Part shown: piece by piece, positions 1 to 64,000 of the stretch | Position numbering within the stretch: the first letter of the stretch is position 1 | Layout of the letters: each line of letters begins with the position of its first letter | NCBI RefSeq assembly: GCF_024298765.1 | Contig: NZ_CP101210.1 | Source of the DNA: Escherichia coli | GTDB taxonomy: Bacteria; Pseudomonadota; Gammaproteobacteria; Enterobacterales; Enterobacteriaceae | Reading direction: 5' to 3' (one strand) | Length of the DNA: 64,000 nt | Notes under the pieces: generated by a model | Seen by the model: the letters and a program-made list of their open reading frames with translations, nothing else | What the model was told of the DNA's origin: nothing | Database searches by the model: none | Program-made: the position numbers and the translations under genes

Positions 1-1
1 G

Positions 2-214
2 GTCAGCGACAGTGCCAATCCTGTTCATCATTATGGTCATGTGCAGGGAGGCTACAGTGTGCCACTGATTATTACCGCCAGTGACATAACGTCTCATCAG
101 CCCGTCAGTAGAAAAATCAGTGCCCGTCATTTCGCAGGTATTTTTCAGTGGATGAACGGTATTTGTACTGAAAATATACCGCCATTCAATCCGCTGACAG
201 ACGAAGATAATTAA
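2..214 (+). CDS. hypothetical protein, 3' fragment; frame open from window start, stop TAA at 212-214 directly abutting IS5
   Basis: Hand translation of frame 2 gives 70 sense codons then TAA; no family recognised; could be chance. Confidence 0.25.
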   Translation, partial: VSDSANPVHHYGHVQGGYSVPLIITASDITSHQPVSRKISARHFAGIFQWMNGICTENIPPFNPLTDEDN

Positions 215-1409
<1,195 letters not shown>

Positions 1410-2823
1410 CTAGTGGTTAAAGTGGCAGCACTGATGACTTAAGCGATATTGTCTTTGTATACCAGATGAATATCTGCTCCTCGCTCATAGCAGACTTTTG
1501 CATAGGTTCTTTTCCTAAAATAGCATGACATTTGTTTCAAAATTAGCCTGTAAGTCAAGAAAATACTTGGAGAATAATAATCTAGGCATTGGTAGCAACG
1601 ATAAATATCTACATAACCGATATTATCGAGTTACTAAATTGATGTGTTCCGGTAGATGAACAAAATGGTAGATCCTTCTAGAAACAAATAGAGTGTGGAT
1701 GAGGTAACCTGACTCAGCCAATTTATTGAGTCCGTTGAGCATCTGATCGGTTAATCTCTGAGAAAGAGTTTTCAGACAGATTCATTTTCTAGAATTATTT
1801 TTACTCATCAAACAAGGATGATTTTAATTTAGGTTTATTACTATAATTATATTTATTCTTTATATATTCTTTATTCACTCCCTTTTTCATACAATCTCTA
1901 TTGTTATTTACTTCCTGTCTTCACTCACTCTCAATCTTTACACATTCCATTAGTATTACTCTTGTTATCGTATTCACTCCATCCCTCAATCATAACTACT
2001 GTAACTCATATGATGTTCAGGTAAGTTATTCTCTACTACGCTATTGTTGATATTCATCTATTCTCATCTTCAGTAAAACAGTAATTGATTCTAATTTATC
2101 CATTATGAACCGTATTTGCTTAACAATGATTGTTTATCTGAAGTGTTTTAACTATTCTGGTGAACATCAATTTCTCTGTCATTACTGATTAACTGAATGC
2201 TTACTCTTTAATAAGGTATCCATTATTCTGTAACGATTAGCCGAGCAGGGTAAATAACAGAATTAATAGAGTGAATTTCTGATTGTGTTTGTTCGTTCCT
2301 GATTATCTTGTATTTTAAACAAAATGAAAATTATCCATCCATGGTATGTTTCATTCTGGTACCGTGTACCCGTTAACGTTCATATCTTGAACATGAGTTG
2401 TTTTTAACAGATAAAATGAGTGCGTGTAAGTTTATTGGGTTACAGGTATCGTGTTGGCCTTGTACACGGTTTTTTAGAACCATTGAGAGCAAGTTTGTAA
2501 TTTATGATGGTGATTAGTCGTAATATGTTTCTTGAACTTCTGATCGTGGGTTTTTATCGCATATTTTGCAGTATTTCGTGATGTTTATTGATTCTGTATT
2601 TTATTCACTCCTCGTTTATCTCATCTCTTTAGCTAATACCATCAGATAATCCATTTATTTCTGCACAACGCTACGTGTCGTTAATAACCGACGTATCCAT
2701 TCTGTTACAGCATGCCTGATAAATACCGTCTGTAAGTTATTACCGTTTTAGATCTGATTATGAGCGAAAGCATTAATTCGTTTACAGCACTTAAAACGTC
2801 ATTAACTTTCAGGAGTCATCAGC

Positions 2824-3390
2824 ATGCCTAAATCTTACACACCAAACTGGTTTTTTACCGCTTTACTTGACAATCACATCAATCAGTTGGTCGCACGCTA
2901 TTCCCGCCTGCGGGCCTTACGCATGGATTTCTTCTACAGGAAAGATACGCCTGATTTCTTACAACCTGATCATCGCTGGCTTGAATTGCAGTTGCGTATG
3001 CTGCTGGAGCAGGTGGAACAATTTGAAAATATCGTTGGTTTCTTCTGGGTGATTGAATGGACGGCTGATCATGGTTTTCATGCGCATGCGGTTTTCTGGC
3101 TCGATCGTCAGAGGGTTAAAAAAATATATCCCTTTGCGGAGCGGATTACGGAATGCTGGCAGTCTATTACGCATAACAGCGGTTCGGCACACCGCTGTAC
3201 ATATCAGCCGCATTATACATACAACATCAACATTCCCGTGCGTCATAACGATCCCGGGAGCATCGATAATATTCGCGGTGTCCTGCATTATCTGGCGAAA
3301 GAAGAGCAAAAAGACGGACTGTGCGCATACGGTTGCAGTGAAGTTCCTGAACGACCTGCTGCAGGGCGTCCTCGTAAGCCTCACTTCTGA
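2824..3390 (+). CDS. island/prophage-associated hypothetical protein, possibly inovirus Gp2-like (YfjJ/YagK-type) family
   Basis: 188-aa ORF after a long AT-rich leader; family guess from gene context next to alpA and motif GFHAHAVFWLD; not verified. Confidence 0.4.
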   Translation: MPKSYTPNWFFTALLDNHINQLVARYSRLRALRMDFFYRKDTPDFLQPDHRWLELQLRMLLEQVEQFENIVGFFWVIEWTADHGFHAHAVFWLDRQRVKKIYPFAERITECWQSITHNSGSAHRCTYQPHYTYNINIPVRHNDPGSIDNIRGVLHYLAKEEQKDGLCAYGCSEVPERPAAGRPRKPHF

Positions 3391-3617
3391 AGCTTAAATC
3401 CTGAGCTTCCTGTCCTGGAAACATTCCGTCGGTAAAACCTTACCGCCTTGCTTAATGATGTGAACTGAAGTCAACGGAGATCATTCACTCTGAACCACAT
3501 CCGGTGTTCTGTCCCTTGTCGGTGACCTGATCTTCCCGTTCTGCCCCGGTTCTTCACTTATTCCATCAACCCCATCCGCAAACCATAACACGTCAGCTTA
3601 TTCACGGGCAGGACGCA

Positions 3618-4208
3618 TTGTGGGCTGCGCATAACGGAGCATATCTTATGAATGCTATCCCTTATTTCGACTATAGCCTGGCCCCCTTCTGGCCATCTTA
3701 TCAGAACAAAGTCATCGGCGTCCTTGAGCGTGCGCTGCGTGAGCAGTCCGGCTCACGGATACGGCGGATCCTGCTTCGTCTGCCGTGTGAATATGACAAT
3801 ACCTTCAACAGCAGAACGACCTGGTTTGGTATGGATTTTATCGAAACCGTCAGTGCGCTGATGAATGCAACACCCGGACGTGACCTTTGCTGGCTCCTGA
3901 CCCGTCATCCTGAAAAACCGGAATACCATGTGGTGCTGTGCGTCAGACAGGAGTATTTCGACGGCCCCGAACTGGATCGGTTGATTCTGGATGCCTGGAG
4001 TAACGTGCTGGGTTTCGCGTCACCAGGTGAAGCAAAGCCGTACCAGAAGCAGATCACCCGGGATGTGGTACTGGATCGCCGGTCACCGGACTGCGAAGCC
4101 CTGTTTAAGGACCTTATCTGGGCGTTCAGTGATTTCGCCCGCGATCGCCGTGGAGTGCGCGATCCGGAAGCCCGTTGCCTCGCCGGTAATCCCGGTTGGC
4201 AGTGCTGA
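3618..4208 (+). CDS. hypothetical protein (island-associated)
   Basis: 196-aa ORF in same orientation as neighbours; no family recognised. Confidence 0.35.
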   Translation: MWAAHNGAYLMNAIPYFDYSLAPFWPSYQNKVIGVLERALREQSGSRIRRILLRLPCEYDNTFNSRTTWFGMDFIETVSALMNATPGRDLCWLLTRHPEKPEYHVVLCVRQEYFDGPELDRLILDAWSNVLGFASPGEAKPYQKQITRDVVLDRRSPDCEALFKDLIWAFSDFARDRRGVRDPEARCLAGNPGWQC

Positions 4209-4276
4209 AAGCAGCATTCCATCCCATACCTCGTATTACCCCATTCTTCATCAATCTCACAGAGGATATTCTGACC

Positions 4277-4507
4277 ATGTTGACCACAATAAGCCACGAC
4301 AGCGTGTTGCTGCGTGCCGACGATCCCCTGATCGACATGAACTACATCACCAGTTTCACCGGCATGACCGATAAATGGTTTTACAGGCTGATCAGTGAAG
4401 GTCATTTCCCTAAACCCATCAAACTGGGGCGCAGCAGCCGCTGGTACAAAAGTGAAGTAGAGCAGTGGATGCAGCAGCGAATTGAGGAATCACGAGGAGC
4501 AGCATGA
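4277..4507 (+). CDS. alpA: AlpA-family phage transcriptional regulator (MerR-like HTH)
   Basis: Internal Met of ORF 4196-4507 gives ~76 aa MLTTISHDSVLL...FTGMTDKWFYRLISEGHFPKPIKLGRSSRWYKSEVEQWMQQR, typical AlpA pattern. Confidence 0.65.
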   Translation: MLTTISHDSVLLRADDPLIDMNYITSFTGMTDKWFYRLISEGHFPKPIKLGRSSRWYKSEVEQWMQQRIEESRGAA

Positions 4508-4617
4508 AACGAGTTGTGATGCCGGTACGCTGGCAATGTGCAAAATGCCGGCGCTGGTATTGCGGAAATCAGCTCTGTCCCTGGTGCTGGCGACATTACC
4601 GTTCATTTTCCTGCTGA
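4504..4617 (+). CDS. small Cys-rich (zinc-ribbon-like) protein, 37 aa, ATGA-coupled to alpA stop
   Basis: Hand translation MKRVVMPVRWQCAKCRRWYCGNQLCPWCWRHYRSFSC; CxxC and CxxC-like pairs; below ORF-track size cutoff. Confidence 0.3.
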   Translation: MKRVVMPVRWQCAKCRRWYCGNQLCPWCWRHYRSFSC

Positions 4618-4732
4618 CCCTCTCCGGTCAGCCAGCAGGTTGTAGCTCTTTCCTGACTGATTCGTTATTCCTTTCGTCCCGTCAGTCACTGGTGTTTGTA
4701 TCGTACTGTGCTGGTGTTGATGTGCGTTTTCC

Positions 4733-5275
4733 GTGTGTCTGCACCGGCTTAACAAAATTCACAGGGGTAAAATAGTGCAAATAACCGAAGCCTTACTTTC
4801 AGCGCCGGGGGAAATCCGGCGTTTTGTTCAGCAGGGGGTGGACCACTGGCCGCGTCTGCTGGCATTTCACTTCACGCTCCATTCGGCAGAAGGAAACATC
4901 AACGGGCAACAGATTCATGCATTCTGTACTTCCTTTTATGAACGTATTACTGAGCGTAATCACACGACCAGTCCATCATCGCCGGTGGTATTACGCTGGT
5001 TGCGGGAACAACATGGAGGAGCAACAATGCGATGCCTGTTGCTGCTCAGCCAGACGAGTATTTGTCACCCGCGAGCCAGTGTCACAGTTGATGAACAATG
5101 TTCGCAAGTGGTGGATTTACTGCAGCAGACCTGGCGGGGGATGGATACGGGCGGACAATGTCGGGTGGAAAGGTGTTTTCGGGTTACCCGGCCTGATACA
5201 TCAGAGCAATACGTTGCGTTAAAAACGGCTGTTCAGTCTCTGATGCCACTGGTTATTGCAACAATCATCCGGTGA
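4733..5275 (+). CDS. hypothetical protein
   Basis: 180-aa ORF; no family recognised; start uncertain. Confidence 0.3.
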   Translation: MCLHRLNKIHRGKIVQITEALLSAPGEIRRFVQQGVDHWPRLLAFHFTLHSAEGNINGQQIHAFCTSFYERITERNHTTSPSSPVVLRWLREQHGGATMRCLLLLSQTSICHPRASVTVDEQCSQVVDLLQQTWRGMDTGGQCRVERCFRVTRPDTSEQYVALKTAVQSLMPLVIATIIR

Positions 5276-5514
5276 TGACCGGGAGAAATATCGACTCTTC
5301 CGTTAATTTTTACAGACTGATAAAGTTTTGTCTGCTGAATCTTTATACGGAATTCTTTTCAGTATGCGTACACGAATTGATTATCTGGCGGATAAATACT
5401 GTTTTACAGAACTGAATGAATCGCCCCGTCTTCGCCGGCAATGGCAGGATGTCCTGGATGAGTGCCGGCAGACAGAGGCAGGGCCGGAAGAACGGTTGCG
5501 TATTGCACTGTTGA

Positions 5515-7206
5515 ATGTGGATTACGTCAGCAATGCTGAATCTGGATAAGCCTGGTGCCTGCGATCCCAGTGTGGAACGTCTGTTTGAAGGCTTTGCCTT
5601 CCTGATGGGACGTTTGCGTGAAAAGCTGGATGATGACCTGCCGGAGCTCACCGAAGGTCTGGTGAGTCTGCTGTGGCCGCACTATATGCGGACTATCCCG
5701 TCGCTGGCCATCGTTGAGTTCTCGCCTGACTGGCGTAGTCTGCGTCAGGCCGAAATACTGGCTGAAGGCTTTTCCGTTCTGTCCCGTCCTGTCGGGCCGC
5801 ATAAAACCGCCTGCCAGTACCGGGCGACCCGCGATGTGTTGCTACAACCGCTGCACCTTGCAGATGCCCGTCTCCATACTGAATCCGATGGCCGCTCTGC
5901 TATCCGTCTGCGCTTCGAATGCCCTGAAAAAGTGGACTGGAGTAAAGCCGGGATCGACAAAGTCGCCATTTTTCTTAACGCAGAGGCGCCGGTAAGTGCT
6001 GCGCTACATCTGGCAATGACCCGGCGTGTACATGCCATGTATGCGCGTCATGCCGGGACATATACCGGACGTCGTCAGTTTGACGGCTGGTGCAGACCCA
6101 TGGGCTTTGACGACAATGACTGCCTGTGGAAGAAAGCTGATACAGCCTTCAGTGGTTACCAGTTGCTGCTGGAGTATTTCAGCTTCCGTCCGAAGTTTAT
6201 GTTTGTTGAACTGCGCGGCCTCGACACCATTGGGCTCACTGCGGCCAGTACCTGGTTTGAAATCGACATTGTGCTCAGTGAAGCCTGGTCATCCGGTTTG
6301 CCTTTTGAGACAGAAAACTTCCGCCTGCACTGTGCGCCGGTTATCAATCTCTTTACCCTGGAAGCCGACCCGCTGATCCTTAACCCGCTGGATAACGAGT
6401 ACCTGCTCAGGCCGCTGCGTCTTCAGGATGGTCACACCGAAATTTACAGCGTCGATAACATTCACGGCTCGGTGAAGAACGGCAGACACCCTTATGTCCC
6501 GTTCACCAGCTTCCGGCACCGGGGCGGTATGATGCGCCACGATGCTCCTGAACGTTATTACCACACCCGTGTGAAACGGGGACCCTCCGGCCTGTATGAC
6601 ACATGGTTAGTTCTCGGGGGGCGTTCGTTCGAGCTGGAGCAGTTGTCCGATAAACCGGAGTCCCTCTCGATGCGAATCACCGCGACCAACGGGCAGCTTC
6701 CGCGCAGGGCGCTGGAAAGTACGCTCCTGGACAGGGTGGTCAAAACCGGCAAAGTCCCCGTCAGAGTCCTGAACCTGACCGCACCGACGATGCCACTGTA
6801 TCCCCCGGCAAATGACCGGTTTCACTGGCGGGTGATGAGTCACCTCGGATCAAACTTTCTCAGCATGATGGACAATCCGGAGGTGCTGCGGGGGACGCTG
6901 GCGCTCTATGACTGGACCGACGATGAAATGAACCGCCGCCGGCTTGAAGCCATCGTTGCTGTGAAGCACACCCTGATCCGCCGTTTTGAAAAGGGCTTTA
7001 TGCTCCGTGGCGTGGACATTGAGGTCACGCTGAATATGGATAATTTTGCCGGCGAGGGCGATGTGAATCTCTTCGGGGAGATGCTGCACCGTTTCTTTGC
7101 GCTCTATGCTGATGTTCACCTTTTCAACCAGCTCACACTGGTACTGCAACCCACAGGGAAACGACTGAGATGGAAAGAGAATCACAGCCAGCACGTACCG
7201 GGCTGA
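5515..7206 (+). CDS. tssF: type VI secretion baseplate subunit TssF (ImpG/VasA family), apparently lacking ~25-30 N-terminal residues
   Basis: Motif ERLFEGFAFLMGRLREKLDDDLPELTEGLVSLLWPHYMRTIPSLAIVEF is the conserved TssF N-proximal signature but sits at residue ~17; in-frame stop just upstream of 5515. Confidence 0.75.
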   Translation: MWITSAMLNLDKPGACDPSVERLFEGFAFLMGRLREKLDDDLPELTEGLVSLLWPHYMRTIPSLAIVEFSPDWRSLRQAEILAEGFSVLSRPVGPHKTACQYRATRDVLLQPLHLADARLHTESDGRSAIRLRFECPEKVDWSKAGIDKVAIFLNAEAPVSAALHLAMTRRVHAMYARHAGTYTGRRQFDGWCRPMGFDDNDCLWKKADTAFSGYQLLLEYFSFRPKFMFVELRGLDTIGLTAASTWFEIDIVLSEAWSSGLPFETENFRLHCAPVINLFTLEADPLILNPLDNEYLLRPLRLQDGHTEIYSVDNIHGSVKNGRHPYVPFTSFRHRGGMMRHDAPERYYHTRVKRGPSGLYDTWLVLGGRSFELEQLSDKPESLSMRITATNGQLPRRALESTLLDRVVKTGKVPVRVLNLTAPTMPLYPPANDRFHWRVMSHLGSNFLSMMDNPEVLRGTLALYDWTDDEMNRRRLEAIVAVKHTLIRRFEKGFMLRGVDIEVTLNMDNFAGEGDVNLFGEMLHRFFALYADVHLFNQLTLVLQPTGKRLRWKENHSQHVPG

Positions 7207-8015
7207 CGCAGGCCCTGGCCCTTAACAACGATATCTGGCGGGCCAGTTTTTATCGTTTCTGCCAGCTGCTGGAGCTGGAAAATCCGGACGGGCCAAAACT
7301 GGGCACGACCAGCCATCCGGGCGATGACCCGGTGCGATTCAGGCCCTGGCCCGGGATGGGATTCCCGGTCAGCACCCTGAAAGCGGTGGAGATCGACGAA
7401 GACCGTCCGACATTACCCCCAACGATCCGCACGACATTTCTCGGAATGTATGGGGTGGACTCACCTCTGCCGACGTCCTGGCTGGATGATATTGCGCAGC
7501 GCCGTGAAGGACATGAGGCGCTCACCTCATTTCTGGATATTTTCAGCCACCGCATCACCACCCAGTACTACCGGATCTGGCGAAAATATGCGTATCCGGC
7601 CACTTTCGAGGAGGGGGGGCGCGATGCCACATCGCAGTGTCTGCTGGGACTGGTCGGACTCGGTATACCCGGCACCGCTGAACAGGTGGCAACGCCGGTT
7701 TCCCGTTTCCTGGCCTTACTGGGTGCCATGCGATTACCCACCCGCAATGCTGAAGGCATCCGGGCTCTGGTGAGTCTGCTGGCACCGGATACCCGCGCAC
7801 TTATCACCGAACCCGATCCGGTTAAGGTCCATATCGATAACCGCAGTGGGCTGGGTGCCGGAAACCGCATCCGTCTTTCGCAGCGGGCCACGCTGGGTAA
7901 AACGGCAGGGGAAGCATGCAGCCGGCTCCTGATGACACTGGAAACAGCGGATCCGGACGAGGCGGAAGGCTGGTTGCCCACAGATAACCGGAGCAGGATT
8001 TACCGCCTTTCTTAG
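7170..8015 (+). pseudogene. tssG: type VI secretion baseplate subunit TssG (ImpH family), 3'-truncated at IS66 junction near 7970
   Basis: Overlaps tssF stop as in T6SS clusters; 281 codons versus ~330-350 expected; last ~15 codons are IS66-derived sequence read out of frame. Confidence 0.65.
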
Positions 8016-8066
8016 TGTTCAGGATCTTCAGGGTAGTCTCATCTGCATGCACCACCGGACGGTTTA

Positions 8067-8849
8067 TCAACTCGCGATGGAGTAACGCCGCCAGGGGAGA
8101 TAATGCGGCACCCGCCGCGCCAACCATGTCAGCCATCGAACTGACGGGCAGCCCGACACTGAACGGGCAAAGACCTGTTGCTGGCGATACAGAGGCAGGT
8201 GGTCACCGTATTTATTGATGATCACCTGTGTGATGACTGATGGCTCAACGGCACTTTTCGGGAGGATATGTGCCGGCATTTCACCGCTGAACACCTTCTG
8301 GCAACAGGAACAACTGTATTGCGGACGGACATAACGGTTCACCACGAAGTGAACGGGAATATACTCCAGCTTTTCACTCACCGCATCACGGATATAGTGC
8401 AGCGGCTCGTCACATTCAGGGCAATGGTCAGTGTCCGGCTGGATAATTTTTTCCACCCGTGGAAGATGAGCCGGTAAGGGTTTGCGTATCGGGCGTGAAC
8501 GGGACGCTTTTTCGTCTTCTTCAGGGGATTGCGGGAGCAGTTTATCCAGATGTGCGGTAAGCGCGGCGATATCGACATCAACATCCTCTTCGAACAGGGA
8601 GCGTTGCATACCAGCCAGCGTTTCACATTTTTTACCGAAGCGCTGTTGACGAACCAGTTTCAGCATTTCTTCCAGAAGCTGGATGCGCCGGCTTTTCTCC
8701 AGTAATTCCCGCTCTTTTTCGGCATTCTCCGACATGACTTTTTGTACCATGGTAAGTGCCATAGCACGCAGTTTTTCGATGTCATTCGTGGTGTTGAGAG
8801 CGGAGATATCCATACAGGGGAGTATACCACTCCAGATACGGATATTCAT
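8067..8849 (-). pseudogene. tnpC: IS66-family transposase TnpC, N-terminal portion (frameshift near 8140)
   Basis: 260-aa ORF with coiled-coil N-terminus, CPECDEPLHYI zinc motif and HLPLYRQQQVFAR, as in IS66 TnpC. Confidence 0.7.
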
Positions 8850-8855
8850 TATTTT

Positions 8856-9248
8856 TCACTGAGTTAGCAGTGTATTTTGCGTGTTTTCAGGGCGCAGTTC
8901 AGGTTCATTCTGCCAGCCCCATTTCGTCAGGTCATGTCCCTTAACCTGCTGCCAGTCAACACCGGCAATCAGCCAGTTAAACTCGTCGGGAGTTAGGTGC
9001 CAGGCAGCATCATTTGCACGTGGCCAGCGGAAGCTGCCTTTGTGCAGACGGCGGGTACACAACCACACCCCGTGTTTATCCCACCGGAGAACTTTGATAC
9101 GCGAACGGACTTTGTTAACAAAGACGAAGGCGGCTCCCTCATGCCATGTCGACCGGAGTTCATCCTGTATATACTGCGTCAGTGTGTCGATGCCCCGGCG
9201 CATGTCAACAGGTTTAATCGCGATGAAGACATTATCAGGACTGAGCAT
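8856..9248 (-). CDS. tnpB: IS66-family TnpB
   Basis: Internal start MLSPDNVFIAIKPVDMRRGIDTL... of ORF 8856-9542 matches IS66 orf2 pattern. Confidence 0.7.
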   Translation of the reverse strand: MLSPDNVFIAIKPVDMRRGIDTLTQYIQDELRSTWHEGAAFVFVNKVRSRIKVLRWDKHGVWLCTRRLHKGSFRWPRANDAAWHLTPDEFNWLIAGVDWQQVKGHDLTKWGWQNEPELRPENTQNTLLTQ

Positions 9249-9564
9249 ATTTGAGCGCCCTGAAGACATCGGTAAGTTGTGACGGCTGACAGCACATCCG
9301 TACTCCGCCGGGAAGGAAGAGCGTGACTGGCTCATTCGTGACGGGCTGTGGTACATCAGCATGCAGTGGTGGCGCAATATGAACGGGAAGAACGGTCGGT
9401 TCATTTGCCCGGCGTTCAGCTTTTGCGACATCCTGCGGCCATTCGCGAAGTGATGTGAAGGGAATATCGTTGAGTTCACAGTATTGCTGACGTGTAAGAC
9501 CACTGGCGCGCCAGGCAGCAACGTGCTGCCTTTTCTGTTCAATGGTCCATCGGGGTTTTGACAT
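9235..9564 (-). CDS. tnpA: IS66-family accessory protein TnpA
   Basis: 109-aa ORF immediately upstream of and overlapping tnpB in IS66 order. Confidence 0.55.
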   Translation of the reverse strand: MSKPRWTIEQKRQHVAAWRASGLTRQQYCELNDIPFTSLREWPQDVAKAERRANEPTVLPVHIAPPLHADVPQPVTNEPVTLFLPGGVRMCCQPSQLTDVFRALKYAQS

Positions 9565-9649
9565 TGATTATCTCCGGTAAGTTGGTGAATGAATGTCGGT
9601 AATGCTAACTGACTGAAAATCTCTGTGAAGATGACTTCCCCGTAACGAC

Positions 9650-10404
9650 ACCTTCTTTATCGCCTGCCGAATGACGCTGTTCAGCGATTCGATGGCTATC
9701 GTCGTGTCCGGGCTATTCTCAGACGGCAGTCTTAACGAAGGACTGCAGTTCGTGAATGCAAATCGCGTTTATCGAATAATGAGCGAGAATAACCTGTTGT
9801 TATTACATGACAAACCTTCACGACCGCAGAGGGAACATAAAGGCCCGAATATCGGTGAAGGAAAGCGACCCGCGCTGGTGTGCCGATGGCTTTGAGTTCG
9901 GTTGTGATGATGACGAAAAACTGCGTGTCACGTTCGCACTGGACTGTTGCGATCTTGAATCCATAGACTGGGCCGCAAGCACGGGAGGTTATGGCAAAGC
10001 AACGGTGCAGGATGTCATGTCAGGAGCGATAGAAAAACGCTTTGGCGATAGACCGGGATGGCCCATCCAGTGGCTGACCGATAACGGTTCGGCTTATACA
10101 ACTCATGAAACACGGCAGTTCGCCAGAGAGTTGAATCTGGAGCTCTGCACGACGGCAGTCAGTAGCCCTCAGAGTAATGGAATGAGAGAACGGTTCGTGA
10201 AAACGATGAAGAGCGATTACATCAGTATCATACCTAAACCGGACGGGTTAATGGCAGCAAAGAACCTTGCAGAGGCGTTCGAGCATTATAACGAATGGCA
10301 TCCGCATAGTGCACTGGGTTATCGCTCGCCACGGGAATATCTACGGCAGCGGGCCAGTAATGGGTTAAGTGATAACAGGTGTCTGGAAATATAGGGGCAA
10401 ATCC
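9650..10404 (+). mobile_element. IS2-like (IS3 family) element, 3' portion only; ends at IS2 right terminus GGGGCAAATCCA
   Basis: Encodes InsD-like C-terminal region; last ~150 bp identical to the IS2 fragment at 38287-38436. Confidence 0.7.
9671..10394 (+). pseudogene. insD: IS2-like transposase InsD (OrfB), 5'-truncated and frameshifted
   Basis: Frames 9671-9895 and 9807-10394 together give NANRVYRIM...WCADGFEF...WLTDNGSAY...[29 protein letters not shown]. Confidence 0.7.
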
Positions 10405-10650
10405 ATTTCGCAAGCAAAGACTCTGGTAAATACTCGTCATATTTATCCAGATCCTTATCAGGAACAACTGTAGCAGGCTCAAATTCTGAAGGTGCAAAAT
10501 GGCATCTGAATCGATCACGACTTGGCATGCTTCCGATCATTGATTGGCATCCTGCCAGTCGTATCGTAAGCGTAAACCGACCGCCGTATGTAGCCATTAG
10601 ACAAGAATTGGTAACTTAGACGCCCATCTGACACAGACGGACATCTAAGT

Positions 10651-11070
10651 ATGGAATTGCAGGACTGGCGAAAAGAACCTCGTAAAAAGTATTCGAATGA
10701 ATTCAAACTTCGTATGGTTGAACTGGCATCACAACCCGGTGCTTGTGTGGTCCAGATTGCACGAGAAAATGGCGTCAATGATAATGTTATATTCAAATGG
10801 CTCAGACTCTGGCAAAACGAAGGGTGTATATCGCAGCGTCTTCCGGTGACAACCACTTCTGACGCAGGCGTTGAATTATTACCTGTAGAGATAACGCCTG
10901 ATGAGCCGAAAGAACCGGTGGCTGCTCTTACTCCGTCTTTATCCACCCAGACTACTGTCAGTGCCAGCTCCTGCAAGGTGGAGTTCCGTCACGGTAACAT
11001 GACGCTGGAAAATCCTTCACCAGAGCTGCTCACTGTGTTGATCCGTGAACTGACCGGGAGGGGACGATGA
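10651..11070 (+). CDS. tnpA: IS66-family TnpA
   Basis: 139-aa ORF MELQDWRKEPRKKYSNEFKLRMVELAS...; overlaps tnpB start (ATGA). Confidence 0.7.
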   Translation: MELQDWRKEPRKKYSNEFKLRMVELASQPGACVVQIARENGVNDNVIFKWLRLWQNEGCISQRLPVTTTSDAGVELLPVEITPDEPKEPVAALTPSLSTQTTVSASSCKVEFRHGNMTLENPSPELLTVLIRELTGRGR

Positions 11071-11417
11071 TCTCACTCCCGTCAGGCACCCGCATCTGGC
11101 TCGTTGCCGGCGTTACCGATATGCGTAAATCCTTCAACGGACTGGGAGAACAGGTACAGCATGTGCTGAATGATAATCCCTTCTCCGGTCACCTGTTCAT
11201 CTTCCGTGGCCGACGGGGTGACACGATTAAAATCCTGTGGGCTGATGCTGATGGTCTGTGCCTGTTCACCAAACGCCTGGAGGAAGGCCAGTTTATCTGG
11301 CCTGCGGTGCGTGACGGCAAGATATCCATTACCCGCTCGCAACTGGCAATGCTCCTCGATAAGCTGGACTGGCGTCAGCCAAAAACATCCCGTCTTAACG
11401 CACTGACAATGTTGTAA
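11067..11417 (+). CDS. tnpB: IS66-family TnpB
   Basis: 116-aa ORF MISLPSGTRIWLVAGVTDMRKSFNGL..., canonical IS66 orf2. Confidence 0.75.
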   Translation: MISLPSGTRIWLVAGVTDMRKSFNGLGEQVQHVLNDNPFSGHLFIFRGRRGDTIKILWADADGLCLFTKRLEEGQFIWPAVRDGKISITRSQLAMLLDKLDWRQPKTSRLNALTML

Positions 11418-11447
11418 AAATGTCATGGCCGGATTATAAAAACGGTC

Positions 11448-12212
11448 ATGAGTCAGAAATACCTCATTCGGATCACTGAGCTGGAAAGGTTGCTCTCTGA
11501 GCAGGCTGAAGCCCTCCGTCAGAAAGACCAACAACTGAGTCTGGTTGAAGAGACGGAGGCCTTCCTGCGTTCTGCGCTGGCACGTGCCGAAGAAAAGATC
11601 GAAGAAGATGAGCGGGAAATAGAGCATCTGCGGGCCCAGGTGGAAAAACTGCGCCGGATGCTGTTCGGTACCCGTTCTGAAAAACTGCGTCGTGAAGTTG
11701 AACAGGCTGAAGCCCTGCTGAAACGACGCGAACAGAACAGCGATCGTTACAGCGGGCGTGAGGATGACCCGCAGGTTCCCCGCCAGTTGCGACAGTCGCG
11801 TCATCGTCGCCCGTTACCGGCGCATCTGCCCCGCGAAATAAACCGCCTGGAGCCAGAAGAAAGCTGTTGCCCGGAGTGTGGTGGTGAGCTGGATTATCTG
11901 GGGGAAGTCAGCGCAGAACAACTGGAACTGGTGAGCAGCGCCCTGAAAGTGATCCGCACAGAACGGGTAAAAAAAGCCTGTACAAAATGTGACTGCATCG
12001 TTGAAGCACCGGCACCGTCCCGTCCGATAGCGCGTGGTGTCGCGGGCCCGGGGTTACTTGCCCGCGTGTTAACGGGAAAATACTGCGAACACCTGCCACT
12101 GTATCGTCAGAGTGAAATCTTTGCCCGTCAGGGTGTCGAACTGAGCCGTGCGTTACTCTCCAACTGGGTTGACGAGCTCCTGCCATGGAACGTAGCACTC
12201 ACCAATAAATAA
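11448..12212 (+). pseudogene. tnpC: IS66-family transposase TnpC, N-terminal fragment (254 aa of ~520)
   Basis: Coiled-coil N-terminus, CPECGGELDYL zinc motif, HLPLYRQSEIFARQGVELSRALLSNWVDELLPW, then premature stop. Confidence 0.7.
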
Positions 12213-12437
12213 GTATCAATACGGCACTCCGTTAACGCTTACTGAAACGACGCCGGGGACCATCTTCTTTTGGGTAAAAAAGGCCGCGCCAGAATTCGAC
12301 ACGACCACTGCTATATGCGTATTATTCTGTTCCGGGAGATTGCCTCTCTTCTGGTTATTCAGCAATACAACGGACAAAAAGCACTGGCATAAATAACCCC
12401 TTGTTAAACGGAGAATAGTGATAATGTATTGACGCTA

Positions 12438-13685
12438 TTACTCATTTCTCATCTTCATCCTTCGGGTAAGCAGAGTCGCACAAATGAATCCCAGCAGACT
12501 AAATGCCACCATTACAGAAAAAACATAGTTATAGCCCTGTATGCCAGAAAAATTATCTAACAGCGAACCATAAAGCGTGTAAGCAAACATGGAAGGCATG
12601 TAACCAATAATGCACCCAAACGCCATTGCTGAACCAGCAAATTCTCTGGGGGTACCGATTTCATCCATTGGCGCAAAAAAAATTGCCCGTTGTGAAAAAA
12701 TGATTGCACCAAATCCAAGAGTTGCAGTCATTCCAAGATAAACATTCATTGAGTCGTGTGGTAGTTGAATAAAAAGTAGCATAGCGACTGCTGAAATAAG
12801 GAAAGTCCATTTCAGATAGATGACCGGAGAATGAGAAATTTTATCTGCGAGATAACCGCCAACTGGCCCGCCCACCATTTTTAGTCCGTACTGGTTAATA
12901 ATCCCGTAAGCACCCACGAGTGCAACGGGAAGGGCATAGATATCTTTCAGGAATGGTATGAAATATGTTAGCCCACAATATGCGGAGTACACAAAGAATA
13001 TACAAAATGAGGCCAGCCACAGATTTGGTGATTTAACGACATTCTTTATCCCCTTGAATATCTGTTTATTAACATCTTCGTCATTCTGTGGAATGGTCCT
13101 GTCGTCTGCATCCACAATAAAGTAGGTGATAATTCCAACAATAATGGTGATTAATGTGTAATAAACAAGACCAGCCTGCATGCCAGCTTTTCCTTCGCCA
13201 AACTGCACAAAGACGAATAAAGCGCCGGACGCAATTAATACATCCACGACTCCTCGTCCAGCTTCCAGAAAGCCGAACATACGTCCCTGTTCATCCCTGT
13301 TCCCCAACAGACGAACAGCTTTAAGTAGCACGGGCCAGTAGACCACTTCGCCAAAGAAAGCCATAGCACCAAAAGCTATAAGGTAACCAGAGAAGGGGGG
13401 TAATGTTGTGAGGTAAGCGCCGCACAGACCCACACCGATTAAACCTGCAGGAAGAAGTATTTTTTTGGAAAAGCGATCTGCTATATATAATGAACTAAAT
13501 AGTCCGATAGTCTGAACAGCAGCATATATTGTAAATCCAAAGCCAATCTGTGTATTAGTCAATCCCCAGTCAGCCTGCATAGGAACATAAAATACGTCCT
13601 TCATACTGGACAATTTGAAAATTGTCCCACCGCCAAGAATAAGGAAGCATAGCTTCATCCATTTATTCATCTGGTTATCCCCCAT
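12438..13685 (-). CDS. MFS transporter
   Basis: 415-aa polytopic hydrophobic ORF; start overlaps RidA stop (TAATG). Confidence 0.7.
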   Translation of the reverse strand: MGDNQMNKWMKLCFLILGGGTIFKLSSMKDVFYVPMQADWGLTNTQIGFGFTIYAAVQTIGLFSSLYIADRFSKKILLPAGLIGVGLCGAYLTTLPPFSGYLIAFGAMAFFGEVVYWPVLLKAVRLLGNRDEQGRMFGFLEAGRGVVDVLIASGALFVFVQFGEGKAGMQAGLVYYTLITIIVGIITYFIVDADDRTIPQNDEDVNKQIFKGIKNVVKSPNLWLASFCIFFVYSAYCGLTYFIPFLKDIYALPVALVGAYGIINQYGLKMVGGPVGGYLADKISHSPVIYLKWTFLISAVAMLLFIQLPHDSMNVYLGMTATLGFGAIIFSQRAIFFAPMDEIGTPREFAGSAMAFGCIIGYMPSMFAYTLYGSLLDNFSGIQGYNYVFSVMVAFSLLGFICATLLTRRMKMRNE

Positions 13686-14062
13686 TATTTGATAACCGCA
13701 ATGGCTTCAATTTCTATCAGCACGTCTTTCGGTAATCTGGCGACTTCAACACAGGACCTGGCCGGGTATTTGTCTGATGAGAAATATTCACTGTACAGAA
13801 GGTTAAATTGAGAAAAATTATCCATGTTACTGATAAAACAGGTTGTTTTTACGATGTTATCCATTCCGATTCCTGCAGATTCAATAATTGCCTTCAGATT
13901 ATCCATCGCTTGCCTGGTTTGCCTTTCTATAGTCTCGCCATTTACGGTTCCGTCTTCTGGTTTGAAAGGACAACATCCGGAAATGAACAATAAATTACCA
14001 GTTGATACTGCCTGTACATAGGGACCGATAGCTTTGGGGGCATGTTTAGTATCAATGATCAT
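13685..14062 (-). CDS. RidA/YjgF family reactive-intermediate deaminase
   Basis: 125-aa ORF MIIDTKHAPKAIGPYVQAV...SCVEVARLPKDVLIEIEAIA, typical RidA. Confidence 0.8.
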   Translation of the reverse strand: MIIDTKHAPKAIGPYVQAVSTGNLLFISGCCPFKPEDGTVNGETIERQTRQAMDNLKAIIESAGIGMDNIVKTTCFISNMDNFSQFNLLYSEYFSSDKYPARSCVEVARLPKDVLIEIEAIAVIK

Positions 14063-14083
14063 AAAAGTATCCTTTTAAATTTA

Positions 14084-15043
14084 TTAACAATATTTTTTTC
14101 TTAAATTCTTCAGAGTCTGAACAGAAACCTCAACACAACGATTTTGGGCTGCCATTAGTTCCTGTAATACAGAGTCAGATATTTTGGCAGGGTAGTAATA
14201 ATCAAGTGGCTTTATTTTCAGGTGTTCAAATGGTGCCTCTTTTACGGAGAATGCCCCTTCCAGAGAATATACGCCGCCAGTACCCTTTGGACGGGCAAAA
14301 GGTGAGGCATATGGGAAACATGTTTCGATGTTTATTCTGGTTAAAGAGGACTCTTTAACCAGAGTTTTAAAGCAGGTATCAATATCAATGCTTCCTTCTC
14401 CGACAGGAACACCACAGACAACCAGGTCTTCGCCGTTGCGTGTGACAATATGATCCTTGAAATGCGTGCTGTAAGCATAAGGAGCCAGTTTACGAACTGT
14501 TTCTACTGGTTCTTCCCATGCCATCATTCCATTACCTATATCACAGTGTGCTCCCACCCACTCAGAATTAACAGATTTGATAACTTCGATTATCTCGTCG
14601 GCAGTTTCATCTTCATGGTTTTCTATTGCCAGTTTAATTTTCTTTCTACTGAGTAAGGATGTCAGTGATTTTAACTGTTCTACTATTTCCGGATATTTCA
14701 GAGGGTTATATTCTCCTCTCCTGAACATATAAGTTCGGATAACTTCTGCTCCAAGTGCAGATGCAATTTCCACTGCTCTGGTGATAGCTTCACAGGAAGT
14801 GAATCGGGTATCTATCTCACAATAAAGACCATGAGAATCAATGGATTTTCTGACTTTTGACAGATATTCAGGAGATATACTGTTCAGGACACCAAATTCC
14901 GGATGCAGACCAACATCCGGAATGATATTAATTTCGACCCCATCCAGCCCCAGTTCACTGGTTTTATCAATGAAGTCGAAAATATCCATCATTCCCTGCT
15001 GAAAGAACAGATGATATGACTCAGTCTCAAGGCCTAGTTTCAT
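14084..15043 (-). CDS. sugar phosphate isomerase/epimerase (xylose isomerase-like TIM barrel)
   Basis: Start chosen at MKLGLETESYHL with GGAGG 7 nt upstream; family assigned from overall resemblance to sugar-phosphate isomerases, not verified. Confidence 0.6.
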   Translation of the reverse strand: MKLGLETESYHLFFQQGMMDIFDFIDKTSELGLDGVEINIIPDVGLHPEFGVLNSISPEYLSKVRKSIDSHGLYCEIDTRFTSCEAITRAVEIASALGAEVIRTYMFRRGEYNPLKYPEIVEQLKSLTSLLSRKKIKLAIENHEDETADEIIEVIKSVNSEWVGAHCDIGNGMMAWEEPVETVRKLAPYAYSTHFKDHIVTRNGEDLVVCGVPVGEGSIDIDTCFKTLVKESSLTRINIETCFPYASPFARPKGTGGVYSLEGAFSVKEAPFEHLKIKPLDYYYPAKISDSVLQELMAAQNRCVEVSVQTLKNLRKKYC

Positions 15044-15228
15044 GGCGAACCTCCATAGTATTTGAGACTGATTGTAGTTTTTTATACATTTGTAAAATGT
15101 GATCAAAGTAGAATAATTTCTCACTTAGTGAATAAATTTACTACCTGGTGTTATTTTGAGCCACTTTGGTGGACTCTGTTCTGCATCTGGTATAGCATTC
15201 AGATGTACTTTGTTCATGAGGTTATTAT

Positions 15229-15891
15229 ATGAAATCTATTGTTAATCATGAGTTTACTGAGGATGACAGGCAGCTTTTGCTCTCATATATTCCATTCATC
15301 GACAGTCTTGGTCAGTTCTTGGGTGAGTATTGCGAGATCGTCCTGCATAGTTTTGAGGACTTGCATCATTCCGTTATTCATATCGTTAACGGGCATGTGA
15401 CGGGGAGAGAGAAGGGGGCACCTGTAACAAATATAGCACTGGAAAAACTGGCAGAATTTAACTCAACAAACGATATGTGGGATGTCTATTTCAACCATAA
15501 AGGCGTTCGCCCTTTTAAATCATCGTCATCACTTATTCTGAATAAAAATAAAGAACCAGTAGGTATGATATGTATGAACTTTGCTCTGGATATGCCTCTT
15601 AATGCATTTATTGAAAACTTTGCAAAATCGTCAAACTGTAAAAACGAAAATTTCACTCAGGATATCAATAATCTTGTGCTTAGTCACCTTGAACCTGTTA
15701 AAAATATGGTTTACTCCAATAAGAATATACCAAGTAAAAACAAGAACTTTGAAATAGTAAAAGAACTTAATTCTATTGGGTTGTTTAAGTTCCCGGTTAC
15801 AACAAAAATTGTTTCATCGGTTCTTGGTATCAGTGCTAACACTATTTATAAACATCTCAGGGTATTAAATAATAAGGGGAAGGAGAATTAA
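15229..15891 (+). CDS. YheO-like transcriptional regulator (PAS-like N-domain plus C-terminal HTH)
   Basis: Motif CEIVLHSFEDLHHSVIHIVNGHVTGREKGAPVTNIALEKL matches YheO family; divergent from the isomerase operon. Confidence 0.7.
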   Translation: MKSIVNHEFTEDDRQLLLSYIPFIDSLGQFLGEYCEIVLHSFEDLHHSVIHIVNGHVTGREKGAPVTNIALEKLAEFNSTNDMWDVYFNHKGVRPFKSSSSLILNKNKEPVGMICMNFALDMPLNAFIENFAKSSNCKNENFTQDINNLVLSHLEPVKNMVYSNKNIPSKNKNFEIVKELNSIGLFKFPVTTKIVSSVLGISANTIYKHLRVLNNKGKEN

Positions 15892-16009
15892 GGTGTCTGT
15901 ATTCTGAACTTATAAGTAAGTTGTTTGTCTGAAGCGTATTGATATTTATTTTTCGGTTAGAGCAACTTTCTAGGGAAACAGATCGCGTATCCAGTTTGCC
16001 TGTCATTCC

Positions 16010-16290
16010 TAGATATGTTCAATGACGTAACGCAGCCATTTTTCTGGAGCCATATTGTTCAGACGGCATGTACCAATCCGCAGGTACAGCATCGCCGCAT
16101 CCTCAAGTAATGCCGGTAATTTGGGGCGTAATTCTGTTGCGCTTTTACTGAACACAATGCCGTATTCAGTAAGAAGTCCAAGAACATGATCTATCAGTTG
16201 TGTCCTTCCATCGAGATCAACCGATGCATTTTCAAAAAAGCCTGGACGTTCTGTAGGTCCAGACTTTTTATTGGTACCAGTCGTATAGTT
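16010..16290 (-). pseudogene. IS66-family transposase C-terminal remnant (no start codon)
   Basis: Hand translation ...AMLYLRIGTCRLNNMAPEKWLRYVIEHI* fits IS66 TnpC C-terminal pattern (A.L..LI.TC.LN...P..WL..V). Confidence 0.35.
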
Positions 16291-16823
16291 CTATATTGAT
16301 AGGTTTCAGCTATTGCTGTGCGTTGTTATAATCATTTTTCTGACGCCATTGATAAGATTTAACATGTTGTGCTGGATGCAATATTACATCATAGTTGAGT
16401 TCCCTTATTTCCTGTGGGCAGTGATGGGATGTCCCGCAAGCCTTCATCGCAACGGTCATTTTGGCTGTTATACCAGCCAGTTAAGCAGTTGGTTGTGAGA
16501 AAGTTTGATCTTTCCCGCGTGATTGCCACGAGCATTGATACTGAAAAGATAAAAGTTCGTTTTAGCCTGAGCGATGTCGGTAATTTTCTGTTCAATCATG
16601 GCCTTTCTCTTACTTTTGTGGTTAAAATTTATTCGCTATGGCGCAATTGAAAGCGGTCGTGAAGGTGGGGGAAGACTATCTCATCACTTACCATATTTCC
16701 GACATATTCTCACAACAAAATACCACGTAACTATTGATGAATATTGTTCTCTCCTGAGCAGCGTTTATGCTTTAATTGCTAAATCGATTTAATTAGTTTA
16801 GCAATTAGTATATTGGAGCCTTT

Positions 16824-17744
16824 ATGAGCACAAGAGTATGGGTACTTGGTGATGCGGTTGTTGATTTATTACCCGAAAGCCAGGGGAGACTACTACAGTG
16901 TCCTGGCGGGGCGCCTGCTAATGTTGCAGTCGGTATCGCAAGGCTGGGGGGGAAAAGTGCCTTTATTGGCAAAGTTGGCGATGATCCTTTCGGTCGCTTT
17001 ATGTATCAGACACTGAGTACAGAAAATGTTGATACACGTTATATGTCTCTTGATCCTCAACATCGCACCTCAATTGTGGCTGTAGGACTTGATGAGCAAG
17101 GAGAAAGAAACTTTACCTTTATGGTACGCCCAAGTGCCGATCTTTTTTTACAACCTGATGGCCTTCCTGCATTTGGGCCGGGTGAATGGCTCCATCTTTG
17201 TTCCATTGCGCTCAGTGCAGAACCTTCCCGAAGTACCGCATTTCTGGCTATGGAGAAAATACGTCAGGCTGGCGGAAACATCAGTTTTGATCCCAATATC
17301 CGCAGCGATCTCTGGCAGAGTGAAGCGCTATTAAGGAAATACCTTGATCGCGCACTTTCGCTGGCGAATATCGCTAAATTGTCCGAAGAAGAGTTGCTAT
17401 TCATCAGTGGCGAAAGCCAGGTTCAGCAAGGCGCATATTCATTAGTACAACGTTATTCGTTGACTTTATTGCTTATCACACAAGGAAAAAATGGCGTACT
17501 TGTGTATTTTCAGGGGCAGTTTATCCACTATCCCGCCAAACCTGTTTCTGTCGTCGATACGACCGGGGCAGGAGATGCTTTTGTCGCTGGATTACTTGCC
17601 GGTCTGGCTGATTCTGGAATACCAACAAATACCAGACAGCTTGAACGAATCATTGTACAAGCTCAGATTTGTGGTGCTCTGGCGACCACGGCTAAAGGCG
17701 CGATGACCGCCTTACCCCGACAACACGATCTCCCTTCACAATAG
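16824..17744 (+). CDS. scrK: fructokinase
   Basis: 306-aa PfkB-family ORF with GAGDAF motif; first gene of scr regulon. Confidence 0.85.
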   Translation: MSTRVWVLGDAVVDLLPESQGRLLQCPGGAPANVAVGIARLGGKSAFIGKVGDDPFGRFMYQTLSTENVDTRYMSLDPQHRTSIVAVGLDEQGERNFTFMVRPSADLFLQPDGLPAFGPGEWLHLCSIALSAEPSRSTAFLAMEKIRQAGGNISFDPNIRSDLWQSEALLRKYLDRALSLANIAKLSEEELLFISGESQVQQGAYSLVQRYSLTLLLITQGKNGVLVYFQGQFIHYPAKPVSVVDTTGAGDAFVAGLLAGLADSGIPTNTRQLERIIVQAQICGALATTAKGAMTALPRQHDLPSQ

Positions 17745-17887
17745 TGATCCTGCTGTTGTATCTGTAACCCGATTTGTCGTGCCTGTCACATTTACTAAAT
17801 CGGTTTAGCGAAAATAATTGCTTTGGCTAAAAAGTCAGCTTTATTATCAACACCTAAACCGGTTTAGCATTTTAGCAATTTTTATAA

Positions 17888-19429
<1,542 letters not shown>

Positions 19430-19489
19430 TACCAGACAACCTCACAGATGTGAAGTTTTTACTGAAATAACAATGAATTAGAGGGTTAT

Positions 19490-20860
19490 ATGGATTTCGA
19501 TAAAATCGCCCAATCGTTGCTTCCTTTATTAGGTGGTAAGGAGAACATCGCCAGTGCAGCACATTGCGCCACTCGCCTACGGCTGGTACTGGTTGACGAC
19601 ACACTTGCCGATCAACATGCCATTGGCCAGATTGATGGAGTGAAAGGTTGTTTTCGTAATTCAGGGCAAATGCAAATTATCTTTGGCACCGGCGTGGTTA
19701 ATAAAGTCTATGCTGCCTTTATTCAGGTTGCAGGTATTAGCGAATCCAGTAAAGCAGATATCGCTCGACTCGCCGCTCAAAAACTCAATCCTTTTCAGCG
19801 AATAGCACGGCTACTTTCTAATATTTTTGTCCCCATCATTCCAGCCATTGTTGCTTCTGGTTTATTAATGGGGCTTCTGGGAATGGTGAAAACATATGGC
19901 TGGGTGAATACCGATAATGCGATTTATATCCTGCTGGATATGTGCAGTTCAGCCGCATTTATTATTCTCCCCATCCTTATTGGCTTTACTGCTGCTCGTG
20001 AATTTGGTGGAAATCCTTATCTTGGCGCGACATTAGGAGGGATTCTGACTCACCCGGCACTCACAAATGCCTGGGGCGTTGCTGCGGGATTTCAGACAAT
20101 GAACTTCTTCGGTTTTGAAATCGCCATGATTGGCTATCAGGGAACGGTTTTCCCCGTGCTTCTGGCAGTATGGTTTATGAGCATAGTGGAAAAACAGTTA
20201 CGCAGGTTTATCCCTGATGCTCTGGATCTCATTCTGACGCCATTTCTGACTGTCGTCATTTCTGGCTTTATCGCTCTTTTGATTATTGGTCCGGCAGGAC
20301 GAGCGTTAGGTGACGGTATCTCTTTCGTTCTCAGCACGCTGATTGCACACGCAGGCTGGTTAGCAGGGTTGTTATTCGGCGGGCTATATTCAGCGATTGT
20401 TATTACGGGTATTCATCATAGCTTCCACGCAATTGAAGCAGGACTTTTAGGTAACCCTGCAATCGGTGTTAATTTCCTGCTGCCTATTTGGGCAATGGCA
20501 AACGTTGCGCAAGGCGGTGCATGTCTGGCGGTATGGTTTAAAACCAAAGATACAAAAATTAAAGCAATCACCCTACCCTCGGCCTTTTCCGCAATGTTAG
20601 GGATTACTGAAGCCGCTATTTTTGGTATCAACCTTCGTTTTGTTAAACCTTTTATTGCGGCCTTAATTGGTGGCGCTGCCGGCGGTGCCTGGGTTGTCTC
20701 TGTTCACGTTTATATGACTGCCGTTGGTCTGACCGCAATACCCGGCATGGCAATCGTTCAGCCAACATCGTTGGTTAATTATATTATTGGAATGGTGATT
20801 GCTTTCGCTGTCGCTTTTAGCCTCTCTTTATTATTCAAATACAAAACGGACGAGGAGTAA
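19490..20860 (+). CDS. scrA: PTS sucrose-specific EIIBC component
   Basis: 456 aa; EIIB Cys motif AAHCATRLRL followed by polytopic EIIC. Confidence 0.9.
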   Translation: MDFDKIAQSLLPLLGGKENIASAAHCATRLRLVLVDDTLADQHAIGQIDGVKGCFRNSGQMQIIFGTGVVNKVYAAFIQVAGISESSKADIARLAAQKLNPFQRIARLLSNIFVPIIPAIVASGLLMGLLGMVKTYGWVNTDNAIYILLDMCSSAAFIILPILIGFTAAREFGGNPYLGATLGGILTHPALTNAWGVAAGFQTMNFFGFEIAMIGYQGTVFPVLLAVWFMSIVEKQLRRFIPDALDLILTPFLTVVISGFIALLIIGPAGRALGDGISFVLSTLIAHAGWLAGLLFGGLYSAIVITGIHHSFHAIEAGLLGNPAIGVNFLLPIWAMANVAQGGACLAVWFKTKDTKIKAITLPSAFSAMLGITEAAIFGINLRFVKPFIAALIGGAAGGAWVVSVHVYMTAVGLTAIPGMAIVQPTSLVNYIIGMVIAFAVAFSLSLLFKYKTDEE

Positions 20861-22269
20861 TGTCGATGCCTTCACAAATGCCCGCGATTTTACAGGCAGT
20901 GATGAAAGGTCAGTCCAAAGCACTGGCAGATGCCCACTATCCTTGTTGGCATCTCGCTCCCGTCACCGGACTAATGAACGATCCAAATGGCTTTTGCTGG
21001 TCTGGAGGCCGCTATCATCTGTTTTATCAGTGGAATCCACTGGCTTGTGATCATAAGTACAAATGTTGGGGGCACTGGAGTTCGACGGATTTATTGCACT
21101 GGCAGCATGAACCATTAGCGCTAATGCCCGATAAAGAGTACGACCGTAATGGTTGTTACTCAGGAAGCGCGGTTAATAATCAGGGCGTTCTCACACTTTG
21201 CTATACCGGTAATGTTAAGTTTGATGATGGCAGCAGAACGGCATGGCAATGTCTGGCCACCGAAAATAACCAGGGCGGGTTTGATAAACTAGGCCCTGTC
21301 ATATCGTTACCTGATGGTTACACCGGACATGTTCGTGATCCAAAAGTCTGGAAGCACAACAGCCAATGGTACATGGTGCTTGGCGCGCAAGATAAAGAGA
21401 AACGGGGGAAAGTGCTGCTGTATTCCTCTGTCGATCTGAATACCTGGTCTTTTCATGGAGAAATTGCTGGTAACGGTCTGAATGAAATAGATAACGCAGG
21501 ATACATGTGGGAATGTCCTGATCTTTTCGCCCTTGATGGTGAATACATTCTCCTCTGTTGCCCCCAGGGAATGGTGCGCGAACATGAGCGCTATCTGAAT
21601 ACTTATCCCTGCGCCTGGCTACATGGACAGTTTGATTACGAGACAGGCAAATTTACGCATGGCGCTTTCTCAGAGCTGGATGCGGGATTTGAATTCTATG
21701 CACCACAGACGATGGAAGCCCCGGACGGGCGACGATTGCTGGTCGGCTGGATGGGGGTTCCTGATGGCGAAGAGATGTTGCAGCCAACCAGAAAGCATCA
21801 TTGGCAGCATCAAATGACCTGTTTTCGCGAACTCTCATTCCAGAAGGGAAAATTGTTTCAGATGCCAATCAGGGAACTCGCGCAACTGCGTGAAGCTGAA
21901 CACTTCTGGCAAGGAAAAGCGGATCATGCGCCGCATGTCGAAATTGAACGCCTGGAAATGGACATCATTCCGTCGGGTGAGCTGTATCTGAATTTTGGCA
22001 ATGCGCTGGCACTGCATCTTAATGACGATGGTATTCAACTACAGAGGAGAAGCCTTGCAGGGCAAGAGAAACTAACTCGTTACTGGCGAGGAAGCGTAAC
22101 GTCACTGAAGATTCTCTGTGACAGTTCCAGCGTAGAGATATTCATCAATAATGGTGAAGGTGTAATGAGTAATCGTTATTTTCCCCATCATCCAGCTTCG
22201 CTGATATTACAGGGTGAGTCTGACGTCACGTTACGCTACTGGTCGCTACGCGCCTGCATGGTAGAATGA
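20860..22269 (+). CDS. scrB: sucrose-6-phosphate hydrolase (GH32)
   Basis: 469 aa with GH32 motifs [27 protein letters not shown]. Confidence 0.9.
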
Positions 22270-22294
22270 GGGTTTTGAATTACGGATCCTCGTC

Positions 22295-23302
22295 GTGAGA
22301 AAAACCAAACGCGTTACTATTAAAGACATTGCTGAACTGGCGGGAGTGTCGAAAGCAACCGCCAGTCTGGTTCTCAATGGTCGTGGCAAAGAGTTACGTG
22401 TTGCGCAGGAAACGCGTGAGCGTGTGCTGAGTATTGCCCAACAGCAGCATTATCAGCCCAGCATTCATGCCCGCTCATTACGGGACAACCGCAGTCATAC
22501 CATTGGTCTCGTCGTTCCTGAAATCACTAACTACGGATTTGCAGTATTTTCCCATGAACTGGAAACATTGTGTCGGGAAGCGGGCGTCCAACTCCTCATA
22601 TCCTGTACTGATGAAAATCCTTCACAGGAAACAATGGTGGTGAACAATATGATTGCCCGCCAGGTTGATGGGTTAATCGTCGCATCCAGTATGCTGCATG
22701 ATAATGACTATCAAAAACTTAGCGAGCAATTACCTGTTGTGTTGTTCGATCGCCACATGAACGGCAGCACATTGCCATTGGTCATTACTGACTCTGTTTC
22801 TCCCACCGCCGCTCTGGTGGCAGATATTGCACGGAGTCACCCGGATGAATTCTATTTTCTGGGGGGACAACCCCGTTTGTCACCGACTCGCGATCGACTG
22901 GAAGGATTTACACAAGGCTTGCAGCAAGCCGGAGTAACGCTACAACCTGAATGGATTATTCACGGTAATTATCATCCGAGCTCAGGCTATGAAATGTTTG
23001 CCGCGCTATGCGCTCGTTTAGGACGTCCTCCTAAAGCCTTATTCACTGCCGCTTGTGGATTACTGGAAGGCGTTCTGCGCTATATGAGCCAATATAATTT
23101 ACTCGACAGTACAATCCACCTGGCGAGTTTTGATGATCATTATTTGTATGATTCACTTTCGGTAAGAATCGACACAATACAACAGGATAATCGCCAACTT
23201 GCTTTTCACTGCTTTGAGCTTATTTCGCAACTGATTGAAGGTGAAACGCCATCCCCATTACAGCGTTATCTTCCTGCCAGTTTACAAAAACGCTATAGAT
23301 AA
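22295..23302 (+). CDS. scrR: LacI-family sucrose operon repressor (GTG start)
   Basis: 335 aa; N-terminal [26 protein letters not shown]; follows scrB. Confidence 0.85.
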
Positions 23303-23853
23303 TTTATTAATTATCTTATGTAGCTGAGTATTAGGTGACAAATGATCAGTCTTTCCCACGACAATTGTATCGTTCTGATGAACTCATATTGACGCATTTT
23401 TCGGGCGTATCAGCCCCCGGTGTTACGAATGGTGCATACGAACGATCGCAGTTTGACGATGGTTGATTTATTTTGTTGCGCAGGGGCAATCGCCTGCTAG
23501 GTACCGAAGGCTGGCTCTGAAGTACTGAGTCGGGTGATCGCGTCTGGCCGCTGGCTGCGAATTACTGACACGGGATTGGTGGCAGGTGATGAAATCCTGT
23601 CCCGGAAATGGCTCCGGATTGATTCAAGTTCTGACCCGCTGTCAGCCCGCGTGGTTGCTGCTCTGGCTCATTTCCTGTCGTCAGTTTTCTCATGCCCGGC
23701 TGCGGGTTTTCGGACTGAATGATAATATCTGACGACAGGAGTCGCTCATCTATCGAAGGTAAATCTCCCTGAAAGTAATAGTTCTGGCAGGGGGAACAGA
23801 ACTGTAATCATTGTGCCGTAATTTGAGTTGGCTACCTTTGCTACATGAAAACT

Positions 23854-24327
23854 TTATTCACTTTGTTCATGTTGATTGGGTTTTTCAATGAGGAAAGTTT
23901 CCAGGGTACAATCTCCATTAACCTGTTTCCGCAAAGCAAGTGGCATTTTACCGTTACCAGACCACGTCCTGGTTTCGCCGTTCTCATCCTCAAAGATATA
24001 TTTCGCTTTTCTCACACCGCCTTTGGGTTTTCGTTTGGTTTCCGTTGTCCCTGCAATAGCAGAAACTGGACCCTGCCATTCTTCCGGGTCAAGCCCCACA
24101 GAAACGATGTACTCAAATACCTGTTGACATTTAGTTTCCAGTTCCTTACGTTCAGCCGCTTTTCGTTCAGCATCTTCACGGCGTTCTTCAATAACAGTGT
24201 TGAGCTTTTCCTGCATGTCGAGTAATTGCTCAAAATCAAGTTCGCGTACATACGTGCGTAGTGAACGAATATTCGTCATTGTCCGACTGATGATGCTGTA
24301 TTCTTCTTCTTTAGTCAGTTTGCACAT
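23854..24327 (-). CDS. H-NS family nucleoid-associated protein (island-borne paralog)
   Basis: NIRSLRTYVREL oligomerisation N-terminus and C-terminal DNA-binding motif AKYIFEDENGETRTWSGNGKMPLALRK; GAGG RBS upstream of ATG. Confidence 0.8.
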   Translation of the reverse strand: MCKLTKEEEYSIISRTMTNIRSLRTYVRELDFEQLLDMQEKLNTVIEERREDAERKAAERKELETKCQQVFEYIVSVGLDPEEWQGPVSAIAGTTETKRKPKGGVRKAKYIFEDENGETRTWSGNGKMPLALRKQVNGDCTLETFLIEKPNQHEQSE

Positions 24328-34549: not shown

Positions 34550-34834
34550 ATGTCATACCGTTCAGCAGCCAGCGTTGCCTTCCCCGGCTGCTGTTATTGT
34601 AAGGCATTTTCGTTAAGAATGCAGAAGGAGAGGAGCGTGAGATTGCTGTTAAAAGGGCTCGTCGGAATGGCGCTGGCCTGGCTTGTTATTGGTTTCGGGA
34701 TGGAGTTATTTTTTCTCGCCGATCGGGTTCATCCGGCATTAAGAGTAATCGTTGGCCTGGGGATGTTATTCCTGATGATAATGATTGCGGGTGGTATGTG
34801 CGGTTCTCTTCTGTCACGAAAGAAAACATCATGA
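34550..34834 (+). CDS. small hydrophobic membrane protein (2 TM helices), hypothetical
   Basis: ORF with two hydrophobic stretches; true start may be the internal Met at 34622. Confidence 0.35.
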   Translation: MSYRSAASVAFPGCCYCKAFSLRMQKERSVRLLLKGLVGMALAWLVIGFGMELFFLADRVHPALRVIVGLGMLFLMIMIAGGMCGSLLSRKKTS

Positions 34835-34886
34835 CGTTCCTGTTTACGCCGCTACATTTGTGGTGGCTTTATGATTATTCAGAATA

Positions 34887-36560
34887 ATGAATTCACCTGT
34901 CGCGGCATGTTCAGCGACCAGCGCCGGACAGAAATATCGCTTTTTCTCAATTATTATGAAAATTAATCTTCCGTTCATACACTGGTCACGGATTAGCAAT
35001 GATAAGCGCCTCGTGTTATCAGTGGTTGTCTTTACCCTTTCTAATCTCCTTGTATCCTCAGGAGCGCATCTGATTTACCGGATATTATTCTTTATCCTGG
35101 CACTTCTTATTATTAAGGCAATGAAATCGATTACGTTGCGTTTGATTCTTGCCTTCCCGTTCACATTACTGACTGCTGCAGATATCAGTATCAGCCTGTA
35201 TTCATGGTGTACATTTGGCACAACATTTAATGATGGTTTTGCAATCAGTATCCTTCAGACAGATCCTGATGAAGTAATAAGAATGTTCAGGATGTATGTT
35301 GTTTATGTTATCGCATTTATTATCCTCTTTTTATTGTTCTTCTGTTCAGCAATAAATAAAACGTCCTCATTGCCATCGGAAAAGGTCACGGTAATTACAT
35401 TTTTATTGTTAATTACAGTAACGTTATATTCTTCCTTCCAGTTTGCGTTGAAGAAACAGTATCAAATAAATGAAGTTGATCCTTACATAGTCGCTTCCCG
35501 GTTTGCCACATATACCCCTTTCTTTAATCTGAACTATTTTGCACTGGCCGCAAAGGAGCATCAGAGATTAATGACGATTGCTGATACCATACCTCACTAC
35601 GATCTGGTGATTACGGATAACAACACTGACGTATTTGTTCTGGTGATTGGTGAATCTGCAAGGACTGATAACATGTCCATTTACGGGTATTCGCGCCCTA
35701 CCACACCAGAGCTTCAGAAACAGAAATCACGACTGAAACTGTTCACTCAGGCAATCAGTGGCGCACCTTACACCGCGCTGGCTGTTCCACTGGCGTTATC
35801 TGCCGATAGTGTACTGCATCATGATATCCGTAATTACCCTGATAACATTATCAACATGGCGAATCAGGCGGGGTTCGATACCTGGTGGCTCAGTGCGCAG
35901 TCCGCTTTCCGACAGAACGGAACGGCTGTGGCCAGTATCGCCATGCGGGCCAGAAACAGAATTTATGTCAGAGGCTATGATGAGTTACTGCTCCCACACC
36001 TGGCTGAAGCACTGAACAGTAATCCGGGGAGCAGGAAACTGATTGTTCTGCATCTGACGGGCAGCCATGAACCGGTTTGCAGTAACTGGCCCAGAGATAA
36101 AGCCGTGTTTAAACCGCTGGATACAGAAGAAGTCTGTTACGATAATTCCATTCATTATACCGACAGTTTGTTGGGACAGGTTTTCACCATGCTGGAAACG
36201 CGTCAGGCATCCGTCATGTATTTTTCAGATCACGGTCTGGAGTATGACCCGACAAAAGAACATGCCTATTTTCATGGTGGAATAAAACCCAGTCAGCAGG
36301 CTTATCATGTTCCGATGTTTATCTGGTACAGCCCGGCACTGGGAGAGCATGTCGATCGCCAGACGGTGAACAGCGTTTTTTCCACTGCGTATAATGATTA
36401 TCTGATTAATGCATGGATGGGCGTAACCAGACCGGCTCAACCGAAAACGCCGGAGGAGGTGATTACCCGCTGGCAGGGGAAATCCGTGGTTTTTGATGCC
36501 AGTCATAACGTGTTTGATTACAAAGTATTACGAAAGAACTTTAATGAACTCCAGGAATAA
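34887..36560 (+). CDS. phosphoethanolamine transferase, sulfatase superfamily (YhbX/EptA-like)
   Basis: N-terminal TM helices plus motifs VLVIGESARTDNMSIYGY, HLTGSHEP, YFSDHGL; close to remembered E. coli YhbX; start may be Met at 34956. Confidence 0.75.
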   Translation: MNSPVAACSATSAGQKYRFFSIIMKINLPFIHWSRISNDKRLVLSVVVFTLSNLLVSSGAHLIYRILFFILALLIIKAMKSITLRLILAFPFTLLTAADISISLYSWCTFGTTFNDGFAISILQTDPDEVIRMFRMYVVYVIAFIILFLLFFCSAINKTSSLPSEKVTVITFLLLITVTLYSSFQFALKKQYQINEVDPYIVASRFATYTPFFNLNYFALAAKEHQRLMTIADTIPHYDLVITDNNTDVFVLVIGESARTDNMSIYGYSRPTTPELQKQKSRLKLFTQAISGAPYTALAVPLALSADSVLHHDIRNYPDNIINMANQAGFDTWWLSAQSAFRQNGTAVASIAMRARNRIYVRGYDELLLPHLAEALNSNPGSRKLIVLHLTGSHEPVCSNWPRDKAVFKPLDTEEVCYDNSIHYTDSLLGQVFTMLETRQASVMYFSDHGLEYDPTKEHAYFHGGIKPSQQAYHVPMFIWYSPALGEHVDRQTVNSVFSTAYNDYLINAWMGVTRPAQPKTPEEVITRWQGKSVVFDASHNVFDYKVLRKNFNELQE

Positions 36561-36703
36561 TTCGTTAAAGTAATTTACGACTCTATTCTTTTTTAAAGGA
36601 AACTTTCAGAAAATGCCCCCAGGGCGATAACCTGGGGAAGGGGGACTGTGTTATTACTGGTGGATAAATTATTACTTGTTTGAAAGATACACTAATGCAA
36701 TAT

Positions 36704-37723
36704 CTACTGATGCTGGATGCTTGAGTGTTTCATTCCTGCTGCTGAAAACGGCAATATCCAGGGCCAGACATATTCACCGTTAATATTTCTGCATTTCTGT
36801 ACAATTTCCTCAGAAAGTGTCTCATCAATTCTTTCCCGCAACAGCTTCTGCTGTCTTAAAATGCTTTCGCATATTTCGAAATCATCTTCCTGCATCAGCA
36901 TTTCGGCGCATTTAATGATTTCTGCTCGTTCATGCAGCACAGAGGAATGGTTATAGAGCCAGTTTACAAACAGCAATGCTTCCGGATATTGTCCCCATAA
37001 TGGTGAGTATGTTGCATAGTAATCTTCTGCCGTATCCAGAGAGCCGGAGAAGTTATGCCGCACAGCAAGTGGAAATGGATGCAAATTTCCGCACAGCATT
37101 TCCGCGATGTAAGTGTTTGTAGCAAAGCCATGACGAAAAGCTGTGGCAGCCTTAACATGTTCCCCATTCAGAAAATGCAGAAGACCAAGTTCATACCAGT
37201 AAGGTGAAAATTCATCAGCATGCTCTTTCAGTACACTGAAGGCTTGCTTATGATCGCCTGTTCGTAACAGTTCTGAGCCCAACAACCAGCGGGCACCCTG
37301 ATTATCTTCAGGATTGTATGCCAGTATTTTATCAGTGAGCATAACCGCATCCTGATGACGCTGTAAGTGCACATTTGCGAGAATTGTTGCATAAAGCGCG
37401 CGCAGATAAGGGCGGTTTTCGGGATGCATCCAGATGATTTCACCACTGAAACTTTCCGGGATGAGACGATTACCTGCCGCCAGTCCTTTAAGAGCGGCGT
37501 TCAGTGCCTTACGCGGGGCATTCTGCTCCAGAAATGCATATGCCAGATGAGCGTGTATATCAATAAAGTCAGGCTCCTGTTGAGCAAGGCGTCTGAGTTT
37601 GTTGATATAACCCGTCTCACTGATTTCATCAGTGTCGTATGCATCAAGCACTTCTTCAAACTCCCCCAGTAATGGGCCAAACCAGGTATCCGGAAATACG
37701 AAACGACCCTGGTTATTGTTCAC
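36704..37723 (-). CDS. TPR-like hypothetical protein, probably 5'-truncated by IS1 (listed start is GTG abutting the IS1 end)
   Basis: 339-aa ORF whose frame stays open into IS1 at 37733; helical-repeat-like sequence; no family recognised. Confidence 0.45.
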   Translation of the reverse strand: MNNNQGRFVFPDTWFGPLLGEFEEVLDAYDTDEISETGYINKLRRLAQQEPDFIDIHAHLAYAFLEQNAPRKALNAALKGLAAGNRLIPESFSGEIIWMHPENRPYLRALYATILANVHLQRHQDAVMLTDKILAYNPEDNQGARWLLGSELLRTGDHKQAFSVLKEHADEFSPYWYELGLLHFLNGEHVKAATAFRHGFATNTYIAEMLCGNLHPFPLAVRHNFSGSLDTAEDYYATYSPLWGQYPEALLFVNWLYNHSSVLHERAEIIKCAEMLMQEDDFEICESILRQQKLLRERIDETLSEEIVQKCRNINGEYVWPWILPFSAAGMKHSSIQHQ

Positions 37724-37787
37724 TTCAAAGCGGGTGATGCTGCCAACTTACTGATTTAGTGTATGATGGTGTTTTTGAGGTGCTCCA

Positions 37788-38063
37788 GTGGCTTCTGTTT
37801 CTATCAGCTGTCCCTCCTGTTCAGCTACTGACGGGGTGGTGCGTAACGGCAAAAGCACCGCCGGACATCAGCGCTATCTCTGCTCTCACTGCCGTAAAAC
37901 ATGGCAACTGCAGTTCACTTACACCGCTTCTCAACCCGGTACGCACCAGAAAATCATTGATATGGCCATGAATGGCGTTGGATGCCGGGCAACAGCCCGC
38001 ATTATGGGCGTTGGCCTCAACACGATTTTACGTCACTTAAAAAACTCAGGCCGCAGTCGGTAA
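37788..38063 (+). CDS. insA: IS1 protein InsA
   Basis: 91 aa [48 protein letters not shown]... Confidence 0.9.
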
Positions 38064-38425
38064 CCTCGCGCATACAGCCGGGCAGTGACGTCATCGTCTG
38101 CGCGGAAATGGACGAACAGTGGGGCTATGTCGGGGCTAAATCGCGCCAGTTCGCCCGGATGTTGGGACTTGAACCGAAGAACACGGCGGTGCGGAGTCCG
38201 GAGAGTAACGGCATAGCAGAGAGCTTCGTGAAAACGATAAAGCGTGATTACATCAGTATCATGCCCAAACCAGACGGGTTAACGGCAGCAAAGAACCTTG
38301 CAGAGGCGTTCGAGCATTATAACGAATGGCATCCGCATAGTGCACTGGGTTATCGCTCGCCACGGGAATATCTACGGCAGCGGGCCAGTAATGGGTTAAG
38401 TGATAACAGGTGTCTGGAAATATAG
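37982..38425 (+). pseudogene. chimeric ORF: IS1 InsB N-terminus (56 aa) fused in frame to IS2 InsD C-terminus
   Basis: [16 protein letters not shown]...GAKSRQ then [34 protein letters not shown]...NRCLEI; junction at CGCCAG 38143-38148. Confidence 0.75.
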
Positions 38426-39002
38426 GGGCAAATCCACTGCATGACAAAGTCATCGGGCATTATCTGAACATAAAACACTATCAATAAGTTGGAGTCATTA
38501 CCGACGAAGCGATAGCGATAATGACTGAAAGCGGAAAAATAAAAACAAATTGAATAATGTGTTTGGTAATGAATTTATCGGGGGGAATTGGGCATATCTA
38601 CCGCTTACGTCGAGCCGCTCACACCCGGTCAATGACCTGACAATCTCCCGGCAAGTCCCGACGTCGGGACTTGCGCCCCTGACACCGAAAAATAGCAGGA
38701 ACCCGCTCGCTACGGGTCCTCAGCTCAGTGCAAACCTGACTCAGCTCCTGCATTGCATCCCCGAAATTACCACACTCAGTACTTCATCACCTGCCACCAA
38801 TACCCGTGTCAGTCCTTCGTGACCTGACGCAATTACCCGACTCAGAGCTTCAGAGTCAGCCGCCGGTACCTGCCCGGTGCTCGCCCCTGCGCAACCAAGA
38901 TAAATCGACCATTGGCAGACTGCGATCATTCGTATGCATCGCTGATGACGCGCCCGAAAAACGCGTTAATGTAAGTGTGGAACAATACTTTGTTACTATG
39001 CA

Positions 39003-40397
39003 TCAAAAAAAGTATTTGAAACGTAATCGGGCACCGTAACGATCATCGGTAATGTCACAATTACTATATCTACAGTTACTATCCAGAATTGAGTAATAAG
39101 CCCCGAGGTAAATATTAAAGTTCTCCATATCCATCACATTAGCAAACTGATAAGATGCATGAATGGTGTGAATGTTGTATATTCCTTCACCATCAATCCA
39201 GCAACCATTATTACACACGACACCACTAAATTCATCAATCTTATTATGTGCGTAGATATAACCCAGTTCGAAACGTTTCCACAGAGCATTAATACTGGCA
39301 GTGAAATCTTTCTCATTACTGGCATCCAAATAGGCGGTATTAAGAGTAACCACGATGCCATTTTCCGGATCTGTTTTCAGACCGTTCCATGTCATGCTAA
39401 TACCATAACCGGAACGATTGGACTGATCGACAAAATTCCCCTTATTATCGGTATAGCCATAAGCATTTTTTACCACGTTCGCTTCCATCGCTGCGGAGAC
39501 TGTGAATTCTTCCGTTGGCGACCAGGCAATTACCGGGCGCAGATAAGCGACATTTTTCTGCTGCTCCATATATCGTCCATGATAATTACCGTTATTATAT
39601 AAAGATGTTCCGTCTTCAAGTAACGTGTTTAACTCAAAATACCAGTTATCGAGTTGTTTACTGATGAGGAAATTACCACCAGCGTCAGAACGACCGCGTC
39701 CCTCTTTCATCATATAGATATAACCACGGCCATCAGCATAAATATCATTAGCTGTATTACCGGAATACTCAATGAAAGTATCCTGATTTAGAGGGAACAT
39801 ATCGTAAGCTTCAAAACGACCGACTTTCACTTTCCACTCGTCATCTTTTCCAAAAAAGAATAATGCATCATCAATATTCACTGAACCGTGCATATCCGCC
39901 AGTGGTTGTGCTGAAAATCCAGCGAAATAACCATTATCAAGCTTACGGGTACCGTCAAAACCTAATAGAATACGGCCATTAAGGTCCCACCGTTCATTCA
40001 CTGACTCACTGTTCGCCCCGGAACTTATCATTACTAACTGACCGGGTTTACTGGCAGCATCTATATTAAACTCCACATCACCATAAAACTTCAAATCATT
40101 GTAACCAGAGAGCAGAAAACCTGGAGAAGATGTTTTTTCTTTTGTTGACTCAACTACTGCATAGCTGTTAGCATCTTTTTTATTCTGCTCTGAACTAATT
40201 TGACGTATTTCAGAATGTTGTTCTATATCAAAACTCTTTAACATTCTTTCTGCTTTTTCCGCCCTTTTTTCTGCAGCTTCCAGGCGTTCTTCCAGCAATG
40301 CCATTCTTTGTTCAAGCGTTAGCCCCCCTGTTTTTGCTGCACACGCATTGTATTCCAGTAATAAAAAAAGAGATAAACCCAAAAGTAACTTATTCAT
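39003..40397 (-). CDS. rafY: raffinose-inducible outer membrane glycoporin
   Basis: 464 aa with signal peptide, coiled-coil N-extension, C-terminal ...RFKYFF; last gene of raf operon. Confidence 0.8.
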   Translation of the reverse strand: MNKLLLGLSLFLLLEYNACAAKTGGLTLEQRMALLEERLEAAEKRAEKAERMLKSFDIEQHSEIRQISSEQNKKDANSYAVVESTKEKTSSPGFLLSGYNDLKFYGDVEFNIDAASKPGQLVMISSGANSESVNERWDLNGRILLGFDGTRKLDNGYFAGFSAQPLADMHGSVNIDDALFFFGKDDEWKVKVGRFEAYDMFPLNQDTFIEYSGNTANDIYADGRGYIYMMKEGRGRSDAGGNFLISKQLDNWYFELNTLLEDGTSLYNNGNYHGRYMEQQKNVAYLRPVIAWSPTEEFTVSAAMEANVVKNAYGYTDNKGNFVDQSNRSGYGISMTWNGLKTDPENGIVVTLNTAYLDASNEKDFTASINALWKRFELGYIYAHNKIDEFSGVVCNNGCWIDGEGIYNIHTIHASYQFANVMDMENFNIYLGAYYSILDSNCRYSNCDITDDRYGARLRFKYFF

Positions 40398-40591
40398 TTT
40401 ACCCCCTTAAATAAAAACAAATGTGGGTACTCTTATATTCTCTGTATCAACACAAAATACCATTCATATTCTTCACCAGACTGGTATATATAATCGCAAC
40501 ACATTACCAAAAGCACACAGCAAAGATAATTAATGTGTACTGGCAAAGTAATGACAGATAATGTCAGAAAAAATACTGATATCGATATGTC

Positions 40592-42022
40592 TCAGGTCAG
40601 CATCCATAAAGTGCCATCAGTTAATATCGCATCGCCATGAGCGGCATATAACGATAATTGTCTCGAGTCCGCTTGCGGATAAATACGACTTGATAAGGTT
40701 GCCTCACCATCGTTAACAAACACTTCAACAGATGAACGATCCAAGAAAATACGAAGAGTCAGATATTCTGTATCAGGAAGTTCAACACTGCGGTAACCAT
40801 CCAACCCTTCCTCAGGGTAATAGCGCCACAGTACCAGTCGCCCGGCCTGATTATCCACATAAAGTCGCAGACCGTCTCCAAGGCGGACGCCATAGTGCTC
40901 CGCATGACTGTCAACCGTATGCCACGTCACCAATAATTCTGCGGCCTGTACATTTTCGGTCAGTAATTGCAAACCCTGTAACCTTACAGGGGATAATGGC
41001 TGGCATTTTTTGCGCAGAGATTCGACTTCACGCACAGGTCGCTGGCACAGCCGGCCATCGCGCTCAAAAACCTCTCTGGGCAGCGTCAGACATCCTGCCC
41101 AGGCTTCACTGCGGGTGGGCACGGGTGAATCCCACATATTCATCCATGCCATAATGATACGCCTGCCGTCCTCAGCCAGCATGGACTGTGGAGCATAAAA
41201 GTCATGACCATAATCCAGCTCTTCAAATCCCCCTTTCAGCGCAAAGACAGAACCAGGCTTCCAGCTCCCTGCCAACACACCGCTCTGAAAAAGGTTACGG
41301 AACCGATAACCGGAAGGGGGCATCCCCTGTGGTGAGAACATCAGCCAGTGAAAATTACCACACCTGAAGAAATCGGGGCATTCCCACATATAACTTTTTC
41401 CGGCTGCGGAATGAGCAAGAACATGCTCCAGATGCCAGTCCCGCAAAGATGTCCCGCGATACAACAGAACTTGCCCATTGTCAGAAGCGTCCCGGGCACC
41501 AATGACCATCCACCAGGAGCCGTCTTCGTGCCAGACTTTGGGATCACGGAAATGCATTATACCTTCCGGAGGTGTCAGCACACAGCCCTGCTTCTCAAAG
41601 TGAATACCATCATGACTTGTAGCCAGACACTGTACTTCACGGATAATGCTGTCATTACCACGATCATCGAGACAAATATGACCAGTATAAATAAGTGATA
41701 GCACGCCATCATCATCCACGGCACTCCCTGAAAAACAGCCATCACGATCATATTTATCTCCGGGTGCCAGCGCGATAGGTTCGTGTTGCCAGTGCAACAT
41801 GTCGGTACTGGTGGCATGCCCCCAGTGCATTGGCCCCTGATATGCGCTTGCAGGATGATGCTGGAAGAACGCATGGTAACGCCCATTGAAGTAAATAAGG
41901 CCATTTGGATCATTCATCCAGCCGGCAGGTGGAGCCAGATGAAAAATCGGGTACCAGGCATTACCACGACGTGCGCAAAGTTTTTCAAGGGCAGACTGTG
42001 CCAAAGCAAGACGCTGTTTCAT
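40592..42022 (-). CDS. rafD: raffinose invertase / sucrose hydrolase (GH32)
   Basis: 476 aa; motifs HLAPPAGWMNDPNG, RDPKVW, MWECPD. Confidence 0.85.
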   Translation of the reverse strand: MKQRLALAQSALEKLCARRGNAWYPIFHLAPPAGWMNDPNGLIYFNGRYHAFFQHHPASAYQGPMHWGHATSTDMLHWQHEPIALAPGDKYDRDGCFSGSAVDDDGVLSLIYTGHICLDDRGNDSIIREVQCLATSHDGIHFEKQGCVLTPPEGIMHFRDPKVWHEDGSWWMVIGARDASDNGQVLLYRGTSLRDWHLEHVLAHSAAGKSYMWECPDFFRCGNFHWLMFSPQGMPPSGYRFRNLFQSGVLAGSWKPGSVFALKGGFEELDYGHDFYAPQSMLAEDGRRIIMAWMNMWDSPVPTRSEAWAGCLTLPREVFERDGRLCQRPVREVESLRKKCQPLSPVRLQGLQLLTENVQAAELLVTWHTVDSHAEHYGVRLGDGLRLYVDNQAGRLVLWRYYPEEGLDGYRSVELPDTEYLTLRIFLDRSSVEVFVNDGEATLSSRIYPQADSRQLSLYAAHGDAILTDGTLWMLT

Positions 42023-43299
42023 CAGTTAATCTCCGAATGCGCTGCAGGGGCTTTTTCTACAGAAGGGTGTACGCTCCCGCGGGAAGAACTCAGCGTGAAA
42101 ACTGATATCACGGTAACAGTCAGAGCAATCATCCCGAGCACAAAATACGTATTCTGGAATCCCATACGATCATACAGGTGGCCGGCAAAGGTAGAGAGAA
42201 GTATTGCAGCAAGTTGTTTGGAAAACTGAAAACCTATTAAATAAACGGTCGCTGACAGTCGGGTGTCAAACACTGCCGTAATATATTTGAACGCCCCAAC
42301 CAGCAAAAATGGAACTTCAAGAGCGTGAAGCATTTTCAGAATCACCACTTCTGTCGCGGTGGTGGCAAAAGCAGAACCGGTAATGCGGATGGTCATAATT
42401 CCCCCCGCAACAAGCAGGGTATTTTTGGCACCAATGCGATGAATTATCCATGGTGTACAGAACATGATAATGGCATTACAAATCTCCCCCGCAGTGGTAG
42501 CAAATCCGAATGCTTTTATTCCTGCCTGAGGAGTGTCAAAGAATGAACGAAAAAATGTGGCAAACTGCTGATCAAATACATCATAGACACAGGCCACACC
42601 AATCGTGTAGAGAACAAACATCCACATCTGACGCATGCGAAACAGGCTGAAGACCATTCTGGTCGAAATCAGGGAAGAATTGGCACCCAGTGTATTCATA
42701 ACCATTGCCGTCTGGCTGGTACTGGGGCGCGCCAGAAACAACAGAAGAAGCAACAATAATGCGCTTCCTGACCCCATCCAGAAAACCAGAGAAGGATCGA
42801 CATTAAAAAGCATTCCAGCCATAGCCGCACATAACGCCCAGCCCAGACACCCGAACATCCTCGCTTTACCGTATTCAAATCCACGACTGCGACTGACCCG
42901 CTCTATATAAGCTTCAATAGCTCCGGCACCTGCAGAAAACACAAAACCAATAAAGACACCGCCAGTCAGTGCGCCTGCCCAGATATTGAAGCGCAGCAGG
43001 GGCGCAAATACATATAAAAAAAAGGGGGCGAAAAATACAAGTAACAGGCTGATACTCCAGATCAGGTTTTTTTTCAGTCCCAGGCGATCTGATATGACCC
43101 CAAGCAATGGCTGGAAACTGATGGCAAACAGAGAAAGACATGAAAAGACTATACCTGTATCCGTTTTACTCAGTCCGACCACATCGGACAGCCATACAGG
43201 CAAAAACGGAAAACAGGTTGCCATGATGAAAAAGTAGAGAAAGAAGAACAGACCGAAAATCCAGAAATCGGGATTTTTATGCGTACTTGCAGAATTCAT
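42022..43299 (-). CDS. rafB: raffinose permease (LacY-family MFS symporter)
   Basis: Start at MNSASTHKNPDFWIFGLFFFLYFF (GAGGG RBS); LacY-like throughout. Confidence 0.85.
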   Translation of the reverse strand: MNSASTHKNPDFWIFGLFFFLYFFIMATCFPFLPVWLSDVVGLSKTDTGIVFSCLSLFAISFQPLLGVISDRLGLKKNLIWSISLLLVFFAPFFLYVFAPLLRFNIWAGALTGGVFIGFVFSAGAGAIEAYIERVSRSRGFEYGKARMFGCLGWALCAAMAGMLFNVDPSLVFWMGSGSALLLLLLLFLARPSTSQTAMVMNTLGANSSLISTRMVFSLFRMRQMWMFVLYTIGVACVYDVFDQQFATFFRSFFDTPQAGIKAFGFATTAGEICNAIIMFCTPWIIHRIGAKNTLLVAGGIMTIRITGSAFATTATEVVILKMLHALEVPFLLVGAFKYITAVFDTRLSATVYLIGFQFSKQLAAILLSTFAGHLYDRMGFQNTYFVLGMIALTVTVISVFTLSSSRGSVHPSVEKAPAAHSEIN

Positions 43300-43361
43300 T
43301 ATTCTTACCCTCACGGGATAATATTGAGAAACAGGACGGAGCTGAGGCTCCGTACCTCTCT

Positions 43362-45488
43362 TCACACAGCTCTTTCAAGTGCTATCAAAATCGCACTCTC
43401 CGGATCCAGTACGGGGAGCTGAATCCCTCCCTGTGCCAGCCATTCACCACTGGCCTCAAGGCTCTGATTCATCCAGACAGGTAATTTGCGCATGGTATGA
43501 CCGCCTTCACCAACCACCTGGAGGTCCGGGTGATCAATAACCCGAAGCCGGTAACGCACTTCCGCCGCCAGACCGGGAAAACGAAGTATGCCTGGTAAGG
43601 TGTAATCCGGCATTGCAAGCTGGCTGATCATAAAAAGTGCCTGAGACTGATCAGGGCTGACGACTCCCTGAACCTGTATCGAAGGATCTGGCATATCCAC
43701 ACGCCAGAGAACTCCTGTATGAATCAGTTGTCGCCATTCTTTATAGAGCAAGGCATACCGGCGATAACCGTCAGATTCCTTCGCATCTGCGGCCACCGGA
43801 TCCAGCTCCAGCCCCATATGGCCGAACAATGCCGTCAGCCCACGAAAAGCGATGCTGTGCTGCCGGAAAGTTGCATGGCAGCGGCGATGGCCAATATGCG
43901 CCCCCATCACCTCAGGAGGGAAAAAGTAACTCATGCCACGTTGTATGGTGCAGCGCTCCAGGGCATCATTATTGTCAGATGCCCAGAACCGGTGTGTGCG
44001 TTTCAGGACTTCGAAGTCAATACGCCCCCCACCGGAAGCACAGGACTCAAACTCAACATGTGGAAAACGTTCACGGAGGAGATCAAGCAATCGATAGAAC
44101 TGACGGGTCTGTGCATCTGCTGCCGCACGGCCTTCATGCCCTGCCTGTACAAGCTCACGATTCATGTCCCATTTCACATAATCAACCGGATGTTCTCCCA
44201 GTAACCATAAGAAACGTTCATAAATGTAAGCAAAGGCCTCTGGAATATTCAGGTTAAGAACATACTGATATCTTCCGGTTGGCTGGGAATATCCAGGCAT
44301 TGACAATACCCAGTCAGGATGAAGACGAAACAGGTCAGAATCCGGGTTAATCATTTCCGGCTCAACCCATATGCCAAATTCCATACCGAGAGATTTCACA
44401 TGTTTAATAACCGGCATCAGCCCGTTCGGGTATTTCTGTTCATCGGTATACCAGTCGCCCAGAGCCGCGCGGTCATCGTTACGTCCTTTAAACCAGCCAT
44501 CATCAATAATGAAACGTTCAACGCCCAGTGCTGCTGCACGCTCAGCCATCTGCATGATGTAATCAGGATTGTGATTGAAATAAATACCTTCCCAGGTATT
44601 GAGATGTACAGGGCGGGGTTTTTGCTCAGGGAAACGGATAATTTCATCACGCAAAAAACGATGGTATTGCTGACTCATTCCATTCAGGCCATCCGCAGAG
44701 TGGCAGGCATATAGCCACGGGGTGTACAGGGTTTCATTCTTCCTGAGAGCCTTCTCACCCGGCATCCACAGAGCCTCAGCCTGAACGTAACGCCTGCCGT
44801 CAGTTTTTGCCTCACATCTCATGCGGTGATTTCCACTCCACCCCAGATGCACAGCCCACACCTCTCCCTGTTGTTCCGAGAAGCCTGGCGTGCCGACAAT
44901 CAGCGCCGGAAAATGCTCATGAGATGTCCGCCCTCTGCGATTTTCCAGAACAAAAGCATCATGAGTGAGACGTACCCTGTGCGGCTGAAATTCACGAGTC
45001 CAGCGTCCGTGAAAAGCCATGACTTCTTCCGCACGTTCCGCTAAAGGTAAAGTGATGGCGAAACGATTTATCTGCCAGTCCCCCTCTCTGAGGTTGGTCA
45101 GTGCATGACGAACTTTCAGAATTCCTGATGGCGTCATCACCAGCTCGCTGACCAGACGCAGGCCGGCTACCGAATCTTCACTGGTAAGTCTCAGAGTGTT
45201 TTCGGTATGTTCCACGTCAACTGTATAAAAAACAGGAGATGCATCCAGCCCATTCCTGTGTCCTTCCAGTCCCGGAGAGCTAAAAAGTCCCAGGGCATTT
45301 TCAGCCATCAGTGTTAGTGGCGTATCAATATCCAGACGACCATTCGCAACCGGTCTTTCCAGGCTGGCACAGTCATCCGGTGAGAAATGTTTCAGTGCAG
45401 AGCCCCACCAGATAATTTCTGCATGTGGACGGGTTTTAATAATTAAATCAGAGCGAGGACTGCTCAGTCTGCAGTACTTTGAAACCAT
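43362..45488 (-). CDS. rafA: alpha-galactosidase (GH36)
   Basis: 708-aa ORF with GH36-like catalytic region (KWDMN, CASGGGR). Confidence 0.85.
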   Translation of the reverse strand: MVSKYCRLSSPRSDLIIKTRPHAEIIWWGSALKHFSPDDCASLERPVANGRLDIDTPLTLMAENALGLFSSPGLEGHRNGLDASPVFYTVDVEHTENTLRLTSEDSVAGLRLVSELVMTPSGILKVRHALTNLREGDWQINRFAITLPLAERAEEVMAFHGRWTREFQPHRVRLTHDAFVLENRRGRTSHEHFPALIVGTPGFSEQQGEVWAVHLGWSGNHRMRCEAKTDGRRYVQAEALWMPGEKALRKNETLYTPWLYACHSADGLNGMSQQYHRFLRDEIIRFPEQKPRPVHLNTWEGIYFNHNPDYIMQMAERAAALGVERFIIDDGWFKGRNDDRAALGDWYTDEQKYPNGLMPVIKHVKSLGMEFGIWVEPEMINPDSDLFRLHPDWVLSMPGYSQPTGRYQYVLNLNIPEAFAYIYERFLWLLGEHPVDYVKWDMNRELVQAGHEGRAAADAQTRQFYRLLDLLRERFPHVEFESCASGGGRIDFEVLKRTHRFWASDNNDALERCTIQRGMSYFFPPEVMGAHIGHRRCHATFRQHSIAFRGLTALFGHMGLELDPVAADAKESDGYRRYALLYKEWRQLIHTGVLWRVDMPDPSIQVQGVVSPDQSQALFMISQLAMPDYTLPGILRFPGLAAEVRYRLRVIDHPDLQVVGEGGHTMRKLPVWMNQSLEASGEWLAQGGIQLPVLDPESAILIALERAV

Positions 45489-45526
45489 AAGACATTCTCC
45501 TTTCTCAGGGATGCCTTACTGTTGAT

Positions 45527-45561
45527 CCGAAACGTTTCGGGTATCAACCAAAACGTTTCGG
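45527..45561 (-). promoter_or_regulatory. putative RafR operator pair (two LacI-type palindromes) in rafA promoter
   Basis: CCGAAACGTTTCGG (45527-45540, perfect) and CCAAAACGTTTCGG (45548-45561) between rafR stop and rafA start. Confidence 0.55.
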
Positions 45562-45583
45562 ATATGTGAGCTGGATAAAAAAA

Positions 45584-46594
45584 TCAGGAGCAAGGAGGAT
45601 GAATCGTCTTTCCCGGATAAAATACCGGGTTCCAGACAACCTGTAGTGGTTTTGATGATGAATCAGTAATTATCTGATATATCATCTCGGAAATCTGGCG
45701 ACCAACGAGGCTTCGTGTTGACTGAATAACTGCAGCCACATCCAGCTCAATAATACTGTCCTGTGGCAAACCATCATATACAACCAGAGATACCGCATCT
45801 TTTCCTGAAAGACGACCGCTCAACTGCAGTGCCATGGCAGCACCATCTCCACTCAGGTCATTGTCAGTAATAATAGCTGTTGGTGGTATCGGTAGTGACA
45901 TTAACTCCATCACGGCCTGATATCCTGCTCGCCGTGTGGGAGAAACCAGCCGCAGCCATGTATCTTCCAGTTCATGCTCATTCAGTGCATCAAGCCATCC
46001 CTGACGTCTTGCAACAACATAGCTATGTGAAGTGTCTTCACTCAACAATGCAATACGTTTATGTCCCAAAGCAATCAGTTTCTGGGTTGCCTGTCCAGTC
46101 CCGGCATGATTATCAAAGTCAAACCACGCACAGGGCAGACCAGATGGTACCCGACCAAGAGCCAGAAATGGAATACCTGCTTTATGAAGGTGTGTGATAC
46201 GGGGATCGTCATCCAGAGTGTGTGCAATGATGAGAGCATCAACCCTGCGACTTTCAACAAGCCGCATATAGCTGTGGCAATCGGCATGCTCATCATCAGC
46301 TATCAGTAGTAAGTCAATATCATGGTGAGCAAGTTCCCGGCTGATGCAACTGACCATATCCATAAAAACACCACTGTTAAATGGCACATCACGTCCAGGA
46401 TAAACCAGACCGACAGCATCGGTTTTACCGGTTTTGAGTCTTCTTGCCTGAGTATTAGGACGGTAACCGCGTCGACGAGCTTCAGCTTCCACCCGTGCAC
46501 GGGTGGAAGCTGACACATCTGCATAGCCTCCAAGAGCCCGACTGACAGTGGTGACAGAAACTCCGAGTGCAGTGGCAATCGCCTTAAGTGACAT
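45584..46594 (-). CDS. rafR: LacI-family raffinose operon repressor
   Basis: 336 aa; HTH MSLKAIATALGVSVTTVSRAL. Confidence 0.8.
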   Translation of the reverse strand: MSLKAIATALGVSVTTVSRALGGYADVSASTRARVEAEARRRGYRPNTQARRLKTGKTDAVGLVYPGRDVPFNSGVFMDMVSCISRELAHHDIDLLLIADDEHADCHSYMRLVESRRVDALIIAHTLDDDPRITHLHKAGIPFLALGRVPSGLPCAWFDFDNHAGTGQATQKLIALGHKRIALLSEDTSHSYVVARRQGWLDALNEHELEDTWLRLVSPTRRAGYQAVMELMSLPIPPTAIITDNDLSGDGAAMALQLSGRLSGKDAVSLVVYDGLPQDSIIELDVAAVIQSTRSLVGRQISEMIYQIITDSSSKPLQVVWNPVFYPGKTIHPPCS

Positions 46595-46743
46595 ATTATC
46601 TCCTGCTAATTATTATAGTAGACCGTCCCCCTAAATCTCCAGACAACCAATATCACTTATTGTAAGTTAACGGAATCCCTCTGATCTGTAAGATCAGAGG
46701 GAAAGGTTATTGATTGTGAGAATAATTTCAGGACAAAGTGTAA

Positions 46744-47928
46744 TTAACTCTCCTGGATGGAAAGTGAATCAATGTAGTCAGCGTACCATTGCATCATTTC
46801 ACGGCGACCATCGAGATACAGGGCATGATTATAGGTACCCCTGATGGAATTTTTATCCACATGAGCTAACTGCATTTCAATCCAGGCAGAATTAAAGCCC
46901 TGTTCGTGCAGAATGGTACTCATGGTGTGACGAAAACCATGACCGGTTGCCCTGCCATCGTAACCGATACGTTTGAGCACCATATTGATGCTGGCTTCGC
47001 TCATTGGCTTGTTGATATCACAACGTCCCGGGAAAACCAGCCGGTATTGTCCGGAGAAAGTTTTGAGCTGCAGCAGAATGTCAGTGGCCTGTCGTGACAG
47101 TGGTACGACATGTTTACGTCGCATTTTCATGCGGCTTTCAGGGATTGTCCACAGGGCATTATCAAAATCAATTTCTGACCATTCAGCGGACCGTAGTTCA
47201 ATCGTTCTGAGGCCTGTCAGAAGCAGCAGATTTGTCGCCATGCGGGTAACAGGACTGCCATGATATTCAGCGAGCTTCCGGAGAAAAACAGGGAGCTCAT
47301 CTGCTCTCAGGTGGGGGAAATGTGCAGCTTTTGGCGCCGCCAGCGTACTGGTCAGTTCAGATGCCGGATTGACAGTGGCTCGTCCGGTGGCGATGGCATA
47401 ACGAAAAATCTGATTACAGTATTGACGCACCTTACGAAGTTTTTCCAGCGAGCCACGTTTTTCTATGCGGCGCAGAATTTCCAGCATTTCCAGCGGGAGG
47501 ATATCAGTAACGCTTCGTTTGCCCAGATACGGGAAAATATCTTTATCCAGAGCCTCCAGTACGCTTCTGGCGTAACTTTCAGACCATGACAAAGATTTAT
47601 GCTGATGCCATTCCGTAGCAAGGGCATGGAACGTATTGGTGGCAGAGATTTTCTGAGTGAGTTTTTCCTTTCGCTTCTTTTCGCCCGGGTCGCCACCTTC
47701 GGAGATAATTTTTCGGGCATCGTCGCGTTTGATTCTGGCTTCAGCAAGGGAGACGTCGGGATAGACGCCGAGGGCCAGTTTTTTCTCTTTTCCTGCTATC
47801 CGGTATTTAAGCCGCCAGTAGCGGGCACCCGTGGTTTTTACCAGCAGATATAAACCACGTTCGTCAGAGAGTTTATAGTCTTTTTCTTTAGGTCTGGCTG
47901 TTTCGACCTGTCTGGCTGTAAGTGCCAT
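46744..47928 (-). CDS. int: P4-type tyrosine integrase
   Basis: Start MALTARQVETARPKEKDYKLSDERGLYLLV (AGGAG RBS); C-terminal catalytic region HGFRHT...Y; adjacent to tRNA-Phe. Confidence 0.85.
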   Translation of the reverse strand: MALTARQVETARPKEKDYKLSDERGLYLLVKTTGARYWRLKYRIAGKEKKLALGVYPDVSLAEARIKRDDARKIISEGGDPGEKKRKEKLTQKISATNTFHALATEWHQHKSLSWSESYARSVLEALDKDIFPYLGKRSVTDILPLEMLEILRRIEKRGSLEKLRKVRQYCNQIFRYAIATGRATVNPASELTSTLAAPKAAHFPHLRADELPVFLRKLAEYHGSPVTRMATNLLLLTGLRTIELRSAEWSEIDFDNALWTIPESRMKMRRKHVVPLSRQATDILLQLKTFSGQYRLVFPGRCDINKPMSEASINMVLKRIGYDGRATGHGFRHTMSTILHEQGFNSAWIEMQLAHVDKNSIRGTYNHALYLDGRREMMQWYADYIDSLSIQES

Positions 47929-48104
47929 ATGGGGGCTCCTGAAACTGACTGAACACAATGAGCCCCCACCGGTGCCCCCAATGAACGCTTGATTGAGAGA
48001 GAGTTCAGTAGAGTTCGGTGGAGTTCAGGATGTTCAGATTGCTTGTAACGATGTGATTATACTTGAGTTTCGTGGAGTTCGGGAGATGAATCTGGAAGTG
48101 AAAG

Positions 48105-48180
48105 TGGTGCCCGGACTCGGAATCGAACCAAGGACACGGGGATTTTCAATCCCCTGCTCTACCGACTGAGCTATCCGGGC
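48105..48180 (-). tRNA. pheV: tRNA-Phe (anticodon GAA)
   Basis: Reverse complement reads GCCCGGATAGCTCAGTCGGTAGAGCAGGGGATTGAAAATCCCCGTGTCCTTGGTTCGATTCCGAGTCCGGGCACCA; pheV rather than pheU inferred from neighbouring yqgA-speC. Confidence 0.95.
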
Positions 48181-48285
48181 AACGGGGCGCATTAAACCTG
48201 ATTCGCCTCGTCTCGTCAATCAAATTTCTTCAATTTACTGCAGACTGCACAATCTATCATCACTTTGCCGCTATTGCACGCATTG

Positions 48286-48993
48286 TCAGGCAAACCAGGC
48301 GGTCCAGGCGGCGGAAAGCGGCATTGCCAGAAGGAGTGCTGGAAGCATGTTGACCACCGGGAACATTTTAATGCCACAGATGCGTAATCCGGTTGCCAGC
48401 AGCAATAAACCGCCTACGGCGCTGAAGTCTGCCATCATCGACGGTGTGGTCAGCGGTAATATCAGCGCGGCAGCCCACGCCAGCGTTAACTGGATGATCA
48501 GTAATGGGATACTAATTACCGACACCGCAATACCCAACGAGCAGGCGAAGATCATCGCCGTAAAGAAATCGAGAAATGACTTGGCGATTAAAATACTCGG
48601 ATCGCCGGTCATCCCTTCGTTCATCGCCCCGAAGATCCCGGTGCCGCTGGCGCAAAACAGGACAATAATCGCGACATAATTCTGAATAAAAGATTCATGC
48701 GCTGGCTTCTTACGTGAGTGGCGAAACAGATTTTGTGCTTTGGTGACCGCGGTATTGACGCCTTTTTCCAGCAGACAAATTTCGCCGATTAATGCACCGA
48801 GTAAGGTTGCTAAAACCATCGCCGGAAGGTTGGCGCATTTCACCACCAGTAAAATACCAATCCCCAGCGATGCCAGACCAAAAATAGATGTCATGGAGAC
48901 GCGGATACGTTCCGGTAAACGTTGGCTGAGCAGTGCGCCGAGAACGCCACCCAGTAAGACTGCACTAGCGTTGATAAAAGGGCCGATGACCAC
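48286..48993 (-). CDS. yqgA: DUF554 inner membrane protein YqgA
   Basis: 235-aa hydrophobic ORF matching YqgA; conserved neighbour of pheV. Confidence 0.8.
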   Translation of the reverse strand: MVIGPFINASAVLLGGVLGALLSQRLPERIRVSMTSIFGLASLGIGILLVVKCANLPAMVLATLLGALIGEICLLEKGVNTAVTKAQNLFRHSRKKPAHESFIQNYVAIIVLFCASGTGIFGAMNEGMTGDPSILIAKSFLDFFTAMIFACSLGIAVSVISIPLLIIQLTLAWAAALILPLTTPSMMADFSAVGGLLLLATGLRICGIKMFPVVNMLPALLLAMPLSAAWTAWFA

Positions 48994-49384
48994 AAGAGTT
49001 CCTGTTAACTGTATTGTCTGATTTTCTTATTATGAACTTTTTGCCTTGTTGATGGCTTGTCTGGTCGCAAAGTCCTGGCTTGCACGCTTTAGCGAAAGGT
49101 GCCATGATTGCGCGAATTTTCTCCTCTCTGTACGGAGTTTGCCCGATGCACGCCACCTCCTTACATTCTCTCGCTTATCGCCGTTTCGCGCGAAACTCCT
49201 CCCCTTTTCTGCTCATGCGGTGAAGTTAACGCACGCTCACTGCAGGACAACAGTAAAATCAGAGCGTTTCTGCTTTTACTGATGTCTGGCGGTCGGAGCT
49301 GGTGACCAGTTTGACCCATATCTCATGGGGCAGGGTTTTCCACCTTGTCCGGTATTCTTACTTCCCCGAAACGGGTTTGCGCTT

Positions 49385-51520
49385 ATGAAATCAATGAATA
49401 TTGCCGCCAGTAGTGAACTGGTATCCCGACTTTCTACTCATCGCCGCGTGGTGGCGTTGGGAGATACTGATTTTACGGACGTCGCGGCAGTCGTCATTAC
49501 CGCTGCGGATAGCCGCAGTGGCATTCTTGCGTTGCTTAAGCGCACCGGTTTTCATCTACCGGTGTTTTTGTATTCCGAACATGTTGTTGAATTACCTGCG
49601 GGCGTTACGGCGGTAATCAACGGCAACGAGCAGCAGTGGCTGGAGCTGGAATCCGCAGCCTGTCAGTATGAAGAGAATTTGCTGCCACCGTTTTATGACA
49701 CGCTGACGCAGTACGTTGAGATGGGCAACAGCACTTTTGCTTGCCCTGGGCATCAACATGGTGCGTTCTTTAAAAAGCATCCTGCCGGACGCCATTTTTA
49801 CGATTTCTTTGGTGAGAACGTCTTTCGCGCCGATATGTGTAACGCTGACGTAAAATTGGGCGATCTGCTTATTCATGAAGGATCGGCGAAAGATGCGCAG
49901 AAATTCGCAGCCAAAGTCTTTCATGCCGATAAAACCTATTTTGTGCTGAACGGCACATCGGCAGCGAATAAAGTAGTGACGAATGCGCTGTTAACGCGTG
50001 GCGATCTGGTGCTCTTCGACCGTAACAACCATAAGTCGAATCATCACGGCGCGCTGATTCAGGCGGGGGCGACGCCGGTCTATCTGGAAGCTTCACGTAA
50101 CCCGTTTGGTTTCATTGGCGGTATTGATGCGCACTGTTTTAATGAAGAGTATCTGCGCCAGCAAATTCGCGACGTTGCGCCAGAAAAAGCGGAGTTGCCG
50201 CGCCCGTTTCGCCTGGCGATTATTCAGCTGGGAACCTATGACGGCACTGTCTATAACGCCCGTCAGGTGGTCGATACCGTTGGGCATCTGTGTGATTACA
50301 TTCTGTTTGATTCCGCGTGGGTCGGTTACGAACAGTTTATCCCGATGATGGCGGATAGCTCGCCGCTGCTGTTAGAACTTAACGAAAACGATCCGGGGAT
50401 CTTTGTGACTCAGTCGGTGCACAAACAGCAGGCGGGATTCTCACAGACGTCGCAGATCCATAAAAAAGATAACCATATTCGCGGACAGGCGCGTTTTTGC
50501 CCGCATAAGCGGTTGAATAATGCCTTTATGCTCCATGCTTCTACCAGCCCGTTCTATCCGCTGTTTGCTGCACTGGACGTTAACGCCAAAATTCATGAAG
50601 GGGAGAGTGGGCGTCGGCTGTGGGCGGAGTGCGTTGAGATAGGGATTGAAGCGCGCAAGGCGATTCTTGCGCGCTGTAAGCTGTTCCGCCCGTTTATCCC
50701 GCCCGTTGTTGATGGCAAATTGTGGCAGGATTATCCGACATCAGTGTTAGCCAGCGACCGCCGTTTTTTCAGTTTTGAGCCGGGGGCGAAGTGGCACGGC
50801 TTTGAAGGATATGCCGCGGATCAGTATTTTGTTGATCCGTGCAAGCTGTTACTCACTACACCTGGTATCAATGCCGAAACTGGCGAATATAGCGACTTTG
50901 GCGTTCCGGCGACGATTCTGGCGCACTATCTGCGTGAGAACGGCATTGTGCCGGAGAAGTGCGATCTCAATTCCATTCTGTTCTTATTAACGCCGGCGGA
51001 AAGCCACGAGAAGCTGGCGCAACTGGTGGCGATGCTGGCGCAGTTTGAACAGCATATTGAGGATGACTCACCGCTGGCTGAGGTGTTGCCGAGCGTTTAT
51101 AACAAATATCCGGTGCGCTATCGCGACTACACCCTGCGCCAGTTGTGTCAGGAGATGCACGATCTGTATGTCAGTTTCGACGTCAAAGACCTACAAAAAG
51201 CGATGTTCCGCCAGCAGAGTTTCCCGTCAGTGGTGATGAACCCCCAGGATGCACATAGTGCTTATATTCGCGGTGAAGTGGAGTTGGTGCGGATTCGTGA
51301 TGCCGAAGGGCGAATTGCGGCAGAAGGGGCGTTGCCTTATCCACCAGGCGTGCTTTGCGTGGTACCCGGAGAAGTCTGGGGTGGGGCGGTTCAGCGTTAT
51401 TTCCTTGCGCTGGAAGAAGGGGTGAATTTATTGCCGGGATTTTCGCCGGAGCTGCAAGGTGTCTATAGCGAAACCGATGCGGATGGCATGAAACGATTGT
51501 ACGGTTATGTGTTGAAGTAA
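49385..51520 (+). CDS. speC: ornithine decarboxylase, constitutive
   Basis: Start MKSMNIAASSELVSRL; 711 aa, matches SpeC. Confidence 0.9.
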   Translation: MKSMNIAASSELVSRLSTHRRVVALGDTDFTDVAAVVITAADSRSGILALLKRTGFHLPVFLYSEHVVELPAGVTAVINGNEQQWLELESAACQYEENLLPPFYDTLTQYVEMGNSTFACPGHQHGAFFKKHPAGRHFYDFFGENVFRADMCNADVKLGDLLIHEGSAKDAQKFAAKVFHADKTYFVLNGTSAANKVVTNALLTRGDLVLFDRNNHKSNHHGALIQAGATPVYLEASRNPFGFIGGIDAHCFNEEYLRQQIRDVAPEKAELPRPFRLAIIQLGTYDGTVYNARQVVDTVGHLCDYILFDSAWVGYEQFIPMMADSSPLLLELNENDPGIFVTQSVHKQQAGFSQTSQIHKKDNHIRGQARFCPHKRLNNAFMLHASTSPFYPLFAALDVNAKIHEGESGRRLWAECVEIGIEARKAILARCKLFRPFIPPVVDGKLWQDYPTSVLASDRRFFSFEPGAKWHGFEGYAADQYFVDPCKLLLTTPGINAETGEYSDFGVPATILAHYLRENGIVPEKCDLNSILFLLTPAESHEKLAQLVAMLAQFEQHIEDDSPLAEVLPSVYNKYPVRYRDYTLRQLCQEMHDLYVSFDVKDLQKAMFRQQSFPSVVMNPQDAHSAYIRGEVELVRIRDAEGRIAAEGALPYPPGVLCVVPGEVWGGAVQRYFLALEEGVNLLPGFSPELQGVYSETDADGMKRLYGYVLK

Positions 51521-51521
51521 G

Positions 51522-51556
51522 AAAAAAACGGGTCACCTTCTGGCGACCCGTTTTTC
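51522..51556. terminator. bidirectional rho-independent terminator between speC and nupG
   Basis: A-run, stem ACGGGTC/GACCCGT with 10-nt loop, T-run. Confidence 0.6.
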
Positions 51557-51565
51557 TTTGCGTAA

Positions 51566-52822
51566 TTAGTGGCTCACCGTCTGTGTGCCTGTCGGGACAC
51601 GAACGTGTTTATATTTGAACATCGCCATGAACGCGAAGGCCAGAACCACGGAGTAACCTGCGAAAATCAGCCATACGGTCTGCCAGTCGGTAATGCCGTT
51701 TTGGGTGTACATCTCAACCACTTTACCGCTCACGATGCCGCCGAGGATACAGCCGAAGCCGTTGGTCATCATCAGGAACATCCCCTGCGCGCTGGCGCGA
51801 ATTGCCGGGCTAACTTCTTTTTCGACAAACACCGAACCAGAGATGTTGAAGAAGTCGAATGCGCAACCGTAAACGATCATCGACAGTACCAGCAGTACAG
51901 TACCGAACGGAGTCGGGTCGCCGTAAGCAAACAGAGCAAAACGCAGGATCCACGCCACAATACTGATCATCATTACGTTCTTAATACCGTAGCGGCTTAA
52001 GAAGAACGGGATGGTCAGAATGAACAGGGTTTCAGAGATCTGCGAAATCGACATGATGATTGACGCATGCTGCACGATGAAGCTGCTGGCAAACATCGGA
52101 TCTTTGTCGAAGCTGTGCAGGAAGGTATTACCGAACATGTTGGTAATCTGCAGTTCCGCGCCCAGCAGCATTGAGAAGATGAAGAAGATTGCCATACGCT
52201 TGTTTTTAAACAGAGCGAATGCATCGAGGCCCAGCAGGGTTGTCCAGCTCTGATTCGCTTGCTGTTTAGCAACCGGAATATGCGGCAGAGTCAGGGTAAA
52301 CAGAACCAGAATGGCGGAAAGCGCTGCGCCAATATACAGCTGCATGTGGCTTAATTCGAAGCCGGACAGGCTCACCACCCACATTGCCATGATAAAGCCG
52401 ATGGTGCCCCAGATACGGATTGGCGGGAAGTCAGTAACGATATCCATCCCGGCATTTTGCAGGCGATAGTAAGAGATGGTGTTGATTAACCCAAGCGTTG
52501 GCATATAAGCAAACGAGTTAATCAATATCACAAGGAACATCGCCTCCGGCGTAGTGACCTCTGCCGCCATGAACAGCGTGATAGCGCCAATGGTGTGGCA
52601 AATGGCATAGACCCATTTCGCACTTAACCATTTGTCGGCCACAATCCCCAGCAGCGCAGGCATAAAGACCGCGGCGATACCCAGTGAACTATAAACTGCG
52701 CCAATAGAAGCACCGTCAAACTTCAGGGTAACAAACATATAGGAGCCGAGGGTCGTCAGCCAACTTCCCCACAGACAGAACTGCAGAAAAGAGAGGATTT
52801 TCAGCTGCAGCTTAAGATTCAT
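51566..52822 (-). CDS. nupG: nucleoside:H+ symporter
   Basis: Start MNLKLQLKILSFLQF (GAGGA RBS); 418 aa, matches NupG. Confidence 0.9.
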   Translation of the reverse strand: MNLKLQLKILSFLQFCLWGSWLTTLGSYMFVTLKFDGASIGAVYSSLGIAAVFMPALLGIVADKWLSAKWVYAICHTIGAITLFMAAEVTTPEAMFLVILINSFAYMPTLGLINTISYYRLQNAGMDIVTDFPPIRIWGTIGFIMAMWVVSLSGFELSHMQLYIGAALSAILVLFTLTLPHIPVAKQQANQSWTTLLGLDAFALFKNKRMAIFFIFSMLLGAELQITNMFGNTFLHSFDKDPMFASSFIVQHASIIMSISQISETLFILTIPFFLSRYGIKNVMMISIVAWILRFALFAYGDPTPFGTVLLVLSMIVYGCAFDFFNISGSVFVEKEVSPAIRASAQGMFLMMTNGFGCILGGIVSGKVVEMYTQNGITDWQTVWLIFAGYSVVLAFAFMAMFKYKHVRVPTGTQTVSH

Positions 52823-53023
52823 GTTAATTTCCTCACATCGTGATGCGGATGAGTGTTTGAAAAAGCACATTTGACCGTGCGAGATGATGGGATTCTATCA
52901 ACTTCGCGGACTGGTTTTTTGTTACCTGTGGCAAATAATTGCAAACATTCCCAATTTGCAAAACGAAATTGTGATGTGGATAACATTTTTACCCCTGAGC
53001 ATCGTCAGGGGCGGTTAGTGGAA

Positions 53024-54130
<1,107 letters not shown>

Positions 54131-54167
54131 TTATGCAAGTTGCCGGAGGCGTGCTCCGGCACTGTTT

Positions 54168-54446
<279 letters not shown>

Positions 54447-54470
54447 TCATCCTCTTTATCGACTCACGCG

Positions 54471-55523
54471 CTAAACCGGCGCGCCAGTGCGTAACTGCTG
54501 TAACAAACGCTCCACGGGAGCCGCCAGGCCAACTGACGGCGGTTGCGCTAAGTTATACCAGAGCGCATTGTCTTCATCCATGCAGCCGGTGAATGACGAC
54601 ACGGGAAGCCACATAGGCACAATATCTAAGTGGAAATGGCTGAAGGTATGCCGAAACGCGGTCAGTTGCGTCAGGTTATCGGCAGCAATCTGCCGTTGCG
54701 CCAGCCATAGTCGCAAACTTTCTTCATCGGCAAACTGCGGGAAACAGTATAAACCGCCCCACAATCCACTCGGCGGGCGCTGCGCCAGCAATACCTCATC
54801 ATCATGCTGTAACAGTAAAAAGTAACCCGTGCGCTCCGGTAGCGTCTGCTTTGGTTTTTTGCCCGGATAAAGCGACCAGCTATTGTTGGCGGTGGCAATA
54901 CACCCGTTTTGTAGCGGACAGAGCGAGCATTTCGGCTTCGAGCGCGTGCAAATCATCGCGCCCAAATCCATCATCGCCTGATTAAACCGCTCCACGCCGA
55001 GCGCGGGCGTCACCTGCTCGCTCAAACTCCACAGTTTATTCTCGACCTCTTTTTTCCCAGGCCAGCCGCTTACAGCATAGCAGCGCGCCAGCACCCGTTT
55101 GACGTTACCGTCGAGAATCGGAAAGTGCTTACCCAGAGAAAGCGAGAGAATCGCGCCTGCGGTGGAACGCCCGACGCCCGGTAACGCCGCGACTTCTTCA
55201 AAGGTTTCCGGGAATTTACCGCCGTGTAAGGTCGCCACTTGTTGTGCCGCTTTATGCAGATTGCGCGCGCGGGCGTAATAGCCAAGCCCGGTCCACAAGT
55301 GGAGAACTTCGTCGAGCGGCGCATTGGCGAGATCGGTCACCGTTGGGAAGCGCGCCATAAAGCGTTCAAAATAGGGGATAACGGTCGCAACCTGAGTTTG
55401 TTGCAACATCACTTCTGAGAGCCATACTTTGTAGGGCGTCTTGTCAATTTGCCAGGGCAGCGTTTTCCGCCCGTATTTATCGTACCAGTCCAGAACCTGG
55501 GCTGAAAATTGCGACGCTTGCAT
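54471..55523 (-). CDS. mutY: adenine DNA glycosylase
   Basis: Start [25 protein letters not shown]; 350 aa. Confidence 0.9.
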
Positions 55524-55683
55524 GGTCACCGAATTCACTGTTATTGGGGGCAAGATTGCAGCACAGCGACGGCAGGGTGTAAACCGGAACTTTCCGCAGC
55601 CACGGCCTTATCATGCTTGCATCCGGCAACTAACTTTGGATAATGCCCGTTTTCAGAACACTTTCACAAGCGACTAAATCTTT

Positions 55684-56403
55684 ATGAAAAACGACGTCAT
55701 CTCACCGGAATTTGATGAAAACGGCCGCCCGCTGCGCCGTATCCGTAGTTTTGTGCGCCGCCAGGGGCGACTGACCAAAGGCCAGGAACATGCGCTGGAA
55801 AACTACTGGCCGGTGATGGGCGTTGAGTTCAGCGAAGATATGCTGGATTTCCCTGCGCTTTTTGGCCGTGAAGCGCCGGTGACGCTTGAGATTGGTTTCG
55901 GCATGGGGGCGTCGCTGGTGGCAATGGCTAAAGATCGCCCCGAGCAGGACTTCCTCGGCATTGAAGTGCATTCACCGGGCGTTGGTGCGTGCCTGGCTTC
56001 TGCGCATGAAGAGGGCTTAAGCAACCTGCGCGTGATGTGTCACGATGCGGTTGAAGTGCTGCATAAAATGATTCCTGACAATTCATTGCGCATGGTGCAG
56101 CTCTTTTTCCCTGACCCGTGGCACAAAGCGCGCCATAATAAACGCCGTATCGTTCAGGTGCCGTTTGCCGAACTGGTAAAAAGCAAACTGCAACTGGGGG
56201 GCGTATTCCATATGGCGACCGACTGGGAACCTTATGCGGAACATATGCTTGAAGTGATGTCTTCTATTGACGGTTATAAAAACCTGTCAGAGAGCAATGA
56301 TTACGTACCGCGTCCGGCATCACGTCCGGTGACGAAATTTGAACAACGTGGTCATCGTCTTGGTCACGGAGTATGGGACTTAATGTTCGAGAGGGTGAAA
56401 TAA
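55684..56403 (+). CDS. trmB: tRNA (guanine-N7)-methyltransferase
   Basis: 239 aa [49 protein letters not shown]... Confidence 0.9.
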
Positions 56404-56729
56404 TGGCAAAGAACCGTAGCCGTCGTCTGCGTAAAAAAATGCACATCGACGAATTCCAGGAATTAGGATTTTCGGTGGCATGGCGATTCCCGGAAGGTAC
56501 ATCGGAAGAACAGATTGATAAAACCGTTGATGACTTTATTAACGAGGTTATCGAACCGAACAAACTGGCCTTTGACGGCAGCGGTTATCTGGCCTGGGAA
56601 GGTCTGATCTGCATGCAGGAAATCGGCAAATGCACCGAAGAACATCAGGCGATTGTGCGTAAGTGGCTGGAAGAGCGCAAACTGGGCGAGGTACGCACCA
56701 GCGAACTTTTCGACGTTTGGTGGGACTAA
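56403..56729 (+). CDS. yggL: DUF469 protein YggL
   Basis: Start [18 protein letters not shown] overlapping trmB stop (TAATG). Confidence 0.85.
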   Translation: MAKNRSRRLRKKMHIDEFQELGFSVAWRFPEGTSEEQIDKTVDDFINEVIEPNKLAFDGSGYLAWEGLICMQEIGKCTEEHQAIVRKWLEERKLGEVRTSELFDVWWD

Positions 56730-56912
56730 GAAAGCATACGGGCGATGACAAATGCAAAACTGCCTGATGTGCTACGCTTATCAGGCCTATAAAGATGCAC
56801 GATCGAGTAGGCTGGATAAGGCGTTTACGCCGCATCCGGCATGGAAAACGCGCACTTTGTTATCAATCTGGGGCCAGCAAATGCTGGCCTGATTTGTTCT
56901 TGAGGGAAGACT

Positions 56913-57632
56913 ATGATGCGCAAAATGCTGCTGGCGGCAGCACTTTCAGTGACGGCAATGACCGCTCACGCCGACTACCAGTGCAGCGTCACGCCGCGTG
57001 ACGATGTGATTGTCAGCCCGCAAACCGTGCAGGTGAAGGGCGAAAACGGCAATCTGGTGATCACGCCAGACGGCAACGTGATGTATAACGGTAAGCAATA
57101 TTCCCTGAATGCCGCCCAGCGCGAGCAGGCGAAGGATTATCAGGCTGAACTCCGTAGCACCCTGCCGTGGATTGATGAAGGCGCGAAAAGCCGCGTCGAA
57201 AAAGCCCGTATTGCGCTGGATAAAATTATCGTTCAGGAGATGGGCGAAAGCAGCAAAATGCGCAGCCGTCTGACCAAACTTGATGCGCAGCTGAAAGAGC
57301 AGATGAACCGCATTATCGAAACGCGCAGCGATGGCCTGACGTTTCACTATAAAGCCATTGATCAGGTTCGCGCCGAAGGCCAGCAATTAGTGAATCAGGC
57401 AATGGGTGGAATTTTACAGGACAGCATTAATGAAATGGGCGCGAAAGCGGTGCTGAAAAGCGGCGGTAACCCATTACAGAATGTGCTGGGAAGCCTGGGC
57501 GGTCTGCAATCCTCAATCCAAACCGAGTGGAAAAAGCAGGAAAAAGATTTCCAGCAGTTTGGCAAAGATGTTTGTAGCCGCGTTGTGACTCTGGAAGATA
57601 GCCGCAAAGCCCTGGTCGGGAATTTAAAATAA
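56913..57632 (+). CDS. yggN: DUF2884 periplasmic protein YggN
   Basis: 239 aa with signal peptide; conserved position between yggL and ansB. Confidence 0.8.
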   Translation: MMRKMLLAAALSVTAMTAHADYQCSVTPRDDVIVSPQTVQVKGENGNLVITPDGNVMYNGKQYSLNAAQREQAKDYQAELRSTLPWIDEGAKSRVEKARIALDKIIVQEMGESSKMRSRLTKLDAQLKEQMNRIIETRSDGLTFHYKAIDQVRAEGQQLVNQAMGGILQDSINEMGAKAVLKSGGNPLQNVLGSLGGLQSSIQTEWKKQEKDFQQFGKDVCSRVVTLEDSRKALVGNLK

Positions 57633-57807
57633 TCCTCTATTTTAAGACGGCATAATACTTTTTTATGCCGTTTAATTCTTCGTTTTGTTACCTGCCTCTA
57701 ACTTTGTAGATCTCCAAAATATATTCACGTTGTAAATTGTTTAACGTCAAATTTCCCATACAAAGCTAAGGGATAATGCGTAGCGTTCACGTAACTGGAG
57801 GAATGAA

Positions 57808-58854
57808 ATGGAGTTTTTCAAAAAGACGGCACTTGCCGCACTGGTTATGGGTTTTAGTGGTGCAGCATTGGCATTACCCAATATCACCATTTTAGCAACT
57901 GGCGGGACCATTGCCGGTGGTGGTGACTCCGCAACCAAATCTAACTACACAGCGGGTAAAGTTGGCGTAGAAAATCTGGTTAATGCGGTGCCGCAACTGA
58001 AGGACATTGCGAACGTTAAAGGCGAGCAGGTAGTGAATATTGGCTCCCAGGACATGAACGATGATGTCTGGCTGACACTGGCGAAAAAAATTAACACCGA
58101 CTGCGATAAAACCGACGGCTTCGTCATTACCCACGGTACCGACACGATGGAAGAAACCGCTTACTTCCTCGACCTGACGGTGAAATGCGACAAACCGGTG
58201 GTGATGGTCGGCGCAATGCGCCCGTCCACGTCCATGAGCGCAGACGGTCCATTCAACCTGTATAACGCGGTAGTGACCGCAGCTGATAAAGCCTCCGCTA
58301 ATCGTGGCGTGCTGGTGGTGATGAACGACACCGTACTGGACGGTCGCGATGTCACCAAAACCAACACCACCGACGTAGCGACCTTCAAGTCTGTTAACTA
58401 CGGTCCTCTGGGATACATTCACAACGGTAAGATTGACTACCAACGTACCCCGGCACGTAAGCACACCAGCGACACGCCGTTCGATGTCTCTAAGCTGAAT
58501 GAACTGCCGAAAGTCGGCATTGTTTATAACTACGCTAACGCATCCGATCTTCCGGCTAAAGCACTGGTAGATGCGGGCTATGATGGCATCGTCAGCGCTG
58601 GTGTGGGTAACGGTAACCTGTATAAATCCGTGTTCGACACTCTGGCGACCGCCGCGAAAAACGGCACTGCAGTCGTGCGTTCTTCCCGCGTACCGACGGG
58701 CGCTACCACTCAGGATGCCGAAGTGGATGATGCGAAATATGGCTTCGTGGCCTCTGGCACGCTGAACCCGCAAAAAGCGCGCGTTCTGCTGCAACTGGCT
58801 CTGACGCAAACCAAAGATCCGCAGCAGATCCAGCAGATCTTCAATCAGTACTAA
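57808..58854 (+). CDS. ansB: periplasmic L-asparaginase II
   Basis: 348 aa; signal peptide and motif ILATGGTIAGGGDS. Confidence 0.9.
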   Translation: MEFFKKTALAALVMGFSGAALALPNITILATGGTIAGGGDSATKSNYTAGKVGVENLVNAVPQLKDIANVKGEQVVNIGSQDMNDDVWLTLAKKINTDCDKTDGFVITHGTDTMEETAYFLDLTVKCDKPVVMVGAMRPSTSMSADGPFNLYNAVVTAADKASANRGVLVVMNDTVLDGRDVTKTNTTDVATFKSVNYGPLGYIHNGKIDYQRTPARKHTSDTPFDVSKLNELPKVGIVYNYANASDLPAKALVDAGYDGIVSAGVGNGNLYKSVFDTLATAAKNGTAVVRSSRVPTGATTQDAEVDDAKYGFVASGTLNPQKARVLLQLALTQTKDPQQIQQIFNQY

Positions 58855-58861
58855 TCACCTC

Positions 58862-58887
58862 GCCCCGGTATCGTGCCGGGGCTTTTT
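58862..58887 (+). terminator. rho-independent terminator after ansB
   Basis: Stem GCCCCGG/CCGGGGC, loop TATCGTG, followed by TTTTT. Confidence 0.65.
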
Positions 58888-58970
58888 CACTTCAGACTCA
58901 CGTCCATTGCCAATTTTCATCACCCTAATGATAATCACCGGAATAAATTATTCCGCGCGAGGGTTTTCGG

Positions 58971-59978
58971 GTGAAAAAGCAATGGATTGTTGGTACGGCG
59001 CTGCTTATGTTGATGACTGGTAATGTCCGGGCAGATGGTGAACCGCCAACTGAAAATATCTTAAAAGATCAATTCAAAAAGCAGTATCACGGCATTCTCA
59101 AGCTTGATGCCATCAGCTTAAAAAATCTTGATGCTAAGGGTAATCAGGCCACCTGGTCAGCGGAAGGCGATGTCTCTTCCAGTGACGATCTCTATACCTG
59201 GGTCGGTCAGTTGGCAGATTACGAACTGCTCGAACAGACCTGGACGAAAGATAAACCGGTAAAATTCTCGGCGATGTTAACCAGTAAAGGAACGCCCGCT
59301 TCTGGCTGGTCGGTGAACTTTTACTCTTTTCAGGCGGCAGCCAGCGATCGTGGGCGGGTGGTCGACGATATCAAAACGAATAATAAATATCTGATCGTGA
59401 ATAGCGAAGATTTCAATTATCGCTTTAGTCAGCTTGAGTCTGCGTTGAATAACCAGAAGAACTCGATTCCTGCGCTGGAAAAGGAAGTGAAAGCGCTTGA
59501 TAAGCAAATGGTGGCGGCGCAGAAAGCAGCGGATGCATATTGGGGAAAAGATGCAAACGGTAAGCAAATGACCCGCGAAGACGCCTTTAAAAAAATTCAC
59601 CAACAGCGTGATGAGTTTAATAAACAGAATGATAGCGAGGCGTTCGCGGTTAAATATGACAAAGAGGTTTATCAACCGGCGATTGCGGCATGTCATAAAC
59701 AGAGTGAAGAGTGTTATGAAGTGCCGATTCAGCAGAAGCGAGATTTCGATATCAACGAACAACGGCGACAGACTTTTCTGCAATCACAAAAACTTAGCCG
59801 TAAATTGCAGGATGACTGGATAACGCTCGAAAAAGGGCAATATCCGTTAACGATGAAAGTTTCAGAAATAAACAGTAAAAAAGTCGCGATTTTGATGAAA
59901 ATTGACGATATCAATCAGGCTAATGAACGCTGGAAAAAAGACACCGAACAACTGCGGCGCAATGGGGTGATTAAGTAA
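58971..59978 (+). CDS. yggM: DUF1202 periplasmic protein YggM
   Basis: 335 aa MKKQWIVGTALLMLMTGNVRADGEPPTENILKDQFKK... Confidence 0.8.
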   Translation: MKKQWIVGTALLMLMTGNVRADGEPPTENILKDQFKKQYHGILKLDAISLKNLDAKGNQATWSAEGDVSSSDDLYTWVGQLADYELLEQTWTKDKPVKFSAMLTSKGTPASGWSVNFYSFQAAASDRGRVVDDIKTNNKYLIVNSEDFNYRFSQLESALNNQKNSIPALEKEVKALDKQMVAAQKAADAYWGKDANGKQMTREDAFKKIHQQRDEFNKQNDSEAFAVKYDKEVYQPAIAACHKQSEECYEVPIQQKRDFDINEQRRQTFLQSQKLSRKLQDDWITLEKGQYPLTMKVSEINSKKVAILMKIDDINQANERWKKDTEQLRRNGVIK

Positions 59979-59994
59979 CTCATGTTAAGTGCCT

Positions 59995-60035
59995 TTGCCG
60001 GATAATATAAAAAGTTATCCGGCAAATTATTTTTT
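59995..60035. terminator. bidirectional terminator between yggM and TRAP dctM
   Basis: Stem TTGCCGGATAA/TTATCCGGCAA, loop TATAAAAAG, flanking T-run. Confidence 0.55.
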
Positions 60036-61335
60036 ACATTAGCCCTAGTAGCTGTGGAATGAACAAGGATATTTGCGGGATGTAAGTGATCATCATCAAC
60101 GCGATTAACAATGCGGCATAAAATGGCAGCAATGGTTTGATCAAATGTTGAATCTTCACACCTGAAATAGAACAACCAACAAATAGCGCACTACCCACCG
60201 GCGGTGTTAACAGCCCAATACAAAGGTTAGCCACCATCATAATACCGAAATGTACCGGATCCATTCCCAGCTCTTGTGCAATCGGCAAGAAGATTGGTGT
60301 GAAGATTAGTACAGCCGGTGTCATGTCCATAAAGATGCCGACAATTAATAAGACGATATTAATCAGCAGCAATATGATCAGTGGGTTATCAGAAATCCCC
60401 ATCAATGCGTCGCTGATCATATAAGGAATATCAGCATTGGTCATTGCCCAGGACATGCCCACGGAAAAACCGATCAACAGTAATACAATCGAAGTGGTAA
60501 CAACCGATTCCAGAATCAGTTTGGGTAAATCGCGCCATTTTACTTCCCGGTAAATCAGCACCGAGAGAATAAATGTGTAGACAACGGCAATTGCTGACGC
60601 TTCAGTTGCGGTAAAAATGCCGCCCAGAATGCCGCCCATTACAATGAACACCAGAAGCAAACTTGGTAAGGCATCCAGAAAAGCTTTACATGCCTGAGCA
60701 AAGGTTGCTCTTTCTGAAAGTGGGTAGCCACGGCGTTTAGCAATAATGCCGCAGACTATCATTACCGCGAGACCCATTAAGATCCCTGGCAAATATCCCG
60801 CCATAAATAACGATGCTACAGAAACGCCGCCAGCTGTCAGGGAAAACACAATTAACACGTTTGAGGGCGGTATCAGTAATCCAGTAATACAAGATGAGAC
60901 GTTTACAGCGGTAGAAAATGCCGGATCATAACCTTCTTTGGTCTGAATGGGATTCAGTGTGCCACCAACGGCAGCAGCTGCCGCAACGGCTGAACCAGAA
61001 ATGGAACCAAACATCATATTCGCCAGGACGTTCACATGACCAAGCGAACCAGGAACGCGGCCAACCATTACCTGGGCGAGGTTAATCAAACGTATCGCAA
61101 TACCGCCGCTGTTCATCAGTGTTCCGGCAAAGATGAAAAAGGGGATTGCCAACAGGGCAAAGTTATCCAGTCCATTAGCCAATCGTTGCGAAACAGTGAT
61201 TGCCGCGATATCCCAGGGAAACATCAACAGCATTGAAGCTACAGTCGCAATAGCGATTGAGAACGAAATGGGCACACCAATAAAGACCAGCACAAAAAAA
61301 CAGTCAAACAGTGTAATCGCGATATAACTATCCAT
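60034..61335 (-). CDS. TRAP transporter large permease (DctM family)
   Basis: 433-aa polytopic ORF; start overlaps DctQ stop. Confidence 0.8.
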   Translation of the reverse strand: MDSYIAITLFDCFFVLVFIGVPISFSIAIATVASMLLMFPWDIAAITVSQRLANGLDNFALLAIPFFIFAGTLMNSGGIAIRLINLAQVMVGRVPGSLGHVNVLANMMFGSISGSAVAAAAAVGGTLNPIQTKEGYDPAFSTAVNVSSCITGLLIPPSNVLIVFSLTAGGVSVASLFMAGYLPGILMGLAVMIVCGIIAKRRGYPLSERATFAQACKAFLDALPSLLLVFIVMGGILGGIFTATEASAIAVVYTFILSVLIYREVKWRDLPKLILESVVTTSIVLLLIGFSVGMSWAMTNADIPYMISDALMGISDNPLIILLLINIVLLIVGIFMDMTPAVLIFTPIFLPIAQELGMDPVHFGIMMVANLCIGLLTPPVGSALFVGCSISGVKIQHLIKPLLPFYAALLIALMMITYIPQISLFIPQLLGLM

Positions 61336-61847
61336 TAACTGGCCTCCTGCGCAGGTTGTTTCAGTTGTTGAATGCTTTGATTAATAAAACACAAGGCATA
61401 AAACATCATCACCACTCCACTTAATGGCAGAATGATATATACGTATCCCATCGGTATTTGCATTGCGGCAGATACCTGTGATGTTGCCAGTGTTTTATCA
61501 ATTAATTTCAGGCCACCAGTCACAATGACCGAACCGGCAAAACCTAAAATAAGAACGTTAATGACTATACTAAGAAGTAATTGCTTGCGCTTATTCAGGG
61601 CGAGAGCAAATAAATCGATAGAGAGATGTCTCTGCGCGCCGACGGTATATGCAGCACCTAATAATCCTACCCAGATCATCAAAAAGCGTGCCAGCTCATC
61701 GGTTAATGTACTTGGCTGGTTAAGTACGTAGCGGCTAAATACTTGCCAGACTACGCATACAACCAGAGCAAGCATTACGGCGACAGAAAACGCGGCAATG
61801 ACGCGGTCTACCGCAAGTTTCAGGCGGTTAAATATCATTGTAAGCAT
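61335..61847 (-). CDS. TRAP transporter small permease (DctQ family)
   Basis: 170-aa 4-TM ORF between DctP and DctM. Confidence 0.75.
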   Translation of the reverse strand: MLTMIFNRLKLAVDRVIAAFSVAVMLALVVCVVWQVFSRYVLNQPSTLTDELARFLMIWVGLLGAAYTVGAQRHLSIDLFALALNKRKQLLLSIVINVLILGFAGSVIVTGGLKLIDKTLATSQVSAAMQIPMGYVYIILPLSGVVMMFYALCFINQSIQQLKQPAQEAS

Positions 61848-61882
61848 CCTGGAAAATCAGGGCCAGAGACTGGCCCGAAATA

Positions 61883-62869
61883 TTATTGAGCAGCGTTGTC
61901 GAATTTCTCTAACAAAGCAGCTTGTTTTGGATCTTTTTTGAAGTCGTCAAACAGAGGTTGAACTGCGGCACGGAATGGGGCTTTATCAACCTTAACGATT
62001 TCACCACCCATAGCTTTCGCCTGAGCACGTGTGTCAGCGTCAATTTTTTCCCACAATTTTTGTTGATAAGCTTCGGATTTCTTCGCCGCTGTTTCGAGGA
62101 TTTGTTGCTGTTCTGGGGTTAATTTATTCCATGTTTTGGTGGAGATAACCAAAAAGTCAGGAATTGAGGCATGTTCATCTTCAGAAAAGACTTTGGCAAT
62201 TTCGATATGTCGAGTCTGCACCCAGGAAGGCACGTTATTTTCTGCGCCATCTACTACACCTTGTTGCATCGCAGTATAAACTTCGCCAAATGAAATTGGA
62301 GTGGGTGAGCCACCCATCAGTTCAATCATTTTGATGGTGGTCGGGCTTGGCTGAACACGAATTTTCAGCCCTTTAAGATCTTCTGGCTTAGTAATCGGTT
62401 TTTTCGCATAGAAACTGCGAGTACCCGCTACATAAGCTGATAAAGCAAAAAAGCCTTTATCTTTTGTTGAATCCATAATTTCTTTACCAACTTCACCAAA
62501 AACCACTTTGTTGAAGTGCGCCTGATCTTTAAATAAGAACGGCAAATTATAGATAGCATAAATATTATCAAAAGACTCCAGATCACTGGCGGAACCTTTG
62601 GTCATATCCAGTGCACCATTTTGCAACAACTCCATAGTTTCTCGCGCATTACCCATCTGGCTGCTGGGGTAAATACGGATCACCATATTACCTTTTGACA
62701 GCTGTTTTACTTCTTTCGCCAGCTCTTCAAAACTCTGATGTACAACATGACTTCTTTCCAGGTTGTGTGCTAACTTTAACGTCACTTTTTCTGCGGCGTT
62801 TACGCCAGTGCTAACCAGAGCCAGCAAGGATGCGCAGACTAATGAGCGGGTAAATGACCTCATTTTCAT
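61883..62869 (-). CDS. TRAP transporter substrate-binding protein (DctP family)
   Basis: 328 aa with signal peptide MKMRSFTRSLVCASLLALVSTGVNA. Confidence 0.8.
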   Translation of the reverse strand: MKMRSFTRSLVCASLLALVSTGVNAAEKVTLKLAHNLERSHVVHQSFEELAKEVKQLSKGNMVIRIYPSSQMGNARETMELLQNGALDMTKGSASDLESFDNIYAIYNLPFLFKDQAHFNKVVFGEVGKEIMDSTKDKGFFALSAYVAGTRSFYAKKPITKPEDLKGLKIRVQPSPTTIKMIELMGGSPTPISFGEVYTAMQQGVVDGAENNVPSWVQTRHIEIAKVFSEDEHASIPDFLVISTKTWNKLTPEQQQILETAAKKSEAYQQKLWEKIDADTRAQAKAMGGEIVKVDKAPFRAAVQPLFDDFKKDPKQAALLEKFDNAAQ

Positions 62870-63136
62870 AAAAAAACTCCCTGTTGAAGAATGGAAATTG
62901 GTTGATATCTAATTGTGCTTATCAGTGCTTTGTGCGACAAATTGGTTAACCTGTCTGACAACTTGTCTATGTTTATCACAACTTGAAATAAAGTCAGAAA
63001 TTAAATATTAATTTTGTGCGCCAGGTTGTACATGTTTATAATCAATAAATGATGAGTAAATATTCACTAAATATATATAATAAATATCGTCGATATTTAT
63101 TCTGTAAGAAATATATTTTTGCCGAAGTTAATTAAC

Positions 63137-63150
63137 GGGGGGGGGGGGGG
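63137..63150. repeat. homopolymeric G14 tract (C14 on the TRAP/hemW coding strand)
   Basis: Read directly: ...ttaacGGGGGGGGGGGGGGtaaaag...; between hemW stop and AT-rich region upstream of dctP. Confidence 0.9.
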
Positions 63151-63189
63151 TAAAAGAAGTGATTAATGCGCCCGCAGGCGCATTAATGA

Positions 63190-64000
63190 TTACTCAGCGA
63201 GGAATAATTCAAGAAGTGAGTTTAAGAATAATTTACCATGCTCGGTTATCTGCCAGTAATCCGCACATTCTGTGAGATAACCCTGAGCGATGGCCTCGTC
63301 TAACTGAGAGCGAATAACTTCTTCAGAAAGGCCAGTATACTGGCTAAACTCCACGCGCGGCGCGGCCTCCAGCAGACGGAAGCGATTCATAAAGAACTCA
63401 AACGGCTTATCTGCGGCTTCGACATCACGCTGGCTTTCCAGATACCTTCCTTGCATAAAACCACGCGGATGACGCGTTTTGGTGGTACGCAGAATGCGCC
63501 CATCCGGGAAGGTCACTTTGCCGTGCGCGCCGCAGCCAATACCGATGTAGTCGCCAAATCGCCAGTAGTTGAGATTGTGCTGGCACTGATAACCTGGTTT
63601 GGCGTAAGCGGATGTTTCATACTGCTGATAGCCCGCTGCGGTTAATAACTGATGCCCCTGTTCGAAAATATCCCACAGCGCGTCATCGTCCGGCAGTACA
63701 GGAGGGCGCGAGCCAAACAGCGTATTAGGTTCGATGGTCAGTTGATACCAGGAAAGATGCGGCGGATTCAGTTCAATGGCCTGGCGCAGATCGCCAAGCG
63801 CCTCTTCCAGTGATTGATCCGGTAGCCCATGCATCAAATCGAGGTTAAAGCTACGTAACCCTAAACCGCTCGCCAGATTTGCCGCTCGTTTCGCTTCTTG
63901 CGGGCCATGAATGCGCCCAAGTCGTTTCAGCTTTTCTTCGCTAAAACTCTGCACGCCAATGGAGATGCGGTTCACACCAGCACGCTGATAATCAACAAAG
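63190..64000 (-). CDS. hemW: heme chaperone HemW (radical SAM family), 3' portion; N-terminus beyond window end
   Basis: C-terminal 261 aa of ORF running off the window; matches YggW/HemW. Confidence 0.8.
   Translation of the reverse strand, partial: FVDYQRAGVNRISIGVQSFSEEKLKRLGRIHGPQEAKRAANLASGLGLRSFNLDLMHGLPDQSLEEALGDLRQAIELNPPHLSWYQLTIEPNTLFGSRPPVLPDDDALWDIFEQGHQLLTAAGYQQYETSAYAKPGYQCQHNLNYWRFGDYIGIGCGAHGKVTFPDGRILRTTKTRHPRGFMQGRYLESQRDVEAADKPFEFFMNRFRLLEAAPRVEFSQYTGLSEEVIRSQLDEAIAQGYLTECADYWQITEHGKLFLNSLLELFLAE

What the first reader, a model, noticed from the sequence alone, without database searches (positions are those of the whole stretch)
48001..48082. Helically phased GAGTTCRG direct repeats between the integrase gene and tRNA-Phe
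Copies start at 48001, 48011, 48021 and (degenerate) 48031, exactly 10 bp apart, with two more at 48065 and 48075. Phased repeats next to the att core are typical arm-type integrase or excisionase binding sites.
Basis: partly seen in the sequence, partly recalled or inferred. Interest (0 to 1): 0.3.

Follow-up and report, generated by a model that had tools for sequence, protein, structure and literature searches.

The report
Excisionase docking repeats beside pheV integrase
The 10-bp-spaced GAGTTC repeats between tRNA-Phe and the island's integrase gene are real and conserved, and are most likely docking sites for the island's small excision-helper protein (an AlpA/TorI-type excisionase), which is a routine part of how such islands leave the chromosome.

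Summary
Exact GAGTTCRG copies lie at 48001, 48011, 48021 and 48075, with degenerate copies at 48030 and 48065. They sit in the 176-bp gap between pheV (tRNA-Phe) and a P4-type integrase gene of an E. coli genomic island. The gap aligns almost without indels in relatives whose integrases are 66-80% identical, and the repeat positions are kept.

The same layout occurs in P4, CP4-57 and the experimentally mapped KplE1 prophage: att core, 2 phased units, a -10-like box, 3-5 phased units, two direct integrase arm repeats, then an inverted arm repeat at the int ATG. In KplE1 the two-block, 10-bp-phased units are the sites of the excisionase TorI. The integrase arm-type sites are the repeats next to the ATG.

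Here the arm-type sites are the TGGGGGC repeats at 47930-47980. These also occur on the island's far arm, where the GAGTTC array is absent. A natural integrase N-domain swap (L043 vs L055) changes the arm repeats but leaves the phased units and the AlpA-like gene unchanged. The window encodes an AlpA-family protein at 4277-4507.

Verdict: an excisionase (RDF) site array in attL, not integrase arm sites. It is a new member of a known kind. No binding data exist.

The parts
48001..48028 (.). Block 2: three exact phased units, GAGTTCAG, GAGTTCGG and GAGTTCAG, at 48001, 48011 and 48021 (int-sense CYGAACTC). Proposed excisionase (RDF) sites.
   Evidence: Positions are conserved in tRNA-Phe island relatives. 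They are the positional equivalent of KplE1 TorI sites I3-I5.
48030..48037 (.). Degenerate fourth unit, ATGTTCAG, 9 bp from the previous unit.
   Evidence: Conservation is weak. Orthologs carry GAACAT at the same place.
47991..48000 (.). Terminal in-register unit of block 2 (int-sense TCTCTCAATC). Its AATC(A/C)A core is shared by nearly all subfamilies.
48065..48082 (.). Block 1: two units, GAGTTTCG (48065-48072) and GAGTTCGG (48075-48082). These are the best-conserved units in the tRNA-Phe group.
   Evidence: Mean pairwise identity of the cores is 0.90. They are the positional equivalent of KplE1 TorI sites I1-I2.
48056..48061 (-). Perfect TATAAT on the int strand between the two blocks, with no recognisable -35. 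Candidate int -10 box.
   Evidence: Conservation is 0.91. A TAtAaT box sits at the same place in most subfamilies. The promoter scan found no full sigma-70 site. Function is inferred.
48046..48058 (+). TAACGATGTGATT, a 12-of-13 match to the IHF consensus (YAANNNNTTGATW) that overlaps the TATAAT. A weak candidate.
   Evidence: Direct reading. The TTR half is not conserved in orthologs. An IHF site is reported in the int regulatory regions of P4 and PAI I536 (PMC7286903).
47960..47980 (-). Two direct integrase arm-type (P') sites, TGGGGGCAC (47972-47980) and TGGGGGCTC (47960-47968), 12 bp apart.
   Evidence: The G5C cores are nearly invariant in the tRNA-Phe group (class mean pairwise identity 0.84). 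They are equivalent to the annotated P4 attP arm repeats and the KplE1 P' sites.
47930..47938 (+). Inverted copy of the arm-type site, which overlaps the Shine-Dalgarno sequence (AGGAG) and abuts the int ATG.
   Evidence: pairs I3, I4. P4, KplE1 and most subfamilies have the same arrangement.
48105..48123 (.). 19-bp att core, the 3' end of tRNA-Phe. It is repeated at the far end of the island, outside the window.
48105..48180 (-). tRNA-Phe (GAA), pheV.
46744..47928 (-). P4-type tyrosine integrase, 394 aa, with an N-terminal arm DNA-binding domain.
   Evidence: Arm-DNA-bind_3, Phage_int_M, Phage_integrase. It is 46% identical to KplE1 IntS and 42% to P4 Int.
4277..4507 (+). AlpA-family small DNA-binding protein (76 aa). 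Candidate cognate excisionase.
   Evidence: tblastn. (Pfam Phage_AlpA, 41.6 bits, cut-off 21). It is 31% identical to TorI, E = 9e-8. Whether it is cognate to this integrase is not shown.

Best explanation
The GAGTTCRG units are an array of binding sites for the island's recombination directionality factor, a small winged-helix excisionase of the AlpA/Vis/TorI kind. They lie in the integrase-proximal att arm (attL) of a P4-type genomic island at pheV.

The arm reads, from the tRNA outward: 19-bp core; about 20 bp; two units; a TATAAT with a possible IHF site; about 15 bp; four or five units at 10-bp spacing; two direct integrase arm sites (TGGGGGC); and one inverted arm site at the int start codon.

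The rest is inferred by analogy with KplE1, lambda and 186. Excisionase monomers would bind the direct repeats cooperatively, one per helical turn. They would bend the arm so that integrase molecules held by their N-domains on the TGGGGGC sites can reach the core with their catalytic domains, which favours excision over integration. Because the array brackets the only promoter-like element upstream of int, the same binding probably also changes int expression.

Shown here: the anatomy, its conservation, the separation of the two repeat classes, and the presence of an AlpA-family gene. Inferred: who binds, the bending, and the regulatory effect.
For: 1. Homology to a mapped system. IntS of KplE1/HK620 is 46% identical to this integrase. 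In KplE1 attL, five TorI sites form two blocks, I1-I2 and then I3-I5. The I3-I5 sites are 8 bp long and separated by 2 nt. The IntS arm-type sites lie next to the -10 and the ATG (PMC2951348; sequence). The window has the same order and the same 2 + 3-5 block layout.

2. P4's annotated attP arm repeats are GGGGGCAT: two direct copies, one inverted copy at the int ATG, and two more on the other arm. These match the window's TGGGGGC repeats, not the GAGTTC units. P4 and CP4-57 also have 10-bp phased units between the core and the arm repeats.

3. One-arm distribution. The far arm of this island (strains 8GC and W2-5) has two TGGGGGCC/TGGTGGCC repeats 12 bp apart, about 56 bp from the 19-bp direct repeat. 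It has no GAACTC or GAGTTC. This mirrors KplE1 attR.

4. A natural domain swap. In L043 vs L055 the integrase is 95.7% identical after residue 90 but 48.9% identical in residues 1-90. The arm repeats change from GGGGTAC to TGTATAG (41% identity across that DNA). The phased units (84% identity) and the adjacent AlpA-like gene (91%) are kept.

5. Unit cores group with the helix class of the neighbouring AlpA-like protein rather than with arm-site class or tRNA. L042 and L024 have the same arm class but different units and different RDF helices.

6. The window encodes a Phage_AlpA protein.

7. RDF operators are typically direct repeats one helical turn apart (PMC7498355). AlpA is a required excisionase for a P4-type prophage (PMC5148205).

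8. The tRNA-to-ATG region aligns almost without indels in 14 tRNA-Phe-type sequences, and unit positions are kept.
Against: There are no binding or excision data for this island.

The AlpA-family gene lies about 43 kb from int in a mosaic island, so its cognate status is unproven.

One tRNA-Phe-group relative is an exception. L013, whose int is frameshifted, has the same AACTCC units but a neighbouring AlpA-like protein with a different recognition helix.

The unit sequence does not match TorI sites. GAACTC on the int strand contrasts with CAGTTCG, and the GTTCG resemblance appears only on the opposite strand.

Block 2 cores are only moderately conserved (0.66), and two units drift in E. coli variants such as L089.

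The promoter layout differs from KplE1, where the mapped promoter lies downstream of the TorI block.

Pfam does not place TorI itself in Phage_AlpA.

The covariation table is qualitative and based on about 20 loci.
Confidence: 0.7

Rival explanations
1. The GAGTTC units are integrase arm-type sites, bound by the N-terminal Arm-DNA-bind_3 domain in the way the tandem P'1-P'3 sites of lambda are bound.
For: The integrase has an arm-binding domain. Lambda's P' arm sites are also tandem direct repeats about one turn apart (established knowledge). The units lie between the core and int.
Against: A separate repeat, TGGGGGC, occupies the place of the P4 and KplE1 arm sites. That repeat is present on both arms, whereas the GAGTTC array is on one arm only. 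The arm repeat covaries with one residue of the integrase WRxXYR strand across about 80 loci. In L043 vs L055, swapping the integrase N-domain changes the arm repeat and not the phased units.
Confidence: 0.07
2. The units are purely a transcriptional operator for int, bound by AlpA as activator or by another island regulator, and have no architectural role in recombination.
For: The blocks bracket a conserved TATAAT that lacks a -35. K-12 AlpA is annotated as a transcriptional activator. TorI and IntS regulate PintS through att sites. P4 Vis regulates int (title of Piazzolla 2006, cited).
Against: In the mapped homolog the same sites serve both excision and regulation, so a regulation-only role is unlikely. 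CP4-57 keeps the phased units but has a terminator hairpin where the TATAAT would be. The near indel-free spacing to the core and to the arm sites points to an architectural constraint.
Confidence: 0.12
3. The units are host-factor sites (IHF or Fis) or intrinsic bending sequences.
For: IHF sites exist in the int regulatory regions of P4 and PAI I536. There is a 12-of-13 IHF-consensus match at 48046-48058.
Against: The units do not match WATCAANNNNTTR. Different elements within the same host species use different unit cores: GAACTC here, GTTCG in KplE1 and GTCC in CP4-57 and P4. That pattern fits an element-encoded protein. The IHF-like match lies between the blocks, not in the units.
Confidence: 0.04
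4. The repeat is a chance or slippage product in the tRNA trailer and has no function.
For: Short tandem repeats can arise by replication slippage. Block 2 conservation is moderate.
Against: The array is far beyond chance expectation. Positions are kept without indels across genera whose integrases have diverged to 66-80% identity. The same phased layout is found with different unit sequences in many subfamilies.
Confidence: 0.02

Closest known systems
TorI (RDF) binding sites I1-I5 in attL of the KplE1/CPS-53 prophage (also HK620 and Sf6), at argW-intS
   Same: The integrase is homologous (46% identity). The arm order is the same: tRNA core, a block of 2 sites, a block of 3 or more 8-bp sites at 10-bp period, then integrase arm sites next to the int ATG. 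The sites lie only on the int-proximal arm. The RDF is a small winged-helix protein related to the window's AlpA-like ORF (31% identity, E = 9e-8). The att sites overlap the int regulatory region.
   Different: The unit sequence differs (CAGTTCG in KplE1, CYGAACTC here on the int strand). Block 1 spacing is 20 bp in KplE1 and 10-11 bp here. The arm-site motif is GGGTAAAA there and TGGGGGC here. KplE1's mapped promoter lies after block 2, whereas here the only promoter-like box lies between the blocks. The target is tRNA-Arg in KplE1 and tRNA-Phe here. No experiments exist for this island.
Satellite phage P4 attP, with Int, the Vis excisionase and the annotated 'attP arm sequence repeats'
   Same: The arm repeat is almost the same (GGGGGCAT vs TGGGGGC[A/T]C), with an identical arrangement of two direct copies, one inverted copy at the ATG and two on the other arm. 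The integrase strand motif is the same class (WRMKYR in P4, WRLKYR here), with the same lysine. Both have 10-bp phased units between the core and the arm repeats, and both have a TAAAAT/TATAAT box between the blocks. Vis and the window's ORF are both Pfam Phage_AlpA.
   Different: P4's units have a GTCC/TCCG core. The integrase is only 42% identical. The target is tRNA-Leu. I could not read the Vis footprint paper (Cali et al. 2004), so the exact Vis sites are not compared.
CP4-57 prophage (ssrA-intA) with AlpA
   Same: It has the same architecture: phased xxGTCC units at 10-bp period, two direct TAGGCCCA arm repeats and an inverted copy. AlpA-family proteins are required for excision of CP4-type prophages (PMC5148205).
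   Different: A terminator hairpin replaces the TATAAT region. The unit and arm motifs differ. The integrase is 38% identical.
Lambda Xis X1-X1.5-X2 sites and phage 186 Apl / P2 Cox operators
   Same: All are direct repeats about one helical turn apart that are bound cooperatively by a small RDF and bend one att arm.
   Different: The integrase subfamilies and the RDF sequences are unrelated or only distantly related, and the arm layouts differ.

Membership tests
RDF (excisionase) site array of P4/KplE1-type recombination modules | Lies in the int-proximal att arm, between the core and the integrase arm-type sites | tested here: met
   Compared with KplE1, P4 and CP4-57.
RDF (excisionase) site array of P4/KplE1-type recombination modules | Several direct repeats spaced about one helical turn apart | tested here: met
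   Searches show spacings of 10, 10 and 9 bp in block 2 and 10-11 bp in block 1. The general rule is stated in PMC7498355.
RDF (excisionase) site array of P4/KplE1-type recombination modules | Present on one arm only (attL) and absent from the other arm | tested here: met
   The far arm of the same island in strains 8GC and W2-5 has no GAACTC or GAGTTC. That arm lies outside the window.
RDF (excisionase) site array of P4/KplE1-type recombination modules | The element encodes a small AlpA/TorI/Vis-type RDF | tested here: met
   Window 4277-4507 scores 41.6 bits against Pfam Phage_AlpA and is related to TorI. It is not shown to be the cognate partner of this integrase.
RDF (excisionase) site array of P4/KplE1-type recombination modules | Unit sequence follows the RDF and not the integrase N-domain | tested here: inconclusive
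   Supported by the L043/L055 swap and by the helix-class table. The table is qualitative, and L013 is an exception.
RDF (excisionase) site array of P4/KplE1-type recombination modules | Bound by the RDF and needed for excision | not testable with these tools
   This needs EMSA or footprinting and excision assays.
Integrase arm-type sites (bound by the N-terminal Arm-DNA-bind_3 domain) | Copies on both arms of attP | tested here: not met
   GAGTTC units are absent from the far arm, and TGGGGGC-type repeats are present there instead.
Integrase arm-type sites (bound by the N-terminal Arm-DNA-bind_3 domain) | Sequence covaries with the integrase N-terminal domain | tested here: not met
   The phased units are unchanged across an N-domain swap. 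The other repeat class does covary with the N-domain.
Integrase arm-type sites (bound by the N-terminal Arm-DNA-bind_3 domain) | Position equivalent to the mapped or annotated arm sites of homologous systems | tested here: not met
   The P4 arm repeats and the KplE1 P' sites map to the 47930-47980 repeats.
IHF binding site | Match to WATCAANNNNTTR | tested here: not met
   The units do not match. A separate 12-of-13 match lies between the blocks at 48046-48058, and its TTR half is not conserved.
Sigma-70 promoter | -35 and -10 hexamers at 16-18 bp spacing | tested here: inconclusive
   The scan found no site. A perfect, conserved TATAAT exists at 48056-48061 on the - strand, but the best -35 is 2 of 6 (direct reading; conservation).

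The most novel reading that the evidence does not exclude
The array belongs to a near indel-free attL scaffold shared by P4, CP4-57, KplE1 and most enterobacterial tRNA-island integrases. In that scaffold two specificity modules are exchanged independently by recombination. One module pairs the RDF with the phased units. The other pairs the integrase N-domain with the arm repeats, and a single residue of the WRxXYR strand predicts the arm motif: K with GGGGG, D with ACGG, N with ATGG. In the pheV type the array also brackets a TATAAT that lacks a -35, so the excisionase rather than only the integrase would set int expression. It might act as an activator, as first proposed for AlpA and intA, which would differ from the repression seen in KplE1.
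Probability: 0.3. Interest if true: 0.5.

Novelty: new member of a known kind. Interest (0 to 1): 0.3.

Why it matters
pheV islands carry virulence, fitness and resistance cargo in about half of E. coli genomes (PMC11537424). The recent survey of them describes only the flanking direct repeats and the integrase, with no mention of arm sites or an excisionase.

Assigning the GAGTTC array to the excisionase and the TGGGGGC repeats to the integrase gives a full, testable map of attL and attR for this island type. It identifies which bases to mutate to lock an island in place or to destabilise it. It also offers a simple rule, applicable to the whole P4-type family, for telling RDF sites from integrase arm sites in raw sequence. 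The mechanism itself is textbook, so the value is in annotation and experimental design rather than a new principle.

Tried and rejected
- Second copy of the tRNA 3' end in the window: none found with up to 3 mismatches. The far end had to be taken from matching complete genomes.
- Promoter and terminator scan of 47800-48300: nothing found.
- Rfam: only the tRNA matched.
- RNA folding of the int leader: z = -2.6, with C-rich units pairing with the G-rich arm sites. I judged this a by-product of composition because subfamilies with TGTATAG or ACGGTAT arm sites could not form that pairing. It was not pursued.
- The 'GTTCG' resemblance to TorI site cores: it occurs on the opposite strand relative to int, so I treated it as coincidence rather than homology.
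- IHF reading of the conserved AATCAAG and TATAATCAC elements: the TTR half is not conserved.
- Other GAGTTC arrays in the window, for example near the AlpA gene: none found.
- Strain W2-5 as a proxy for the whole window: rejected, because it diverges upstream. Strain 8GC matches better.
- The primary papers on P4 Vis footprints and KplE1 site mapping (pmid 15063119 and 20494389) are not held.

Full report
**Setting.** The window is E. coli chromosome around pheV. tRNA-Phe(GAA) lies at 48105-48180 on the - strand. yqgA and speC lie to its right, and a large mosaic genomic island lies to its left. The first island gene is a 394-aa tyrosine integrase at 46744-47928 (- strand). It has Pfam Arm-DNA-bind_3, Phage_int_M and Phage_integrase domains. 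The finding lies in the 176-bp gap between the tRNA 3' end and the int start codon. tRNA and int read in the same direction.

**The observation.** The gap contains GAGTTCAG at 48001, GAGTTCGG at 48011, GAGTTCAG at 48021 and GAGTTCGG at 48075. The pattern occurs 8 times in the 64 kb on both strands (2.97 expected), and four of those are in these 82 bp on one strand. Tandem Repeats Finder calls a period-10 array, and repeat-finder runs a 20-nt family linking 48001, 48011 and 48065.

- The fourth copy is best read as ATGTTCAG at 48030, 9 bp after the third.
- The 48065 copy has an extra T.
- The two blocks are offset by 34 bp, so they are not in phase with each other.
- A fifth, in-register unit lies at 47991-48000.
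- No comparable array exists elsewhere in the window.
- The stretch is island DNA, present in 531 of 5426 complete E. coli genomes.

**Conservation.** A scan of one genome per species with the integrase returned 80 loci. In most of them a tRNA gene lies about 175 bp upstream of int: Phe, Asn, Arg, SeC, Thr, Gly or Ser. The ten tRNA-Phe-type relatives among those loci (integrases about 66-80% identical, from Pectobacterium, Serratia, Lelliottia, Yersinia and others), plus three E. coli variants, align with the window almost without indels from tRNA to ATG.

Mean pairwise identity by class:

| Element | Identity |
|---|---|
| Block 1 unit cores | 0.90 |
| TATAAT between the blocks | 0.91 |
| Block 2 unit cores | 0.66 |
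| Second repeat class (TGGGGGC) | 0.84 |
| Unstructured spacers | about 0.50 |

**Two repeat classes.** Reading the gap on the int strand gives this order:
1. tRNA-CCA
2. about 20 bp
3. CCCGAACTCC and ACGAAACTCA (block 1)
4. AG-TATAAT
5. about 15 bp
6. CTGAACATC, CTGAACTCCA, CCGAACTCTA, CTGAACTCTC and TCTCAATCAA (block 2)
7. 8 bp
8. TGGGGGCAC, 3 bp, TGGGGGCTC
9. 21 bp
10. GAGCCCCCA-T-ATG

The second class, TGGGGGC, has two direct copies 12 bp apart and an inverted copy on the ribosome-binding site.

**Comparison with mapped systems.** The closest characterised relative is IntS of the KplE1/CPS-53 prophage (and HK620, Sf6), 46% identical. Panis et al. report that KplE1 attL holds five sites for the excisionase TorI in two blocks. 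I1 and I2 are 12 nt apart. I3-I5 are separated by 2 nt. The site cores are GTTCG, GATCG and GTCCG. The IntS arm-type P' sites, which carry a TAAA motif, lie by the -10 and the ATG (PMC2951348).

The K-12 sequence confirms this layout: CAGTTCGC-12 nt-CAGTCCGC, then CAGTTCGT-CA-TGGTTCGC-TT-CAGATCGT, then GGGTAAAAA/GGATAAAAT and two inverted TTTTACCC copies up to the ATG. KplE1 attR has two direct GGGTAAAAT copies about 59 bp from the core.

P4's GenBank record annotates its 'attP arm sequence repeats' as two tandem copies plus an inverted copy at the int ATG, and two more on the other arm. They read GGGGGCAT. Between them and the core lie 10-bp phased xxGTCC units and a TAAAAT box. CP4-57 (ssrA-intA) shows the same plan, with GTCC units and TAGGCCCA arm repeats.

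When about 40 loci are anchored on the first arm repeat and cut into tens, a TC ends each 10-mer of block 2 in nearly every subfamily, including P4. By position and arrangement, the window's GAGTTC units match the RDF sites, and the TGGGGGC repeats match the integrase arm-type sites.

**Independent tests of that assignment.**

- **Far arm.** The far end of this island lies outside the window. In strains 8GC and W2-5 it is marked by a perfect 19-bp repeat of the tRNA 3' end. On the island side of it lie TGGGGGCC and TGGTGGCC, 12 bp apart and about 56 bp from the core, and there is no GAACTC or GAGTTC. Arm-type sites are expected on both arms. In KplE1, RDF sites are on attL only.

- **Integrase covariation.** Across the loci the arm repeat follows one residue of the integrase N-domain strand WRxXYR. 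K goes with GGGGG(C/T), D with ACGGTA, N with GATGGTA, and R (with SKGW) with TGTATAG.

- **A natural swap.** L043 and L055, both at tRNA-Ser in Proteus, have integrases 95.7% identical after residue 90 but 48.9% identical before it. Their arm repeats differ (GGGGTAC vs TGTATAG; 41% identity over that DNA). The DNA from the tRNA to the first arm repeat, including all GTCTC units, is 84% identical, and the adjacent AlpA-like genes are 91% identical. The phased units therefore do not follow the integrase N-domain.

- **RDF helix class.** In about 20 loci where an AlpA-like gene lies near int, the unit core groups with the helix class of that protein. TDKW[FI]Y goes with GA[AG][CG]TC (the window, L024, L039). 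TGYSK[AS]W goes with GTCT/GTCC. G[LM][SA]R[SA]TIY (P4 Vis, CP4-57 AlpA, L070) goes with TCC(G). TorI goes with GTTCG. L042 and L024 share an arm class but differ in both units and RDF helix. L013 is an exception, and the table is qualitative.

- **Different cores in one host.** Different elements in E. coli use different unit cores. This argues against a host factor.

**Candidate protein.** The window encodes a 76-aa Phage_AlpA protein at 4277-4507, related to TorI (31% identity, E = 9e-8) and to P4 Vis. It sits in a CP4-57-like gene set about 43 kb from int in a mosaic island, so it is a candidate and not a proven partner. AlpA-family proteins act as required excisionases for P4-type prophages (PMC5148205). 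P4 Vis binds attP by EMSA and footprint (as summarised in PMC2603039). RDF operators are typically direct repeats one helical turn apart, bound cooperatively with bending (PMC7498355).

**Likely mechanism (inferred).** Excisionase monomers load on the two blocks and bend attL, possibly with IHF at the 12-of-13 consensus match at 48046-48058. This lets integrase bridge the TGGGGGC sites and the core during excision.

A perfect, conserved TATAAT lies between the blocks (48056-48061, - strand), but its best -35 is 2 of 6, and the scanner finds no full promoter. No terminator follows the tRNA, unlike island 2 and CP4-57. int may therefore be read from a weak or activator-dependent promoter, or by read-through from pheV.

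Either way, proteins bound to block 1 (at the -35 position) and to block 2 (downstream of the -10) would change int expression. Int and RDF both regulate int in KplE1 and P4, and IntI and IHF do so in PAI I536. The direction of the effect here is unknown.

**Novelty.** The kind is known. This particular array is not mentioned in the recent pheV-island study, which contains neither 'excisionase', 'AlpA' nor 'arm-type'. I rate it a new member of a known kind and of modest interest. The family-wide scaffold, the residue-to-motif correspondence and the natural module swap are the more interesting by-products.

Noticed in passing
window 47930-47980 (and the far arm at L085:16795-16825, - strand): A second repeat class, TGGGGGC, has two direct copies 12 bp apart and an inverted copy that overlaps the int Shine-Dalgarno sequence and abuts the ATG. 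Two more copies lie on the island's far arm. They match the annotated P4 attP arm repeats and the KplE1 P' sites, so they are probably the true integrase arm-type sites.
   Followed up: yes
integrase residues ~38-43 (WRLKYR) in the window; loci L003-L081, KplE1, P4: One residue of the N-domain strand WRxXYR tracks the arm-repeat motif across about 80 loci: K with GGGGG(C/T), D with ACGGTA, N with GATGGTA, and R (with SKGW) with TGTATAG. This may be a simple recognition rule for the Arm-DNA-bind_3 domain.
   Followed up: partly
L043 vs L055 (Proteus mirabilis and P. cibi, tRNA-Ser): A natural module swap. The integrase N-domain (48.9% identity) and the arm repeats were exchanged together. The rest of the integrase (95.7%), the phased units (84%) and the AlpA-like gene (91%) were kept.
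   Followed up: yes
window 48056-48061 (- strand) and 48046-48058: A perfect TATAAT lies between the two repeat blocks. It is conserved at 0.91 and present as TAtAaT in most subfamilies, but has no usable -35. It overlaps a 12-of-13 IHF-consensus match whose TTR half is not conserved.
   Followed up: partly
window 48085-48104: No terminator separates tRNA-Phe from int. The neighbouring island's arm and CP4-57 carry a hairpin with a T-run right after the core. Read-through from the pheV promoter into int is possible.
   Followed up: no
outside the window: L085:15264-16740 (strain 8GC) and L002:27371-28852 (strain W2-5): Beyond the 19-bp direct repeat lies a second, different P4-type integrase (420 aa, 42% identical) with its own arm: GGGTATA repeats, TCAA-phased units and a terminator hairpin. 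The pheV locus therefore carries tandem islands.
   Followed up: partly
window 4277-4507 (+): An AlpA-family ORF (76 aa, Pfam Phage_AlpA) sits in a CP4-57-like gene set about 43 kb from int. It is the candidate excisionase.
   Followed up: partly
L087 (E. coli DG341-1, NZ_CM144243.1 762099-765255): A related integrase (the upstream arm is 77.7% identical to the window's) lies next to ynjA with no tRNA-Phe. The core reads GGGTACTACC instead of GGGCACCAC. This is possibly integration at a secondary site.
   Followed up: no
window 47905-48048 (- strand RNA): The predicted int leader folds at -45.7 kcal/mol (z = -2.6), with the C-rich units pairing with the G-rich arm repeats. This is probably a composition effect, because other subfamilies could not form the pairing.
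   Followed up: no
L021-L023, L025, L027, L033, L037, L079 (tRNA-SeC loci): This subgroup has a longer gap of about 300 bp between tRNA and int and a different layout: GGGGGTA repeats far upstream and a long leader. It does not fit the 175-bp scaffold.
   Followed up: no

Follow-up and report, generated by a model that had tools for sequence, protein, structure and literature searches.

Hexuronate TRAP transporters have been given the name UxuPQM (PMC5507952). Systems of this type have a three-gene P-Q-M layout and a carboxylate-binding Arg/Arg/Asn triad, both shared with the Escherichia coli operon described here, and they usually adjoin uronate catabolic genes, whereas this operon stands alone amid housekeeping genes. 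Hexuronate binders solved by the Enzyme Function Initiative comprise Bamb_6123 (4N15/4LN5), Bpro_3107 (4MHF/4MIJ) and Apre_1383 (4N91), together with 4OVR, 4X8R, 4N8Y and 4XFE, the last four of which we take to be hexuronate binders as well. The 4N91 protein binds D-glucuronate, 4MHF binds both glucuronate and galacturonate, and 4N15 was the template for the glucuronate-binding protein STM3169 (PMC7660916).

STM3169-STM3171 of Salmonella Typhimurium is a D-glucuronate-binding TRAP system (Kd about 0.2 uM) and a macrophage-survival factor under ppGpp and SsrB (PMC7660916, PMC3022708). Like the operon studied here it is a stand-alone three-gene operon of the same family in an enterobacterium, but its locus adjoins ygiQ and ours lies between yggM and hemW. 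A ygiQ..ftsP copy of the STM3169-type locus is found in BEN2908-type and CFT073-type E. coli (PMC12928451).

Two further E. coli systems invite comparison. YiaMNO, the 2,3-diketo-L-gulonate TRAP transporter present in K-12, belongs to the same transporter class and has a different locus and substrate; the Q and M subunits described below score only 38 against the YiaM model (equivalog cut-off 260) and 296 against the YiaN model (cut-off 800). ExuT, an MFS-type permease that takes up hexuronates and belongs to the exu regulon, has the same predicted substrate and regulator as the operon, but is of an unrelated protein family, lacks a binding protein and is generally of lower affinity. ExuT is regarded as part of the E. 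coli core; the TRAP operon is variable. GaaPQM of Agrobacterium tumefaciens, a galacturonate TRAP transporter, is described as having a host-associated sensing role (Zhao and Binns 2016, as cited in PMC5812351); it belongs to another lineage with other regulation, and is likened to our operon by that description only.

The operon lies in a 64,000-nucleotide stretch of an E. coli genome (contig NZ_CP101210.1), here called the window. A sequence-only reading of the window had proposed a complete three-gene TRAP operon at 60034-62869, and open reading frames matching all three families indeed occupy exactly these coordinates, all on the minus strand (Table 1). P matches Pfam PF03480 (DctP; E=2e-84) and NCBIfam TIGR00787 (dctP; 285.7 bits, cut-off 175), Q matches PF04290 (DctQ; E=1.7e-30), and M matches PF06808 (DctM; E=3.6e-121, covering 411 of 413 profile positions) and TIGR00786 (dctM; 471.8 bits, cut-off 268). 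The gene order is P-Q-M, with the Q stop overlapping the M start (TAATG). Hydrophobic segments are seen in Q, for which PGAP (RefSeq) places the start at 61838, 9 nt downstream, giving 167 aa. The operon is a previously uncharacterised representative of a known transporter type.

Table 1. Features of the TRAP locus and its flanks, in window coordinates
Feature	Position	Strand	Description
yggM	58971-59978	+	flank, DUF1202
yggM-M hairpin	59994-60026		13-bp stem, between convergent yggM and M; -18.2 kcal/mol
M	60034-61335	-	large membrane subunit, 433 aa; Pfam DctM, TIGR00786
Q	61335-61847	-	small membrane subunit, 170 aa from first ATG; Pfam DctQ
P-Q hairpin	61860-61876	-	G+C-rich, GGGCCAGTCTCTGGCCC, between P and Q; -13.5 kcal/mol
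P	61883-62869	-	periplasmic solute-binding subunit, 328 aa; Pfam DctP, TIGR00787
Upstream region	62870-63189	-	AT-rich, 320 bp, G+C 0.34-0.39; conserved blocks over about 30 species
Box C	62893-62911	-	TAGATATCAACCAATTTCC; conserved as AGATATTGACCAATT in other genera
Box B	62926-62944	-	second GT-N3-AC palindrome, core TGTCGCACA; centre 21 bp from box A
UxuR-type operator candidate	62939-62956	-	AGACAGGTTAACCAATTT; overlaps box A
Box A	62947-62965	-	ExuR-type GntR-family operator candidate, CAAGTTGTCAGACAGGTTA; core TGTCAGACA at 62952-62960
CRP-like half-site	62976-62980	-	TGTGA, upstream of box A; same position in most orthologous promoters
hemW terminator hairpin	63162-63187	-	-17.2 kcal/mol
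hemW	stop at 63190	-	flank on P side

Three hairpins punctuate the locus. The one between P and Q could partially terminate transcription, or could stabilise the mRNA in favour of surplus binding protein, and that between yggM and M is likely a bidirectional terminator. The hemW terminator hairpin sets the TRAP promoter apart from hemW transcription. An Rfam search gave no match in the locus, and no catabolic gene or regulator adjoins the operon in E. coli.

The reading had given yggM and hemW as neighbours in K-12. They are: in K-12 BW25113 a gap of 154 bp without TRAP genes separates them, and the corresponding gaps are 242 bp in O157:H7 SS17 and 68 bp in CFT073. These three gaps hold REP sequence only, with no TRAP remnant, and their junctions are accordingly no proof of deletion. 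Among 5426 complete E. coli genomes the operon occupies the yggM-hemW site in 1460 (27%). Judging by strain and serotype labels only, carriers include non-O157 STEC and avian and human extraintestinal strains, isolates of O103, O111 and O121 among them. CFT073, which lacks the operon, is classed in phylogroup B2. The label 'accessory' given to the locus by the reading holds within E. coli and fails beyond it, where synteny is conserved: the order hemW-P-Q-M-(yggM)-(ansB)-yggN recurs in Salmonella, Citrobacter, Pseudocitrobacter, Kluyvera, Klebsiella, Pluralibacter and Phytobacter.

Because of this conserved synteny we regard the locus as probably ancestral and lost in K-12, not as a gained islet; ancestral presence with repeated loss, rather than insertion, probably fits the genome comparisons best. 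Horizontal acquisition, with an islet having entered the yggM-hemW interval in certain E. coli lineages, is the natural competitor and seems to us quite unlikely. It would account for the patchy spread, including absence from CFT073, for the remnant-free empty sites and for the composition of the operon: G+C is 42-46% against 51-55% in the flanks, GC3 is likewise lower, and synonymous divergence from Salmonella is higher (pS 0.73-0.77 against 0.55-0.70). Yet yggM, a K-12 gene, is equally low in G+C (0.444), and the operon has the identical position and orientation beside hemW in at least seven other genera. In amino-acid divergence (dN) it is close to the core genes on either side, its dN/dS points to strong purifying selection, and among E. 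coli alleles identity is 97.2-99.4%, a divergence that tracks yggM and hemW. Between these two genes there is no integrase, transposase or tRNA gene, and the only repeats flanking the operon are short chance repeats. Since G+C is lower and pS higher than in the flanks, replacement by recombination is a possibility.

The operon could also be a decaying, non-functional relic, as its loss from three quarters of E. coli genomes might suggest. Damaged versions, which also suit ancestral presence followed by loss, are known: in strain 06-00048 M is truncated by IS66, and in strain BS-04 Q is a pseudogene or remnant, although homopolymer runs abound in this part of the assembly, which is unreliable. 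Against such decay, of the 1489 genomes showing any match 1461 have 80% or more of the operon, the three genes are annotated as intact in all TRAP-positive genomes inspected, and dN/dS is 0.02-0.06. The signal peptide of P, the ribosome-binding site, the Q-M overlap and the operator candidates are conserved as well, and we consider a relic very improbable.

As to substrate, the nine best PDB sequence matches of P are 4OVR, 4N15/4N17, 4LN5, 4MHF/4MIJ, 4X8R, 4N91, 4N8Y and 4XFE (E 4e-68 to 2e-58), at 36-39% identity. The same hexuronate group gives the top fold matches to an AlphaFold model of P (built from a 17-sequence alignment; pLDDT 86.9), which Foldseek aligns to solved TRAP binding proteins with TM 0.83-0.91. 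STM3169 as query finds eight of these nine matches, missing 4XFE. The label 'dctPQM-type', used in the reading, is correct as a family name and misleads if taken to mean a C4-dicarboxylate system. A DctPQM transporter for succinate, fumarate or malate would agree with PDB molecule names and older annotations, which read 'TRAP dicarboxylate transporter, DctP subunit', but the chains named 'C4-dicarboxylate-binding periplasmic protein DctP' (9DSY, 9DTL, 9HT3) match P far more weakly (E 1e-31 to 1e-33) than the hexuronate set does. There are, moreover, no DctB/DctD-type two-component genes nearby, and related loci accompany uxaCBA-exuR, all of which makes a C4-dicarboxylate substrate extremely improbable.

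The related loci are those of homologues sharing 60% identity, from two species of Aeromonas and from Pantoea sp. IMH, which lie within uxaA-uxaB-uxaC<>P-Q-M-exuR clusters. There the TRAP operon occupies the place that exuT has in K-12, between uxaC and exuR. Such uxa linkage is absent in E. coli and in the other hemW-linked loci.

We rejected P as an STM3169 orthologue: with 46% identity and a different locus it is a paralogue. (A primer published in Haneda 2010 served to find the STM3169 sequence on a metagenome contig.) The Salmonella protein truly orthologous to P is P0008, with 90% identity, encoded at hemW-yggM in some S. enterica genomes; its mass does not match that published for recombinant STM3169, consistent with non-orthology.

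STM3169 nonetheless allows the pocket of P to be mapped. P begins with a Sec-type signal peptide, cleaved between MKMRSFTRSLVCASLLALVSTGVNA and AEK, and its predicted ligand residues are the carboxylate-binding Arg171 together with Arg151 and Asn211. Arg171 aligns with STM3169 Arg170 and is invariant in the 17-sequence alignment; a role of the conserved TRAP arginine in binding the substrate carboxylate has been described (PMC7660916). Five of the seven STM3169 contact residues are kept (Asn35, Arg150, Arg170, Asn210 and Asp237) and two are changed, Gln36 to Leu37 and Glu74 to Ala75. Because of these two changes, which are fixed throughout the hemW-linked clade, the pocket of P is unlike that of every characterised hexuronate binder; at the Glu74 position, Glu is present in all five of the hexuronate-binder structures of the UxuPQM type that were aligned. 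The reading had left the substrate unnamed; homology, gene context and the operator candidates described below now point to a sugar acid of the hexuronate kind, with D-galacturonate and/or D-glucuronate as the likeliest candidates.

The altered pocket is a point in favour of another carboxylated sugar. This could be an aldonate or a different uronate, including the unsaturated or keto-deoxy uronates that polysaccharide lyases release, and the GntR-type upstream boxes would then be the target of some regulator that is neither ExuR nor UxuR. Some neighbouring genes in other hosts lean the same way: in Mangrovibacter one is weakly like an oligoalginate lyase (E=4e-26, well short of the cut-off), and the Enterobacillus operon has genes for an alpha-xylosidase and a GPH-family transporter beside it. 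However, the Aeromonas/Pantoea clade also lacks the Glu, having Pro at that position, and is embedded in uxaCBA-exuR clusters, and the closest solved relatives of P are all in the hexuronate group. We think this alternative unlikely, while giving it more weight than the others considered so far; the upstream region bears on it too.

The AT-rich upstream region that the reading had assigned to the operon has 34-39% G+C compared with 51-55% in neighbouring core genes. A sigma-70 consensus scan of the minus strand upstream of P found no convincing promoter. Two matrices were used for operators, and both place their best position in the window within this region. The first was built from non-Escherichia TRAP promoters only and has its top position in the window at box A (18.5 bits), centred 87 nt upstream of the P ATG, a score reached by none of 2000 promoter shuffles; box A agrees in 15 of 18 positions with AAGTTGTATGACAAGTTA, the palindrome of the K-12 exuT promoter. 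Applied to 65 kb of K-12/O157 DNA, the same matrix has its top match (18.1 bits) in a palindrome of the uxaC-exuT spacer, which argues against an unrelated regulator and sugar, and its top match in each Aeromonas/Pantoea locus is in the spacer between uxaC and P. The second matrix came from six K-12 ExuR/UxuR-regulated promoters, its training sites being self-chosen from promoters known as ExuR/UxuR-controlled and not taken from a curated list, and the UxuR-type candidate is its best 18-mer of the window (14.4 bits). A 13-mer of this candidate, GGTTAACCAATTT, recurs unchanged in the K-12 uxuA promoter, and 13 of 18 positions match the UxuR site AAATTGGTATACCAATTT used in PMC8092373. This K-12-derived matrix gives high scores only in Escherichia and Aeromonas/Pantoea and low ones in the promoters of Salmonella, Klebsiella and Citrobacter, a point on the side of the other-sugar alternative.

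Box B, strongly conserved as ATATGTCATACAG in other genera, is degenerate in E. coli (below 5 bits), and box C resembles the K-12 uxaC-proximal sequence AAGTTATCACACCAATTT by eye, without statistics. Palindromes of the GT-N3-AC form are common to FadR-type GntR regulators in general. The TGTGA element is a weak and speculative CRP half-site; its second half-site is poor in E. coli. Taking the predicted operators together, the operon is probably under ExuR and/or UxuR control.

The explanation that we favour, and consider fairly probable on these sequence comparisons, is that the operon is a functional, ancestral Enterobacteriaceae TRAP transporter of the hexuronate type ('UxuPQM-like'), taking up galacturonate and/or glucuronate under ExuR/UxuR regulation and lost in the K-12, O157:H7 and CFT073 lineages. 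P would capture the carboxylated sugar in the periplasm through Arg171, Arg151 and Asn211 and hand it to the Q-M membrane unit, with uptake powered by an ion gradient, and the imported sugar would enter the core Ashwell pathway (uxaCA, uxaB, uxuAB). ExuR and/or UxuR would repress transcription from operators that lie 65-90 nt upstream of the start codon until hexuronates relieve the repression, with CRP possibly contributing. About a quarter of E. coli would have kept the operon, and the K-12, O157:H7 and CFT073 lineages would have lost it, leaving REP sequence.

A bolder proposal, which we put forward tentatively as a good deal less likely than not, is that the hemW-linked clade forms a distinct specificity class, a galacturonate-selective transporter or a scavenger of non-canonical uronates, wired into the ExuR/UxuR circuit, and that its presence or absence changes gut hexuronate competition or sensing between lineages.

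Galacturonate and glucuronate are gut nutrients that promote colonisation by EHEC and Citrobacter rodentium, and galacturonate is sensed via ExuR to control virulence genes (PMC10990124); the paralogous Salmonella protein STM3169 is a documented virulence factor (PMC3022708). With carriage limited to a quarter of E. coli genomes, a binding-protein-dependent uptake system could make a difference to niche competition where substrate is scarce, and could shift ExuR-dependent signalling in carrier strains, those of O103, O111 and O121 included. In other respects this would be a routine sugar-acid transporter, and its main value is as what appears to be a clean case of a family-wide ancestral operon lost by K-12.

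The three minus-strand genes between yggM (DUF1202) and hemW, here called P (binding protein), Q and M (small and large membrane subunits), have every structural feature of TRAP membership and are by sequence predicted to encode a bona fide TRAP transporter. Their placement by the sequence-only reading was correct to the base, in the ORFs and in all three family matches (table below), and the AT-rich upstream region that it described is present as a 320-bp spacer 5′ of P with 34–39% G+C. Scores for the NCBIfam dctP and dctM models exceed their cut-offs; P has a Sec signal peptide of typical type, ending between VNA and AEK; and both membrane subunits are strongly hydrophobic. The start codon of M overlaps the stop codon of Q (TAATG). 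P and Q are separated by a G+C-rich hairpin, the convergent M and yggM genes by one with a 13-bp stem, and hemW is followed by a hairpin terminator. RefSeq already carries the operon under generic annotation, with a Q start 9 nt later than the first ATG. Just past the hemW terminator, ∼270 nt upstream of P, is a homopolymer of C (G on the plus strand) with length 14 in the window, 13 in strain STE15, 10 in O103 strain RM8385 and 7, 6, 5 or none elsewhere; either hypervariability of the repeat or a sequencing artefact could account for these differences.

Features of the window at the TRAP operon and near the tRNA-Phe gene
Feature	Position	Strand	Basis or remark
TRAP operon, 3 ORFs	60034-62869	minus	ORF listing of window
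P, 328 aa	62869..61883	minus	DctP, E=2e-84
Q, 170 aa	61847..61335	minus	DctQ, E=1.7e-30
M, 433 aa	61335..60034	minus	DctM, E=3.6e-121
yggM	58971-59978		G+C 0.444
CAGCGCACAAAA motif			conserved block upstream of P, ∼30-orthologue alignment
TGTGA half-site			conserved block upstream of P, same alignment
Box A AGATGTCTGACAAC	62947-62965		GT-N3-AC palindrome, same alignment
Box B ATATGTCATACAG			GT-N3-AC palindrome, centre ∼65 nt before ATG, same alignment
Box C AGATATCAACCAATT			proximal conserved block, same alignment
Candidate operator	62939-62956		best K-12 matrix score of the 64-kb window
C homopolymer	63137-63150	minus	14 C
tRNA-Phe	48105-48180	minus	pheV-like
tia-like stretch	24566-25384		76% identical to STE15 island

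The entire yggM-TRAP-hemW arrangement was found by megablast in 1460 of 5426 complete E. coli genomes, and the operon alone, at ≥80% coverage, in 1461; the 1503 matching places are chromosomal except one, and the site is identical in all copies inspected. Carriers include O103, O111:H11 and O121 strains and many avian and human clinical isolates. The operon is absent from K-12 BW25113, O157:H7 SS17 and CFT073, where the yggM-hemW gap measures 154, 242 and 68 bp, respectively, and holds REP-type hairpins only, with no TRAP remnant. The stated adjacency of yggM and hemW in K-12 and the accessory status proposed for the locus both hold, the latter within E. coli. Three public assemblies labelled Collinsella sp., Bacillota bacterium and Alicyclobacillaceae contain hemW/TRAP DNA 99–100% identical to that of E. 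coli, almost certainly mis-binned or contaminating sequence. Elsewhere in the window, positions 1-48104, which end at the tRNA-Phe gene, lack collinearity with STE15, a strain otherwise 99.9% identical that has a pap/fec/tia island at the corresponding place, so that the window carries a different pheV-associated island; the single match between the two is the tia-like stretch.

Outside E. coli, a survey covering a single genome for each species, together with the look-up of a Salmonella protein 90% identical to P, showed the order hemW-P-Q-M then (yggM)-(ansB)-yggN to be conserved in some Salmonella enterica genomes, Pseudocitrobacter, Kluyvera, Pluralibacter, Phytobacter, Citrobacter amalonaticus, C. 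braakii, C. sedlakii, Klebsiella pneumoniae, K. oxytoca and relatives. Identity to the E. coli proteins (P 84–94%, M 87–95%) is comparable to that of the flanking HemW (88–93%) and RdgB (85–94%); dN/dS is 0.02–0.06 in the computable comparisons with Salmonella, Citrobacter and Klebsiella, dN of the TRAP genes falls within the range of flanking genes, and divergence among E. coli TRAP alleles (97.2–99.4%) parallels the divergence seen in yggM and hemW. The operon was found to be free of integrase and transposase genes, of tRNAs and of flanking repeats. Decay states are on record: an IS66 element truncates M in strain 06-00048 (L058 3002-3586), and in BS-04 a remnant annotated as a Q pseudogene lies between yggM and hemW (L059 3694-4394), in a gap so full of long homopolymer runs as to suggest poor assembly. 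S. Typhimurium LT2 has three TRAP systems only, none of them P-Q-M (PMC7660916), so the locus is variable within Salmonella too. The best reading is that P-Q-M would be an ancestral enterobacterial operon, lost repeatedly. Loss followed by re-acquisition through recombination is also possible, given the operon's low G+C (42–46%, flanks 51–55%), synonymous sites more saturated against Salmonella than those of the flanks, and the absence from CFT073. Beside the presumed ancestral operon, yggM is a fast-evolving or variable gene in its own right: its G+C is as low as that of the TRAP genes, its divergence is unusually high (identity 63% to Salmonella and 33–38% in Klebsiella and Kluyvera), and the Citrobacter loci lack it.

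The nine best solved sequence relatives of P (4OVR, 4N15/4N17, 4LN5, 4MHF/4MIJ, 4X8R, 4N91, 4N8Y, 4XFE) have E-values of 4e-68 to 2e-58; true C4-dicarboxylate DctP and sialic-acid SiaP proteins are weaker (1e-31 to 1e-40). A fold search with an AlphaFold model of P (17-sequence alignment, pLDDT 86.9) recovered the same set, with TM 0.83–0.91. Apre_1383 (4N91) binds D-glucuronate, Bpro_3107 (4MHF) both D-glucuronate and D-galacturonate, and Salmonella STM3169, modelled on 4N15, D-glucuronate with Kd ∼0.2 μM (PMC7660916). The STM3169 sequence was recovered via a published primer, and its numbering agrees with the paper (Asn35-Gln36). P was ruled out as its orthologue and is a paralogue, at 46% identity; the STM3169-STM3171 locus adjoins ygiQ (Salmonella metagenome contigs L051 and L052), unlike P-Q-M. 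E. coli of BEN2908 and CFT073 type have an STM3169-type TRAP system at ygiQ..ftsP, with GntR-, UxuB- and YjjN-like genes (PMC12928451); this is the paralogous locus, not P-Q-M, and with this second hexuronate-type locus an E. coli strain can have up to three TRAP systems. By alignment, P keeps the ligand contacts Arg151, Arg171, Asn211, Asn36 and Asp238 and lacks the full hexuronate set: Gln36 of STM3169 is Leu37 and Glu74, found in STM3169 and 5/5 aligned structures, is Ala75. This Ala is fixed throughout the hemW-linked clade, and with such an altered pocket specificity may differ from that of STM3169.

Homologues 60% identical to P, with Pro at the Glu74 position, occur in Aeromonas rivuli, A. 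molluscorum and Pantoea sp. IMH, in clusters laid out uxaA-uxaB-uxaC <> P-Q-M-exuR, the TRAP operon standing exactly where K-12 has exuT. tblastn recognised uxaA, uxaC and exuR in all three loci, and NCBIfam models gave tagaturonate reductase (E=2.5e-227), glucuronate isomerase (1.9e-208) and ExuR (7e-151, above cut-off) in Pantoea. This context points to a hexuronate as the probable substrate, the uxaA-uxaB link favouring galacturonate. The Pantoea cluster (L044 1455-14800) lies between ruvX and yggR and includes a 186-aa ORF without family match, provisionally labelled ygjV-like; it is only ∼3 kb from rdgB-hemW, the chromosomal neighbourhood of the E. coli locus, on the opposite side of hemW.

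Upstream regions of ∼30 P orthologues were aligned to find conserved blocks, among which the centres of boxes A and B are 21 bp apart. A K-12 matrix was built from six palindromes of our own choice in ExuR/UxuR-controlled promoters (uxuA, gntP-uxuA, uxuR, uxaC, exuT, exuR); its top site in the window (14.4 bits), within the P promoter, shares the 13-mer GGTTAACCAATTT with the uxuA promoter and agrees at 13/18 positions with the UxuR operator used in PMC8092373. A second, independent matrix was trained on the box A and box B sites of promoters outside Escherichia only. Its top match in 65 kb of K-12/O157 DNA is AAAGTTGTATGACAAGTTA, located in the uxaC-exuT spacer (18.1 bits); in the window it is box A (18.5 bits, attained by 0/2000 promoter shuffles), and in every Aeromonas or Pantoea locus a site inside the uxaC<>P spacer. 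Counting against ExuR/UxuR control, the K-12 matrix scores poorly on Salmonella, Klebsiella and Citrobacter promoters, the E. coli copy of box B is degenerate, and GT-N3-AC palindromes are common among FadR-type GntR regulators. On balance P-Q-M is most likely under ExuR/UxuR control, as we infer from these predicted operators. A sigma-70 scan found no clear promoter upstream of P, and an Rfam search of the locus no match. The second-best match of the box A/B matrix in K-12 DNA, CCAGATGTCATACAGGTTT, lies ∼150 nt inside uxaC (L048 6602-6620), and Pantoea uxaC has a similar sequence at the corresponding position (L044 6416-6434). An internal ExuR site could explain this, as could mere coding conservation.

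Nearest relatives, context in related clades and operator evidence support placing P-Q-M in the hexuronate-binding group, although the full ligand-contact set, one of that group's defining features, is incomplete in P. The operon's product is predicted to work as do the hexuronate transporters that PMC5507952 calls ‘UxuPQM’. No paper characterising this orthologue group was found in the literature. Gut hexuronates have roles in colonisation and in ExuR-mediated virulence control (PMC10990124). The operon represents an uncharacterised orthologue group inside a known TRAP class. Its significance is modest and comes mainly from this gut role of hexuronates and from its strain-variable presence.

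What the first reader, a model, noticed from the sequence alone, without database searches (positions are those of the whole stretch)
63137..63150. 14-nt homopolymeric G tract in the TRAP-operon promoter region, downstream of the hemW terminator
Long poly-G/C runs are rare in E. coli and prone to slipped-strand mispairing. The tract sits ~270 bp upstream of dctP, just after a palindromic hairpin (63163-63186), and could vary in length and modulate TRAP expression. It could also be an assembly or sequencing artefact.
Basis: seen in the sequence. Interest (0 to 1): 0.45.

Follow-up and report, generated by a model that had tools for sequence, protein, structure and literature searches.

The report
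Length-variable poly-G tract after hemW terminator
The 14-G run is real and is an unusually unstable single-letter repeat that differs in length (about 4 to 14) between otherwise near-identical E. coli strains. It lies in a non-conserved spacer just past the hemW terminator, so it looks like a neutral mutational hotspot rather than a switch for the neighbouring TRAP transporter genes.

Summary
G14 lies at 63137-63150 and is the only homopolymer longer than 8 nt in the window. On the coding (-) strand it reads C14. It starts 11 nt after the hemW terminator hairpin and lies 268 nt upstream of the dctP-like ATG.

About 1,475 of 5,426 complete E. coli genomes carry this hemW-TRAP junction, and the tract is length-polymorphic among them. 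Direct reads give 4-14 G, some tracts are interrupted (G7AG6, G5AG7), and one divergent allele has only G3. Lengths 9, 10, 11, 12, 13 and 14 all occur on one 4-kb haplotype that differs by at most one SNP. Lineages with G6 or G8 look stable. This is what replication slippage predicts.

The hemW-TRAP arrangement is shared with Citrobacter, Kluyvera and Klebsiella, and none of them has the tract. A sister Escherichia has TCCCCCGC at the site, a likely proto-repeat. Every conserved regulatory motif lies on the dctP side of the tract, so tract length cannot change any spacing between motifs.

Verdict: this is a genuine hypermutable mononucleotide repeat specific to Escherichia and most likely neutral. 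It is not an assembly artefact, although the exact count of 14 cannot be verified without reads. A role as a promoter rheostat is not supported, but it is not excluded.

The parts
63137..63150 (.). Homopolymer: G14 on the + strand, C14 on the strand that encodes hemW and the TRAP genes. Hypervariable in length among E. coli genomes.
   Evidence: presence and rarity. (direct reads of 3/4-14 G in other genomes). (span differences within one haplotype).
63162..63187 (-). hemW intrinsic terminator hairpin (11-bp stem, 4-nt loop). The core GCGCCTGCGGGCGC is shared with Citrobacter.
   Evidence: terminator scan; centroid -17.2 kcal/mol, z -4.5; same hairpin core after hemW in Citrobacter sp. On2M and C. 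braakii.
63151..63161 (-). Imperfect U-tract of the terminator (CACTTCTTTTA on the - strand). The C tract begins directly after it. In haplotype 2 the final TTA is missing, so the C run abuts CACTTCTT.
   Evidence: haplotype comparison.
63190..64000 (-). 3' part of hemW (runs off the window end). Its last ~180 nt are 72-90% identical to the hemW of genomes that lack the TRAP operon.
   Evidence: ORF; RefSeq annotation of the orthologous locus; sliding identity.
62870..63136 (-). AT-rich hemW-dctP spacer (GC 21-35%) that holds all motifs conserved across genera: TCG around 63124-63126, GCGCACAAAA 63012-63021, TGTGA 62976-62980, palindrome TGTCAGACA 62952-62960, TTGTCGCACA 62931-62940, AGATATCAACCA 62899-62910, GGAG ribosome-binding site 62877-62880. 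All lie on the dctP side of the tract.
   Evidence: MAFFT alignment of 22 other species plus the window; composition; sequence.
60034..62869 (-). Three-gene TRAP transporter operon: DctP-family binding protein 61883-62869, small permease 61335-61847, large permease 60034-61335.
   Evidence: ORFs; TIGR00787 dctP 286 bits, TIGR00786 dctM 472 bits, both above cut-off; RefSeq annotation.

Best explanation
The tract is a genuine, Escherichia-specific mononucleotide microsatellite that changes length by replication slippage. It lies in the functionally unconstrained few bases between the hemW intrinsic terminator and the regulatory region of the TRAP operon. It probably arose when point changes fused a short proto-repeat (TCCCCCGC, 8 nt, as in a sister Escherichia lineage) into an uninterrupted run of about 8. 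Beyond roughly 9 units it became unstable and now drifts between about 9 and 14, while shorter alleles (6, 8) stay fixed within their lineages and some alleles have been interrupted by an A. Its length has no demonstrated effect, and probably little or none, on TRAP or hemW expression.

Shown: presence, position, polymorphism, lineage restriction, and location outside the conserved motifs.

Inferred: slippage as the mechanism, the birth scenario, and neutrality.
For: (1) The tract is real and non-random.

(2) It is present at the same site in about 1,475 of 5,426 complete E. coli genomes and in 24 metagenome contigs.

(3) Direct reads with identical flanks give the following. Haplotype 1 (AAC-Gn-TAAAAGAAG): n = 6, 6, 6, 7, 7, 8, 9, 9, 10, 11, 12, 13, plus the window at 14. 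Haplotype 2 (AAC-Gn-AAGAAG): n = 4, 10, 10, 11, 12, 12, 13, 13, 14, plus interrupted G7AG6 and G5AG7.

(4) Variation occurs without other divergence. Over window 60001-64000, L001 (n=13) differs only at the tract. L094 (n=12) and L095 (n=9) differ by one SNP plus the tract. The 60 best 4-kb matches (all >=99.8% identical) have spans implying n=13 (1 genome), 12 (1), 11 (25), 10 (28) and 9 (5).

(5) Instability depends on length. In the systematic 60-row sample, 14 rows fit G8 and 14 fit G6, with uniform spans. Metagenome contigs are mostly G6 (16 of 24, one with an extra A). This fits the exponential dependence of indel rate on run length reported for E. coli (PMC8510543).

(6) Calls are reproducible. 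Strain E166 assembled twice, AHB4 deposited twice, and the clonal pairs GPEC1165/1185, 1209/1210 and 1352/1356 each give the same span.

(7) There is no functional constraint at the site. The hemW-TRAP synteny is conserved in Citrobacter, Kluyvera, Klebsiella, Pseudocitrobacter and Phytobacter, none of them has the tract, and the tract column is a gap in all of them. A divergent E. coli allele has GGGCATTTA instead (L017). Escherichia sp. MOD1-EC7003 has TCCCCCGC.

(8) All conserved motifs lie on the dctP side of the tract, so its length changes no spacing between motifs or between a motif and the promoter.

(9) Interruptions at different positions are the usual decay path of a neutral microsatellite.
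Against: Expression was not measured, so neutrality is an inference from missing conservation and wide length tolerance. Some of the length spread among public assemblies could come from homopolymer miscalls by long-read or Illumina platforms; I could not stratify by platform or inspect reads. The tract directly abuts the terminator U-tract, so it forms the downstream duplex that RNA polymerase holds at the release point, and this could influence hemW termination. The TCG motif only ~10 nt from the tract is conserved across genera and has no known function. The persistence of runs of 10 or more in many lineages of a mismatch-repair-proficient species is unusual and could reflect selection.
Confidence: 0.72

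Rival explanations
1. Contingency or rheostat element. Tract length tunes or switches TRAP operon transcription. This could work by altering read-through from hemW (a G:C-rich downstream duplex weakening a terminator with an imperfect U-tract), or by changing local DNA structure at the edge of an AT-rich region likely bound by H-NS.
For: The tract is hypermutable. It lies in the only intergenic spacer upstream of the TRAP operon, on the same strand as hemW and dctP. It starts 11 nt after the terminator stem, about where the downstream duplex sits at RNA release. In haplotype 2 the C run replaces the last three positions of the U-tract. No good sigma-70 promoter is predicted on the - strand, which leaves room for read-through or activator-dependent expression.
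Against: The tract lies distal to all motifs conserved across genera, so it cannot change their spacing or helical phasing. It is absent from every other genus with the same operon and from a divergent E. coli allele. Lengths from 3-4 to 14 coexist in strains that all keep intact, nearly identical TRAP proteins. Any effect through the downstream duplex should saturate once the first ~6-8 bp are G:C, and that holds for nearly all alleles. It is a lone tract; neither the 64-kb window nor the 12-kb locus L001 contains another, unlike genomes that rely on repeat-based switching.
Confidence: 0.17
2. Sequencing or assembly artefact. The run, or its length of 14, is a miscall such as a homopolymer error or a two-colour poly-G artefact.
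For: No haplotype-1 genome among the rows listed from the collection has 14; the closest has 13. Long homopolymers are error-prone on several platforms (general knowledge). The window's own reads are not available.
Against: The tract occurs at the same site with the same flanks in about 1,475 complete genomes from many laboratories and years, and in 24 metagenome contigs. Replicate assemblies and clonal pairs give identical spans. Haplotype 2 reaches 14 independently (L008). The G6 and G8 lineages are uniform, which argues against rampant miscalling. So only a 1-2 nt uncertainty in this window's count is plausible (my estimate, perhaps 25%), not an artefactual tract.
Confidence: 0.03
3. Nucleic-acid structural or loading element. 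The G strand forms a G-quadruplex (with the C strand as an i-motif), or the C14 RNA in read-through transcripts acts as a Rho loading patch that backs up the hemW terminator.
For: Rho prefers C-rich, G-poor, unstructured RNA (general knowledge), and the C tract stays unpaired in the predicted fold. Fourteen G could form a two-tetrad quadruplex, which needs at least 11 G.
Against: A canonical three-tetrad quadruplex needs four G3 runs, at least 15 nt if built from a single run, and most alleles are far shorter. Rho loading sites span tens of nucleotides, and here only 4-14 C are followed by AT-rich sequence. There is no conservation outside E. coli and no Rfam match.
Confidence: 0.04

Closest known systems
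Polymorphic mononucleotide simple-sequence repeats in non-coding E. coli DNA (surveyed by Gur-Arie et al. 2000 and used for typing by Diamant et al. 2004; cited from memory, not retrieved here)
   Same: A single-base run in an intergenic spacer. Its length differs between strains through slippage, has no demonstrated phenotype, and mutability rises with run length (PMC8510543).
   Different: At 14 units, with a 4-14 range, it is far longer and more variable than anything else in this 64-kb window and, by my recollection, than typical E. coli runs. It is G/C rather than the commoner A/T. It sits in an accessory locus present in only about 27% of genomes.
Promoter-located homopolymer contingency loci: Bordetella pertussis fim poly-C, Neisseria meningitidis porA poly-G and opc poly-C, Helicobacter pylori sabA poly-T (from memory)
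   Same: A long G/C homopolymer upstream of a gene for an envelope or uptake function. It is hypermutable, and lengths of ~10-15 are typical of those systems.
   Different: In those systems the tract lies between the -35 and -10 elements, or between an activator site and the core promoter, so its length sets spacing. Here the tract is distal to every conserved motif and adjacent to the upstream gene's terminator. The host is mismatch-repair proficient and has no other such tract nearby. No length-dependent expression is known.
Sequence context downstream of intrinsic terminators (terminator-distal effects on efficiency; Telesnitsky and Chamberlin 1989, Reynolds and Chamberlin 1992; from memory)
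   Same: The tract starts immediately after the U-tract of the hemW terminator, where downstream duplex stability can modulate release.
   Different: Such context effects come from the first few base pairs, not from a variable-length repeat. Nothing here shows that termination efficiency differs between alleles.

Membership tests
Hypermutable mononucleotide microsatellite (neutral simple-sequence repeat) | Uninterrupted single-base run well above chance length | tested here: met
   G14. G10 is expected 0.09 times per window in shuffles, and no other run exceeds 8 nt.
Hypermutable mononucleotide microsatellite (neutral simple-sequence repeat) | Length polymorphism between close relatives with identical flanks, in single-unit steps | tested here: met
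   n = 9, 10, 11, 12, 13 and 14 on a 4-kb haplotype with at most 1 SNP. The range is 4-14 across E. coli.
Hypermutable mononucleotide microsatellite (neutral simple-sequence repeat) | Instability grows with run length; short alleles are stable | tested here: met
   The G6 and G8 classes have uniform spans (14 rows each of a systematic 60-row sample), and G6 dominates the metagenome contigs. Alleles of 9 or more vary within a haplotype. This fits PMC8510543.
Hypermutable mononucleotide microsatellite (neutral simple-sequence repeat) | No sequence or length constraint at the site (neutrality) | tested here: inconclusive
   The tract is absent in other genera and in one E. coli allele, interruptions occur, and it lies outside the conserved motifs. 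These are consistent with neutrality, but expression was not measured.
Repeat-based phase-variation or contingency locus (promoter type) | Repeat lies within the core promoter spacer, or between an activator site and the core promoter, so that length changes spacing | tested here: not met
   All motifs conserved across genera are on the dctP side. The tract borders the hemW terminator. No - strand sigma-70-like site overlaps it. The true transcription start is unknown.
Repeat-based phase-variation or contingency locus (promoter type) | High-frequency, reversible length change within a clonal population | not testable with these tools
   Only consensus assemblies are available. Differences between genomes imply high mutability, but no reads or colony series were available.
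Repeat-based phase-variation or contingency locus (promoter type) | Expression of the downstream gene depends on repeat number | not testable with these tools
   No expression data were found. The literature search for hemW + TRAP transporter + E. coli returned 0 papers.
Intrinsic (Rho-independent) terminator of hemW | G+C-rich hairpin followed by a U-rich tail directly after the stop codon | tested here: met
   11-bp stem, -17.2 kcal/mol, z -4.5, tail CACUUCUUUU. The hairpin core is conserved in Citrobacter. The C tract is downstream context, not part of the hairpin or U-tract.
Canonical intramolecular G-quadruplex | Four runs of at least 3 G separated by loops (at least 15 nt if built from a single run) | tested here: not met
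   The maximum observed is 14 G, and most alleles have 6-13. Only a weak two-tetrad form is possible.
Known structured RNA family | Match to an Rfam covariance model | tested here: not met
   Across 62600-63500 on both strands the only hit is a spurious lncRNA match at 18 bits against a gathering score of 55.

The most novel reading that the evidence does not exclude
The tract is a true repeat-based contingency element in E. coli, a species thought to rely on invertible elements and Dam methylation rather than repeats for phase variation. Under this reading, long alleles weaken or bypass the hemW terminator, or alter nucleoid-protein occupancy at the AT-rich spacer, so that subpopulations differ heritably but reversibly in expression of an accessory TRAP nutrient transporter.
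Probability: 0.08. Interest if true: 0.6.

Novelty: new member of a known kind. Interest (0 to 1): 0.27.

Why it matters
E. coli is mismatch-repair proficient, and long G/C runs are scarce in it: this 64-kb window holds no other run above 8 nt. A 4-14 unit tract present in about a quarter of strains is therefore an unusually clear natural example of microsatellite birth, length-dependent instability and interruption in this species.

It has three practical uses. It is a very fast-evolving marker for discriminating near-identical isolates, for example the poultry-associated lineage carrying this haplotype. It is a known trouble spot for homopolymer calling in assemblies. It is also a built-in reporter of slippage or mismatch-repair status.

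It matters less for TRAP biology, because the evidence places it outside the conserved regulatory architecture of the operon.

Tried and rejected
(1) Artefact hypothesis for the tract itself. Rejected because the tract recurs in about 1,475 genomes and 24 metagenome contigs, and replicate assemblies agree.

(2) Tract within a sigma-70 promoter. The consensus scan found no - strand promoter in 62700-63400. It found one weak + strand match (63090-63117, 9 of 12), fewer than the 1.8 matches the shuffles give by chance, so I do not treat it as evidence.

(3) Structured RNA or riboswitch in the spacer. No credible Rfam match.

(4) Pairing of the C tract with another segment of the hemW 3' RNA. The fold leaves it single-stranded and is unchanged without it.

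(5) Tract as an island-insertion scar. Rejected because hemW-TRAP synteny is ancestral across Enterobacteriaceae. The presence/absence breakpoint lies inside the 3' end of hemW, not at the tract. Genomes of the K-12 type have REP-like palindromes there instead.

(6) Literature. No paper combines hemW, TRAP transporter and E. coli. Searches on E. coli mononucleotide repeats and on poly-G phase variation returned nothing about this locus.

(7) A full length distribution over all 1,475 genomes was not obtained. The tools list at most 60 rows per search, so I used one systematic 60-row sample, the 60 best rows, and 24 direct reads.

Full report
**1. The observation**

Window 63137-63150 is 14 consecutive G, flanked by C and T. 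It is the only homopolymer above 8 nt in the 64-kb window. The next longest G runs are 7 nt, and no C run reaches 7. A G10 word is expected 0.09 times per window in dinucleotide-preserving shuffles.

All flanking genes are on the - strand:
- hemW ends at 63190 (stop included).
- A DctP-family gene starts at 62869.
- Small and large TRAP permease genes follow it.

Read in the direction of transcription, the order is as follows:
- hemW stop;
- hairpin;
- CACTTCTTTTA;
- C14;
- 267 nt of AT-rich spacer (GC 21-35%);
- dctP ATG.

The hairpin plus tail scores as an intrinsic terminator. It folds at -17.2 kcal/mol, z = -4.5, with the C tract left unpaired.

**2. The tract is real and varies in length between strains**

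The hemW-TRAP junction is present in about 1,475 of 5,426 complete E. coli genomes. I fetched 24 of these loci and read the tract directly.

| Allele type | Flanks | Tract lengths read |
|---|---|---|
| Haplotype 1 | AAC-Gn-TAAAAGAAG | 6, 6, 6, 7, 7, 8, 9, 9, 10, 11, 12, 13 (window: 14) |
| Haplotype 2 | AAC-Gn-AAGAAG, with a G-to-A change in the hairpin that keeps pairing as G-U | 4, 10, 10, 11, 12, 12, 13, 13, 14 |
| Haplotype 2, interrupted | as haplotype 2 | G7AG6, G5AG7 |
| Divergent allele (85.6% identical, L017) | GGGCATTTATAAAAGA | G3 only |

Twenty-four metagenome contigs retrieved with a flank pattern give the following:
- G6: 16 contigs, one with an extra A.
- G7: 4 contigs, one with an extra A.
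- G9: 1 contig.
- Haplotype 2: G10, G13 and an interrupted G8AG6.

**3. Variation without other divergence**

Using window 60001-64000 as query, the 60 best genomes are all at least 99.8% identical. Their match spans differ by 1-5 nt, implying n=13 (1 genome), 12 (1), 11 (25), 10 (28) and 9 (5). I verified five of these classes by sequence:
- L001, n=13: no other difference from the window.
- L094, n=12, and L095, n=9: one shared SNP at 61304 plus the tract.
- L002, n=11, and L003, n=10.

So six lengths sit on one 4-kb haplotype carrying at most one substitution.

Short alleles behave differently. In a systematic 60-row sample of all carriers, the classes that correspond to G8 (14 rows) and G6 (14 rows) are uniform in span (exemplars verified). 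Stability at 6-8 and instability from about 9 upward is what slippage predicts. In E. coli, indel rates rise exponentially with homopolymer length (PMC8510543).

Three EHEC-type genomes that share the same HemW and DctP protein accessions have 12, 11 and 10 G (L012-L014).

**4. Not an artefact**

The same tract recurs at the same site in assemblies from many laboratories and years, and in metagenome assemblies. Independent assemblies of strain E166, two records of isolate AHB4, and three clonal GPEC pairs give identical spans.

What cannot be verified is the exact count of 14 in this window. It is the longest haplotype-1 value seen; the nearest relative has 13. Haplotype 2 reaches 14 independently (L008).

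**5. Where the tract sits relative to function**

A protein-guided scan of one genome per species found the same dctP (81-94% amino-acid identity) in several genera. hemW lies directly upstream of it in Citrobacter, Kluyvera, Klebsiella, Pseudocitrobacter, Phytobacter and others. The arrangement is therefore ancestral. E. coli genomes of the K-12 type have lost the operon and carry REP-like palindromes between yggM and hemW instead.

An alignment of the hemW-dctP spacer from 22 of these species with the window shows these conserved blocks:
- TCG at about 63124-63126.
- GCGCACAAAA at 63012-63021.
- TGTGA at 62976-62980.
- The palindrome TGTCnGACA at 62952-62960.
- ATGTCATACA (E. coli: TTGTCGCACA) at 62931-62940.
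- AGATATnnACCA at 62899-62910.
- The ribosome-binding site.

Every one of these lies on the dctP side of the tract. The tract column is a gap in all non-Escherichia sequences. Each genus has its own hemW terminator hairpin at that position, and Citrobacter shares the GCGCCTGCGGGCGC core.

Changing the tract length therefore alters only the distance between the hemW terminator and the first conserved motif. It cannot alter any spacing inside the regulatory region. No sigma-70-like site on the - strand overlaps the tract, and no Rfam family matches.

**6. Origin**

Escherichia sp. MOD1-EC7003 has CTTTTA-TCCCCCGC-GTTAATT where E. coli haplotype 1 has CTTTTA-Cn-GTTAATT. Two substitutions would turn this 8-nt segment into C8, which is also one of the two common stable lengths. 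I infer a proto-repeat that became an uninterrupted run, then expanded or contracted, then acquired interruptions. This sequence of events is an inference, not a demonstration.

**7. Mechanism and rivals**

Best-supported reading (confidence about 0.72): a neutral or nearly neutral hypermutable mononucleotide repeat in an unconstrained spacer.

Main rival (about 0.17): a regulatory effect.
- The most plausible route is the terminator. The tract forms the downstream duplex at the RNA release point of a terminator with an imperfect U-tract. In haplotype 2 it replaces the last three U-tract positions.
- This could change read-through into the TRAP region.
- Such an effect should saturate after the first 6-8 G:C pairs, so it would distinguish haplotypes more than tract lengths.

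Structural roles (quadruplex, Rho loading) lack support:
- The run is too short for a canonical quadruplex.
- Most alleles are much shorter than 14.
- Nothing is conserved at the site outside E. coli.

**8. Comparison with known systems**

The tract behaves like the polymorphic mononucleotide repeats already described in E. coli non-coding DNA, and I file it there as an unusually long and variable member.

It resembles promoter homopolymer switches such as Bordetella fim, Neisseria porA/opc and Helicobacter sabA in composition and length. It fails their defining positional criterion, which I tested. The two functional criteria, reversible switching within a clone and length-dependent expression, could not be tested here.

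**9. Verdict**

The artefact explanation is rejected for the tract as such. The promoter-modulation idea is not supported.

Novelty: new member of a known kind. Interest is modest (0.27). It is a clean natural example of microsatellite dynamics in E. coli and a useful typing or assembly-quality marker, with a small residual chance (about 0.08) of being a real contingency element.

Noticed in passing
window 60034-63190; loci L019, L020: The three-gene TRAP operon between yggM and hemW is a presence/absence polymorphism, present in about 27% of complete E. coli genomes. Genomes of the K-12 and B2 types have REP-like palindromes (GCCGGATGCGGCG...) in its place. Because hemW-TRAP synteny is shared with Citrobacter, Kluyvera and Klebsiella, absence is the derived state.
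   Followed up: partly
window 63190-63370: The last ~180 nt of hemW are only 72-90% identical between TRAP-positive and TRAP-negative alleles, against 93-100% for most of the rest of the gene (one 60-nt bin at 63670-63729 is 88%). The breakpoint of the polymorphism therefore lies inside the hemW 3' end, and the two allele classes look old.
   Followed up: partly
window 62899-63021 (- strand); loci L047-L082: The dctP upstream region carries motifs conserved across genera that look like operator sites: GCGCACAAAA, TGTGA, the palindrome TGTCnGACA, ATGTCATACAG and AGATATnnACCA. No regulator gene is adjacent in E. coli. The Escherichia version has diverged at the candidate -10 (GGATAATATG in other genera, GGTTAACCAATTTG here).
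   Followed up: partly
window 63122-63126 and the orthologous positions in L048-L050: Directly after the tract, E. coli keeps TTCGG. In Citrobacter the equivalent is an inverted repeat (for example GTACTCGG-AAAAA-CCGAGTAC). In Kluyvera and Klebsiella there are repeated TTCCGAA units. E. coli appears to have lost the second half. Function unknown.
   Followed up: no
L018 (NZ_CP166722.1, strain CEA106S): An IS1A copy abuts the end of hemW. The TRAP operon and the 3' part of yggM are deleted, and hemW is annotated 24 nt longer because its stop codon was displaced.
   Followed up: no
L091, L093, L026, L041, L044: Interrupted or modified tracts occur: G7AG6, G5AG7 and G8AG6 in haplotype 2, and G6-A-TAA and G7-A-TAA in haplotype 1. 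The sub-runs on both sides of the A differ in length between genomes.
   Followed up: partly
L045, L046, L086: Metagenome-assembled genomes labelled Collinsella sp., Bacillota bacterium and Alicyclobacillaceae bacterium contain contigs encoding a DctP 99-100% identical to the E. coli protein. In L045 the contig also carries hemW and a C8 tract. This is most likely binning contamination by E. coli.
   Followed up: no
window 63090-63117 (+ strand): A weak sigma-70-like match (TCGATA-16-TATATT, 9 of 12) points towards the G tract and antisense to hemW. The shuffles give 1.8 such matches by chance in this AT-rich stretch, so it is probably meaningless.
   Followed up: no
(E. coli genome search summaries): One of the ~1,490 matching places lies on a record classed as a plasmid, and a few genomes have two places. 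I did not inspect them; they may be misassemblies or duplications.
   Followed up: no
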